Shown in pieces: positions 1 through 64,000 of a DNA stretch of 64,000 bases. The notes under the pieces are model-generated. The model saw only the letters and a program-made list of their open reading frames with translations, ran no database searches and had not been told where the DNA came from. The stretch is taken from the NCBI RefSeq assembly GCF_009914755.1, contig NC_060933.1, one strand, 5' to 3'. Each line of letters starts with the position of its first letter. The stretch's first letter is position 1. Position numbers and translations under genes: made by a program. The DNA is from the human T2T-CHM13v2.0 reference genome, Homo sapiens.

Positions 1-222
1 CTAAAACAAAACAAAACAAAACAAAACAAAACAAAACAAACAAACCAACCAGAAATTAGCCGGGTGTGGTGGTGCACACCTGTAATCCCAGCTACTTGGG
101 AGGCTGACGTAGGAGAATCGCTTAACCCAAGAGGCAGAGGTTGCAGTGAGCTGAGATCATGCCACTGCACTCCAGCCTGGGTGACAGAGCAAGACTCCAT
201 CTCAAAAAAAAAAAAAAAAAAA
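1..222 (+). mobile_element. AluS, linker and right arm (left arm lies before the window)
   Basis: aattagccgggtgtggtgg...tgtaatcccagctac...gcactccagcctggg...ctc followed by A19. The middle A-rich linker is expanded to (AAAAC)n. Confidence 0.95.
3..45 (+). repeat. (AAAAC)n microsatellite in the Alu linker
   Basis: 7 perfect AAAAC units plus 2 AAAC. Confidence 0.95.
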
Positions 223-257
223 TTCCAATAAACATTTACTGGTTTCTTTTTAAAAAA

Positions 258-860
258 ATTCATTCAATAAACATTTATTGAACTTCATCTACCTGAAAGA
301 CATATTTTTGATGCTTAGATTATAGATGTGAATAAGAATTGTTCTTTGAATCCATAGTCTAATAATGAAGACACATATATAGAAAGATAAATACATTAAG
401 GTCTTTTTGTTGTTTGAAATAAGTATGCACATTGAGAGTGAGGAACCAAAAGATGAATGTCAGGACTTCTTAATTTTGAGGAGAGAAGGAAGAGTTTTTA
501 TGTAAGGCATTGCCTTCAAAGAGAATTAGGTCTTCTCCGGAGAAACAAAGTCAGATGAGAAATAGCATTCTATGCAGATGAAGGTAGGTGAAGACATAAT
601 TAGAGCGGCAAAGCCATTTGGTTGATTTACAGAACTGCAAGAAGTCAGAAATGGCTGCTGTTTGGGATAGATAGAAACTATATTATAGTAAGATTGGAAA
701 GATAAAAAAGAGCCAGCTCTAAAGGGTCTGTACATCATACTATTAAGGTTTGAATTTAGTTCATAAATAATGTGAGACCACTAATAATTTCAAGGATGTC
801 AACTATGACTCTGTACATATTAAAATAACTTACTGAGATAGCAATGTGTACATTTCACGG
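258..860 (-). mobile_element. L2 3' portion, degraded
   Basis: attcattcaataaacatttattga is the reverse complement of the L2 terminus; purine-rich L2-like body follows. Confidence 0.65.
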
Positions 861-2129
861 GGGGCCACATATTAACAAGGAGATAAGTTAGAAGTCAATA
901 ACCAATAGTCAATGTGTGATATTAAAGGATGTCTTCTTGATCTTTGAAGGCTAAACTTGATTTCAATGTATATCAAAAGATACTGATGTAGATATAAAGA
1001 CATAGATATAGCAACATATGTAATACTGAATGAGTACAAATTATAAAATGTAATAATAAAACAACCAACTATAATCACAAACCAGCCTTTTCCCCTTAAG
1101 TGTATCACCCTTTTAATTTTTTTCTCAGTGACTAGCTCTTATCCTGTCCCAAATATAAATTTAGTCAGGTACAATTGTCTGTCCCTATGTAGGTATTAAA
1201 AAAACCTGTGGTGACTTTAACTCACAAAACATAGTTTCAATCCACTAATTAAAATGTCTCAGCTCATGAATATATCAAGACTCTGGGTTTGATTTTTTTT
1301 TTTTTTTTTAAGTTGAATCACTTCTCCATCTACCTTACTGTGGTTTCTGATCCTTTCAATGTTGTAATAGTAGGAATAGAGGAGAGTTGAGAGAAACAAA
1401 AATATATTGCTTAGCTGAATCTGTGGAGATGACATATTCCTATACTCTCTGGACTTGGTGGATGTCCAAAACTGACTCTCTTGTGTTTATTCCTGGAATT
1501 TTGGGAGAAACTCCTTCCACTCCATCCACAGAGAGCTCTCTTCTGCAGCCTCTAGGCTCCTAGCATTTGGCCTCTACTTTCTGTTAAGGTCATCTCATTC
1601 CCCCAGCTGACCTGTGTGCAAAGTTTAAGACCACCTAATTGCATATTCCTCTCCTGTGTGGCTCAAAAGTGGTCCCAAGGAAATGCTTATGAATCCATCA
1701 TCCCTACAAAACCTAGAGATGCCATTAACATTCTCTAATCAGCCCTCTCCTCTGCTGCAACAGACCATGTTAGCCAGTTTCTTGCTTGTAGACTACTTAG
1801 GCTTAGCTCAGATATTAGTTCACTACAACCTGTAATTTGAAAGGACACAGATTATGATCCCTCACTGGTCTTCTTAAAAACACCTTGGAGTTTGTGTGTA
1901 AGTTTGGAGAAGGAGGGCATTCACAAAATACCTCTCCCCAAAAGAAATCTTCAAAACCCCTCCTTCCAAAAAACTCCAAAAAAAGACAACCTACCTATAG
2001 TTGTAAGAGGTTTAAGACTACCTATAGTTATAAGAGTCATATAGCTGGACCAAAGCCACCACCTATTTTTGAAAACTTTCATAACAACTTAGAACCTCAC
2101 TTTGCAATATACGCTCTTAGCTGAGTTAA

Positions 2130-2295
2130 GTAAGTATTAAGTACTGTGTGCACAGTACTAAGTCTTATCTTAATCATTTCAACTCAGTGAGAAAAAAAAC
2201 TAAAGCCCAGAGAGGTTAAAGAATATGTTAAAGGTCACATTGTTGACAAATAGTGGACCTGATATTCAAAACCAGGGAGCCCAAATCAGAACTAT
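2130..2295 (-). mobile_element. MIR
   Basis: aactaaagcccagagaggttaaa...aaggtcaca...attcaaaaccagg matches the reverse MIR core. Confidence 0.7.
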
Positions 2296-2478
2296 GTCTC
2301 CTCATATCATAACCTTTATTGTATTATATTTGTTTAAATGCCCGTCATCCCTATCAGATTGCATTTTTTTTCTCTTCACAATTACCATAGTAATGCTCTT
2401 CCATTTCTTAACACTGATGTGCTTCTTATTTTTTTAAATGCAATGCAAGATGGTGTATTGCTTCTCATGCTATATGGG

Positions 2479-2481
<3 letters not shown>

Positions 2482-2515
<34 letters not shown>
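2482..2515 (+). repeat. (TG)17 microsatellite
   Basis: seen directly. Confidence 0.97.
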
Positions 2516-2516
<1 letters not shown>

Positions 2517-2614
2517 TTTTTCGATTTGCTAATGATGACAAAATAAGCAGCACAGCCAACTTTGGAATAAAAATGATTCCAAAACATAAATATTATTGCT
2601 ATAATATCGTGTTA

Positions 2615-2922
<308 letters not shown>

Positions 2923-3194
2923 AAATAAGGAGAAAAGTTCATTGTTTTCATCTACAAAAAAGCAAAATTAATTTTTATCCTGAATTTTAAACTCATTTTA
3001 CAGCCACTGCATGAAACATGCTATTTTATTTACTGGAGAGACATTGCACTGACAATGCCCACAGTCTGATCATCCTTAGAAAGCTCCCTCTCACATGCCA
3101 ACGAAAACCTATCTTTCTGTGGGGTCCTTCTGTGGAGTAGATTTTTATCTTAAAATCAGATAACTGATTTTTTTTTCCACCTTTGCTTTATTCT

Positions 3195-3402
3195 GAAGGT
3201 TTGGCAAACTACCGCCCATGGGCTAAATCTGGTCCACTGCCTCTTTTCTAAATAAAGTTTTATTGGAACACAGCCATGCCTATTCACTTATGTTTTGTGT
3301 ACGGTTCTTTTCTTGCTAAAATGGCAGAATTCACTAGTTGCCAAAGAGTTTGTATAGGCCACAAGGTCTATGGCCCTTTACAGTAAAAGGTTACTTACCC
3401 TT
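3195..3402 (+). mobile_element. MER58A-like hAT-Charlie MITE
   Basis: ggcaaactac.gccc.tgggctaaatctgg...aataaagttttattggaacacagcca...tggccctttacag. Confidence 0.85.
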
Positions 3403-6400
3403 CTTCTAGACAGTTTAGATTGACATAAAATCCTCTACAGAATACCACTGCAACCATGTTGCCCTCCTTCAATTTACTTTTTTAACATTTATTCATTTTT
3501 TTATCTTGCCTTTTTAACCTTGTTTCATTTTTATTGCCTTTTCCATATATTTTTAGCAATTTTAAATTTATTTTATTTTAGTATATTGCATGCATCTTCA
3601 AAGCTACCCTAATTTCTTTTTGAAATACAATGGCATAAAACTGAAATTAAAATATCCCATGGTGTTATATACATTTTGCAGGTTGTCTCAAAATGTCTTT
3701 TGTTTAAAATACAGTTGAATATAAAGAAATCAAACAAGTAAGCAGCGAAACTTATAGTTTAAAAAACGATTTTTTTGCACTGACTTGACTATTTATCTTG
3801 TTTTGAGACACCACCACATATTTGTTCTCTAACTTTGTAAGCTTTAGAAGCACTAGCTAATGTTTTTAATGAAAAAAAGCCAACAGACAAAAATAATAAT
3901 AATTCTATTTTCAACTTCATGCTTTATTTTCTGAGAGGAAGAAAGCAGTTTATTTGTTACGGGTACATTTGAATAAGACCTTAAATCATTTATCTGTTAA
4001 AAGCATTAAGTACTGTCTTTTAGATTTTTTTAAAAAATATTTATTTATATATTTTTTTTGTAGTGAAGTAGAATGAAAATTAATGCTCTCCTGTCTCTGT
4101 ATAATAAAAAATAATTTGGATATATACTTTTTATTTCATGAAATTTCATTTACCTAGAAAATATGCTTCTGTCATAGAAATAACCACTGGGTGCTACAAA
4201 ACGTATATATAAATTTTTATCAGTGGAAATCAATTTGCATAAATTTATATTAGCCTTCTAATTGAACCTTCTCATCTTATCTAATACACTGTTTGCTTAA
4301 TAAATCTTATAGAGCCTCTTTTTGGCTTTAACTTTTCTCATAAAAAACTTTTATGATATTTCTAAAGTTTTATTTCACTTTATATAATTCAAAAACCACC
4401 ACAGGTAATATATATAAAGGTCATACTACAAAAATGTCTTGACTCCTAACCAATTCTATGCCACACTAAAGTTCCTATACTCAGTGTTTCTGATTCAATG
4501 CTAAGAGGACTTTTACATTTTCAAAGACCTTTTGATAATGAATAGACGGTAAGTATTTGGAAAGAAAATATAAATCCCAGGATTATATTTGAAGCACTTT
4601 TCTTCAGTTTGCAATGCTAAAGTTAGGAGATTAAATGAGAAAACCCCATACTAAATTTTCCAATTAAAAAATGAGGTAGGCCCTGGCTATAAAGAAAGTC
4701 TCTTTACATAGACTTCATTATGTTGCTGGTCAAATCATACCCCTTACATATATGGTGATACACATAGGCAGCTTTGTTACTCCTTCTTTCTGTTTTTGCC
4801 AAAGTTAAAAGAGATTCTTCTGTATTTTGCTTTCTTGTTGGAAAACAAAGATTTACTACCATGTTTAATACCCCTGGGCTGATTTTGGAAATTTCAGGTT
4901 AAACACATTCTAAAAAGGCATCTGTAGTCTAAGGACTCAGAGCATAGGTGTGCCCAATCCAAAGAAAACTAAAACAACATCAATAGCAGCAACAACAAAG
5001 GCACTAACTTCCTGGTTAGCCTAATGATGTTTCATTACAAATACTCAGCCAACAGTTTTAGGAAAAGTCCTGTCCTGTCCTGGAACTGCAAGATTTGATG
5101 GCTCTGCCATAAGGGATTAGAAGGGGTTGATATTTGTCATTTTCCAAGCACCACAGATCTTTGGTGTTTTTTCATTTGTATTTATTTTATTGTAGGATTA
5201 AACTAGACTAAGCCCATAAAGTTTTCCTGAAAATTAAACTTTTTTCAACTTAAAAGGTGGTGATTTAGCCAAACAATAAATATCGCAATCTGTGATTACA
5301 AAATTGGATCAAAGGATGTGAAAATAACACCAGAGGAGCAATTTTAGATCATTGTGTTTAGATTTCTCAGAAGAATCTGACACTAAGCTGAATTATTTTT
5401 CTGAAACCCATACCAAAAATGTTCATTAGAGTTCTTGTTCAAAATCACTGTGATGGGTAAGGTTCTTTGTCCTTCAAATTTTTACTTATGTTAGATTTCA
5501 CTGTGGCATCACTGAATAGAAAAAAATAAAATAACAAAATAGATTGGGTGGTTTGATTTTAGGGAAAAAGTCCTTAAATGAATCTTTTGTTTTCCTGCTT
5601 TTGCTACCTCATTAATCCTAAATGGTGTCAGTCAGTTGAGTCTAATAGCTGCGAGTGTTACTACCTTGGTCAGTTCCAAATTATAGTATTGATTAATTGA
5701 TTGTCTTCTTCCAGTTGTGAATTATATTAACGCTGGCCCAGGCAGTTTGGCTTGAGGCCAAAGGCTAATTTTCAATGGAAGGCAAGAAGCAGTTTCACTG
5801 TTTCTCTGCTGTGGTTAAGTGGATGCTCAGAAAACAGAAAGCTTTGAAAAGATGATTTGACAAAAAGGAATGCACTAAATATAATTAATATGTGCTTATT
5901 GATCCATCCAACCTAGAGAAACAAGTAGGAAGACAGTAAGTTGAGAATTCATCATTTGTCAGCCCCAGACTTCCAAAACAGTCTTAAAACAATTGACTGG
6001 AGAATGAGAGTAGGAGGGAAGCAAGATGGTCCAGAATGATAATGAGCCAGCCTCAGGATCTGTGGAATTAAGTCCAGATGCAAGTGTGGTGACTGTGGTG
6101 CTTTCAAACGAAGTGAAACTTGATGTGGGTTACAGGCTCCTCTACATCATAGGCCCAGCTGTCCAGGAAAGCTTAAGAAACACCTGCCACATTGTGGTAC
6201 CACCAGGGCAGCAGTACCATGTTCTCAGAAAAATATAAACATTACAAATTGAAAGTCAAAACAAGAGGGGCTGCTTTCTCGTTAACTCTCTGCTTTAAGG
6301 AAGAACATAAAAGGGTTGAGTGTGCTTATCATTGATTCTTGTGGAACGGGAAAAGCTAAATGGGGCATTGAGAGGTTAATAACTTTCACAGATCTATAAC

Positions 6401-6649
6401 TCTGAGTTTCTTTGTTGCCAGATCAATTCATTTTCCCTGTAAAATGTGAAGGGAAAACTGGTATGGGATGGAGTATTGCTAATTATAAGATTATATTATA
6501 TATAAATATAATTAGATTATATTTATAATCATTATTGGTCTTTCTTTTCAATGTGGACAAAATTATGCTTGGTTTCACAGGGAAATAGGAAAAGGAGCTT
6601 TTCTTCTTCAAGTAAAGAGAAAGAGCATGAAAAAATGCGGGAAGTGATT

Positions 6650-6960
6650 GAAGGGGTCTTAAATTTGAAAGCATTGACATCAAATATATAGACGATTGTC
6701 ATAAATGGAAAGTTTGGAGGAAACAATCATGAATACGTGGAAAGCAGTCACAAGGTCAAATATGTTGATAGGAATTAGAATTCTATGGGCGTATTTTCTA
6801 TAAGAGAAGAGAGACTGCAGGTAGACATATTGATGAGGAAAAAACTACTCTTCTATAAGTGGCACTAGGTTTAATATTATTGATTATTTTATATATATAT
6901 GAAAAATCCTTAGCAGAAGCAATTATGTAACAGCCTCTTGGCATGGATTCTATAATGAAA
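6650..6960 (+). mobile_element. Possible L3/CR1 fragment
   Basis: taagagaagagagactgcaggtagacatat resembles the CR1 3' motif ggagaagagaagactgaggggtgacatgat; highly diverged. Confidence 0.35.
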
Positions 6961-7839
6961 GTTCATAGAATAAATCTCCACAAAATATAAAGGTATATTA
7001 ATTCTTCATTACTGTCTCAATGATCTGCAGCAAAAATAAGGTTAAAATTTGGAAAGACATAATCATTATTTAACAAATATTATGATAAGCTAGGCTGTTT
7101 ATGATAGATGATAAGGATATTATAGAGGGAGGGCCAAAACAAGAAGCATGTCTTTAGGGTAATCTGTTGAGTAGTTAGTAATTCAGGTAACTCACAGTAT
7201 AAATGGTATTACAAATCCAGTGTACCAGTGATTTGAATAAATTACTGCATATCTTAGTACACTAAGTATTCTCTAAGTGAGCTAGTTATAATCTTAGCTT
7301 CTTTTGGAAAAGATACAAATATAATTCATCCTAGTAAATTCTTCTGCACTCAGCACAGAGACCCTAACACAAAATGAGTGCTGCATGAATATTTGTCAAA
7401 AAAGGGAATGTATAAGAATATAGCCTTTGAATCAATTTCCTTTCAGTGGCAAAATGTACTTTCCCTAAAGAAACATAGTAATAAAGTCAACAATGACACA
7501 GTAGCAAAGTAAAATGTTTGGGATCCAAGCATGTATAAATATAACTATTTTTATCTCTTCTCTTCCTCCTCTCTTTACCTGAATAAATCTGATTAACCCT
7601 TTACTCACTTTCATTTTCTGGAGAAGTGATCCCTTGCCCGTTTGGACCTAGATTAAGCAGCATTATCTCGGGCTCTGTGTTTCCCATGTTTTGGAAATAT
7701 TTGCACTCTCCTATAATTGTTTATTTAATTGGCTTATTCATGATAGATGTGCTATGTCTTCTTATTCTTCTGTATGTTCCCTAGGCACTGGCAAAGGGTT
7801 TGGCATATAGATGGCACTTGGTTTTTCTAGTCTGTGTCA

Positions 7840-8460
7840 TTCTTGGCCCCTCTCCTCTATACCTCCCATCTGGTTGATTTGCACATCCAGGTAGCTCTAA
7901 GCAATGCCTATCTAGAATTTAACCATTTCTCTGACTCCCAAAGCCATCATCTTATCCAGTACTTGCCTGCATTATTCCAATAGCCTTTATCCTGCACCTG
8001 GCACTGTTTTTGCCCCATTTATTCAGTTCTAACTCAAGCCTAAATGATTCTCTTAAAATACAGATTCGATCGTGTCCAAAATATTCAGTGAAAGATCATC
8101 TTCTGTTCAGAATGTTCAATGAGAGATCACCTCACTCAGAATGAAAGCCAAAGTTCTTACCAGCAGCTAACATGGCCTTCGTTTATTTCCCAGTCATCTT
8201 TTCCTCCTGACTCTCCTCAGACTTTCACTCCAGACACGTGAGCCCTTCTGTTCCTTGCTTTAGGTAAGCTCCCTCCTTAGGGTCTTTGCACCTGCTCTTT
8301 CCTTATCTAGAATATTTTCCCCCTAATATCTACATGACTCACTCCTTACTTTCTTCAGAGTTTGACTCAAAAGTCACCTACTCAGTTCAAAATTTGAATA
8401 TTCTCCTTACTCAATACTTTAATTTTATTTCCCTACTTTATCTTGTCCTAATAGTGCTAA
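7840..8460 (+). mobile_element. L2 fragment
   Basis: aagccatcatctt...cctcactcagaatgaaagccaaagttcttac...ctttgcacctgctcttt...gactcactcctt. Confidence 0.7.
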
Positions 8461-8552
8461 TTTCAAGTCTGGTATTCAGCAAGTAAAATGAACTTCCATT
8501 CTGTGTAGCTGGGTGTCTATTCGGATGGGTTGGTATCCATTTGTACTGGTTG

Positions 8553-8923
8553 GCTCATGGGTCACTTAACACTGGGGATACATTCTGATAAATGTGTTGT
8601 TAGCTGATTACATCATTGTGCAAACATCATAGAGTGTCCTTACAAAAACTTACTAATTATAGCCTACCAGTGTAGCTATATGGTATAGCCTACTACCCAC
8701 CTAGGCTATATGGTATAGCTTATTACTCCTAGGCAACAAACCTGTACAGCATGCTGCTGTGTTGAATACTGTACACCATTGTAATACAATGGCATGTGTG
8801 TATCTAGACATATCTAAACATAGAAAAGGTAAAGTAAAAATATGCTAGTATGCTCTTACAGGACCACTGCTGTATATGCAGTCCATGGTTGACCATGGAC
8901 CATTGTTACACAAAGCATGACTC
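8553..8923 (-). mobile_element. Tigger3a (MER7A) non-autonomous TcMar-Tigger element
   Basis: cacttaac..ggggatacattctga...ctaggctatatggtatagc...tatctaaacatagaaaaggta...gcatgact, near full length. Confidence 0.88.
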
Positions 8924-9339
8924 TATTTTAAATCTCACCTCTGCTCGTCACTATCTAATATACCCGATACTTTGCCGGTTTCTCTTTACCATTGGCCTCC
9001 CCTACTCTAATGTGTTCTTGTTCAACACTGTATCCCAATATCTGCAGTGTCTGGCCCACTTTGGCTCCTACCGGCATGCTCTTATGTTAGCCTATGCACA
9101 ATTTCACCTTAAAAAGAATTGCAAATGCCTCAGAGAATGAGAGATTCCATAGACATATATTTTCTAGGCAATTAAACCTCCATGATAATGAGGGAGTTAA
9201 GTATCTTTAAAAAATACTATGAGAAGTATATTGCATGAAAAAATAGTTTGAACTATAAAACAGAAATATATTTGTTTATACCATACAGCCCCCCCAAATA
9301 AAACATTACCAACAGGAAAAAAAATCGTTATATAGAATA

Positions 9340-9474
9340 CTTATTTGCTTTCCTATTGTCTCCATGTAACAGATCATGAACTCCTTGAGGGCAGGTACCA
9401 TTTTTTGTATCTTTGTCTCTCCATCATCTACAATAGTGACTGATTAATAAATATTCAATAAATAGATGAATGAA
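9340..9474 (+). mobile_element. L2 3' end
   Basis: tgaactccttgagggcagg...aatattcaataaatagatgaatgaa. Confidence 0.65.
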
Positions 9475-9997
9475 AAAAGGGACTTTGAACATATCCACAA
9501 TTACCCATTTAAGAGACAGAAATCATCACAACTATGCTTTTATTTACTATGCTTACATACTTTTATTTTAATCAAGGTAAATCATTTATACATACTCCTA
9601 TTGGCTCAAATATAACCTTATAAGTTATGTTATTCCAAATGTGTGCATTTATCTGCCTTAAGGGTTTTCAGGAGCATAATCCTTGTGATTGAGGTGAAGA
9701 TAGTAGATATACATAAATGCTATCTCAGCATTACTGTGGTTTTAAATTGTGTAATATGTTCTCCTAAGTAAATTGTAAACAACTGTTGCCAACAAAGGAT
9801 ATTACATAAGAGATTTCATAATCTTATTTAATAACTATAGTGATTTCTAATATTTCAAAAAGTGATTGAAAAATGTAATTCTGCCTAGAAAAATTTAGGA
9901 TCAGATTTAGAAGTAATTTTAAAAATTGTTATTATTTTTATAAATTTGGAACCATTTAATGTGCTAATGATTTTCTTTTTTTTAAGACCGTGAGATT

Positions 9998-10355
9998 TGC
10001 TTTGGACTGAATGTTTCTATCTCACCCAAAATTCATAATCTGAAGCCTGATCACCAGTGTGATGGAATTATGAAGTGGGGCCATTGAAAGGTGATTAGGT
10101 CATGGGATGAAGCCCTCAGGAATGGGATTAATATCATTATAAAAGAGTACCCAGAAAACTGATTTCCCCTTTCCACTATATGACATAGCCAGAAGACCCC
10201 ATCTATGAACGAGGAAATGATCCCTCACCAGACACCAAATTTGCCAGCACTTTGGTCTTAGACTTTCAGCCTCCAGAACTATAAAAAATAAATTGCTGTT
10301 TATATGCCACCCAGTCTAAGGTAATTTCTTATAGCAGCCAAAGTGAACTAAGACA
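9998..10355 (+). mobile_element. MLT1A0-like MaLR solo LTR
   Basis: tgctttggactgaatg...actaagaca termini; perfect 5-bp TSD agatt at 9993-9997 and 10356-10360. Confidence 0.92.
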
Positions 10356-10495
10356 AGATTTTTGTAAAACGTTGTCTTTCATGTTACCCTGTTCATCACA
10401 AGAACAATTAACCACTAAAATCTTTGTTAATAAATTATATAAGATCATACAGGGCATGTTTGTCAATCGTACAAAAGATAGTTTTAATAATTCTT

Positions 10496-10818
<323 letters not shown>

Positions 10819-11679
10819 TTAACAATTCTTATAAGCTTAGGACTCAAAAATATACTATTTGTTTTGAGGAAGACTCTTCTTTGTGTGATCCGATTGTATT
10901 ACTCCATATTTCTACCGGCCCAAGTACCTCTCCCCATGGTCAGCACAGCTCATGCTAGGTACCTCCAGGATCACATCATTGAGTATTTGGAAAATGGGTC
11001 ATCGACTAGCAAAAACTCATATTATAAATGCGGAGCCATATGCAATGGGTATAACTTAATGCCCCAAATCTGTAGGCCTGAAAAAAGAAAGAAAGAAGCA
11101 CAAAGTCTTTTATATATCACTCTTGAACTCAACTTCTAGGTAATCTTCTATAGCTGAGTCTGCAACTCCTTCCCTCAGAATAACAAATGTGCAGCTACCA
11201 AGCACCAAAATTTAATAATTCAGCAATCTCACATTGCTACTCTTATATTTCATCCTTCATCTTTCCACAGCCTATAAGTAGAAAAATAGTTGAAGAGCAT
11301 GAGGCAGATAAACTTAAGGGCTTGATATGTAAGAAGGTCGTCAGCTTGCTGGTCTAATTGTTCTGGTTCTACACTCTGCCACCTATAATTGAATGTGATT
11401 GAATTAATTCAGCTTATTTATTTGGTCATTTATTTCTAGAAAGAGGTATCTAACTTTTCATGAACATAATCATTGATGATTTGACCATTAAGGTCACTCT
11501 CAGGAGGAGTTAGAAGTCAGTCTCTATCTATATAGTTCTATGCAGGCTGAAAAACCATTCACTTTCTCCTAATCTTCTTTTCTTAGGTGCTTTTCTTCCT
11601 TTTTGTCCATTTATTAGGTAATTTCCAACTTGATTACTAAACTAAGATGAGAGATATTTAAAAATAGACCCATGTTAAT

Positions 11680-12068
11680 TGCTATGATTTCAATGTCTCC
11701 ATTAAAACTCATGTTGAAACCTAATTGCTAATGTAATGGTGTTGGGAGTTGGGGCCTTAAAGAGGTGAGTAAGCCATGAGGCCTCTGCCCTCATGAATGA
11801 ATTCATGCTGTTATAGTAGAAGTGGTTTAATTATCATGGGCATGGGTTCCTGATGAAAGAATAAGTTCTGTCCCCATTTACTCTTTCAGTCTCATGAAAT
11901 CACTTCCACCTTCTTCCCTTCTGCCATGGGATGAGGCCCTTGCCAGGTGCTGGTGCCATGATCTTAGATTTCCCAGTCTCCAGAACCATGAGTCAAATAA
12001 ACTTCCATTCTTTATAAATTACTCATGCGGGGGTATTGTGTTATAGCAGCACAAAACAGATAAAGACA
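11680..12068 (+). mobile_element. MST-type (MSTC/MSTD-like) MaLR solo LTR
   Basis: tgctatg...ctctgccctcatgaatg...atagcagcacaaaacaga.aaagaca; perfect TSD ttaat on both sides. Confidence 0.9.
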
Positions 12069-12173
12069 TTAATGGAATTCAGTTCTAGATGGTTAGATGG
12101 TCAAAATATGTCCTATGAGTATCTATCTATCTATCTTAGTAGTTTTTTCTGTCTGTATATCCTAATGCCCACT

Positions 12174-12559
12174 TGCATTAATTCATTTTCATACTGCTAT
12201 AAAGAACTGCCCAAGACTGGGTAATTTATAAAGAAAAGAGGTTTAATTGACTCACAGTTTAGCATGGTTGGGGAGGTCTCAGGAAACTTACAATCATGGT
12301 GGAAGGTGAAGGGGAAGCAAGGTGCTTTCTTCCCAAGGCAGCAGGAAGGAGAAGTGCCTAGTGAAGGGAAAACAGCCCCTTATAAAACCATCAGATCTCA
12401 TGAGAACTCACTCTGAAAAGAAAACAGCATGGGGGAAACTGCCCCCATGATTCAATTACCTCCACCTGGCCTCTCCCTTGACATGTGGGGATTATGGGGA
12501 TTATGGGGATTGCAATTCCAGATGAGATTTGGGTGGGGATATAAAACCTAACCATATCA
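12174..12559 (-). mobile_element. THE1D-like MaLR solo LTR
   Basis: ctgctataaagaactgccc..gactgggtaatttataaagaaaagaggtttaattgactcacag...gcaggaaggagaagtgcc...accatatca. Confidence 0.92.
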
Positions 12560-13024
12560 CGACCCTAATTGTTTTTTAGCTTCTATTTTTAGAAGTGAAC
12601 TGATAAGTACTGACTAAAACTAGTGTGAAAAATTTATACTTTATACTCATTAATATATTGCATAATTAGAAAATATATTATAGCATAACTATCTTAAAAT
12701 TTGTTTTTTGTCATTATGAACTCAAATTAAACTTAATTTTAAAATGATTATGTCTAATGCTTGATTAATTCAAACAATCCAAACTGATGATCTTTTAAAA
12801 ATAATTATGGTGAGCAAAAAAAATTCCGGTAAGCAAATTGTTAATGCTTAATCCTATCAATCTTGACTTGAAAATGATGGATGTAAACAAATCAATTTAA
12901 AAATCAGCTTAAGAGGCCGCTATTTATAGTAGTCCCTATAAAAATGGCTTTGTACTTTAGTTGTTTTATAAAGGCATCTTAAAACATATAAAAGACTGAG
13001 TTAATTTTAAAAGCTAAAAGTATA

Positions 13025-13320
13025 GTGGCCAAATGAAGAGATGCACATGCCTATGATGGTATCCAGACACTATTTGATACATGGTATTTAATTGTAGGCA
13101 TCAATTTGAAACATGAAATATTTTATCGATGTGCTGGGAAAGAGAGATCAGATGATGAAATATCTGGAACCCATCTCATAATAGGAATGGTGAAGGAACT
13201 ACAGATATTTTGCATAGGAAATAGAAGACTAAGGATAAAAAAGGCAGGTAGCTTTTGTATCAATATAAGGAAGACTTTTCTTGTAAATACAGCTACTCAG
13301 TAATGAAAGTGAGGTTTATG
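13025..13320 (+). mobile_element. L3/CR1 3' fragment
   Basis: tatctggaacccatctcata..aggaatggtgaaggaact...agaagactaagg...aatataaggaagactttt. Confidence 0.55.
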
Positions 13321-13431
13321 CTTAGTTTAATCAGAGTGTGGCTGACTGTGTGTGTGTGTGTCTCAGGAAAGTAGCCTACAAAGAGATTGAACTGTGACCT
13401 CCCTTAGTCTTTCTGCCTTAATTGCCTTCGT

Positions 13432-13560
13432 TTTCCTGCCTGCCTGCCTTTTTCTTTCCTCCTCTCCTCCCCTTCTCTTTCTTCCTTTCTTTCTTTTCTT
13501 TTCTCTCTCTTTTTCCTCACTTCCTCCTTCCTTCTTTCCTTTTTTCTTTCCTTCTTTCTA
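13432..13560 (+). repeat. Polypyrimidine (CT/CTTT) low-complexity tract
   Basis: seen directly. Confidence 0.9.
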
Positions 13561-13594
13561 TCAAAGGGTGATGTGGTTTTAAACACAGAATAAA

Positions 13595-13735
13595 AATGAT
13601 TTGAATCACAGATATACTACCAAATATCTTTTATTATCTTGGGCAGGACATTTGCCTTCTCTGGGTTTAAATTTGTCATGTACAAATCATGGCCTGGGGT
13701 CTTTACAGCCTATTTTAGTTCTAATATTCTCTGAC
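13595..13735 (+). mobile_element. MIR3-like fragment
   Basis: ttgaatc...cttgggcaggacattt.ccttctctgggttt. Confidence 0.5.
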
Positions 13736-14954
13736 CATGTAAGTGTAGACATATTGACAAACTCTAAGTCTAGTTATGAAGAGTCATTACAACTATAGGC
13801 TTTTAGAGCTGAAAAGCATTTAGTCAACCTCCATACAAGTCATTACATTTTACATATTGTTGTTTCTACATTGAATTGCTAGTAAATCATTTCAATAAGT
13901 CCTTCTTTAAATGCTGTATATATAGTATAAAGGTTTTTTACTACCCTTGAATGAACAAATGTGACTCTCTCAAGCAGAAATGCTCTGGGAACATCCTGCT
14001 GAGCTTTCTTCTTCTGGCCATACAGTCTACATACACAATTAACCTTCCCTTAATTAGATTAACTTGTTCTTTACCTGGGACTGTCAAATTAATACTGTAA
14101 TCAAAGATCTCTTTTAGAGACCTGAATATGTTCCTGCTACGTGTAATGCTAATTACTTCTTTACTAAAAGTAACTAAAAACAGGCTCACTTAATGGTATG
14201 CCTTAGTTAGAAGATCTGGTTTATGTCTCCAAACTAGTGCTACTCAGAACTTCACAAACAATTCTTAAAATCAACTAAAGAAACCTTAGTATTTCTGATT
14301 TTCTTAATTGTTGAAACTCAAAGATTTAATAAAATTCCAGACTAGACCTACTTACATGAAAATATTTATAAGCATTGGCACTGGTTCTTATATTAAAACA
14401 TGATACTGCATAGCATTTAATCAAATGTTATTTATAACAAATTAAATTGCCCTTTCCAAAATAAGCAAAGCATTTGGCTATAGAACCCACAGTATTGTTA
14501 TGTTCACCCCACATATTTCCAAATGCAGACATTTTAACAGTTTCTGGCTATCATTAGCTTGATCCAATTATGAAAAGTGACACTGATGATTACATGACAA
14601 AGAAAGCTCACTTAACCAAATTGACTAAACTTGGTCAATGTCCCCAAGGCAAAATGCTACGAACCACTAGCTGAAGACTAGGATATTAAGCATCAACAGT
14701 ATTTTAAATACCCTCTAACATTCTCAATCAGCCATTGATTAAGCATCTATGGTTTCAATGTTTAGACATTGTGGGAAATGTGAAGATGAGCAAAAAGACA
14801 TACACCCTCCTTTTAAAAAGTTTACAGTCATAGACACTTAAGGAGGAACTGGCAGGATAATGGAAACCTGATTCTTTTGCCATCTAGTTAGATGGTTTTG
14901 ATTCTGTCAATCAGGAACCACCTTGAAATAAAATAATGAATGAGGTCTCTGAAG

Positions 14955-15130
14955 TTTCACCTGGGTTTGAATTCTTGTGTGATGTAGCAAGATATTTCAT
15001 TTCTCTAGTTCTCAGGTCCCTCATCCTAACATGGAGATAAAGTACAGACCTCAGGTTTTCTGTGAGGAGTAAATGTCATATATGTACAATATGTTTTGCA
15101 CATAATATACATATCAAAAATAAATGTTAA
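14955..15130 (+). mobile_element. MIR
   Basis: cctgggtttgaattc...ctcag.tccctcatc...ctgtgaggagtaaatg. Confidence 0.65.
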
Positions 15131-15212
15131 AATATTTAAGGGATGAAGGATACATTAAACAAGAAAGCTCTTTTTTATTGGCAAGAGTGAAAAGTTAAGT
15201 ATTTTGTGTTAC

Positions 15213-15236
15213 ATAAGTACCGATTGCGCCACTGGA
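15213..15236 (-). pseudogene. Internally deleted 5'-half fragment of tRNA-Ile(UAU), inverted, at the 5' junction of an L1
   Basis: Reverse complement is TCCAGTGGCGCAATCGGT-ACTTAT. Recalled tRNA-Ile-TAT is GC-TCCAGTGGCGCAATCGGT-[TAGCGCGCGGT]-ACTTAT-A. The fragment lies inside the L1 TSD. Confidence 0.8.
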
Positions 15237-15782
15237 TGACCCAGCCATCCCATTACTGGATATATACCCAAAGGATTATAAATCATGCTGCTATGAAGAC
15301 ACATGCACACGTATGTTTATTGCGGCACTATTCACAATAGCAAAGACTTGGAACCAACCCAAATGTCCAACAATGATAGACTGGATTAAGAAAATGTGGC
15401 ACGTATACACCATGGAATACTATGCAGCCACAAAAAATGATGAGTTCATGTCTTTTGCAGGGACATGGATGAAACTGGAAACCATCATTCTCAGCAAACT
15501 ATCGCAAGGACAAAAAACCAAATACCGCATATTCTCACTCGTAGGTGGGAACTGAACAATGAGAACACATGGACACAGGAAGGGGAACATCACACAGTGG
15601 GGCCTGTTGTGGGGTGGGGGGAGGGGGGAGGGATAGCATTAGGAGATATACCTAATGCTAAATGATGAGTTAATGGGTGCAGCACACCAACATGGCACAT
15701 GTATACATATGTAACAAACCTGCACGTTGTGCACATGTACTCTAAAACTTAAAGTATAATAGTAATAAAATTAAAAAATATA
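15237..15782 (+). mobile_element. 5'-truncated L1PA (L1PA4-like): end of ORF2 plus 3'UTR
   Basis: ORF2 C-terminal peptide MFIAALFTIAKTWNQPKCPTMIDWIKKMW, G-rich tract, aataaa and A-rich tail; TSD tattttgtgtta at 15200-15211 and 15783-15794. Confidence 0.97.
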
Positions 15783-15899
15783 TATTTTGTGTTAGATGGC
15801 TACATTCAGGACTGATGTATAACACTCACATACTACAAAAGGAAAGAATTTCTTCTTTCTTTCAGGCAATGCCCTGAAACAACTAGCTCACTAGCTGGT

Positions 15900-16090
15900 G
15901 ATCTTAAATAATTGGAGGAAAAGACAATTTAGGAAATACTGATGAAATCTAATACCCTAAATAAAGTGTATTGAGCTTCACCCAAGTGTTTGACAACATG
16001 TCTTACAATATTTTTGTACACATCATGTCTTAAAAATTTTTGTAGACAATATGGAGAAGTTGGAACTGAAAAGAGCCAGGTAGATTTCTT
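15900..16090 (+). mobile_element. L3/CR1 fragment
   Basis: cttcacccaagtgtttgacaacatgtcttac...tgtagacaatatggagaagttggaactg resembles the CR1 RT segment (DFSKAFDKVSH...KMEK). Confidence 0.5.
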
Positions 16091-16194
16091 AAGTGGCAAA
16101 AATCATAAAAAAGACATTGGAATATGTAAATATTAATTTGTAAAGCACTTTTGGACTTGGCTCAGAGTTCCGTCTTCGGTAGAGTAAAAATACC

Positions 16195-16385
16195 AAAGAA
16201 TTTGAAAGTCAGAAAGGTTTAGGTTGGAGTTCTTGCTCTAACTCTTTAGCTGTGAGAGACCTTTGCCTCCTTGGCCATCAGTTTCTTTTGTAATGGGATC
16301 ATATGAAGATAACATAGAAAGCCATTCCTTTTCTGCTTGGCACATACTAAGGGCTCAACAAATGATTTCAATAATAATCATTGTT
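16195..16385 (+). mobile_element. MIR
   Basis: agtcagaaagg.ttaggtt...agctgtg.gagaccttt...tggcacatactaagggctcaacaaatg. Confidence 0.6.
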
Positions 16386-16644
16386 ATTTTTACCTTAATT
16401 TCATTTTTGTAATGAGGTGCAGCTGATTATGGTATCTTGTTTTCGTTTTTATTCACTTTGAAAATACAGTTAGAAAAAAAGCCTTTTCTCTAGGTAGGTA
16501 GTTATGTTTTTTTCTGACTGTGTTCTATGATTCAAGCAACTATCCTGTTTTGAGAAGGTGAACTGCTAAAATATGCTGCCTGTTTCCATTTTCAAACCTG
16601 CCTGTGTGTGAGCAGACAGGTTCCTGATGCTCTAAATTTTAATA

Positions 16645-16890
16645 AAAATAACAATAATAACATCTACAAACAAATTTATGTACCTCCTACTGTGTCAAAT
16701 AGTATTCACCAAAGCAGCTTTCATATATGAACTCATTTAATCTTCACTACAGCCACCAGAAATATAATTATTATCTTTATTTAACAAATGAGAAATCTCA
16801 GGCACAAATTTGCACAGTTTACTTAATATCAAATGGCTAATAAGTAGAAGACAATCCAGGCAAATGTAAGTCTAGAATCTATGAAATTTG
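16645..16890 (-). mobile_element. MIR
   Basis: aactcatttaatcttcac...aacaaatgagaaatctcaggcaca. Confidence 0.65.
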
Positions 16891-18354
16891 CTCCTTATAA
16901 TAGAATTGGTCTGTCTTGAAGAAACAATGTCATTAATGGAGGCATATTTGAAATATTTCTATTAGCACTAGATCAGACAGAAATAGAACTAAAAAGAAAA
17001 TAGGAACATCACTTGTATGATTAGTTCTACAGAAATAAGTACTTTGGACTCCCAAACAAGTGGCTTTTAAATGAACACTGGAAGATAATGTGCTTGGAAA
17101 ATGGAAACTGATTCTATACAAATTGCTGAAACATAAAGCAGAATGAGTAGTATTTTAAGAGAGTCAAGAATGAAGACACAGAGGAATTCAAAAGAATAAC
17201 ACATCAATTTGACTGGGGGTATCCAAGAAAGCTTTTTGGGGAAGGTAAGCTGAATCTTAACATATAAAATTGAACAATGATGAACCCCCATGGAAACAGG
17301 CTGAAAGCCTGAAATAAATTTACTACAATCTTCGTTATCTCTTATTTGTTTGTTGAGTTATCATCTTATTTGACTTCAATGGTACTGTGATTTCTGAAGG
17401 ACCTTTGTGTACCTTCTCCATATGCAGATATTTCCATTTTCTTAGAGTCATAAGATACATCAACCCCAAAATAAGATCAACAGGGGATAGGGACGGTGAT
17501 ATTCTTTTCTTTAAACTGAGGATGCAAAATTTTAGCAGATAAGAGATTTGAGCATGCTAACGAACTTTTAAACCTCACAGACTTTATTTAGAAAGTTTGT
17601 ATTTAGAAACATTGATTTTAAAACATTTAAGTTTATCTTATTCATCACAAGTTTATTACGAGATAATAGTCTCTGAATAACAAGCCAACAGATCAAATAT
17701 CTCAGAGAAAGAATATGGGAATTGTTTATTTCAAAGAATTATCTTTGTAGGATTAGAAACACACTATTAAACTGCAATGGGTGAGGAAAAAATGTCCTTG
17801 GCAGAGGATTTTAAACAAAAAGTATTATTATGGTAGATGAAATGTTTATATTAGAAAAGGGATATGTAATGAAACAAAGCTGTGTTAATAGCAAAAATTT
17901 TGTCACAAAGTAGTGAGAACTGAATGCATTAAATCATAACCTGTTATTGTTTAACAAAGATTAGACTTTAAAAAATTCGCTAATCTACTCACTAATCTGT
18001 TTTCTCACTTTATTCCCTCATTAACAATAAATAGCTTTGTAGCTTCCAAAAGAGCCAAAATAAAGTATGTAGGCGAGACCACCACCGAGGGCTAATAATT
18101 TCATAGCAGCAGCAGCTAAATTCAATCAACATTTAAATCTATAAGCATCTGCTGCTTCAATTCAGAAATTTAACCGATTGTTAGATTTCCCCCCACGTTC
18201 AGGCCTAACATCATATATAATTCAGAACTGAAAAATAAATCTCTCATTGACAGATTTCTTAGTTATTCTATTGTCATTAATACATTATAAAGGAAAATCT
18301 ATAGTAAAGAATAACTCAATATTAGGTAAACAGAGTAAAATGTTTGAGTATTTT

Positions 18355-18560
18355 ATCCATCCATCCATCCTAACCAATATTCGTTGAGTTGAACTATACA
18401 TCAGTTACTGTATTAAGTATTAGGACCCAGAGAAGGGAAAGGGTTAAAATGTGGTTGTGGACTCACCTTGAGTTAGCCACCGTCGGTGTTTTCAGACACA
18501 GTCCCTGGCCTCAAGAAGTTCAAAACCTAATTATAAAGATAGAAAGTAACAATTATTTAA
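18355..18560 (-). mobile_element. L2 3' end
   Basis: atccatccatcc..accaatattcgttgag...cagacacagtccctggcctcaagaag. Confidence 0.6.
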
Positions 18561-19405
18561 AAAATATTTTAATCCCTACATTGTCTTTAAGATAAATGCT
18601 GTCACCCCATTTTTTAGTGGGGATTGAGGCAGAGATGAGAAAAAGTAAGCTAGTTAATGAGAAACTAGTATCAATTTTATGAAATACAATCTTTAATTGA
18701 AGTAATGAAATGCCAAAAACCAACATGGAAATCACTATTGTTCACAGGCTATAAAGCAGAATATTGACTATTCTTTAAAACGTTGAATTGAAACTAACAT
18801 GTCCACCATAAAATGGCTAAATTGCCTTCTTACAACATCAGTTTCATTAAGTCCAGTAAACATCTTGGTTTGTTGCATCCTACAATTACATAATACATTT
18901 CAGAATATCCATCCTTTGGCCTTTAAATAAATAATGCCCCTAAGTTGTTAAGGGGAGCACTTAAACCTTGGCAGCCAAGCTAAAGCAAATCCTTGTCTAT
19001 CCTACTCGTTCTGGGACGAATTAGCAAGGAAAATTCCATCTTATAAGCATTACATTTATGTTTAAGAATTTCATAATTAATTTAAAAAGATCCACACCTC
19101 TGAAACATATAAAAAGGCACAATGTCTTAATTTCTCAACAGAATAATTTGTACAAGATTTGAAGTCTACCTTAATGATTCATTTTTGTATTGTTTTCACA
19201 ATTGCTTTATTTTGTTTAGCACATTTTTTTCTCAACTCTTTTTAACATATTAAACTCTTATTCCTCCTTCAATTCCCAGCAAAGTTGTCATCTCATGGGG
19301 AGAGACTTTTTGACACCCTGCTCCCTCTAAGTTTTAGTTAGATGAATCTCCTAGATGCTCCAACAAGCTCTGCATCTTTCCCTATCACACGTTATCACAT
19401 CACCC

Positions 19406-19825
19406 TGTGTCGGAGAAAATGGCTAACTGTTCACCAAAACATTTCCCTTTTCCTTCTGTTACATAGCCAGACTACATTTTGTAGTTAGATGTGACTACAT
19501 TCCTCACCATGGAACACAGTCTTAAGAACATCTTGCATATGATCCTCATTCTATGTTTCTTACCTATAGGTTAAATCCCTAAGGACCTAAAGGAGGAAAG
19601 CTCCCAAAGACAAAAAGAACATGATTCTCCAGCCACAGCTTTCAGGATCACCCCTCACTTCCACTAATAAGGTCTATTCACAGTACAGTGTTACATAGAT
19701 GAGCATTCGTCACCTCACCCTGACTAGGACATCTATTGGCACTGCGTTTTATGTAAATGAGAATTAAATTTCTCTTCTTTAAGCCATTAAAAGGGTGGGT
19801 GTTTATTATAGCACTTAGCCTGTTT
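19406..19825 (+). mobile_element. Old MaLR LTR (MLT1I/J-like) within L2 remnants
   Basis: cagactacatttt..gtagttagatgtgactacat...aaatgagaattaaatttc...ttaagccatt...ttatagca. Confidence 0.6.
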
Positions 19826-21569
19826 GGTTTATTAGATTTCCCACATTAGATTGTAAACTATGGTACCCCGTGGATACAGCAACTAGTTTTGTCTTGTTTG
19901 AGGTTTTAGCTGAGCGCTCGACACAGAAAATAGCATATACTTACCATCCCTCTCTCTGTTTTTTAAAATAACTTAAATCTTATGTGATAAGATGTATCAT
20001 GAAAATTTCATAGGAACTATTATTCTAAATAGTTATTCCTTCAGGAATAGGGAACATAAGGCTTCATTTAGCACGGGTTCCAAAATATCCTTTGGTAAAT
20101 ACCTAAAGGTAAAATTTGATTTTGTTTAAGAGCTCACAGCAAGTGGAACACATCAAAATATGCTTGCAAAACTGTTCTTATAGGCCTCTATTTGTGGGTT
20201 TTAGGTAAGACGCTGAGAGCATTGCACAACCTTAGTCAGAAGTAATGGGCTTGGAAGCTCCTTGCTGTAGTCGTGGTGATTTGGAATGTCCTTTGACCCT
20301 CTACTGGATTTAATGCCAATGGAGAGAAAATGAAAGGTAATTTTCTTTCCTTTTCAAAACAATAACCAATCACAGAATCCAAGACCTTCTGCTCTTCACA
20401 TATTACAATGAAACAGCTTTTGAAGTCTAGACAAAAATAGAGACATCTGACAAGCAATATCAAATCTCAGTCAGCATGCCTCCATGTATTCATTACTGAC
20501 ACTTCTCTCCCTTTCCCCTAGAGTCAAACACACTCTATTCAATGATTCCTTTTAGGCAACCAACCACCTGTTTGGGGCCACTTCCTAAGGGTCTCTCCAA
20601 AAGTCTCACCCATCTGTCTCTCTTTACTATTGTCCACTTGCTGGTTAAGTTTAGTCTTGCTTGGCAGAAGTCAACTTTCCGAGATTTACCTCCTTTACTT
20701 TCAGCCCTACTTAAGCAACGGACTTTAGAGGAGATGATCAGATCTCCTGGCTTCCTTTCTGAGGAATGAAGAGGAAACTTTTGCTGCTAGACATGCAACT
20801 GCCTTTTGATCTGAAGTAGAAAATCCTCAGGCTCTATTCCATTACTCATTTAGATGATTGCTGAATGGCACCTTCAGGCTAGATTTTATGGTTGCTTTAA
20901 TAAATTTGTAGTTCACTCACATTAATGTCTATATATTAATAAAGCATTTCTCTAGTGTCAGGCAAACATGCGTTGGATTTACTAGTTAAAGACACCTCTT
21001 ACAGGTTTTCATAGACATTTTAGATAATTTTTTTTCTTTTTTTTTTTTGCCTCTCAGACCACCACACAAGTGCCTTTCTTTTCAGAGTACAAATATCAGT
21101 CTAGTTATCTGTCGATCTGGTAGAGGAGACAACAAAAACTATTTAACATCAGTGAGAAATAGAAAAAAATCTAATCCTTTCTAAGCCATGCATAATGTCT
21201 AGGTCAACTAAGTTTTCTCCACTGTGATTAAAAATGGCAAATTATTAAGAAGTCCCATTTTATTTTCTGGAGATTGAGAAAAAATAGATGATAAATTCTC
21301 ATGAACAGAAGAAAATGGATTTTCAGCAAGTAATTTGGCTCAAGAAGGCAGACCCTAGTGCATGGAACATGCTCAATCTGGGGGAGAGAAAGAAATGAAC
21401 AAGGAGGAAATAACAATAAGGGTTCTTTCATTTCCCAGCTGTCTGCCAAAATTTGGACTGGTTGTTATGGCTGAGGAAACTGTAAGAGCTGAAGTTCATA
21501 ACTTTAAAGCGAAGATCTGTCCATGGTGGGGCACAATCTGACCAGATACAGTTTCTAGTATTTGTATAT

Positions 21570-21774
21570 GTTCATGAAGCCTGGGCAACATCATAAGATC
21601 CCATTTCTACAAAAAATACAGAAAGCTAGCTGGGCATTGTGGCATGCACTTGTAGTCCCAGCTAGTCAGGAGGCTAAGGTGGGAAGATCGATTGAGCTCC
21701 AGAGGTCGAGGGTGTAGTGAGCTGTAATGGTACCACCGCACTCCAACCTGGACAACAAAACAAGACTCTGTCTC
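21570..21774 (+). mobile_element. 5'-truncated AluJ
   Basis: agcctgggcaacat...gggaagatcgattgagc..agaggtcgagg.tgtagtgagctgt (J-type right arm). Confidence 0.88.
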
Positions 21775-21788
21775 TCTCTCTCTCTCTG

Positions 21789-21843
<55 letters not shown>

Positions 21844-21850
21844 AACACAC
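21771..21850 (+). repeat. Compound (TC)n(AC)n microsatellite in place of the Alu tail
   Basis: seen directly. Confidence 0.95.
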
Positions 21851-23074
21851 GTATCCTAATACATATGTGTGTATGCATGGGAAGTTTTGAAGGCTCCAAT
21901 TCACTTTGGTCATAACCCAGTTTTCCACCTTCACAGAAATAACAAACATTTCAGAAATAGCCTTTCATTTAGTGTGTTTTGCATTAAAAGAGCATAATCT
22001 TCTATTTTCTAACTGGAATTATCTAGATGATGTTTATATTCTTACACATAAAAATATTTAGATTTGCTTAGAATAATTTTTTTATATTTACTATATGGTA
22101 TCCCTTCTGTTATAAACTGAAATTTCCAAATTTTAATATGACTCTTGAGTATTATATAAAATATAATAATTAAAACATTTCACACCTGAAAAAGGTATTT
22201 CAACAGAAACACTGAAATTTATTTTACATAATATATTGCAATGATTTTCACTCTAAATTAGAAAAAAGTTTACTTCCTATCAATTTTATTTCTGCTGTTA
22301 ACCCTATTCTAAATCATCCCTCAAAATTCTGATTATCAAAATAACATGTAATTTTAAAACAGATTCTCATTAGTGCAAGCAACTGTGACTTTTTAAGGTA
22401 GCTTAAAATTACATATTAAAGAGATTTCATTAGTAAGCTTTCATTCTCTTTCATTTAGAATTGTTTGCACATACTTCTCATTAGTCATTGTACTCAGATT
22501 TTCAGATTCAAGTATAAGGATAGTCCTTTGCATTACCTTAAACACCAGGTAAGTAAAATTCCAGGAAAAAATAAGTTTTGAAATACCTAAAGGTACCTGT
22601 CTTATGAAATTGTCAAGTCCCTTTTTTATGTGCAGTTTGTACAATACAAAGCCAAGACAGATGAATAAGAGAGTGTGATTTTAAGCTTTGCTTGGCAAAC
22701 ATGTTAGATTTCTTAAATGGCATAGCTTGTCTTTCCTCCCTCCCTCCCTGCTTCCCTCTCTTTCCCTCTCTCTCTCTCTCAACCTTGTTCTAATGTCATC
22801 CCTTATAGGTTTCTTGTGAAATAGACTGATTTGGAGCTGTGTTAATAACAACAACAACAAATACTACTGCAACCCACATTGCAGTGAACAATATATAAAA
22901 TGGCAAATAAATTGTACCTCTCATGACTAAAGAATAAGAGGATTTTTTTTTTGTGGTGTTGTGTTATGTTGTGTGTGTGTTTGTGTATGTATGTGTGTTT
23001 CCATGTGACACCATTATAAGAACAAGCAGGACTTCTTGGAATCCTGAGTCCTTTTGTCTCAACTAAATTAAGAG

Positions 23075-23690
23075 ATAATTTAAATTAAAAAAATCAATAT
23101 ATAATGCACTTATAGAAAAGTACATAAATAATGAATCATACAAAATAAACATCAGGGTAAACACCACCCACGTCAAGATATAGCACATTTCCAGTAATAC
23201 ATACTTCATGCTTACTCTCAAACTCACTTTTTCCTCCTCACCAAAGGTAAACAAACACCATCTTGACTTCTAACCTATGGTTTAGGGTTGCCTTGAACGT
23301 TATGTAAATGTAATCAAGTATTGCATGTTATTTTTGTGTCTGCCTTCTTTCCTTAACATTAAGGTTGTTGGCTACATTCATGTTGTAATTTGTCAAATAT
23401 CTGAATATACAGTGCCATATTTTTGTAACTATTCTATTGCTGATGGACATTGGGTAATTTCCAGTTTAAAGCAATTACAATTAATGCCGCAATAAACATC
23501 CTTGTAGATATTTCTTGGTATGCATGTTGTAGATAATGAGGAGTGGAATTGCTGGATCATCTGGTTACGTATATGTTAAATTTCAATAGATAATGCCAAA
23601 CTGTTTTCCAAAGTGGTTGTAGCAATTATACTTTTCCTGCAATATATGAGTGTTTCTGTTGTATAACATCTTTGCCAATAGTTGGTAGAA
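23075..23690 (-). mobile_element. Old L1M (L1ME-like) 3' end
   Basis: tgatggacattgggt..tttccagttt...gagtggaattgctggatcat...tgccaaactgttttccaaagtggttgt. Confidence 0.85.
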
Positions 23691-23968
23691 GTTATTTGCT
23701 TTGAAAGTCTAAGCTTGGTTAGTGAAAGAGGAGAGAGGGAGTGAAGGCTTGGACTAGAAAAGGGAAGACCCCTGACCTAGGATTCAGTTGACTGGTAGAA
23801 GAATGATGGTTGTGCCATGAGTGGTAAAGACTCTAACAACCCTTTTAAGGATTTTCCCTGGAAGTAGGGAGATCCTTGAAGGATTGCAGGATCTAATGAG
23901 AGACATGGTATTCTGTGGAATTATGAGAGTGGACGTCAACCTGGTCACAGAATTTTAGTGCAAAATAA

Positions 23969-23970
<2 letters not shown>

Positions 23971-24002
<32 letters not shown>

Positions 24003-24007
24003 GTGTG
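23971..24007 (+). repeat. (TG)15+ microsatellite
   Basis: seen directly. Confidence 0.95.
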
Positions 24008-24389
24008 CATGCATGTCTTGGAGTCTTTTTACAAGCAAATAAACAAAACCAACACATAAAGTGGAAAGAGTCTCTTTACACAGGAAAATCATCAGAAATT
24101 CCTAGGGTGGTGAATTAAAGATGACAAGGACCACAAGAGTAGAAGCTAGCCATGAAGAACTACTTAATATCAGTCTATTCTAAATTACATCTTATTCTTC
24201 TTTTTGTAATCCATTTTGAACATGGTATGTATCAGAAGAGATGGGAATACAATTCCATTATTTTCAGGTATGAGGAATTTTCCATAAGTGTTCACTGAGC
24301 TGTTTTAGTAAGTGATTGCTTTATAAGGTAATTATTTTATGATTATCACATAGAAGGTGCTTTTGAAAAAATATCCTCTAGAGTCAGGA

Positions 24390-24560
24390 AAAATCATGGA
24401 ATTTTATAGTTGAAAGAGATCTTGAACAACATCTAATTAAACCTCATTTCACAGATGAGGAAGTTGAGGTGCACAGTTGCTCAGTGATTTGATGGGGCTA
24501 ACGTAGTAGTTAACTGCAGATATAGAAGAATCTAGGCCTTTTAATCCGGAAGACTCTCAT
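24390..24560 (-). mobile_element. MIR3/MIRc fragment
   Basis: cctcatttcacagatgaggaagttgagg. Confidence 0.65.
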
Positions 24561-24599
24561 CATAAATTCATTTTATTAAATAAACATTGAAATTTTATT

Positions 24600-24900
24600 A
24601 ATTCACTTTTCTTACCTGGTCTATTCCTACACATCCTTCAGAACCCATCAGGGTTTATCTACTACAAAACGTCCTCTCTGATCCCTTCTCTCCTTAAATC
24701 CATATGAGATGCTTCTATTATGTCTTAACACTTTATAATGATTTCTATTTTATAACTGTCTATATGGTTATCTCTTTGCCCACTATACTGAAAAAGCAGA
24801 AGTCAGGAACTGCTTTTATTTTTTTCTGTTTTTGTCCTCAGCATTTTGCATAAGCCTAGCATACAGTGATAAATGGTAAATATTTTTGAAATGAATAAAC
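24600..24900 (+). mobile_element. L2 3' end
   Basis: tcctacacatccttcagaaccca...gcctagcatacagt...aaatatttttgaaatgaataa. Confidence 0.6.
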
Positions 24901-25213
24901 AAATCAAAATCTGGCTCTTTATTATTTTGCTATGCACTCAGGTGGATGTGAAATATATTACTTTACCCATTAGGTTGTTTTCTGGGCTGTTCATTGATAT
25001 TTCCATTTCTCATCTTTCCAGGAATATGGTCAAAGTGAACTTCCTTGTGCCTTTGAAATTAGTGTGGCTGTGTAATTTGAGCAGAAGTATCACATGTCAC
25101 TTCCATGCAGAAGACTTTAATAGCCAGTGATAATTTGCCCCTTCCTCGCTCCTGGCACAGTGATGTTGGAGACTTTCTGAGTGAGGACAGCATGAGAAGA
25201 ATATGTAGCCAAT

Positions 25214-25914
25214 GGCTATGGTTTGAATGTGTCCTCCAAAGTTCATGTGTTGGAAACTTAATCCCTATTGTAACAGTGTTAGGAAAGTCAGACCTTTAAG
25301 AGGTGATTAGGTCATGAGGGCTCTGTTCTCATTGGTAGATTAATGCTTTAATTGTGGGAGTTGGTTAGTTATTGCAGGAGTGAGCTCTTGATAAAAGGAT
25401 GAGTGATATGGTTTGACTGTGTCCCCACCCAAATCTCAATTTGAATTGTATCTCCCAGAATTCCCACATGTCGTGGGAGGGACCCAGGGGGAGGTAAGTG
25501 AATCATGGGGCCAGTATTTCCCATGCTATTCTTGTGATAGTGAATAAGTCTCACGAGATCCCGTGGGTTTATCAGGGGTTTCTGTTTTGCTTCTTCCGCA
25601 TTTTCTCTTGCAGCTGCCATGTAAGAAGTGCCTTTCACCTCCCACCATGATTCTGAGGCCCCCCCAGCCATTCTCAGGTATGTCTTTATCAGCAGTGTGA
25701 AAATGGACTAATACAACGAGTTAGCCCCTTTCCTCTCTCTCCTGATCTTCTGAATTTCACCATGTGATGACATAGCACAAAAGCCCTAGGAGGACACTAA
25801 TACCTTGACATTAAACATCCTAGCCCTGAGAACTGTGAGCCAGTAGATTTCTGCTCTTTACAAATTATCCAGTCTCAGGTATTTTGTTACAGCAGCATAA
25901 AATGTACTATGATA
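25214..25914 (+). mobile_element. MSTC/MSTD-like LTR split by THE1A
   Basis: gctatggtttgaatgtgtcc.ccaaagttcatgtgttggaaacttaatccc...ccagtctcaggtattttgttacagcagca. Confidence 0.88.
25404..25715 (+). mobile_element. THE1A-like solo LTR with internal deletion
   Basis: tgatatggtttg.ctgtgtccccacccaaatctc...gggtttatcaggggttt...gactaataca; TSD atgag/acgag. Confidence 0.92.
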
Positions 25915-26025
25915 TCAACCCATGATAGATAAGTGGTGTGATTGAGAAATAGAACTATGTTATTCTAAGTCACAAAGATTTTAGAGTTACTACTGTCTCA
26001 TAACCCAGTGCATCCTGACTAATTA

Positions 26026-26710
26026 ATGGGATGAGACTTTGGGGGACTGTTGGAGAGAGTGAGCCTATTCTGCAGTGAGAGAAGGCTGAACCATAGAGTT
26101 CAGATGTTGAACTGTCACATATAGCTTCAAAAATGGATCTTGAAGATTCTCATCTCCTGGCATTCATACACTTGTGTAACCTCCTCCCCTTGAATGTAGG
26201 CTGGACCCAGTGGCTTGTCTCTAACAAAAATAATGCTGCAAAAGTAATGGCAAGTTGCCGATTAGATTATAAAAAGACTGGGGCTTCTTTCTTGCTTGCT
26301 ATGTCACATTCTGTCTCTTGGAGCCTTTGGTCTGGAAAAAGCCAGTTACCACATGATGACTAGCCCTATAGAAGGGCCCATGTGGCAAAAGGTTAATTTC
26401 TTTCGCTTACGACAGAGACTACTGAAGGCTTGTCAACAATCCTGTGAATGAGATAGGAAGGGGTCTTCTGAGCCTTACCAAAAGCCATGTTGCTGAACTT
26501 GAGTGTGGATCTTCTTTCATTTGGTCCTTGAAATGACCCCAGTCCTGGCTGATACCCTGATTGCAGTCTCGTGAGAGGTCTGGAGCAAGAGGCACCCCGC
26601 TAATGCAGCTACCTCCATTTGTGACCTACAGAAACTGTGAGCTAAGAAAAGTCTGATTTAAGTTGCTATATTGGGGATAATTTGTAATGCAGCAATAGTT
26701 AACTAATACA
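26026..26710 (+). mobile_element. MLT1F-like LTR (about 26113-26710) preceded by the 3' end of MaLR internal sequence
   Basis: gagactttgggggactgttgg (internal end), then ctcctggcattcat...cctccccttgaatgtaggctggacc...gcagcaatag.taactaataca. Confidence 0.82.
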
Positions 26711-28569
26711 TTTTATGAGTATTTCCCTATCTAAGTATACTGTCCCAATATGACAAACACATTTAACATTATGTCAGAGATGCCTGATGATGACCACATC
26801 TGAAGTTGAAAGCAATGCTGTAACTCTTTATTTATTGCACCATTGAAATATGGTGCACTATGTGAACCAAAAGCCATTTAAGAATCAAGTTTATACTTTA
26901 GCTTCTTGCATCAATTAATTAATAAAATTTATATAGGTATTAGCAAGCATCTCTAAATGCAAATAAAATATTAAGATATAATTAAACATATACTATTAAT
27001 AGTAATCAGTATTTAGGATACTGGAATGTTGGGGGTATTTTGTGTCTCTTTGATTTTTGCAAACAACAGAAAATTTGATTTGCCCATTAAGGAGAAACAT
27101 GGATTTTTATTAGACCATTTTCATGTTGCCCCAATATAAACTGACTTCTACTTAAATAGCTAACCCAATTCCTGTACTGCTTCTGAAAAATTTATCAAAA
27201 TATGATCAAAGGAGTGCAGGGACAGTGTGAGACTGGGACTTTCAGGCTATTTTGAGTCATCTGAATCTAAAAATGAGAGCATGACACCTACACTTTTCCC
27301 ATAGTTGTTCAATATCAGGAATCTAGGACAGTGTCTGTTCAGTAAATCAGAGAGTTAATGTTAAATTTTATATAGCAAAGATAAAAAAAAAGCTGTAAGA
27401 AAAAAATTATAAAGTGTTGGGAGAAAGCAGGAGTGCAGTTCTCACACAAAAAAAATAAACTTGAGAGCTGAAAATCTTCCACTAGCTATCTTGTGACAAT
27501 ACAGTGAAGCATGAGCCCCAAGCGAGGGACCTGCTTTGGTAGTAGGCTAATGAGAGACTCAGAAAACAGGTATCCTAGTGATTAAAAGGTTTCTCATAGG
27601 TGATTATAATTGTTTTTACATGTTTGAAGTCAGCCTGGTTTTAATCCCAACAGAAATTTCTAATGAATACTGCATTTTCTGTGGAAGCAACAATTCATAA
27701 TTTCCCTTTATTCTTGTTTGTTACTACAAAAGACTCTGTCTCAGAGGGCTTTGATTAAGATGATGAGACAATAAAACAAATAGAGAGTCCATTAAATGCC
27801 TGCCTGAAACCAGAGCTGCACCACTTAATATGAAAGACTCTTCAGAACCAATAATGAAATAATCATCCTTTTTCCATGACTGATAAGAAAATGAAGGCTA
27901 GATACAGATTTGGGAAAACTAATTTACACTGGAGGAGGGAAGAAGGGAAAGAAGAGCAACTACAGAAAATCAACTGTTAATAAATATCAGAGACTGCAGA
28001 GAAGTCACGAGATAAGCTGCAGCGTATGTTCCTCCAGCTAGAAAATCGCAATCATTTCTCTGAGAAGAGAAGCTGATAAGGTCCCCTCCCCTCCACCCTG
28101 CAATCATTTTGCATTTTATGTTATTTGAAAAGAGCTTGATTATTTTCCTTTGAATGAAACCAGATTGATTCACATTTACCTGTCAACAGAATGTTCCATT
28201 CCTCTGTTTTGCTTGTCTATTTAAAGGCATATGACCTGACTATGAAATTCCATATACAAACGTTCAGTTAAATGTAAGTAAATAAAAATGAGTGACCAGC
28301 TTGCATTTTAAATATTTTATATTTTTATTTCTGGTAGCAAATTATGCTAAATTAGAATCCACTGATTGATAAATATCACTGATATGGAGTAATGAATTGA
28401 GGTCATGAATATTGCTTTACTCAAGGTCAGATACAATCTTTAAAAATCATACGCAGAGGAAAAAGCTGCATGTGAACATGATAATTATGCTATTTGAAGC
28501 CTATTTTAAGGGGGCAAATACAACATATAATCTTCTCCTGTTTTGTAAACTTGGATAAATGTGTAAGTA

Positions 28570-29766
28570 CACTCATGTATCACTTGATGATAGGAATACA
28601 TTCTGAGAAATGTGTTGTCAAGCGATTTTTCATTGTATGCACACCACAGAGTGTACTTACACAAACTTAGGTGGTATAGCCTACTACAAACCTAGGCTAC
28701 ATGGTATAGCCTATTTCTCCTAGGCTACACGCCTACACATCATGTTACCATGCTGAATACTGTAGGCAACTGTAACACAATGGCAAGTATTTTTGTATCT
28801 AAACATATCTAAGCATAGAAAATGTACAGTAAAATATCATCTAAAAGATAAAAAATGGTACACCTGTGTAGGGCACTTACCATGAATGGAGCTTACAGGA
28901 CAGAAGCTGCCCTGGGTGAGTCTGTGAGCGAGTGATGAGTGAATGTGAAGGCCTAGGACATTACTGTGCACAACTGTAGACTTTATACGCACTGTAAACT
29001 TTGGCTACACTAAATTTATTTTAAAATATTTTTTCTCAATAATAAATTAACCTTAGATTACTGTAACTTTTCTACTTTATAAACTTTTTAAAAATTTTTT
29101 GGCTCTTCTGTAATAACAGCTTAAAACACAGACATATTGTACAGCTGTACAAAAATATTTTATTTCTTTATACCCTTATCTTACGAGCTTTTCTGTATTA
29201 AAAATAATCTTTATACTTTAAAAATATTTTTTGTTAAAAACTAAAACACAAACACACATATTAGCCTAGGTCTACACAGGGTCAGGATCATCAGTATCAC
29301 TGTCTTCCACCTCCACATCTTGTCCCCACTGGAAATTCTTCAGGGGGAATAAAAGGCATAGAGCTGCCATCATCTATGATAACAATGCCTTCATCTGGAA
29401 TACCTCCTGAACGACCTGCCAGAGGCTATATTACAGTTAACTTTTTGTTTATAGGTGGAAAGAGTACACTCTAAAGTAATAATTAAAAGTATAGCATAGT
29501 TAATACATAAACTAGTAACATAGTCGTTTATTATCACTATCAATTATGTACTGTACATAATTTTATGTGCTCTACTTTTATAAAACTGGCAGTGCATAGG
29601 TTTGTTTACACCAGCATCGCCACAAACATATGAATAATGTGTTGTGCTACAATGGCTGTGATGTCACTGGGTGACAGGAAACTTCAGCTCCATTATAATC
29701 TCATGGGACCACTGTCATGTACTTGGTCTGTTGTTGACAAAAGCATTGCTAAGCAGAACATGACTG
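28570..29766 (-). mobile_element. Tigger3b-like (GOLEM_B) element, about 1.2 kb, complete
   Basis: Ends ca(c)tcatg...catgactg, each flanked by TA; shares terminal sequence with the Tigger3a at 8.6 kb. Confidence 0.92.
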
Positions 29767-30139
29767 TATTGCTCTATCAAGTAGAGACAGACAAGAGGAA
29801 TGTGCAAAGGCAAATAAGAAGTGAGGAGCTGGTCAGTATACTTATATGGGTTTAACTTCACTTGTTGAAATAGGGCGCTGGGATCCTGAGCGATAGTGGG
29901 AAAATAGTTCTAATAGCACATTGCATATTATCTCTTAATATTGTAAACATTTTGCTTATTACTAAAAGGGGATGTGGAACAAAATGCTTCTCTGAGCATC
30001 AATGCAGTTGGGTTCTAGTATGGATTCTATAGCTTATAAAGTTTGTATCTTTAGTAAGTCAGTGACACTTTTTTGTTTTAGTTATTCCATTCTACTAAGT
30101 GAAGGAGTCAAATAGTATTATCAAGGACCAGTTGAACCC

Positions 30140-30240
30140 TACGTGTGTGTGTGTGTGTATACAGATACCTATGGTATATATGTGTGTGTGTGTATATATA
30201 TACATATTTATACGAATACATATATACATATGTGTGTGTT

Positions 30241-30296
<56 letters not shown>

Positions 30297-30318
30297 TATA
30301 CATACATACCCATATATA
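30140..30318. repeat. Alternating purine-pyrimidine tract (TG)n/(TA)20/(CA)n
   Basis: seen directly; (TA)20 at 30245-30284. Confidence 0.95.
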
Positions 30319-31194
30319 CAACTTTTAAAACAAACAAATTGTTAAGCTGACATGGTGTTAGCCCTCAAAGCTATGAAAACTTGAGCATACATCTTGGATA
30401 AAAAAAGGTAACTTACGTGGAATCTCAATTTCAGCATGCTGTTTACATAATTCACAAACAACATTTAGTTGAAAACATATGTTTGGAAAATAAATCAAAA
30501 TATTCTGTTTGTGAAATACAGAATTGATGCTTTAAAGGATGAAACATGCTTTGGGTGATAGAAACTGTGTTCACTATCAACAGAATATCTAGTTTAGTCT
30601 AAATACAGGCCAATTGGTCATATCCGTAGTAAGCCAATGGGAAGACATTTGTTGGGGATTAAGTAGGGACTGTGCTGGTCTGTTTCAGTATGTTTTTCAG
30701 TGTGTTGATATTAATACAAAGTTTTGAAATTTTGGTACTTTTTGTTAAAGTATTGGTTTTATTTTCCTCAATTCATCACACAACTTGAAACCTTTCATTT
30801 GAATGGAGCATTCGCTTCCCACAGAGTCTGTGGTATTGTTGCTTTTAGCTAGACCCTAGCAGTGTTCCTCAGCCATCAACATTTTTAAATGCAAAAAAAA
30901 AAAAAAAGTGTATACAAAGACAATTTTAGGAAGTATACATAGGCTGTAAATTATTTATAGTGCTTAAGGATTGAAACAGCTACAGGCTGTCAAGAATAAG
31001 AAAAGACAATTACCTAAAAAGTAGGGGTGAAAACAGAGTTATAGGCTGGTCATTGTTTCATTATTATTAAATACAAAGGCTACATAAATGCTGATATTTA
31101 GAAAATATTTTAAAAATCTGAGAATTCTAAACTCTTCTTCTCTTACCTAAATTATTTTGAAGAATTAAAAGATAAAAGGCTGTACAGTTTGGAG

Positions 31195-31390
31195 GATAGT
31201 CCTCTGGACATAAAGATGGGGAGGCCAAGATTCTAGCCCATGTCTGACCACTTGTTACTTATGTGAGGACTTAGCATACCTGACCTTCAATGTTCTCATA
31301 TGAAAGATAAGAGAATTATCTGCCCATAAGAATAAATATGTGGGGGTACATTGTGAAACTCACACGATCCAAAACATGAGTAATTACTAT
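31195..31390 (+). mobile_element. MIR
   Basis: ttctagccc.tgtctgaccactt..tacttatgtga...ttctcatatgaaagat. Confidence 0.55.
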
Positions 31391-31669
31391 TACCAATATC
31401 TTAAGGTTTCTTCCTACTTCCTGGAACACAGAGTGAAATTATATGAAATAGTCATGTCTGATCAAGCATGCATATTTGGTTCCATCCATCTAATTGATCA
31501 TTTTATATGTATTAAACACCATTCTAAGTAAATCACAAATCTCCTTGCTCTGAAATAATTCAGAAATGAACAACACAGTATCTCTGCCATGATATACCTT
31601 TTAATTTAATGGAGACACTCATCTCTTAAGGTACCAATGTTGTGTTCATACACTCTTTTATAAGGAATG

Positions 31670-31915
31670 ATTCAATAATTTTGCTCTAAAGTTAGACAGG
31701 TCTAGGATTCTAATCCCATCCCTACTCTACTTTATACGGTTATGCCATTTTAAACAAATAACTTTATTTTTCTAAGTCTTATTATCCTTACAGGTAATAT
31801 GCACTCAAATAGTACTTAATTCAGAGGGTTGTTGTGAATATTACGTGAAATCATGCATGCAAAACATCTAGCATATTTCCTGTCTTGTAATATGTATGCA
31901 ATACATAAATATCCA
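31670..31915 (+). mobile_element. MIR
   Basis: tctaaagttagacagg.ctagg.ttctaatccc...agagggttgttgtgaatatta. Confidence 0.65.
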
Positions 31916-31954
31916 CAATTTTTCTTTGGTCTTTTCCTTACCATAATCTTTATG

Positions 31955-32903
<949 letters not shown>

Positions 32904-35054
32904 TGAGTTAATCTTCCAGTCTACTCTGGCTTCCTTTTCCTGTCAACACTCCTTTCATGTTTCAGATACTCAATAAATGATTTTTGAAGGAATGAATGTT
33001 CCCTTTCTGTATTTCTACTTTTTATCTTTTTCTTTATGATAGCTCCAGTCCACACAAGCTTCAGGAAAATAATTGGCTCACCACTCTATCAGACATTGAG
33101 CAGGGAATTGCATAGCATCAAGCTTTTTGACACTGGAGTCTCTCAAAACTTTGGCAGGACTAATCTAGAAAAATAATAATTTCAAATAAGTGTTATGCAG
33201 TGAAAGAACACAAAAAGGCTACTGAGAATTTTTAACCATGTATAAGGAAGTAAAAGTGTGCATTTAGGTTTACTTATATTTTTGATAATAAAATTTGAGG
33301 TTTATATTTTTTAGTCTTTTAAAAATATCTGGTTGAGCTCACTTATTATTTTAATTTCACTTAGCACTGTGGCTTTGCATTTCTTTAATCTTTTGCAGTT
33401 TTCACTGGGAGATTTTTAGGCTATAAACACACACGTGCAATTAACTGGGTTGAAAACATACACCATAAAATCAAACCAAACTTAGAAAATAAGTTTGGTT
33501 AATTTTTGTACCCTAAGTGTCCATTTAAAGTTTCACTGGAAATTAACCCTTATGTGAGCAATTTTGTAGCCCTCTGTCAAATAGGTTTTTTTTTTCTTTT
33601 ATTCATTTACTTAACATGGACTCACTTAGAATTCAAGCAACTTTTAGAACTGACACATGCGATGTGGAAGCGTACCATGTATTTTACTGTTTCTCTGCTG
33701 CTCTCAAGTCATTCTCAAGAATTTTAGTTAATTTCTTCTCCATGAATATTTTTTAGTGACTTGGTTTGGAATTCCTGAGATTTGGCATTTCAATGTGCTG
33801 GATTACCGAGGAACATCAGCTCAAATGCAAACTTAGGAGTTAGTTTTAAACTGGTCTGAAATTCTCACATGTTCTAAAATAAAAATGAAGTGGATAGATG
33901 CCTTATGATTCCCTTGGGTTAAGAGTGTCCATAATCAGTGTCTTACCTTAATGGAAAATATCTGATTTATCCCTGAGATAGATGACTGCATATAGTATAT
34001 CTTCAAATAAGAAGAGGTAGATGAACAGAACTTCTTAATTGGCTCCTACATGCATCCCATTATGGAAGGTCTGCTTTTGATTCTAAGGTCAGGCCTCTTA
34101 CTTCCAGATTCATCAAGCAACTTGGGTGACTTTTCAGGAAATTCTCAGCCATGGCAGGAAGATATAACTTATGATTTTTATGATTAAATATTTATATAGT
34201 ACCAAAGACATGTGGGCAGCAGGTCAAGTGTTATCTACAAGGCTTAGATTGAAAGACGGCTGAGAGCCTTAGGGCTTCTCTGATGATGAGTGCACAAGGA
34301 GACACAATATCATCCCCTAGGTAAAAAAAAGAAAGAGGAGAGAATGACTAGTTGCACCTAGGGTATTTTGTAATATATATATAACTAAGTTGATTCCTTA
34401 AGGAAGGGCTCTATACTATTCGTGTATTATTGCTGGGATAAAGATTTATTTTAGAAAACATGGAAGAACTTTAAGCACATTCTCTTATTCAGGGTCCTAG
34501 TATAAACTTCTGTTATGTAAAATACCTGTTAGATGCCTTAAGTAAAATCTCTAATGCAATTGCTGTCCCGTATGCCCTATGGTACACACCAGAGTCCTTA
34601 ACCAGAAAACTCAAAGTCTGTAAAATGCATCTCTACTGGTAGAATTCACATGCAGTGATTTGCTGCTATGAAGCGCTAATGAGAGGAATGAAAATAAGAC
34701 CAGACTAAATATAAATGGTGAGAACTGATAAAAGTGTTATAAAGGAAACCAAGATCAATTTAAACCTAGAGAAAGTTTTAGCCACAGATCACCATATTTG
34801 GAAAGATGAATATAAATAGGTTAAATAGAATTTTAAATATATTTCAGAAATATGCCTAGAGTCACAGAGCATTTAAAATATACAAGTCAATTTCCTAAAT
34901 AAAGGTAAAGTAAATTCAAATTTAAGTTTCAAAAATGATTTTATTAGAAACACGCTAAAGTAATTTATATATAAATTATAAACATCATATATATATATAG
35001 CTGAAATCTTATTTACAAAAAAGTATGGCCCTGCTGTGATTACTGGACTTGGCA

Positions 35055-35180
35055 TTAGAGAATTTGCTTTCTGATTCTAGCTCTCCTACTTCCTAGCAGT
35101 GTGGTTTAGCAAGTCTTTGAAACTTAGTTTCTGATTGTAAATTGGCAATGCCTATTTACCTACATAAAGTTGTTATTGGT
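35055..35180 (+). mobile_element. MIR fragment
   Basis: ttctagctctcctacttcctagc.gtgtg...agttt...tgtaaattgg. Confidence 0.55.
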
Positions 35181-35530
35181 CCAGTGGTGGCCACAAGATC
35201 TGAAATGTTAATCAAATCAAAGGGGCAGACTAGTCAGGGCATGGTTGAAGGCTAATGTTGACTCCCACTGTCTGTTAGCGAGGAAATAAGTTGCCTCTGC
35301 TCCTACTGGGAGCCATTTGGTGACCATGAGCAAGCCAGCTTGGCAAACAAACAAAAACAAAACAAAACCATGAAGAGGAGTTTAGAAAGCAGAAATCAGA
35401 AAATTTGAGCAAAAATCCTGATATCCTACAATGAGAGTCTTTCTGGCCTTTGGACTTTTTGTTATGTGAGATGAAACACATTCCTTTCATTTAACCCAAT
35501 TTGAATGTGATCTGTTTTATTTCTAACATC
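35180..35530 (+). mobile_element. Old MaLR LTR fragment (MLT1K/L-like)
   Basis: gagccatttggtgaccatgag...tggactttttgttatgtgagat...ttcctttc.tttaacccaatttga. Confidence 0.5.
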
Positions 35531-35659
35531 TTCTTACATTTCTACAAAGAGCACTTCAGGAAAATTCTTCTCTCTTCTTTATCTGAATCATGTAGGTATT
35601 AAATTTCTATGAGTGAAAACAGTTTACACTTGTTGGCTTCACCTATGAGCAATATATTT

Positions 35660-35790
35660 TGTTGATATTTTACACATGTAATCTTATTTAATCCTACAAC
35701 CCTCTCACTTTATAGATTAAGGACCCAACACTCAGAGAATAAAGCAATTTGCCTAAGGTAACACAGGATTCCAACCAAGACTGTCTGTTG
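35660..35790 (-). mobile_element. MIR
   Basis: ttaatcctacaacc...ttatagattaagga...ctcagaga.taaagcaatttgcctaaggtaacacag. Confidence 0.65.
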
Positions 35791-37589
35791 CAGATTTCAT
35801 TGATTTTTTCATTACGCCACTCAGCAAAACAATTGTAAATCCTTGTGGAAGATTCCCTGGTTGGCAGAGATCTGCTAAAAGTGGATTCCTTAAGAGGTAT
35901 CAAGAAATACCCTGGATAATCAACAATGCTTTTGCAGTGAATAAATGTGATGGGGGAGTTCCTTTATCTTTCTAACCAAAAACTGCAAAAACCTTTAGAA
36001 CAAAGAAATTATTAAAGCTTACACAAAACCATCATTGATTACATTTCCCCATGTGGTTTTCCTCTCTATTGTAGAAATCCTTTCCTAATTCAAAAGAAGC
36101 TATTATTAAAAAGCTAATCTCTTCTTATATGAAGCACAGTGTATGCTGCAAATATCTTAAATTCTGTTCTAAACACCGTTTTACTGAAGGGTTAGAATAG
36201 CAGGACTATTATCAAGTCATAAGAGAAAAGAATAGACACCTCTGAATAAATATATGGAAAATCTTATCATGAAAAGTGGTTTATTTGACTACAAACACTG
36301 ACATCTTCAGAAAAGCTTTTTTCTTTTTTTGTAAGCAACATACAAAATTGCTGGAAACTGCCATATACATGTCAGGAGCAAGAAGAAAACTAAAATAAAT
36401 GTTGGAAACAGGCAGCATTAAAAAACAATGCTGACTTAAGTAGAAGGAAACAGGAAGTTAAGAAATATAAATAAACTCTTGTGTTTGCATTTTGGTGGCA
36501 AGGTCTTTCCTATTTTTCTCGATTGAAGAAAACTGTGGAATGCTTATTTGGACAACTAATATTTGGCAAAGGTGAGTGCAGCAAAATTTAAATCAATAAT
36601 TCTGTTGATACCAAGTTTATTTTGATCAGTCTTCCTAAGAACAATGTAAATGTTAACTAGTATGTCTTTAATAAGGCAATAGGATAGGATAGGACATACA
36701 TGGGGAATAGAGTACTATATTATAGACTTGGTGATTAAAAAAAAACATTGATTTCCTATTACAGGGTTAGGATCAGGCTCAAACATTGAACTTTTCTAAG
36801 CCACTTAAGTTTTAAATATCTTACTGATAAAAATAATTAACAAATGTCTTACAATATTCTCAATGCATTTAAAAGGTAAAAATAATGTTTTGTTGATTGC
36901 AAAATCTATACAAAATAATTCTCATTAATTTAAATAAACTGATTATTTGGGATGAGGGACTAATTTTGATGTGATAATTATAGCACAGTCATTAACTCAT
37001 TTTAATGATAGTTGCCAAATGTTTACCATGCAGAAAGCCTACAACTGGAAGCTGTGGAGCACAGCAAAAAGCCCATAGTGAAGTGTGATCATTACCCTCA
37101 AGAAACATTTAGGAAATGAAACACTAATAACTATTTTAGAAAGAGGAGAGAGTGTTGAATACACTAATAAAGATGGACACGAACTTTTGGTGGAGTTCAG
37201 TGCAAGAAGTGCTTGTTTCAACCGGAAGATAAGAAAAGCCTTGATGGAAAAGATGCCATTTGGATGGACTTTGGATAGTGTGTTGGGTAGCACACACAGA
37301 GGTGGAGAACATGACTGAGTCGAGTCCAGTGTTTGGAAAGCCTAGACAGTTTGTCAGCAGTAGTAACAACGATTAATGAATCTCTTCATTCTACTAAATT
37401 TGCACTCTATTATAACACAAATCTTATTGTCAGATCTATTGCAGTCTTACCTTTCTACAGATTAACCCGAAGTCCCTATGCAAGATGGTTAAAAATTTAC
37501 TGAATACTTCTCTTTAATATCCTGATATGTTTATGACATTTTAATTTTCTTTTGGACATTTTTCTTATCAAGTAGGAGACATTAAAGCT

Positions 37590-37815
37590 GTCCCTGACAG
37601 CTGTTTTCCAGTATTCTACTATTGTTGGATTGAAAATTTTTCATTTTCAAAATGTCCCAAAGAAAACTGTCACAAGTTATTAGATCCAGATGTTGAAGAG
37701 GCCACATTACATCAGATGCAAGCTTGATCAACAGTCTCCTAACCCTTTTATCAGGATCTTCTCTAGTTGGGGGATGGGGGGTGTAGTGGTACATTATTAG
37801 TTGTTGCCTTGAAAC
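37590..37815 (-). pseudogene. Decayed Tc1/mariner-superfamily transposase fragment (catalytic C-terminal region)
   Basis: WPLQHLDLITCDSFLWDILKMKNFQSNNSRILE resembles WPPRSPDLxPCDFFLWGYLKxKVYxNNPRTLE. Upstream, frameshifted QQ/NNVPLH resembles QQDGAPPH. Confidence 0.7.
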
Positions 37816-38288
37816 TTCTGTCTTGCAGTTGTGAATTAGCAGTATGAATGACATTTGTATTGAGAAAATATGTTCCTACCAAATGATCTTCTGAACTGCT
37901 GCACATGTAACCTGAGGACATGCTCAGTTAGCACTGAACACAACTGTTCAGTTATGGGGACTTTATAGCCACTTTGCTCTTGATCTTTGAAGCTTGGCTT
38001 TCTTATTTCATTTACTTAAGAGTGCTTTTCTAACTGTTCTTTAGTCCGCCTCTTAAATGTTGTTGTTTCTTCAGGTCACTGTCTTTAGACATGTTCTCTT
38101 CCAATGTCTGAATAGTCTCATGCACTCCTAATACATCACCTTTGTTATCCCCATTGATTCTCACATCAACCGTCTTTATCCCTTTCTTGAGCTCTAAACA
38201 TCTATTCCCAGCTGCCTATTTGCCATGTCAATCTAGAAACAATATTTTAGATACAAGTTTAAACTTCAAAACAAATTCTGAAAAGTCA

Positions 38289-38441
<153 letters not shown>

Positions 38442-40894
38442 TCAGATATACTTTTCCCCCTTTTATCTGAAATTTAGAAAGCCTAGGTGATGGAGTCAGG
38501 GCCACAAAACTGGCATATAGTAGAGCTTGGACTTTATTCCATTTTAAAACCTTACCCATTGAATTGCATGTTTTTGTTATGCTTTACCACATATCCCATA
38601 GGAATCTCAGTCTGTTTTTCACATCATCATCTATCAATTCTCTCAAATTAGAAAATTTAAAATCACTTCTTCCTCTCCCTCTATAAGTCATTAACTCTGT
38701 CCCTGAGGTATCATTTTAATCTTCTATCAGTCCCACTGTTACAGTTCGGGTTCTTATTGCATCTTTTCAGGAAGCCATCCTACCATTTTTCCTATTCCCA
38801 AGATTTTCCTCCCCTTGATCCATTCTCTCCATCTCTGCCACAGTCATATTTCCCAAAAAGTTCAAATTGGATTAGAGGCAATTTTGATTTTCTTCTTTAT
38901 GTGTTTTTGCAGTTTCTGATGTAGCAAGCGGGTATTTTATGGACTCAGACAAACAATACATGCTTTATAGCAAAGAAAAAGGTCTTAGGAAATATGAAAT
39001 TCTTATGTAGAAAATGGCTATTTTAGAGATGTGTTATAGAAAAGCTAATTTGAGTGTAGAGTATGAGAAGAATTGGAGAAAGAAAATCAAGCCATAGACT
39101 GGCTTTTTCTGCTCACTGTACTCTTAAAATTTACAGTTTAGGTAAAGATAGGCACAATATATCTCTGATTTGGGGATCAGATTAAATTGGGAACACTGAG
39201 AATTTTGCCCTGAGTGATCCACTGCCTTTCTGGGTCAACTTAGACTAATACTGGCTGCATTACTGCTAAAATTAATGCTGTGCGCCAGGGAACAGATGTG
39301 AATTCATCATGTGAATTCAAGAATAGGGACTTCTGATTTCTAATCCAGCCTGATACTCTCTTTAGCTTTGGGGAATTGAGTTGGTAAATCTGCTTTGCAG
39401 AAATGTAGTTAGTAAATATGCACAGGCCTTGTTTCATTAGCGAATATGTCTGATGCTTCCAGTGACTACATTTCTCACTGCAAACAGGTCTCTTTATATA
39501 AAGTTACTAATTTTTTTCCTTGGAGTTTTCTTACTTATCATCACAAAATCAAGTTCATAAATTAATGGATGATGTTAATCTACTATTAAGGAGACCAAGT
39601 CAGCTAGTTTAATCCACTCATGTTTGGATAAAGCCTAGCTCAGACACTTTACAGAGTTTCCTAGCCTCTAAGCATTACCGGGTTCTCAACTTTTAAAGGA
39701 ACACTCACGAGTCCTTTGCTTCCAACTATAGAGTACTCTATATAACTCTGGCTTAATTTTGGAAGGCTCACAGATGAAATGTTTACATTGCATTTATGTA
39801 AGATATTTAAAACAAATATTAAACCAGTCAATTCAATGATGGTTTTAAATTGATGGTCCTGTTAAATGCAACTGAAAAGAACATAAATAGTGAATAGATT
39901 TTGCTCTGTACAGCCTTGTAAAAATAGCTTTTGACACAGATTTACTTGAAATTGTGCTAATATTATATTGTATATTAAAAATGACCAAAAGAAACCTATC
40001 AGAACCATTTATAAATGTCTCAAATTATTATCATTATTATCACAAAACAATATGCAGAACTAAGAATTTCAGAGTTCATAAGACAACTTATTGTTCCTGG
40101 AGTTAGGATACACTTCCTCAAGTATCTGCGGCATTAAAGAAAAGGTGAAGTGTGTGACTATTGAAGAATGCAAATTAATTCATAGTAGCTTTGCAGATCT
40201 CTAGGGGTGGCAATTTAATCTAATGGGAATTTAATAGCTCATATTAAACACATTACTAATCTGATGCTTTGCTTACAGTAATTTAGAAACAGTGAAATAA
40301 TAAATCACTTATTTAAAAAAAATCTTCTGGAATTTGAATCTTTTCTTAACTAAGAAACAGCAGGTAGGAAGAATCCTTGTTGTTTTCAAGTGAATTCCCA
40401 TCAAGTTTTGTATTCATGTTGAAACATTAAGTAAACACATTTAATTCAGACAACTTAAACCAGTGTCTTTTGTCTAATCATATAATACTGTAAATATGAA
40501 CTAAGTACTTCACCAGTTCACATTTAACTACACATTGGCTTCCACTTCATATTCTTGATGAGCAGGGAGCATGATCATGTATATCTAATTATAAACACAT
40601 GGTAATGCGTTGCTTAGGTTTCATGCTCAATTACTTCTAGATAATAATAATAATATAGATCCAAAAGAAACCATAAAAGTATGCCAAAATTCAAAACGTT
40701 TTCCCATAGAAACTTGAAAAACAAAGCATCATTAAGACAGTCTTCTTTCTTTGCATTATCTAAAATGACATTGAGCAAAGTTTTCTTAGCACTAAGCATA
40801 CATTTTATATCTTTTTTGTGGCTTTTAGTTTTTATCATTTTGCTTATACTCAGATATTTCTGTATGCTGTAATTGCCAAGTCAATACAGTATAA

Positions 40895-42560
40895 CTATCT
40901 ATTTATCCATTCTTTTACTCATTCACCCATTTATAAAAAATATGTAGAATGCCTACTTTATTCCAGGTACTGCCCTAGAAGATTGTACATGCAGCAGTTA
41001 ACTTAATAATGTCATCCCCTCATGGTTAGTCTCAGGTGGAAGAAGGACGCAATGACACAATTAACAAATCATTATTTCAGTTTGTCATTAAGTGACTTGA
41101 AGGGGAGAGCATGATACTGGGATGTAGTGAGTATAGCAGAGGGTGGGGTTATTTTATCTTGGGTTTTAAGAGAAGGCTTAAGTGACATAATTGTTGTCAT
41201 TACAAGCACAGAGAAGAAAATGAGGAAGTAAGTTATGGAGATAATTGGGGGAAGAGTATTCTAGATAGCTTTTAGAGCATTCTAGAGGTTGGCAAATTAG
41301 AAGGCTTGTGCCTAGAACAAGAGGAGTTTGCTCAAAGAACAAGGTGACCAGTGTTGCTGGGGCTGAGTGAGTGATAGGGAAGGGAGTGGAAGCTGAGGTC
41401 AGAGAAGTAATGATGGAGGGTGGTGGGAGATGACATACAGCTTTATAGACCATTCAAAAGACATTCAGTTTTACAAGAGGAGGACCATTGGAGGGTTGTG
41501 CGTAAAGGCATGACATGATGTAACATGTTTTTTAAAGAACACACTGGCAATTATGTGAAAACTATACTGGAGTGAGAGTTGGGGGAGGCAAGAGAAATCA
41601 GTTAGGAGGGTTGTGATGGTTAATATTGAGTGTCAACTTGATTGGACTGAAGGATGCAAAGTATTGTTCTTGAGTGTGTCTGTGAGGTTGTTGCCAAAAG
41701 AGATTAACATGTGAGTCAGTGGACTAGGAGAGGCAGACTCACCCTCAATGTGGGTGGGCACCATCTAATCAGCTGCCAGCCAGTGTGGCTAGAATAAAGC
41801 AGACAAAAGAAGTTGGAAAGAGCAGACTTGCTGAGTCTTCCTGCCTTCATCTGTCTTTTGTGTTGGATGCTTCCTGGCCTTGAACATCAGACTCCAAGTT
41901 CTTTAGCTTTTGGACTCTTGGACTTACACCAGTGATTTTCCACTGGCTTTTGGGCCTTGGGCCACAGACTGAAGGCTGCACTACTTTTGAGGTTTTGGGA
42001 TTCAGACTGGCATCCTTTCTCTTCAGCTTGCAGATGGCCTACTGTGGGACTTCACCTTGTGATTGTGTGAGTCAATACTCCTTAATAAACTCCCTTTCAT
42101 ATATACATCTATCCTATTAGTTCTGTCCCTCTAGAGAACCCTGACTAATACAAAGCTATTGTAATAAACCAGGTGGAAAATAATAGGGACTCAAATCAGA
42201 GTTGAAGTGATGGATTTGAGGAGAAGATTCTGGATTTATTTTGAAAGTAGAGCCAGTAAAAATTGCTGATGGAGTCCATGTGGTGACTGAAAAAAACAAG
42301 AAGTCAAGTTTGACTCTTAAGCTTTTTGGTCTCAAAAACCTAGAATGATGGACTTGCTGTAACTGAGTAGGGGGAATCTAGGAGAGAAGAGTTGGTGTGT
42401 GGTGAGAAAGCAGTAGTTTCATTTTGAACTTTTAATTATTAGATATTTAATAGACAACCGCATGGAGACAGGGAGTAGATAGTTGGACATAAGAGCATTA
42501 AGTTACACATAGAATTCGGGGTGCAGATGTTACTTTGAGAGATGTCAGTAAATGAACTGC
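40895..42560 (-). mobile_element. L2 (L2a/b) split by MLT2A
   Basis: ttactcattcac...aatgcctacttt.ttccaggtactg; gctgaggtcagagaagta; gattctggatttattttgaaagtagagccag. Confidence 0.82.
41612..42152 (+). mobile_element. MLT2A1-like ERVL solo LTR
   Basis: tgtgatggttaatattgagtgtcaacttgattgg...ctagagaaccctgactaataca. Confidence 0.93.
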
Positions 42561-43196
42561 CTTTATCTAAAATACAAAGAGCTTCTAAAAATAGAAAAAA
42601 AATCAATCATACAATAGACAAATGAGTTAGGGAAACAGTTCAAAGAAAAAAAAGCCAAATAAAAATATAAACTAAAGCTATTAGACTGACAAAACTCCCA
42701 AAATCTGACAACATACAATGCTGGTCGAGCTTTGTAAAAATCAACTTTGTGGAAAAACGTGCTCTGTCTTACATTGCTGGTAGGTATGAAAAATGGTGCA
42801 ATTACTACAGAGGATAATTTGGCAACATCTAGCCAAATTAAATGTGCATTTACCCTTTGACCTAGAAATGCTAATTCCAGTAATGTATTGCAACAATATG
42901 CTCGCAAAAATACTTAACAATATTTGGTCAAAGCTGTTAAATGTAAGACTATTTGTCATAGTAAAAGAGTTGAAACAACTCAAATTTCCATCAATGGCAG
43001 GTTGGTTGAATAAATCACGGTGCATCCATATAATAGAGAACCATGACTGCAAAAAGGAATGAGAAATAACTCTATATACTTCCAAGAGCAATCTTCGTAG
43101 TATATCTTTTAGTGAAAAAGGAAAGGAAGAGACAAATACATAGTATGCCATTATTTTTCTAAGAAAAAAGGTGGTATGGCTATTCATATATATCTG

Positions 43197-43199
<3 letters not shown>

Positions 43200-43235
<36 letters not shown>

Positions 43236-43510
43236 AGACAGAGTTTCGCTCTCTCTCCCAGTCTGGAGTGCAGTGGTGCGATCTCACTGCAAGCTCCGCC
43301 TCCCGTGTTCATGCCATTCTCCTGTCTCAGCCTCCGGAGTAGCTGGGACTACGGGCACCCGCCACCACGCCCGGCTAATTTTTTGTAGTTTTAGTCGAGA
43401 CGGGGTTTCACCGTGTAAGCCAGGATGGTCTCGATCTCCTGACCTTCTGATCTGCCCGCCTCGGCCTCCCAAAGTGCTGGGATTACAGGCGTGAGCCACC
43501 AAGCCCCGCC
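43200..43510 (-). mobile_element. AluY
   Basis: gcaagctccgcctccc...gccattctcc; caccgtgt.agccaggatggtctcgatc; long pure T tract; TSD atctgctt at 43192-43199 and 43511-43518. Confidence 0.95.
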
Positions 43511-43945
43511 ATCTGCTTGTATTTTTTTAAAAAACACCTTGGAGGACAAACCATAAATCTGGTTTTTAAAAGTTGTTTCTAAAGAGAGGTGAGGGTATAG
43601 GATACAAAATAAATAAATGAAAGTTAAGATCTATCTTCACATTTTAATTCATATGGAGGGGATAAGATAAATATTTGATATGTTCCCTTTATTTGGTATT
43701 TTGCTTTGTAGAGTTTACTTTGTGACTATGTTAATATTTACATATTTATCAAACTAAATTTAATAATCTTTAAAATTATCCTCAAGAATAGAAAATAAGG
43801 GGAACATACCAAGTGTTTTTCCTATCTGTCTTAAGTGAACCAATTAGTATTTAGGGAAAGTTTCTCTATGTAGAAAGAAATAAAGAAGATACGATAAAAT
43901 TGGAATATCATTAGTTTGTAGACACTAATGAATTAATGAATCTAA

Positions 43946-44304
<359 letters not shown>

Positions 44305-45000
44305 GACAATATAACTCCTGAAAGAATATACTCCCACCAATGATGTAGTTTCAAGGGGGTAAAGAGATCTGAATCTTACTAAGCCTCTATTCCTAATTAG
44401 CAATTTGTAGAAAACGGAGAAGATAGAAATATATATTAAAAGACACTATTGTTAAGCAATGAACAAAATTCAGACTGTGGGTCAAACACCTGTGTTTCCT
44501 CAGTAAATAAATTGCAAAGAATAAGAAAGAAAAATTAGAGGCAGAACCTAGAGATCAGAAGAGGGAAATATCAATCAGCCTCACTGTGTTGAGTTCATCT
44601 GGATTCAGATACAAGTAATGTGTTAAAGACATTATAAGGTAATTGAAAATTAGAGATGGACCAGTATTTTGGTGCATTAAAGAGTTATTGTTAATTAATG
44701 TTGGGTGTATTAACGGTATTGTGGCATATTTTTTAAATCTTAGAGATATCTACTGAAATATTTGTGTATCAAATGATATGATGTCTGGAATTTGCTTCAA
44801 AATACTACTATTTTGTAGAGGATGGTTGAAATGAGACAGGACTATAAATAATCCAGACTGTTCATGAGTTGATTATTGTTGAAGTGGGTGATGGCCTCAG
44901 AAAGAATTCATTATACTATTCTGTTGATTTTTATAAGTGTTTAAAATTTTCAATAGAAAATATTTAAAAATATATATCCTGTCTCAGATTTTACCTTACT

Positions 45001-45441
45001 TGCAATTAGTAAGTTAGCCTACCATGGTTTCATGGATGCTGACAGAAGATATGAAACTCCTGGGTCAGATACAAAGGACTTTATTACTCTCAGCAGAGCA
45101 AGCAGTATGAGCTTTAGCATATTTTCATTGGTTCCTCCTAAACTCAGATCCCATGGGGTGATGCAGAAGGGCCCAGATAGATGATTATCACGCAGTAGAT
45201 TTGTGTCCTAAGCTAAGGTAGCACAAATCTTTTATAATGAGCCTTTCCAACCTTTGCCCCAGCGGAAAATGTTTTCATTATTTTACTGAACAGTAAAATA
45301 CTTGCCCTTTGCTCCAGAGAAACAAACAATTTCTATCCTCCAAAGCTCCTCACAACCTTGAAAAGTCTGGAAAAGAGAGCCAGCATCTCTGCTCACTAGA
45401 TGTGCAGAAATGCAAAAGATCCATAGAGAATTATCTCCACA
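45001..45441 (-). mobile_element. ERV LTR (MER76-like, family uncertain)
   Basis: gatgctgacagaagat.tga.actcctgggtcaga.acaaaggactttattactc.cagca; tg...ca ends. Confidence 0.5.
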
Positions 45442-45849
45442 AATAATGTATTGGCTGTAACTCTTCAAAACGAATCTGAAACTCAAGAATTGGGTATTAA
45501 AATATATATAACAGGTGAGTTTCATCCATATGTATAATAATATTAAGAATCACTGCGTTTTCCACATTTGGTTTCAAAATTTAACTTGTTCATTCCAAAG
45601 ATACTTTGGGATTTGAAAATTTCTTAATTTGCCATGAAACATTTAAATAATTTATTTTAATGCCTACTCCTTTGTTTTCTTGTTTTCATCAAAAAACATA
45701 ACTTTTGAACTTTATTATAAAGTTAGTTCCACTTTTCTCCTTCCTTGCTTCTTTTGAATCATATTTAAAACATCTCTTACCATTTTTTTGCTTGAGAACA
45801 CTTGCAAATGTTTCTGGAATTTATTTTAATGGACTTGGATTATTACTTT

Positions 45850-45926
45850 CATACAAATGACTTGCCACATGCCACATGCCACATACATGTGCCACATGTA
45901 TGCCACATACAAATGACTTGCCACAT
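45850..45926. repeat. Complex local duplication: 21-bp direct repeats around GCCACAT units and an inverted segment
   Basis: catacaaatgacttgccacat at 45850-45870 and 45906-45926. Confidence 0.9.
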
Positions 45927-46454
45927 CCTAAACATCTCCTTTCTCTTTGGCCAGGAAACAAAGGCAACTATTTTTTTTGTTGTGAACTTACTAATTTTGC
46001 TCCCTGGCACAAATGTATCTTTAGTTTCAATATGCACAAGTGGTTAATTTTGTTTCCTTTTTTTTTTCTCTTCAATAGAAACCAGGCTTTTAAAAATCAT
46101 TTCTTATAGGTTCTATTTTCCTATTTCTTAATTATTATTTTTATTTTTCTGAAATTTCTTATTTTTCTTCCTCTCTTTGGAAGTTGAGAATAAAGATAAA
46201 CATAGTTCCTTAATAATGTTTGCTTAAAGAGCATTTGTTTTTGTCCTTGCAAATATCAAGGCAATACATGTGTGTGAGTGTGTGTGTGTGTGTATGTTTG
46301 TGTTGGAGTACATTCTGGCATTTTTTTCCACAGTCATATGTAAGCCACACATACAGACCCATCTATGTCTCTTTTCATATTTACTTATAAAGGTCTGTAT
46401 TGCCTGGTATTTAATCATACAGACTCTGAAGCTCAATTGTGTTAACTCAAACAT

Positions 46455-46650
46455 AGCCTAATTATTTACTGGCTCTGAGACCTCAGCCATATTACCTTTT
46501 GTAAAACCTCAGTATACTCATCTTTAAAATGAGAGTGATAATAGGTCTTGTGTCCTAAGTTTCTCATTAGGAATATAGGAATTAATGTTTGTAAAGCAAT
46601 TAGAAGAGTGTTGGGCATATTTTTTAAGTACTGTATAAATATTAGCTTTC
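46455..46650 (+). mobile_element. MIR
   Basis: cctcagtatactcatctttaaaatgag..taatag...ttaatgtttgtaaagcaattagaagagtg. Confidence 0.72.
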
Positions 46651-46705
46651 ATCACTGGTTTTCCTTCCTTCCTTCTTTCTTTCCTTCCTTCCTCTCCCCC
46701 AGTGT

Positions 46706-46708
<3 letters not shown>

Positions 46709-46758
<50 letters not shown>
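46709..46758 (+). repeat. (CA)25 microsatellite preceded by (TTCC)n
   Basis: seen directly. Confidence 0.97.
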
Positions 46759-46759
<1 letters not shown>

Positions 46760-46894
46760 GAGCTAAGGTTTCTTCTCAATGATATTAAGAAGTTAAATTA
46801 CAAGACCTTTAAGCTACAAAATATTTGACATATACCAAAGAGCCTTAATAATTAGATTCTTAATAAACAATTACATGTAACATGTTTAAGAGAA

Positions 46895-47150
46895 TAACAA
46901 TAACCATCAAATTTTTGGTATTGACTTTGTCAAAGGCTCTTTGTTGTGCTTTGCACATATTATGTCATTTAATCCTCATAAATAGCCTAAGAAACTGGTA
47001 CTATTTTTTTTTTTTCATTTTGAAATTAAAGAACTTTATTTTCAGCCAGGCTGAGTAACTTAGCCCAGGTTACACAACTGTTTCAGTGTTGCAGCCAGCC
47101 AAGATTTGAAACCAGTTCTAGAAAATTTTAATATCTGCACTCTTTTTAGT
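46895..47150 (-). mobile_element. MIR
   Basis: tcatttaatcctca...gagtaactt.gcccaggttacacaact...gatttgaaaccag. Confidence 0.68.
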
Positions 47151-48029
47151 GATCTATGCTGTCTCCCCAAGTTTAATGAACATAAAATTTTAGAAGCAAA
47201 CATTTTTGTTTCTTGAATATACTCGTCAATTCTGATTCTTTATAAGAACAATAGCATCAAAACTGGATTTTGCCTGGAAACAGAATAATTATTTCAGTGT
47301 TTTGTATGGGCAATACCCACCACTGAGAGGGATAAAGATGTTTGTATTTTATGATATCCATCACTATTCATTGGTGAATTCCATGTTCTTAGGTAATGTT
47401 TTTCATTGTTTAAAATATTCTATTAGCACATTTGAAAACAGATTTAAATTTGACAACAGCCTTAAATTATTGCCATAAGACTAAGGAAAATAACAATAAT
47501 ATCACTAATACACATCAAATGTCTCCTGCCACCCCTAGGCCTCTGTGATTTTTCCCTATGCTGAAACAGTTCTTTTAAGCTAGCTTTTAGTGTCTTCCAG
47601 CTACTCTCTACACATTCCTATTGTTGCCTCCTCACTATTTAGTCAGTCTGTTTATAACTTGTGATTTTAACGCTATTAATTGTATATTACTGCAAAAACA
47701 CTTTGGTCAAATCCATTGAGCAGCCAAGAAAATTAACTTGTTTTAACTGCTAGCTTATTGCATTTTAAAAATACCCTACACAGCCAGTCAATAGAAAGCT
47801 GGGAGAAAAACAGAAGAAGGAGCAAGAAACCCGGCATGTTGAGATAGAAGTATTTTGCACATACAGCCAAGGCCATTCACAGATTTAATGAGTATGTTTT
47901 GATTATCATTTAAGGAACTAATACAGATATGGGTTATTGGACTCAAGACGATTCCTACTGAGAGAACAGTTGGTGTGTCACTCTTGTGTGACACATTTCA
48001 ACCATTACATAGTTTCTATTTTGCAATGT

Positions 48030-48190
48030 GTTAGGTGAAAAAAACAAGGGATTAGGAGTTAGATCTGGGTTTCCTTCTATAGTATGTGACTTGAGGTCAT
48101 TTGAACTCCCGTGCCTTTGGTTTATCACTGTAACTTATGGAATTAGCCTAGAGTTCTCTAAGATTCTATAGATTCTAACTCCTATAACTG
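48030..48190 (+). mobile_element. MIR3-like fragment
   Basis: ggagttagatctgggtt...tgtgacttga.gtcatttgaactcc.gtgcctt.gttt. Confidence 0.55.
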
Positions 48191-49944
48191 TGACCTGTTT
48201 TTTTAGGTCAGGTTAAGAGTAAGATGGTGATTAAAATTTTAATTATAACATGATTACTTATTAAATGAAGTTGAAACGATGCACATCAAATCCCAAAATA
48301 GGCTCTTATGTGAAAGTTCTAACTCGTAGCTTCTCAAGGTGCTCTTATATACCACTATATTCAGTGGTTTCAGATTCTGTTTCAAGATCTTGTTGCAGAG
48401 AATTGACTTTACATCTCTTTAGCTGAACTCATTAACTGAGAGGCGTAAATGCTTTAAAGTATCATTAAGTTAGAAGAGTTGGGAGTGTTGGGGGACTTTG
48501 AGAAGACTTGTGGTTTGGGGACAACAGGAAAGGTTTTTCCATTTGATGCATAGACATCAACGAAAGTTTACACAAAACACAGTGTTACTCTGTTATTCGT
48601 GCACAGTTATTGGTATGTGAAAGTATTCTTTGCTAAATGCAATACATTGTAATTAAATAAAATCACTTCATTTAAAACCGCACTTGAAAAATCAAATGCC
48701 CTGTTTTCCTGGTTTTTTGTTTGTTTGTTTGTTTGTTTTGATAATAGGCAACCATTGGTTAGGTCCGCCTCATTTGGGAATCGGTTATATTTATTACAAT
48801 TTTATAAAGGTATAAATTTTAGTCACTTTGTATTCAAATATACAGACACATTATGCAAAAGGCACAGTTAGCATCAAACAGTGTCCCTGAATAATAAGTT
48901 CACATTCACATGAGACACTTTCATGTGAGATGAAAGTAAGGTGCTAAAGGACACTAAAGAAGAGCTGATTATTCATCCCTTCACAGCATTCCTTTTGATC
49001 AAAATATTTATCTATCATCTCTCTCTCTCTGACAATAAACAAGCAGGAAAAATGCAACCGATTCTGAGGGTCTCCTTATCCCTTGTTCAGCTTTGTTTTT
49101 TGTGTAGTTTTTCTTGTTTGTACTTTTATTTGCTCACTTTTCTAGAATATCTTCATCTTTTTTTTCTTACTGGGCATGATAATAAGAATGATAGCAAATA
49201 TTTGGTGGAACAACAGATAAATGTAAACATGTTCCAGTGCTTAACATCCATCCTCCAACACCCAAACAAGATGGTAACCATGGAAGAATTCTCATTCCCA
49301 AACCAACAGAGTGTTGTCTGCCCCCTACTAACTAAGGAGAAGTGCAAAGTATCCGGGACATTTGTTGATGGACATCAGGCCTGCTCCAGCTGTCAAAAAC
49401 ACAGCTGTTGCGTTTCCCTCTGAGTGATCAGTGCTCCAGATGCCCTCCAGCTAGTGTGTTCCCCGATATGGTCCAGTGGAAAGCTGAAAAAGAGCTGAAC
49501 ACTTGGCTTCTAATAGCAAATGCAAAAACAAATTTCACAACAAATTGCATTTTCAGCATTGCCTGATGCCATACGATTAAACAGGCTGAATTTGTTTTAG
49601 TCCACTAACTCGGAAGACATCATGATGGAACAGTTTCTCTTGGTGACTGTTAAACGTTAAAGCAGTTAAGGGAGGAGGATTTTTTTTTTTTTTTAACTTC
49701 TACTACAAAGCAGGGGGTGGGAGAGGGAAAGCTGATCAAACTTATTAGAGCTTCTCAATGAGGAGAAAGCAAATAAGGCCATTTAATGTCTTTACCAGGG
49801 TAAAACTGACAATGAGACCTCTCTGTGACTTTTTTGTACACATTTGTTTTTTAAACTTTTAGAGAAGATAAAAACGCCAATATTTTTATCTAGCCTTTCT
49901 AATGTTCTTCAAAGCTTTTTGCAAAGATACATTATAAAAATAAT

Positions 49945-50195
49945 ATTCATACGTACATTTACATAGTGCCTACTGTGTGGTTGGCACTATATAAATATAT
50001 TAACTCATGTAGTTGTCTCAGCAAGCCTGTGTGATATGTACTAACAGTATTACTTTTAACAGATGAAGGAATTAAAGCCCAGAGATGTTAAGTAACGTAA
50101 TCGAGATAACACAGTTGTACAATGGAAGAACTAGTATTTGAACGAGCCCTTCTGGGTTCAGAGTCTATGCTCTTAATCATGACATTCTGCTGCCT
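49945..50195 (-). mobile_element. MIR, near full length
   Basis: tgcctactgtgtg..ggcact...acagatgaaggaattaaagcccagaga.gttaagtaac...cagagtctatgctcttaatca. Confidence 0.8.
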
Positions 50196-50519
50196 CTTGA
50201 ACACACACTACTTATATATTTGTTCAAATGCAGTGCTACTGTTTGGCCTACTTTCTTGGAACAATAGTTCCAGTGCAGGATCAGTTTGATGATTCATTTG
50301 TGTGTTAACAAGTTCAAACTACAACCTAGCAAAATTGGTCCATGTGCATTTGTGAAGAAACTTCCTTTAGAAGTCATCTGCTGGTGGGAAATGTTTAAAG
50401 CCTGCTTTCATGTGTCTCTTAATTGACTCAGTTGCAGAAGTCACGCCTGAGAGTAGTTTAACCCAGGTTATGCAATGGAGCAGTTACATACTTGTACTTG
50501 TTCACCGGGAAAGTTATGG

Positions 50520-50670
50520 AGCTACAAGAGAACTGGATTTGCCACTCAGCCACTTACTGAAAATTTCTTCCCTGAGTTCTGGAGAGAAAATAAAAATACC
50601 CTGCCTACCACACAGAATTGCTATAAAAATCAAATGTGATAATTTATATGAAAATATATTACAAAATATA
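50520..50670 (+). mobile_element. MIR fragment
   Basis: aaaataccctgcctaccacacagaattgctataaaaatcaaatg.gataat. Confidence 0.5.
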
Positions 50671-50934
50671 AGGATTACAATGGGTGGAAATTTCCACTGC
50701 TCCATGGGCTAAGCAGAATGGGGGGAGAAAAGGGAAAGACTGAGGCCTCTGTTTTGGCAGGAATTTCCCCTACTGCTGCAGGAACTGGGCACCAGATTGT
50801 GGAGCTGAGGCACAGTGAGGTGGAGTTGGGATGAAGGGAGCAGCTCCTCAGGGGGCTGTACAACCCAGGAGGTTAATCTAATACAACTGGATTAAACCCT
50901 GCTTTACAAGTAACACATGTAGCTGTTCATGACT

Positions 50935-51130
50935 TTCTTCATTCCATCGTACATTGATTCATTGATTCACTGTAGAATGATTCATAAAATCCTCTATGTA
51001 TCAAGAATTGTGCTAGGGAGTCAGAACACCACAACAGTAAAATAGTACAGTATTTACCCTGATGGAGTCAACAGTCTGGTGGAGGAGACAGATTAGTAAA
51101 TGGACAAGTACTGTACACTCTGCTAGATGA
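50935..51130 (-). mobile_element. L2 3' end
   Basis: attcattgattcac...ctctatgtatcaag..ttgtgctaggga...ccctgatggagt..acagtctggtggaggagacag. Confidence 0.6.
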
Positions 51131-51204
51131 GGGGCAAGAAATACCATAAACCATTTTGTGACACCTTCTCCTCTGTGTTGAGTGTCACCTGTATAAACAT
51201 TGGC

Positions 51205-51470
51205 AGTACTTGCTGTGTGGTTCAGAACACACAATCTAGTGTCAGCCTGCCTGATTGGAATTTTGATTCCATTCCTTACTAGCTATGTGACACTGGTATA
51301 GTTACCAACCTTCTAAGTCTCAGTTTAGTCACCTTTTAAATGGGGATTATAATAGGGACTACCTCACAGAGCTGTAAAAATTGCATATGCTTTTGTATGT
51401 ACCTTGACATACATTTTACTCAGTACTGTACAATGCCTGGAATATAGACACAACAAATATTACCTATTAA
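51205..51470 (+). mobile_element. MIR
   Basis: cttactagctatgtgac...ctcagttt..tcacc.ttaaatggggattataat...tacctcacagag. Confidence 0.78.
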
Positions 51471-52359
51471 AATAAGGATGCCAATGCTAGATAGTCACCA
51501 GCTCCCAAATCCTAGCCACTTACCTCTCTCTACCTCAGTTTTCTCCTCTATGATATGGAGCTAGTTATACTACTTGCTTCGCAGGGTTACAGAAAAGAAA
51601 TGGGATAAAATATGTAATCCTGAGCCTAGGAATTTTAAACTTCAAATCCTATGTTGAGCCACCCTTCTGTATGCCCTTTCTTTTTTCTCCTCCCTCTCCA
51701 GCCTCAAAGACTAAGCCTGATTAACTACACAGCCGTCATCTTCCAGGTTCAGAGTGAAGTTAGAGTGAAAGCTCAAGGCAGCTGAGAATAATAAAAACAG
51801 GACTGGGAGAAGTTAAAGCTGGAAATTGTAGGTGTTCTTATAAGTCTTCAGCTTGGGTCTAGAAAGACCAAGCTTGGTATCATTCCTCTGTTTTGTGCCT
51901 TATCTTTCTTTTTCTTCTGATTTTTATTTTAGAATGAAACAACCCTCTCCTCTTTATTGAAATAATATTAGGGTTATTATAGACATTGATATAACGAAAT
52001 ACTTCTTTGTAAAATCTATAACTGTGTTAATATAAAAATAAATAACCTTAAAATAATTTAAAATGGAACAGTTAAATGACTTTTGGTTACCAACATTTAT
52101 TGTTTTTTCTTCTGAATTATTTCTATTTTTTTTCTATTATTTCCCACATTGGGCTTCAGAGGGCATTAGTTCTGCGGGATTTTAAAGAGTAGAGGGCAAA
52201 AAAATTCAAAGAACCAATATGTTTAAGAAATGCCAGTGTTAACATTTTTTTTAATCCTTAAGACTAGTCAGACAACTTATATGCAAATGAGAACTAAGGG
52301 CCCCTTTAGCCAAAGAGATTCCACTGGGAGGCTGTAGGGCTGGCAGTTTAAAGGCCACT

Positions 52360-52545
52360 TGTTCCCTTTGCAACTCTGTCTCTTCCTAATGTTGGGGATC
52401 CTGGATAGGCAAGATGTTTCTCATCTGTAAAATGTGGATGATAATAGAACCTACTTTATAAGGGTCTTGTATAAGAATTAAATGAGTATTTGTAGGGTAC
52501 TTAAGAAGCCTGCGTGGCACCTCATAAGTGTTTTATATGGGCTAC
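52360..52545 (+). mobile_element. MIR
   Basis: tttctcatctgtaaaatg.ggatgataatagaacctact...attaaatgag. Confidence 0.75.
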
Positions 52546-52749
52546 AAATACATAAAATAAGATTCAATATTTCCCAGAGTTGTTACTTTACCAAATCTCT
52601 TTTTAAGGCATATCACTTTGAACTAGTGTTCCTTGGAATAAACCTGAGCAACACTCAAATTCATTATGTCCTCTTCTTTGACACAGCAATTACCTTAGCA
52701 CAACCAGCATCCTCTCATCTGGGAGTATATTGGCTATGTCGGATCCTTT

Positions 52750-53330
52750 ATCCATTCAGGACTCCATCTACACAGCTATCTTCCTAAGACACAAACTTGA
52801 GCATATTATTCCCTTCCTTAAAAAGTTTCTCTGGTTTCTAAGGGCCTGCCAGAATAAAGTCCAGACTTCCTTTTTATATTGAAGGCTTTTCAAAACTTAG
52901 CCCCAGGCAGTCTTGACATAACCTTCCTTGGATCCATTTCTACTCTTTAAAACCTCATCTCCACCAAAATCCCGCCCAGCATTCCAAATTCCTCTTTGCA
53001 TTTGTCCAGTATTATCTTGTCCATATGTTTTCTGATAAAGTATTTCAGAAGCGGCTTCCTTTTTGAAGCCTTCTTGGTCCCCTGCTCTCTTACATAATTA
53101 ATACATAAATTTATTTTTATCTATGGCGTGCAATAGTTCTGTCTTCATGTTGCTAACAAAGCATGTTTTCCATTGTATGACAGTTATGCCGTTCATGTTC
53201 ACTCTGTTTGTTTCTGAGCCCTCTGGGGTCCGAAAATAGAACATATAACTATCTGTTTAAGGAACACCTGATCTTCAGGCTTGGAACACAGCAGCAAATT
53301 AATTAATGTTGCATTGGACTGAATAAAGAA
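52750..53330 (+). mobile_element. L2 3' portion
   Basis: cagaataaagtccagactt...gaagccttcttgg...ggaacacagcag..aattaatgttg..gactgaat. Confidence 0.55.
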
Positions 53331-53794
53331 AATAAAGCATCTTTGGGAATTGCTTCTTTCGTTTTCTAACCATACTGGCTATCCTCAATATTCTCCTCAC
53401 AATGTCAAACTTCTGTCTTGTTTTGGTTTCAATTTTTTCTCTTTATATTTTTCTAATCAAGCCTATGCAACTCATAGATCCGGATTAGATAGGCCTTGAA
53501 TGTTGCTTGATGCTCACTTTACCTTCTTTCTCCCTGTCACACTTCATTTTTAAAAGCCATTTCAATGTTAAAACAAGACTAGTGGCCATTAGATGAAAAT
53601 TTTACGGAGTTTAATCCTGCACCTCTTTTTCTCAGTAACATAAAAGATTTCAGTCTCATTCTGACAAGAAAAATAAAATGAAATGCCTTTCCAATATAAA
53701 TAGGTCTGACAATTTTAGGTACAGAAAGGACACTGGTGTTTTTACTCCTCTGTGGAAGCCTTCTAAGTGAGACAAACGAAAGCTAAGTCCTTTG

Positions 53795-53908
53795 GTAACA
53801 TATATAATAGGACAGGTAAGACTGGTGAGCACTGTAACTAAATCTGGGACTGTAACATATATAATGGGACAGGTAAGACTGGTGAGCACTGCAACTAAAT
53901 CTGGGACT
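53795..53908. repeat. 57-bp tandem duplication (2 copies, 2 mismatches)
   Basis: gtaacatatataat(a/g)ggacaggtaagactggtgagcactg(t/c)aactaaatctgggact twice. Confidence 0.97.
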
Positions 53909-55449
53909 TTTGTGTGTGGTAGTGTTATCAGCATTATTCTTCTAGTATGAGAATACAAGCAAAGAGCAGCATTCTCCACTGTCATGAATGCCCGGCCCTC
54001 ACAGCTGACGAGGTAAAAAACACTACCAGACAATCACACCCCACATTCTCCAGAGGCAACACTGCAACCTCCCTGGGGCATTGTCTTGGTATTCCTTAAA
54101 TATAAGAAGCCAAATAGACCTTTTAACTATGTCTCATTTGTGTAGTCCAGCTGTTAAGTAGCAAAATAAAAAGCATAAGCATCAATGAATATACTACAAG
54201 GAAAGGAAGGGGTACTTTGGTACACAATTTTTCCACTAAACAAAGTCTCTTTTCACATCGTGTGTGCCAATTAAAATATATTACATTATTACATATGCAT
54301 AAGCTTATGTGAAAATCCTTTTTAGATTTCAATGTACAGATATTTAAATATTGGAAAAATAGAATTGTTAAAATTTTCTGGGCTGATATGAGGCATTTAC
54401 AAACTTTTACAGATTTAAAAACACTGTCTGCAAAGATTTTTAGAAATACAAGGTCTCTAGATGTACAGCTTGACATAGTACAATTGATTTTGTTTTCAGA
54501 GACTACTCTGGTTAAAAAATAGGATTATATTTCAGGGATTGTTTTGTTCAAAATATCAAATTTCACAGATGATTTATTCCATAATGATAATGCATCTTCT
54601 GTGCTTATTAAATTAAAAAAAAAAAACATTATAGCAAGGAATCTAATACCAAAGACATGTCCTTAAACATTTGGCTAAAAGCCAAATTCCTTAAAGTTTA
54701 AAGCAGCTGCTCAGTTTGTATTTAAAGTCATAGAGATACATTTTAAATTCTTTCCCAATAATACATATTTTTTCACTATAGAATAACCCTGTTTACATTG
54801 AAACACACAATCAAGCAAAGGAAAACTCTTCGAATGTATCAAGAGCAATCCCTGTATCAACACCAAACTTGATTCTCTGGTGGAAGGATTAGACATTGAG
54901 CACAAGTAAACCTTTGGAAACATTTTCTGTGGAGTGAAGGCAGAAGGTGGATCAGAATTCTAACCTCCACCCTGAGAGTTCTACACATGGCGGACAGTGA
55001 AAATCTGGCAGCTGCATGTTCCCAGTTTTGCAATTCTCTGCAGGAAATGGGCATCTGCCCCAATTTCAGCAAAACATTGGGACTATGGTAAAGGGAAGCT
55101 TTTTGTTCTTCATTAGCTCAATACAATTTGCATTCTGTAGTTTTTTTCATCCATTTGATACGGACTTTTCACAGTGATATACAAACTCATATTGAAATAA
55201 ACGGTATCACAAAATACTCTTGAAAAGCTTAGAACTTGAAGGACTTAACTGTTTACTTAGAGAAGTTTACTTAGAGAAAAATGGGAGAAAATGCTGTGAA
55301 CCTTTTCCTTTAGGTAACTCAAATTAAATATTTGGATGAAAATAAATCATTGAAGGACTACCTAAACTCATGCCTGTGACATTTTTAGAGTATTATAATA
55401 AATGGACACATTCAAATAATTATTGTACATGTTACTAAAAGCACTATCT

Positions 55450-55523
55450 TTTAGTGCTCTGCCTATGGGGTAACCATTCTTTACTTTCTTAATAAACTTG
55501 CTTTTGCTTTTTTTTTTTTTTAA
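55450..55523 (+). mobile_element. TSD-flanked short retrocopy of a MER41-like LTR poly(A)-signal region
   Basis: tgctctgcctatgg.gta.ccattct...ttactttcttaataaacttgcttt; 13-bp TSD aaaagcactatct at 55437-55449 and 55524-55536. Confidence 0.8.
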
Positions 55524-56603
55524 AAAAGCACTATCTAGAAGGCTTCATATTGCAAAATGACAAGTTTTTTTGAGTTTAGAGGCAGAAAGCATTACTGATA
55601 AATCTTACCAAATGAAGGCCAATACACTAACTAAGTTAGCCCAAACATATTTGGTCTTGATAACCTTGTTTTAATTTGCCTCCTTTGTGCATTGGGGATA
55701 TATTCTTTGTAAAACTGTTTCTGAAACTTTCTAAAAATAGGTGGATTTTAAAAAGCAAGGGGATGCTCCATGATATAATAGCACATCTTTCCATAATGCA
55801 AATGAAGTGCTTTGAATAGACATTAGTATCCATTCATTTGCATTTCGGGGGGTTGAATTCAAATATTGATGTAGTTAGTATTCCTACAGCACAGTCAACT
55901 ACATTTGACATATACTGTAAAATGTAATTTGACTATATGTAGGAATGTGGGTAACTTAGGCAAACCTCTATTTCACAAAATCAGTTTGTCCCCACGGCCA
56001 TTTTGTATTTTTATAATTCAAAAGATAATCCTTATAGTCATGCAATATAATAGATCCCTCCAGCTTTTACTGAAGAGGTACTACAATTTATTTTGCTGAC
56101 ACTTGCAGGTTGATAACCTGGTGTATGAGTAGGAAAGTAGGGGGAGGCTAACTGATTGGCAGCAGCCAGGATGCCCACCTCCATATTCTGAGAGGTAAAA
56201 GAGCCATGACAACTGCCTTCAGTTCTGTCCCTCTCCCTGGTTGAAATATCGGGTGTGAAGACATGGCAGAGGCTGAGGCCATGAAATCAACCAGGTACAA
56301 CTTTTTTCAAGTATCGGCCTGGAATTTCTACTCTAAGGCTTTAAGAGATTGCCTCAACAATTTGCCTTGTTAACAGGAATAATGTAGTAACTAAGGAAAA
56401 TTAAATGCATTCATTGGCAAAGTGAGAAAAGCATCATCTTTCTTGCTCAGCCAATCAATGATGATGCATGACATGATCAGGATAGAATTCGGAGCAACAG
56501 CAGAAAACTTGCTTCTGGTTACACTGGCTTCCTAATTTGGTTAACTTTACTTCCTCAGGTAAAATATGAGAGGAAAGAAAGCAAAAGACAAAACAATAAC
56601 ATC

Positions 56604-56969
56604 TGTATTAGTTGGCTTGGGCTGCCACAACATAATATCATAGACTGAATGGCTTAAAGGACAGAAATATATTACCTCACATGTCTGGAGGCTGGGAAGC
56701 CTGAGATCAAGGTGCTGGCTGATTAGATCTCTGGAGAGGGCTCTCTTTCTGGCTCGCAGACAGTATCCTCTCCTTGTGTGCTCCATGGCAGAGACAGAGA
56801 GTGACCTCTCTAGTGTATATTTTCATAAGGACCCCAATCTGTAACTATACTCTTATGACCTTATTTAAACTGAACTATCTCCTCAAAGGCCCTATCTCCA
56901 AATACAGTTACATTGGGTGTTGGGGTTCTAGCATATACACTTTGGAGGACCAGAATTCTGTCCATAGCA
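56604..56969 (-). mobile_element. MLT1B/MLT1A-like MaLR solo LTR
   Basis: tgtattagtt.gcttgggctgcca.aac...tctggaggctgggaag.ctgagatcaaggtg...tccatagca; TSD acatc/acaac. Confidence 0.9.
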
Positions 56970-57069
56970 ACAACCAAAACCTGTTAGCAATCTGTCACGT
57001 GTAACAGAAGAAGACAAAGGAATGATACAAGATTACGGCATGATGTTGCACAAACGCTGTACCTAAACA

Positions 57070-57200
57070 AGAAATACAGTCATCACTTCAGAGCTTATTA
57101 GAAATATAGACTCTGAAACCCCACCCTAGACCTACTGAGTCACAATCTGCATTTTAACAAAATCCTGAAGTGATCTTTATAGACATTAAAGTTTAAATCA
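57070..57200. mobile_element. MER5A/B hAT-Charlie fragment
   Basis: gagcttattagaaat.taga.tct...ccccaccctagacctactgagtca.aatctgcattttaacaa. Confidence 0.8.
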
Positions 57201-59314
57201 ATCAATGTTATAAAATTCATAATAAAAGCAAGGGTTAATTTTGTCCATTGTGTTGGAACCTTCTTCCACAACTAGAACTGCCAAATGTATCCACTGTAAC
57301 AATATTAATATTCTTAGGAAAAACTTACAAAGTTTATTAGTATTATTTTTCTTATTGTAGGCAAAAGTAATCTATTAATTTAATTTAATAGCTTGACCTT
57401 TTGTTACTATAGCCTGTGATAGACCACTAGATTCCTTGCCCAGAAAGTTTAGCAAACAACTTCCAGGCCTTAACATAAACTGAAACTTTGGTTAATTGTA
57501 CCATTAGCTTAAAACATGCTATTCATCTTTTACAAGAGTTCTGTGTTTAAAAATGGCATTATTTTTGAAATAAATAGCACTTTAAGCTAGGCATATTTTT
57601 CTAGAACACAGGGAGTGCGACATTACTTATAATGGAATTTTCAATTATGTAGCATTTCAAAGCAACTTTAAAAAATTTATTCCATAATGTCAAAAATGTA
57701 GAGTTATGCCCACAAAGCTTAATATTTTGGCATAGTTCTAGAAAAGTGCTTAATAAATCAAAAACCCTACTTATAACTGGCATTTATAGGTCCCTACCAT
57801 ATATTTTCTTAATATTCTGTCTAAACACGAAAACAGATGAAATATGCAAAAGAATACAATTATCTTTGCCAATGAGAAACAACAGATACACCCTATTATC
57901 AGTCTTCAAACTATTAGCATTAGGAGATCACTGAAAATATCAATAGATGTTGTTTACAGTTTGAAGTGAACTGTGAATAAAAGTGACATATTCCCCATGT
58001 AATAATTTTTGAAAATTTGAAGGAATATATTTTAATGTTAACATATATTCTTGGTTAATTTTACAGTACAATATTCAAATTTATGCCAGAACTCTTAATG
58101 GATGCCTCATTTAAAAAACAATGCAGATTAATAATGGATGACTTGCATAATTATTAGCTAAACTGCAACAAGTATACAGTCCATATTACTAAACTATGAC
58201 TTTTTCTTACTGTAACTATATTTTTGGTTTGTGTGTTTTAAATCTGAACTACAATGGAAAGGTATAAGAATTTCTACTTATGAGAAACATAAAGAAAACT
58301 GTGATGTGATAAAGCACTAATACTGTATTATAGATCCCCAGCTTGTTTATAATATAGCTCTAAGTGGGCAGATATTTTTGGAAGGGCCCACTGAGTAACT
58401 GAGGAATAGAGCTGTGTGGGGGAGGTGGCATCAACATGTCATCATAATACTTGAGGGGATTGTACAGCATAAGGCACAATGTCTAATCTCTCAGAAGTGT
58501 GATTATTTCATGAAAACCACACCCCACTGAGCTGCCTTATTGCTGTTATAAAAAATCTTTATTATAGGAAGCTCTTTTGTGCTGTAAGAAGATGAATTCC
58601 ACACTTTAGAATGTTAAACAGCAGTTTCAGCAGAGTTCTCTAGTTCACACAGATTAATCTACCCCTTTGGAATATTCATGATTCAATCAGAATGCTCTCT
58701 AAGTCTTGGCAATTTTACCATTGTAAAATAAACTAGGTATATTCTGATGAAACAGCCTATGCCTAACAAATGCCTTCATTATTTTTTTTAAAAGTATTTT
58801 ATGGATTCTGTTACTATCAAAGAACATCTCTCTATGAAAGTAGACATCATTCCACTAGAGCAAATTGGTATTATTAAAAAACTTGGTACTTGAGAAAAAC
58901 AGGATAAAACCAACACATTATCAGGCAAAGTGCATTGACAATGCAAATCAAATGCACGTGGTTTAATTATAATTGAGTATTAACTGAAGAACTGAGGATT
59001 ATAAATGATATGCCTCTGGTGAAGAGTTCGGCTGAGTACATTACATATTCATTAGCTTTCCATTTTTATTCCCTAAATGTCCAGTCCTTTTTCCTATACA
59101 CCTGGAATTATGCTTGCATGGCTGAAATGAATATTTTGAATTCAGAAGACCATGTTTATGTATAAAAAGGATATAGAACTAAGTATTGAATATAACAAAT
59201 GTATTTCTACTAATCTGCTTACTTTCATCTGATTAGAAGATCATGTTGGTTTTGTACAAGGCCAGAACATTCTATAAAGACTACTCAAAAATTAACTTTA
59301 GAAGGAGTATTGGA

Positions 59315-59450
59315 GATTTCCTCAAGATTCTTACAAATGAGGAAGTTGAGAGAGAGACAGGCAGCTACAGTCAGTGACTCCCTCAGATCCCACACAGAAC
59401 TGGTGATAGACTCAAGAGTAAGAAGCCTAGGCACATGACTCCTGCTTTAG
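59315..59450 (-). mobile_element. MIR fragment
   Basis: ttacaaatgaggaagttgag...gtgactc.ctcag.tc.cacacag. Confidence 0.55.
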
Positions 59451-60835
59451 TGAAGTTTATTTTAGATAAGTTTCAGATAAAAATGTATTGTGTTTGCTGG
59501 ATATTATGTGTATGGGGAGGGAGAAAGGGAAAGGCCATTTCAGGAAAATTTTCAATTTTAAATAGGTGGTTCTCATTGCGTAAACTTCATTTTCAACACA
59601 GTTATTCTTATTTGGCATGTTCTTTCTAAGACTGCCTCTGATTTGGCTCCATTATTGAAATTTAAGTATGGCTTTCATTTATAACTTTGAAAGAAGTGCT
59701 GAAAATGGGGGATAATAAAATATCTCTGCTCTAGTTTAGATAATCCAATAGTCTACAGTGAAAATTGGAAAATTTAAACTAAAGTCATTATTAATGATTA
59801 AGGTAAACGTATTAATTATGGTTATATTTTTATATCTTTATGACTTACAACAACTTAAACTGGCTTACCTAGTTTATTTCATCCATTAATGACTTTTAAA
59901 TGATATCACACTTAAATTTTCTAAGTATGTGCTAACTGCTTTACTATCTTTTCTGAAGAAAGTACATCATTGTTTTATAACATAATAGTTTTCTGGACTC
60001 TGTAAGATATGTCTTAAGCTAAGAGTTAATCATCTTTCACAATAAAAAGATACATGGGATTCAAATTGATACATTTGCTAATTGCTGATGTCTACATGTT
60101 GTCTATGAACTGAAATTGCTCAAAGACCTTTTCCCCAAAAAATCAGTTTGATAATTTGATTGACTTCCTGTTACTTTGGTGAATACTAACTTGATCCAGT
60201 GAATTGGTTAAACTCATTTATACACGTATACTGGCATCTATGGCAACTCAAATCCATAGGGAATAATTGTTCCTGTTTTGTCTTTTTTCTACAAAGAGTT
60301 ATGATTAATATAATGAAACTTCTTGATAAAAAGTACATAGTTTTATTAAAATATTATCAGACAGCAGAAGGGGAAAGCTGAACTAAGATGGAACTTTCCA
60401 GAATCATTGCAAATGGTTTCTAGAGAAAAAAATTTTTTTAAATTATGTCTATGATTAGCTCATCTGATCCATTAACATATGAGCTTTAGGTAAATATGTC
60501 ATAGGTGACAACCAGACAGAAATTACCTGAACAGTTTCAATAAGACACACTGAACAAGCCTTAACATCTTTATCGAAGACCAACCATCGTAAGAAATATA
60601 GAGCACCTCTTACAAGGAACACTATATAAGAAGATGAACATGATTGATGAAAAATTCCTCACACCTCGGAGAAAAACAACTCATGCTGGTTGCTTTATGC
60701 CAAATTCCTTGTGCTACAAATCTATCTATGCAGAACCCACTTCCTCACACATCACCCAATGCTATCAGTGTCTTGAACTAAACGTGGGTGCTTCCTACAA
60801 AGCCCTATTGAGACATCACTAGCTGAGAAACTTAC

Positions 60836-60937
60836 CTTGAGACATAATCTTTTTCATGTAAAGGATAGCGCATTTAAGAATTCTAGACTCTGGCCTTTGA
60901 ACAGTTTCACAACAGGAAGATGGAAAAAGAAGTCAGC
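60836..60937 (-). ncRNA. Candidate 102-nt non-coding internal exon (predicted from splice signals only)
   Basis: Acceptor ttctctgttgcttttcctccag|G with a long AG-free zone; donor AAG|GTAAGT; stop codons in all three frames. Confidence 0.35.
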
Positions 60938-61819
60938 CTGGAGGAAAAGCAACAGAGAATTTTGCCCAATAGAACATAAAATACAGAACACAAGAAGAGG
61001 AGAAGGGGAAAGAACTAGACAGTTTGAATAGTGTCTTTAGGGTATTTAGGAAGGTCATAATATAGTATCATATTGATGCATCTCATTCAGACTTGCCATG
61101 TTAAAGAGTATGAATACCTCCTTTTCTTCACAAGCCCAGACAGCAGCAGGAACTCCTAATATATTTTTTGTTTTCAGGAGCCTGTTACTGAGGAAAATTT
61201 ATGGTTCCCTCTTCTGGAATTCTAGGATCCTATTGCACATAAGAAAATAATAAATCAATTGGGTCAAATTTATCAGTATCTAAAAATGAATTGACGTTAC
61301 CTCTACCAGATATTATTTGCACTTAAAAGGCTGCTTTATATGAGATAGGTAAAGTGGGGGAAGAATAGTGGTCATTTTAGATGGCTAGGTAGCTTTACTT
61401 TGGGAATCAAAGATGCCTTCAGGGAAATCTAGTAGGCAGTGGTCTGTTTCTCTGTGCAAAGGGCAAGACTGGTGGGACATGCTTGCTGGCCTCAGATCAA
61501 AGCTATTATTTGGATGAAAAATCTAATATCAGGGGATTAAAGCAAATTTTACTTTTACTTACAACCTATTTAATAAAGCTATCTTAATCCCTATCTATCT
61601 CAGAAGACTCACTTTTTCCTTACTGTTATTATTATTGATGATACCAAATCAGTCAGGATGATAAAACTCAGCCCAGGGAATTTAGTGGGTAGTGAAGGGT
61701 ATGGGCAGAAGGTGACAAGTGGAGGGAGAGGGGTAATTGAATAAAAATGGAGGTTAAAAATATAAAAATGTGGGAAAGAGGAAAGAACATTGTATTGTTT
61801 CAAGGTTTTGTCTTTTATC

Positions 61820-62045
61820 TACAGTGGAGTAATGAGATCTTGGATCTTGGGTAAACAGTTGGAATGAGCCACAGTTTCCTTATCTTAGGAGATAAGTACT
61901 TTGACTATCTCACAGGGTTGCTATGCAGAACATTTAAACTATAAGCTGCATGAAGGTAACCTCTCTAACTATTCTGGTTATCATTGTATCTTTCACTTAA
62001 CATGGATATCATATAATAGGTACTTAACAAATGTTGAGTGAATTA
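61820..62045 (+). mobile_element. MIR fragment followed by an L2 3' end
   Basis: cagtttccttatct...tctcacagggttgctatg; aataggtacttaacaaatgttgagtgaat. Confidence 0.55.
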
Positions 62046-62224
62046 AAGACATATTTCACAATCATATGAAGATATGGTCATTGACTAATTTGCATTAAGG
62101 GCTACACCAGATAATAAATATATCTAAATTTTGTTTCCAACATACTAAAGGAGGACTTTAATTCACAACCAAAAAGATGATAGATATTGTTAGATACTTC
62201 TATTTCATATTTATATGGCTTTTT

Positions 62225-62355
62225 TTCTAAAGTGCATTATCATAATTTCTGTTTACTCTTATAATACTTTGGTGAAATAGGTTAAGAAAGTAATATCAAA
62301 ATTTTACAGGAAAAGAGGCTTACAAATGAGGTGAAGTAACTTGATCAAAGACATC
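62225..62355 (-). mobile_element. MIR fragment
   Basis: ttttacaggaaaag.ggct...gaggtgaagtaacttg.tcaaag. Confidence 0.55.
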
Positions 62356-62675
62356 CCCCTTTCTACCATCCCCGAAGTACAATCACGGTCATATGTTAAG
62401 TTTCCTTACATACTGGTGAAGCCCTTGAGTAATTTTTTTCCATTTCTTTTTTCATACACATCACAACCCTTCTAAGATCCTAGTTTCATGTAGTGGAGTT
62501 AGTAGTATTATTTGCACGGTATGGGAGAAGACCGAGATTCTTTATTTTTCTCCTCTAATGTGAAATTACAACCTCAGCCCCTAGCCTGGAGAAAATATCT
62601 CCAGGTCTGAAATCCCATCAGCTATCTGGCCCTGGCTTCCTCCTACTGTTTTGGCATTTTACTTTTTGTGATAAC

Positions 62676-63190
62676 TGTGGCTTAAAAACATTATGTCCAC
62701 AATCTCTTTGACACTCTCTGACACTCCTCCCTATAAGAGACAAAGGCTTGAGTATGGGCTGAACTTAGGTACTTGCTTCTAATGATTAGAATAAAGCTCA
62801 AGTAATCATGTATGACTTGGAGAACAGGCCATAAAAAGATATCACAACTTCTTTGTAGTTCTTTCCTTCTTGAATTACTTATCTGGGGGAAGCTAGATCA
62901 CCAATAAGCAGCCCACATGGTAGGAAACTCAGGCCTCCAGCCCACAGGCAGTGAAGAACGGACACATCCTGCCCATAGCCATGTGAATGAGCCATCTTGG
63001 AAATGGATCCTCCAGCCCTTTCCAACCCTTTAGATGACTGTAGCCCAAGCTGAAACTTGATTGCAGCCTAATGAGGGACCCAGAGCCAGAACCATCCAGC
63101 TAAGCTGTTCTTAAATTCCTGGCCCACAGAAATGATGAGATAATATTTTGGTGGTAATTTGTTATTCAGTGATAGATAGATAAGTAATGC
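62676..63190 (+). mobile_element. MLT1F/G-like MaLR LTR
   Basis: tctttgacactc...gccatgtgaatgagccatcttggaaatggatcctccagccc...agagccagaaccatccagctaagctg. Confidence 0.85.
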
Positions 63191-63560
63191 CCTATTTTTC
63201 CAAGCATTTCTGTTTCTGTAGTGGGAGAATGCAGGCTGTCTATATCATGTCAGTTGGTCATGTTAGCTGAAATTGCTGGGCACAGTAGCCCATACAATAA
63301 AATGTACAAACATAGATGAATTACATTTTACATATATATGCCTGTATTTCTAAGGTATCACTTGCTTATATTAAATAATTGCTACTCTTATAACCCCTGT
63401 GCTTCAATGAAGACATTCATTCTTCATGCAGGAATATTCATAAGAATTGAATTCAATTAAATAGGATGTGGTCAGCTTTCTCTCAAAATGTGTTACTGTA
63501 GAAACTCCCAGAAGGAATAAGAAATGTTGAAAAAATTTAAACTCATTCTTTTTATAAATA

Positions 63561-63646
63561 CATCTTATTGAATTATTAGATTGCAAATACACATATGTGC
63601 ACACATATGTGCATGTGTATTTGCAAATCAATAGTTCAATAATATG
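63561..63646. repeat. Inverted repeat with about 34-bp arms
   Basis: catcttattgaattattagattgcaaatacacat pairs with atgtgtatttgcaaatcaatagttcaataatatg. Confidence 0.85.
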
Positions 63647-63764
63647 CACACATATATGCATGTTGATATATGTTGATATATACAGTATATATACATATCT
63701 GAATGTGTGTGATCATATATATAATTAATCTACTACTGTATCTTTTTTTTCTCATATGGCAATA

Positions 63765-63985
63765 AATACATGGACTTTAGGGTAAACAGGTTTAAATCTC
63801 ATTTTGATGCCTTGCTAGTTCTATGAACTTGAAAAAACTTACTTGATCACTGTTTCTGTTCCTGCATTTGTAAAATGAATGAAATCTTACAATGTCATAG
63901 AGTTACTATGGAGATTAAACGTCATTATGTATTTCAAATGCCTAGCGTAAAGCCTAGTTTAAGAAGCACACATAAACTATTAATT
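63765..63985 (+). mobile_element. MIR
   Basis: ggtttaaatctc...ttgctagttctatgaacttg...catttgtaaaatg...gagattaaa. Confidence 0.7.
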
Positions 63986-64000
63986 TCTTTTCCTTTTCCC

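What the first reader, a model, noticed from the sequence alone, without database searches (positions are those of the whole stretch)
15200..15794. L1 insertion carrying an inverted tRNA-Ile(UAU) 5' half with an apparent modification-skip deletion
Seen: 25 non-L1 bases (cataagtaccgattgcgccactgga) lie between the left TSD (15200-15211) and the first L1 base (15237). Their reverse complement is TCCAGTGGCGCAATCGGTACTTATG. Knowledge (sequence recalled): tRNA-Ile-TAT begins GCTCCAGTGGCGCAATCGGTTAGCGCGCGGTACTTATA, has an intron after position 37, and G26 is the TRMT1 m2,2G site that blocks reverse transcriptases. The insert matches positions 3-20 and 31-36. It stops at the anticodon, like a 5' tRNA half or 5' exon, and lacks 11 nt between two CGGT copies (C17-U20 and C27-U30). 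Inference: the second target strand primed reverse transcription on a different RNA (twin priming in trans), copied U36 to C27, stalled at modified G26, re-annealed by the CGGU microhomology, and then joined the truncated L1 cDNA. If so, this is a genomic record of L1 using a modified tRNA fragment as template. It is antisense to the L1, unlike U6/L1-type chimeras.
Basis: partly seen in the sequence, partly recalled or inferred. Interest (0 to 1): 0.85.

Follow-up and report, generated by a model that had tools for sequence, protein, structure and literature searches.

The report
Backward tRNA-Ile piece on L1 insertion
An old, truncated L1 insertion in a PTPRD intron carries a backward copy of the first half of tRNA-Ile(UAU) at its 5' end, a kind of chimera already described in print, here with an unusual 11-base internal gap whose cause is unproven.

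Summary
A perfect 12-bp target-site duplication (15200-15211 and 15783-15794) encloses 25 non-L1 bases plus a 546-bp L1 3' end. Reverse-complemented, 24 of the 25 bases match tRNA-Ile(UAU) positions 3-20 and 31-36. This was checked against the five tRNA-Ile(tat) genes of the same genome. Eleven bases between two CGGT copies are missing. The 25-mer is unique in the genome.

The architecture is not new. Law & Burns (bioRxiv 2025; Cell Genomics 2026) list 21 tRNA/LINE-1 chimeras, mostly antisense 5' halves (1-37 nt), and propose twin priming. Their table holds an evidently identical case with the same tRNA on chrX, which I found independently as L022. The chr9 locus is not in their table.

The genome also holds 10 stand-alone 3'-truncated retrocopies of this tRNA. 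None of the 11 sibling copies has the gap.

The gap most likely arose at insertion. The L1 body has no internal indels. That modified G26 caused it is plausible but untested.

Verdict: an unlisted member of a known class, with one unexplained feature. Interest is moderate to low.

The parts
15200..15211 (.). Left copy of the target-site duplication (tattttgtgtta). Its 3' end on the + strand is the inferred primer for the tRNA cDNA.
   Evidence: exact 12-nt repeat of 15783-15794, 583 bases apart.
15212..15212 (+). Unexplained base c. It is either one untemplated or misincorporated base opposite A37, or a mutated base of a longer 15-nt duplication (..ttaCat against ..ttaGat). In the second case 15213-15214 'at' is a 2-nt overlap between the target and tRNA A35-U36.
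   Evidence: all 5 genes have A at position 37; the extended repeat 15190-15214 against 15773-15797 differs at this base, and the next two bases match again.
15213..15218 (-). Reverse complement of tRNA-Ile(UAU) positions 31-36 (the anticodon is 34-36).
   Evidence: 6 of 6 match.
15219..15222 (-). accg, the reverse complement of CGGU. This is the single remaining copy of the 4-nt repeat (17-20 or 27-30) at which 11 nt are missing.
   Evidence: the genes read ..CGGTTAGCGCGCGGT.. where the window reads ..CGGT..
15223..15236 (-). Reverse complement of tRNA-Ile(UAU) positions 3-16. The copy stops 2 nt short of the mature tRNA 5' end.
   Evidence: exact match; the window's last bases before 15237 differ from the bases at that place in 29 of 29 sibling L1 copies.
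15237..15782 (+). 5'-truncated L1 (L1PA-type) 3' end: the end of ORF2, the 3' UTR and a short A-rich tail.
   Evidence: about 95% identity to many genomic copies; 18 substitutions and no internal indel against the column majority of 29 siblings; 93.6% identity over 280 nt to the L022 element, which the published table labels L1PA3 if L022 is that row (inferred); the translation reads through in the ORF2 frame. Pfam gave no hit for the 98-aa piece.
15783..15794 (.). Right copy of the target-site duplication.

Best explanation
This is one L1-mediated insertion event that joined two cDNAs made from the two sides of a staggered break.

1. On the bottom strand, target-primed reverse transcription copied the last roughly 546 nt of an L1PA RNA from its poly(A).
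2. On the top strand, the 3' end ..GTGTTA (or ..TTAGAT, if the duplication is 15 nt) was extended on a second RNA, the 5' part of tRNA-Ile(UAU). Copying started in the anticodon (U36 or A35) and ran towards the tRNA 5' end.
3. After copying at most U30-C27, the growing end (..ACCG) left the template. It re-paired with the identical CGGU at 17-20, continued to U3, and so skipped 11 nt, including G26 and U20a.
4. The two cDNAs were joined without visible microhomology. Gap repair produced the 12-bp duplication.

Shown: the sequence arrangement, the source tRNA, the strand polarity, the position of the gap, and that sibling events exist.
Inferred: the order of events, the enzyme at each step, and the reason for the jump.

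The element has no evident function. It is an intronic fossil in PTPRD.
For: Arrangement, duplication and tRNA match.

Polarity: the + strand carries the antisense tRNA running from position 36 down to 3, directly after the left duplication. That is what extension of the top-strand 3' OH on a tRNA template gives. A template switch of the first-strand cDNA, or an RNA-ligated chimera, would put the tRNA in sense (reasoning; the same logic appears in the Law & Burns passages).

Independent sibling: L022 on chrX has duplication taaatcccacattctt, poly-T, antisense L1 3' end, tRNA-Ile(UAU) 2-37/38 in sense, then the duplication again. The target end there also finishes in ..TTA.

Published class: 21 tRNA/LINE-1 chimeras, mostly half-length (1-37) and antisense, with duplications found in 8 of 8 checked.

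This tRNA part is a recurrent L1-type template. All 11 of 11 partial genomic copies start at tRNA nt 1-2 and end at pre-tRNA nt 32-52. Six of the 10 stand-alone copies have direct repeats of 11-21 matched bases.

Gap arose at insertion: the 546-bp L1 body has no internal indels, and only 4 deletion events occur in 29 sibling copies (about 15.7 kb). A later deletion inside a 35-nt stretch is therefore expected in under 1% of cases.

No gene or other copy with the gap exists in the genome.
Against: - The cleavage site at the L1 poly(A) side reads AG/TATT on the + strand. It does not resemble the TT/AAAA motif quoted in the paper. Six of the 8 published tRNA cases checked had an endonuclease motif.
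- No microhomology is seen at the join between the two cDNAs.
- One base (15212) fits neither tRNA nor a perfect duplication.
- The jump is a single case: 0 of 11 sibling copies show any such deletion.
- The step that produced the gap cannot be told from sequence. It could be RNA copying, second-strand DNA synthesis, or end joining.
- No outgroup genome was available, so neither the empty site nor the age of the gap was checked.
Confidence: 0.72

Rival explanations
1. Same chimeric insertion, and the jump was forced by RNA modification. ORF2p stalled at m2,2G26 of a modified tRNA fragment (with acp3U at 20/20a just beyond it) and escaped through the CGGU microhomology.
For: - The source genes have G at position 26, with the G10-C25 and C11-G24 pairs in front of it.
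- Passages of PMC11831618 say TRMT1 methylates all known tRNAs with G26, and that it acts on an intron-containing pre-tRNA in vitro.
- The same passages say m2,2G blocks AMV RT. With a retroelement-derived RT it gives T/C misincorporation and occasionally A or a deletion.
- They also say tRNA-Ile isoacceptors carry acp3U at position 20.
- The jump must have happened after copying no further than C27, the base before G26.
- In 11 of 11 siblings G26 never reads T or C, and positions 20/20a are unchanged. That fits the idea that fully copied templates were unmodified and that modification is normally a barrier.
Against: - The position is weak evidence: the CGGT pair is 1 of only 3 four-nt repeat pairs in the 38 nt that could give a deletion of 5 nt or more.
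- The D stem begins right after G26, so structure predicts the same stall point.
- No data were seen on how L1 ORF2p handles m2,2G.
- The modification state of tRNA-Ile(UAU) itself was not checked, because paper reading closed before Table S1 could be read.
- It is a single case.
Confidence: 0.22
2. The tRNA piece was inserted complete (positions 3-36), and the 11 nt were lost later by replication slippage between the CGGT repeats.
For: - Four-nt direct repeats in a GC-rich, partly palindromic stretch are classic slippage substrates (general knowledge).
- The element is old: 3.3% substitutions against the sibling majority.
- L022 and 10 other copies show that full copying is the norm.
Against: - There are no internal indels in the adjoining 546 bp of the same age.
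- There are 4 deletion events in about 15.7 kb of sibling L1 sequence, so under 1% is expected for 35 nt.
- The 24 retained tRNA bases, including two CpGs, carry no substitution at all.
Confidence: 0.12
3. The break was closed by end joining that captured a free tRNA cDNA or other filler fragment, in either orientation. The target strand did not prime on the tRNA.
For: - There is no microhomology at the L1 junction.
- One odd base sits at the other junction.
- The cleavage site is atypical.
Against: - The published cases are predominantly antisense rather than 50:50.
- The fragment starts in the anticodon loop, as do the stand-alone target-primed copies, whose duplications overlap the tRNA end. 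An example is the 6-nt overlap CTTATA in L021.
- A clean 12-bp duplication is present.
Confidence: 0.08
4. A tRNA-half retrocopy was already at the site and the L1 landed next to it, or the similarity is chance.
For: Stand-alone retrocopies of this tRNA part exist: 10 in this genome.
Against: - The tRNA piece lies inside the duplication, between the left copy and the L1. A pre-existing piece would lie outside.
- An 18+6 exact match to one tRNA, with a unique 25-mer, excludes chance.
Confidence: 0.02

Closest known systems
tRNA/LINE-1 chimeric insertions (Law & Burns, bioRxiv 10.1101/2025.02.02.635956; Cell Genomics 2026, PMC13174262). I read passages of both versions and the whole of supplement mmc3 sheet 7.
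   Same: - A 5' tRNA half is antisense to a 5'-truncated L1 3' segment, directly abutting it and inside one target-site duplication.
- Twin priming is the proposed mechanism.
- The table row chrX:7986936-7986973 (tRNA-Ile-ATA:2-39 with a 278-bp L1PA3 on the other strand) evidently corresponds to my L022, which uses the same tRNA as the window.
   Different: - The chr9 locus is not among the 21 rows.
- Its tRNA part is only 24 nt because of an 11-nt internal gap.
- Its cleavage site is not motif-like.
- The paper text has 0 occurrences of 'modification' and 'microhomology', so gaps or modification effects are not discussed there.
Tailless retropseudogenes of tRNAs (Schmitz et al. 2004, as described in Noll et al. 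2015, PMC5322556; passages read).
   Same: - L1-type insertion of a 3'-truncated tRNA, processed or unprocessed, without an A tail.
- Truncation falls in loops, and the insertion site is complementary to the last 2-18 nt of the RNA.
- The 10 stand-alone Ile(UAU) copies found here fit this description.
   Different: The window's tRNA piece is not a stand-alone insertion. It shares its duplication with an L1 and is inverted relative to it.
L1 5' inversions by twin priming (Ostertag & Kazazian 2001, known to me from the citation in the passages and from recall).
   Same: The second target strand primes a second reverse transcription, and the two cDNAs are joined in opposite orientation within one duplication.
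   Different: The second template is a different RNA (a tRNA), not an internal part of the same L1 RNA.
U6/L1 chimeras
   Same: A small Pol III RNA is joined to the 5' end of a truncated L1 within one duplication.
   Different: U6 is full length and in sense (98.3% per the passage), and is explained by RNA ligation or template switching. Here the small RNA is half-length and antisense.

Membership tests
tRNA/LINE-1 chimeric insertion (antisense half-tRNA type) | The non-L1 segment derives from a tRNA | tested here: met
   18/18 and 6/6 matches to the five tRNA-Ile(tat) genes of the same genome.
tRNA/LINE-1 chimeric insertion (antisense half-tRNA type) | The segment directly abuts the 5' end of a 5'-truncated L1 that ends in an A tail | tested here: met
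   L1 homology starts at 15237, the base after the tRNA piece. The tail is short and A-rich.
tRNA/LINE-1 chimeric insertion (antisense half-tRNA type) | One target-site duplication encloses both parts | tested here: met
   exact 12-nt repeat at 15200-15211 and 15783-15794.
tRNA/LINE-1 chimeric insertion (antisense half-tRNA type) | L1 endonuclease motif (TT/AAAA-like) at the insertion site | tested here: not met
   the site reads AG/TATT. The motif was also absent in 2 of the 8 published cases checked, so it is frequent rather than obligatory.
tRNA/LINE-1 chimeric insertion (antisense half-tRNA type) | Both parts arrive at the same time in a multi-species alignment | not testable with these tools
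   No primate genomes are held.
tRNA/LINE-1 chimeric insertion (antisense half-tRNA type) | The tRNA is antisense to the L1, starts near tRNA nt 1 and ends in the anticodon loop | tested here: met
   positions 3 to 36, on the opposite strand to the L1.
Twin priming | Overlap between the priming target end and the template, and microhomology where the two cDNAs join | tested here: inconclusive
   A 2-nt overlap is possible only if the duplication is read as 15 nt with a mismatch. No overlap exists at the L1 join.
Modification-induced reverse-transcriptase skip | The skipped stretch begins at a base known to be modified in this tRNA | tested here: inconclusive
   G26 is in the genes. The general statement that all G26 tRNAs are TRMT1 targets comes from passages. 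Data specific to tRNA-Ile(UAU) were not seen, because paper reading closed.
Modification-induced reverse-transcriptase skip | The skip recurs in independent copies, or a misincorporation footprint appears at the site | tested here: not met
   0 of 11 sibling copies have a deletion. G26 reads G or A (a CpG transition) and never T or C.
Modification-induced reverse-transcriptase skip | L1 ORF2p is blocked by m2,2G | not testable with these tools
   This needs an enzyme assay. The searches listed no paper on it.

The most novel reading that the evidence does not exclude
The 11-nt gap is a genomic fossil of L1 reverse transcriptase meeting a fully modified tRNA fragment. It stalled one base before m2,2G26 and escaped by re-pairing its 4-nt end with the identical CGGU in the D loop, bypassing both m2,2G26 and acp3U20a. 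The 11 sibling copies read through G26 cleanly, and some carry intron bases. Together this would mean that tRNA base modification normally shields mature tRNAs from being copied into the genome by L1. Visible tRNA retrocopies would then come mostly from unmodified nuclear precursors.
Probability: 0.2. Interest if true: 0.6.

Novelty: new member of a known kind. Interest (0 to 1): 0.33.

Why it matters
The locus itself is an inert intronic fossil.

- It shows that catalogues built on RepeatMasker tRNA annotation miss short or gapped tRNA pieces at L1 5' junctions, so the published count of 21 is a lower bound.
- The gapped-pattern search used here recovers such cases.
- The family of Ile(UAU) copies suggests a testable question: do tRNA modifications (m2,2G26, acp3U20/20a) limit which tRNA molecules L1 can copy, and are the templates cleaved halves, splicing 5' exons or whole pre-tRNAs primed internally?

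One gapped copy cannot answer that question.

Tried and rejected
- **tRNA and RNA-family scans of the window.** ARAGORN on 14500-16500 found no tRNA. Rfam at E up to 10 on 15100-15400 gave only three chance-level hits, none of them tRNA. The fragment is too short and gapped for both.
- **Pfam.** The 98-aa ORF2 tail translation gave no family. L1 identity therefore rests on DNA matches.
- **Folding.** The isolated 38-nt 5' exon is no more stable than shuffles (z 0.5). It gives no structural argument for the jump.
- **tRNA as primer.** A tRNA that primed second-strand synthesis, or primed on L1 RNA, would put tRNA sense 5' of L1 sense, or put its 3' end next to L1. The observed polarity excludes this.
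- **First-strand template switch or RNA ligation (U6/L1 type).** Rejected for the same reason.
- **Source gene or retrocopy already carrying the gap.** None exists in this genome.
- **L023 (=L006) as a tRNA-Alu chimera.** Rejected. A diverged duplication brackets the tRNA half alone, and the Alu lies outside it (my reading of the flanks printed; the automatic repeat search did not report this pair).
- **Earlier findings of this scan.** Not open.
- **Table S1 of the TRMT1 paper.** Whether tRNA-Ile(UAU) itself shows the G26 signature there remains unchecked.
- **Literature searches.** Those for L1, tRNA and modification footprints listed nothing on modification-linked gaps in L1-made tRNA copies. 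Two searches do not prove absence.

Full report
**What is in the sequence**

One search shows a perfect 12-nt direct repeat, tattttgtgtta, at 15200-15211 and 15783-15794. Between the copies lie 25 bases that are not L1 (15212-15236). After them comes an L1 3' end (15237-15782) that finishes in a short A-rich tail.

The repeat finder reports this as the longest of the two direct-repeat families it found in 15000-16000. It also shows that the repeat can be extended to 15 nt with one mismatch (..gttaCat on the left..gttaGat on the right).

The L1 assignment rests on DNA. The 546 bases gave 5690 first-look candidates in the window's own genome, and the best 40 scored at about 95% identity over the full length. 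The translation reads through in the ORF2 frame, although Pfam has no model that catches this 98-aa tail. In 29 of 29 sibling L1 copies the bases before TGACCCAG differ from the window's ..ctgga. L1 homology therefore begins exactly at 15237, and the join shows no shared bases.

**The source of the 25 bases**

The 25-mer is unique in the 3.1-Gb assembly at up to two mismatches. A pattern made of the same bases with a free gap at the CGGT site hit 8 places:
- Five carry one identical 35-mer. ARAGORN calls them tRNA-Ile(tat) genes of 93-96 nt. In the alignment their exons are almost identical (one base varies in the 3' exon), while a variable stretch of 19-21 bases follows ..ACTTATA, which is the intron.
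- Two are partial copies.
- One is the window, the only hit in which the gap is closed.

The reverse complement of 15213-15236 equals tRNA positions 31-36, one CGGT, and positions 3-16. That makes 18/18 plus 6/6 matches, with 11 nt missing between the CGGT at 17-20 and the one at 27-30. Base 15212 does not fit A37 of any gene. ARAGORN and Rfam see nothing in the window itself, as expected for so short a piece.

**Siblings in the same genome**

A DNA search with one whole tRNA-Ile(tat) gene found 16 places: the 5 genes and 11 partial copies. All 11 partial copies start at tRNA nt 1 or 2 and end at pre-tRNA nt 32-52, in the anticodon loop or inside the intron.

Ten are stand-alone insertions. 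Six of these have direct repeats of 11-21 matched bases (L015, L016, L017, L018, L020, L021). Three have weaker repeats of 8-10 (L019, L024, L025). For L023 I read a diverged repeat by eye in the flanks printed; the repeat search did not report it.

Four copies carry intron bases: 14 nt in L015 and 17 nt in L017, matching two different source genes, and 3 nt each in L016 and L024. In L021 the duplication overlaps the tRNA end by 6 nt (CTTATA).

These fit the 'tailless retropseudogenes' of 3'-truncated, processed or unprocessed tRNAs. As described, their truncations map to loops, and their insertion sites are complementary to the last 2-18 nt of the RNA (passages of PMC5322556).

The eleventh copy, L022 on chrX, has the same build as the window. 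It reads: duplication taaatcccacattctt, poly-T, antisense L1 3' end (280 nt aligned to the window's L1 at 93.6%), tRNA-Ile(UAU) 2-37/38 in sense, then the duplication again. There the L1 side has a motif-like cleavage site (AT/AAGA). The target end that abuts the tRNA finishes in ..TTA, as it does in the window.

**Prior art**

Law & Burns (bioRxiv 2025; Cell Genomics 2026) report 21 tRNA/LINE-1 chimeric insertions:
- The tRNA parts are typically half length (1-37 nt) and predominantly antisense to the L1.
- Duplications of 9-19 bp were found in 8 of 8 cases checked, and an endonuclease motif in 6 of 8.
- They propose twin priming on tRNA halves made by RNases (passages).

I read their tRNA sheet in full. 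It contains chrX:7986936-7986973, tRNA-Ile-ATA:2-39, next to a 278-bp L1PA3 on the other strand. This is evidently L022: same chromosome, tRNA, span, L1 length and polarity. That identity is inferred, because the table uses another assembly's coordinates.

The sheet has no chr9 row, so the window's locus is not listed, presumably because a gapped 24-nt piece is not annotated as tRNA. Their text has no occurrence of 'modification' or 'microhomology'.

**Mechanism**

On the + strand the tRNA is antisense and runs from position 36 down to 3, directly after the left duplication copy. That is the product expected if the top-strand 3' OH of the staggered break was extended on a tRNA template while the bottom strand copied L1 RNA from its poly(A).

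A template switch of the first-strand cDNA or an RNA-ligated chimera would place the tRNA in sense. A tRNA acting as primer would place its 3' end, not its 5' end, next to the L1. Those readings are excluded by polarity. A pre-existing tRNA retrocopy at the target would lie outside the duplication.

Three things do not fit neatly:
- The L1-side cleavage site is AG/TATT, unlike TT/AAAA.
- The two cDNAs join without overlap.
- Base 15212 is unexplained. It is either one untemplated or misread base opposite A37, or a later substitution in a 15-nt duplication. In the second case 'at' is a 2-nt overlap with A35-U36. I cannot choose between these.

**The 11-nt gap**

Against the column majority of its 29 closest relatives, the adjoining L1 has 18 substitutions (3.3%) and no internal indel. 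Those 29 copies together show 4 deletion events in about 15.7 kb. A later deletion inside a 35-nt stretch is therefore expected in under 1% of such loci, and the 24 retained tRNA bases carry no change at all. I therefore put the gap at the time of insertion, with odds of roughly 6 to 1.

The nascent strand must have left the template after copying no further than C27, because its end ..ACCG matches 17-20 only up to that point. Copying stopped within 0-4 nt before G26.

The TRMT1 paper supports the chemistry (passages of PMC11831618):
- TRMT1 methylates all known tRNAs with G26 and can act on an intron-containing precursor in vitro.
- m2,2G blocks AMV RT. With a retroelement-derived RT it gives T/C misincorporation and occasionally A or a deletion.
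- tRNA-Ile isoacceptors also carry acp3U at position 20, which lies in the skipped stretch or at its edge.

The evidence is nevertheless weak:
- The 38-nt 5' exon contains only three 4-nt repeat pairs able to give a deletion of 5 nt or more. The CGGT pair is the one that avoids G26, so position alone gives a likelihood ratio of about 3.
- The D stem starts right after G26, so structure predicts the same stall.
- 0 of 11 siblings show a deletion. In them G26 reads G or, in 2-3 copies, A (a CpG transition), never T or C, and positions 20/20a are unchanged.

That last result cuts both ways. It shows read-through is the rule. It is also what one would see if only unmodified precursors are copied in full.

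I could not check the modification state of tRNA-Ile(UAU) itself, because paper reading closed. I found nothing on how ORF2p handles m2,2G (searches, listings only).

**Template**

The published explanation is cleaved tRNA halves. For this tRNA, 4 of 11 siblings contain intron bases and start at varied points. Intron-containing pre-tRNA primed internally is therefore at least one source, as the tailless-retropseudogene work argued. For the window and L022 the start at U36 to A38 fits a cleaved half, a splicing 5' exon, or internal priming in the AU-rich anticodon loop equally well.

**Verdict**

The twin-priming reading is supported but already published, including a case with the same tRNA. 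The locus is an unlisted member of that class. The modification-skip idea is a reasonable hypothesis resting on one gap.

From the 3.3% divergence, and from my recollection of L1PA ages, the insertion is probably of hominoid or catarrhine age.

Noticed in passing
L015, L016, L017, L018, L019, L020, L021, L023, L024, L025 (tRNA at about 1501-1540 of each locus): Ten stand-alone 3'-truncated retrocopies of tRNA-Ile(UAU). All begin at tRNA nt 1. Four carry intron bases from at least two different source genes, which shows intron-containing pre-tRNA was reverse-transcribed. In L021 the duplication overlaps the anticodon loop by 6 nt.
   Followed up: partly
L022:1166-1550 (G000 chrX, about 7.54 Mb): A second antisense tRNA-Ile(UAU)/L1 chimera with a 16-nt duplication and no internal gap. 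It is evidently the chrX row of the published table. About 45 nt of extra non-L1 sequence lies between the L1 3' end and the final A run.
   Followed up: partly
L018 and L020, tRNA position 35: Both copies read ..TTCTA where the gene has ..TTATA. These are two of only three changes across the 11 copies that are not CpG transitions (the third is G12T in L021). It may be a misreading near the start of copying, or target-derived bases rather than tRNA.
   Followed up: no
L023 (=L006), about 20 nt after the tRNA half: An Alu starts about 20 nt downstream of the tRNA half. A diverged duplication brackets the tRNA half alone, so this looks like two separate insertions and not a chimera.
   Followed up: partly
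window 15199-15200 and 15211-15212: Neither nick site implied by the duplication resembles the L1 endonuclease motif. The bottom strand reads ..AATA/CTTA and the top strand ..GTTA/GATG. The first nick may not have been made by the L1 endonuclease.
   Followed up: no
window 15435-15450 and 15660-15675: A 16-nt imperfect direct repeat (AAATGATGAGTT[C/A]ATG) lies inside the L1 body. It was not compared with other L1 copies.
   Followed up: no
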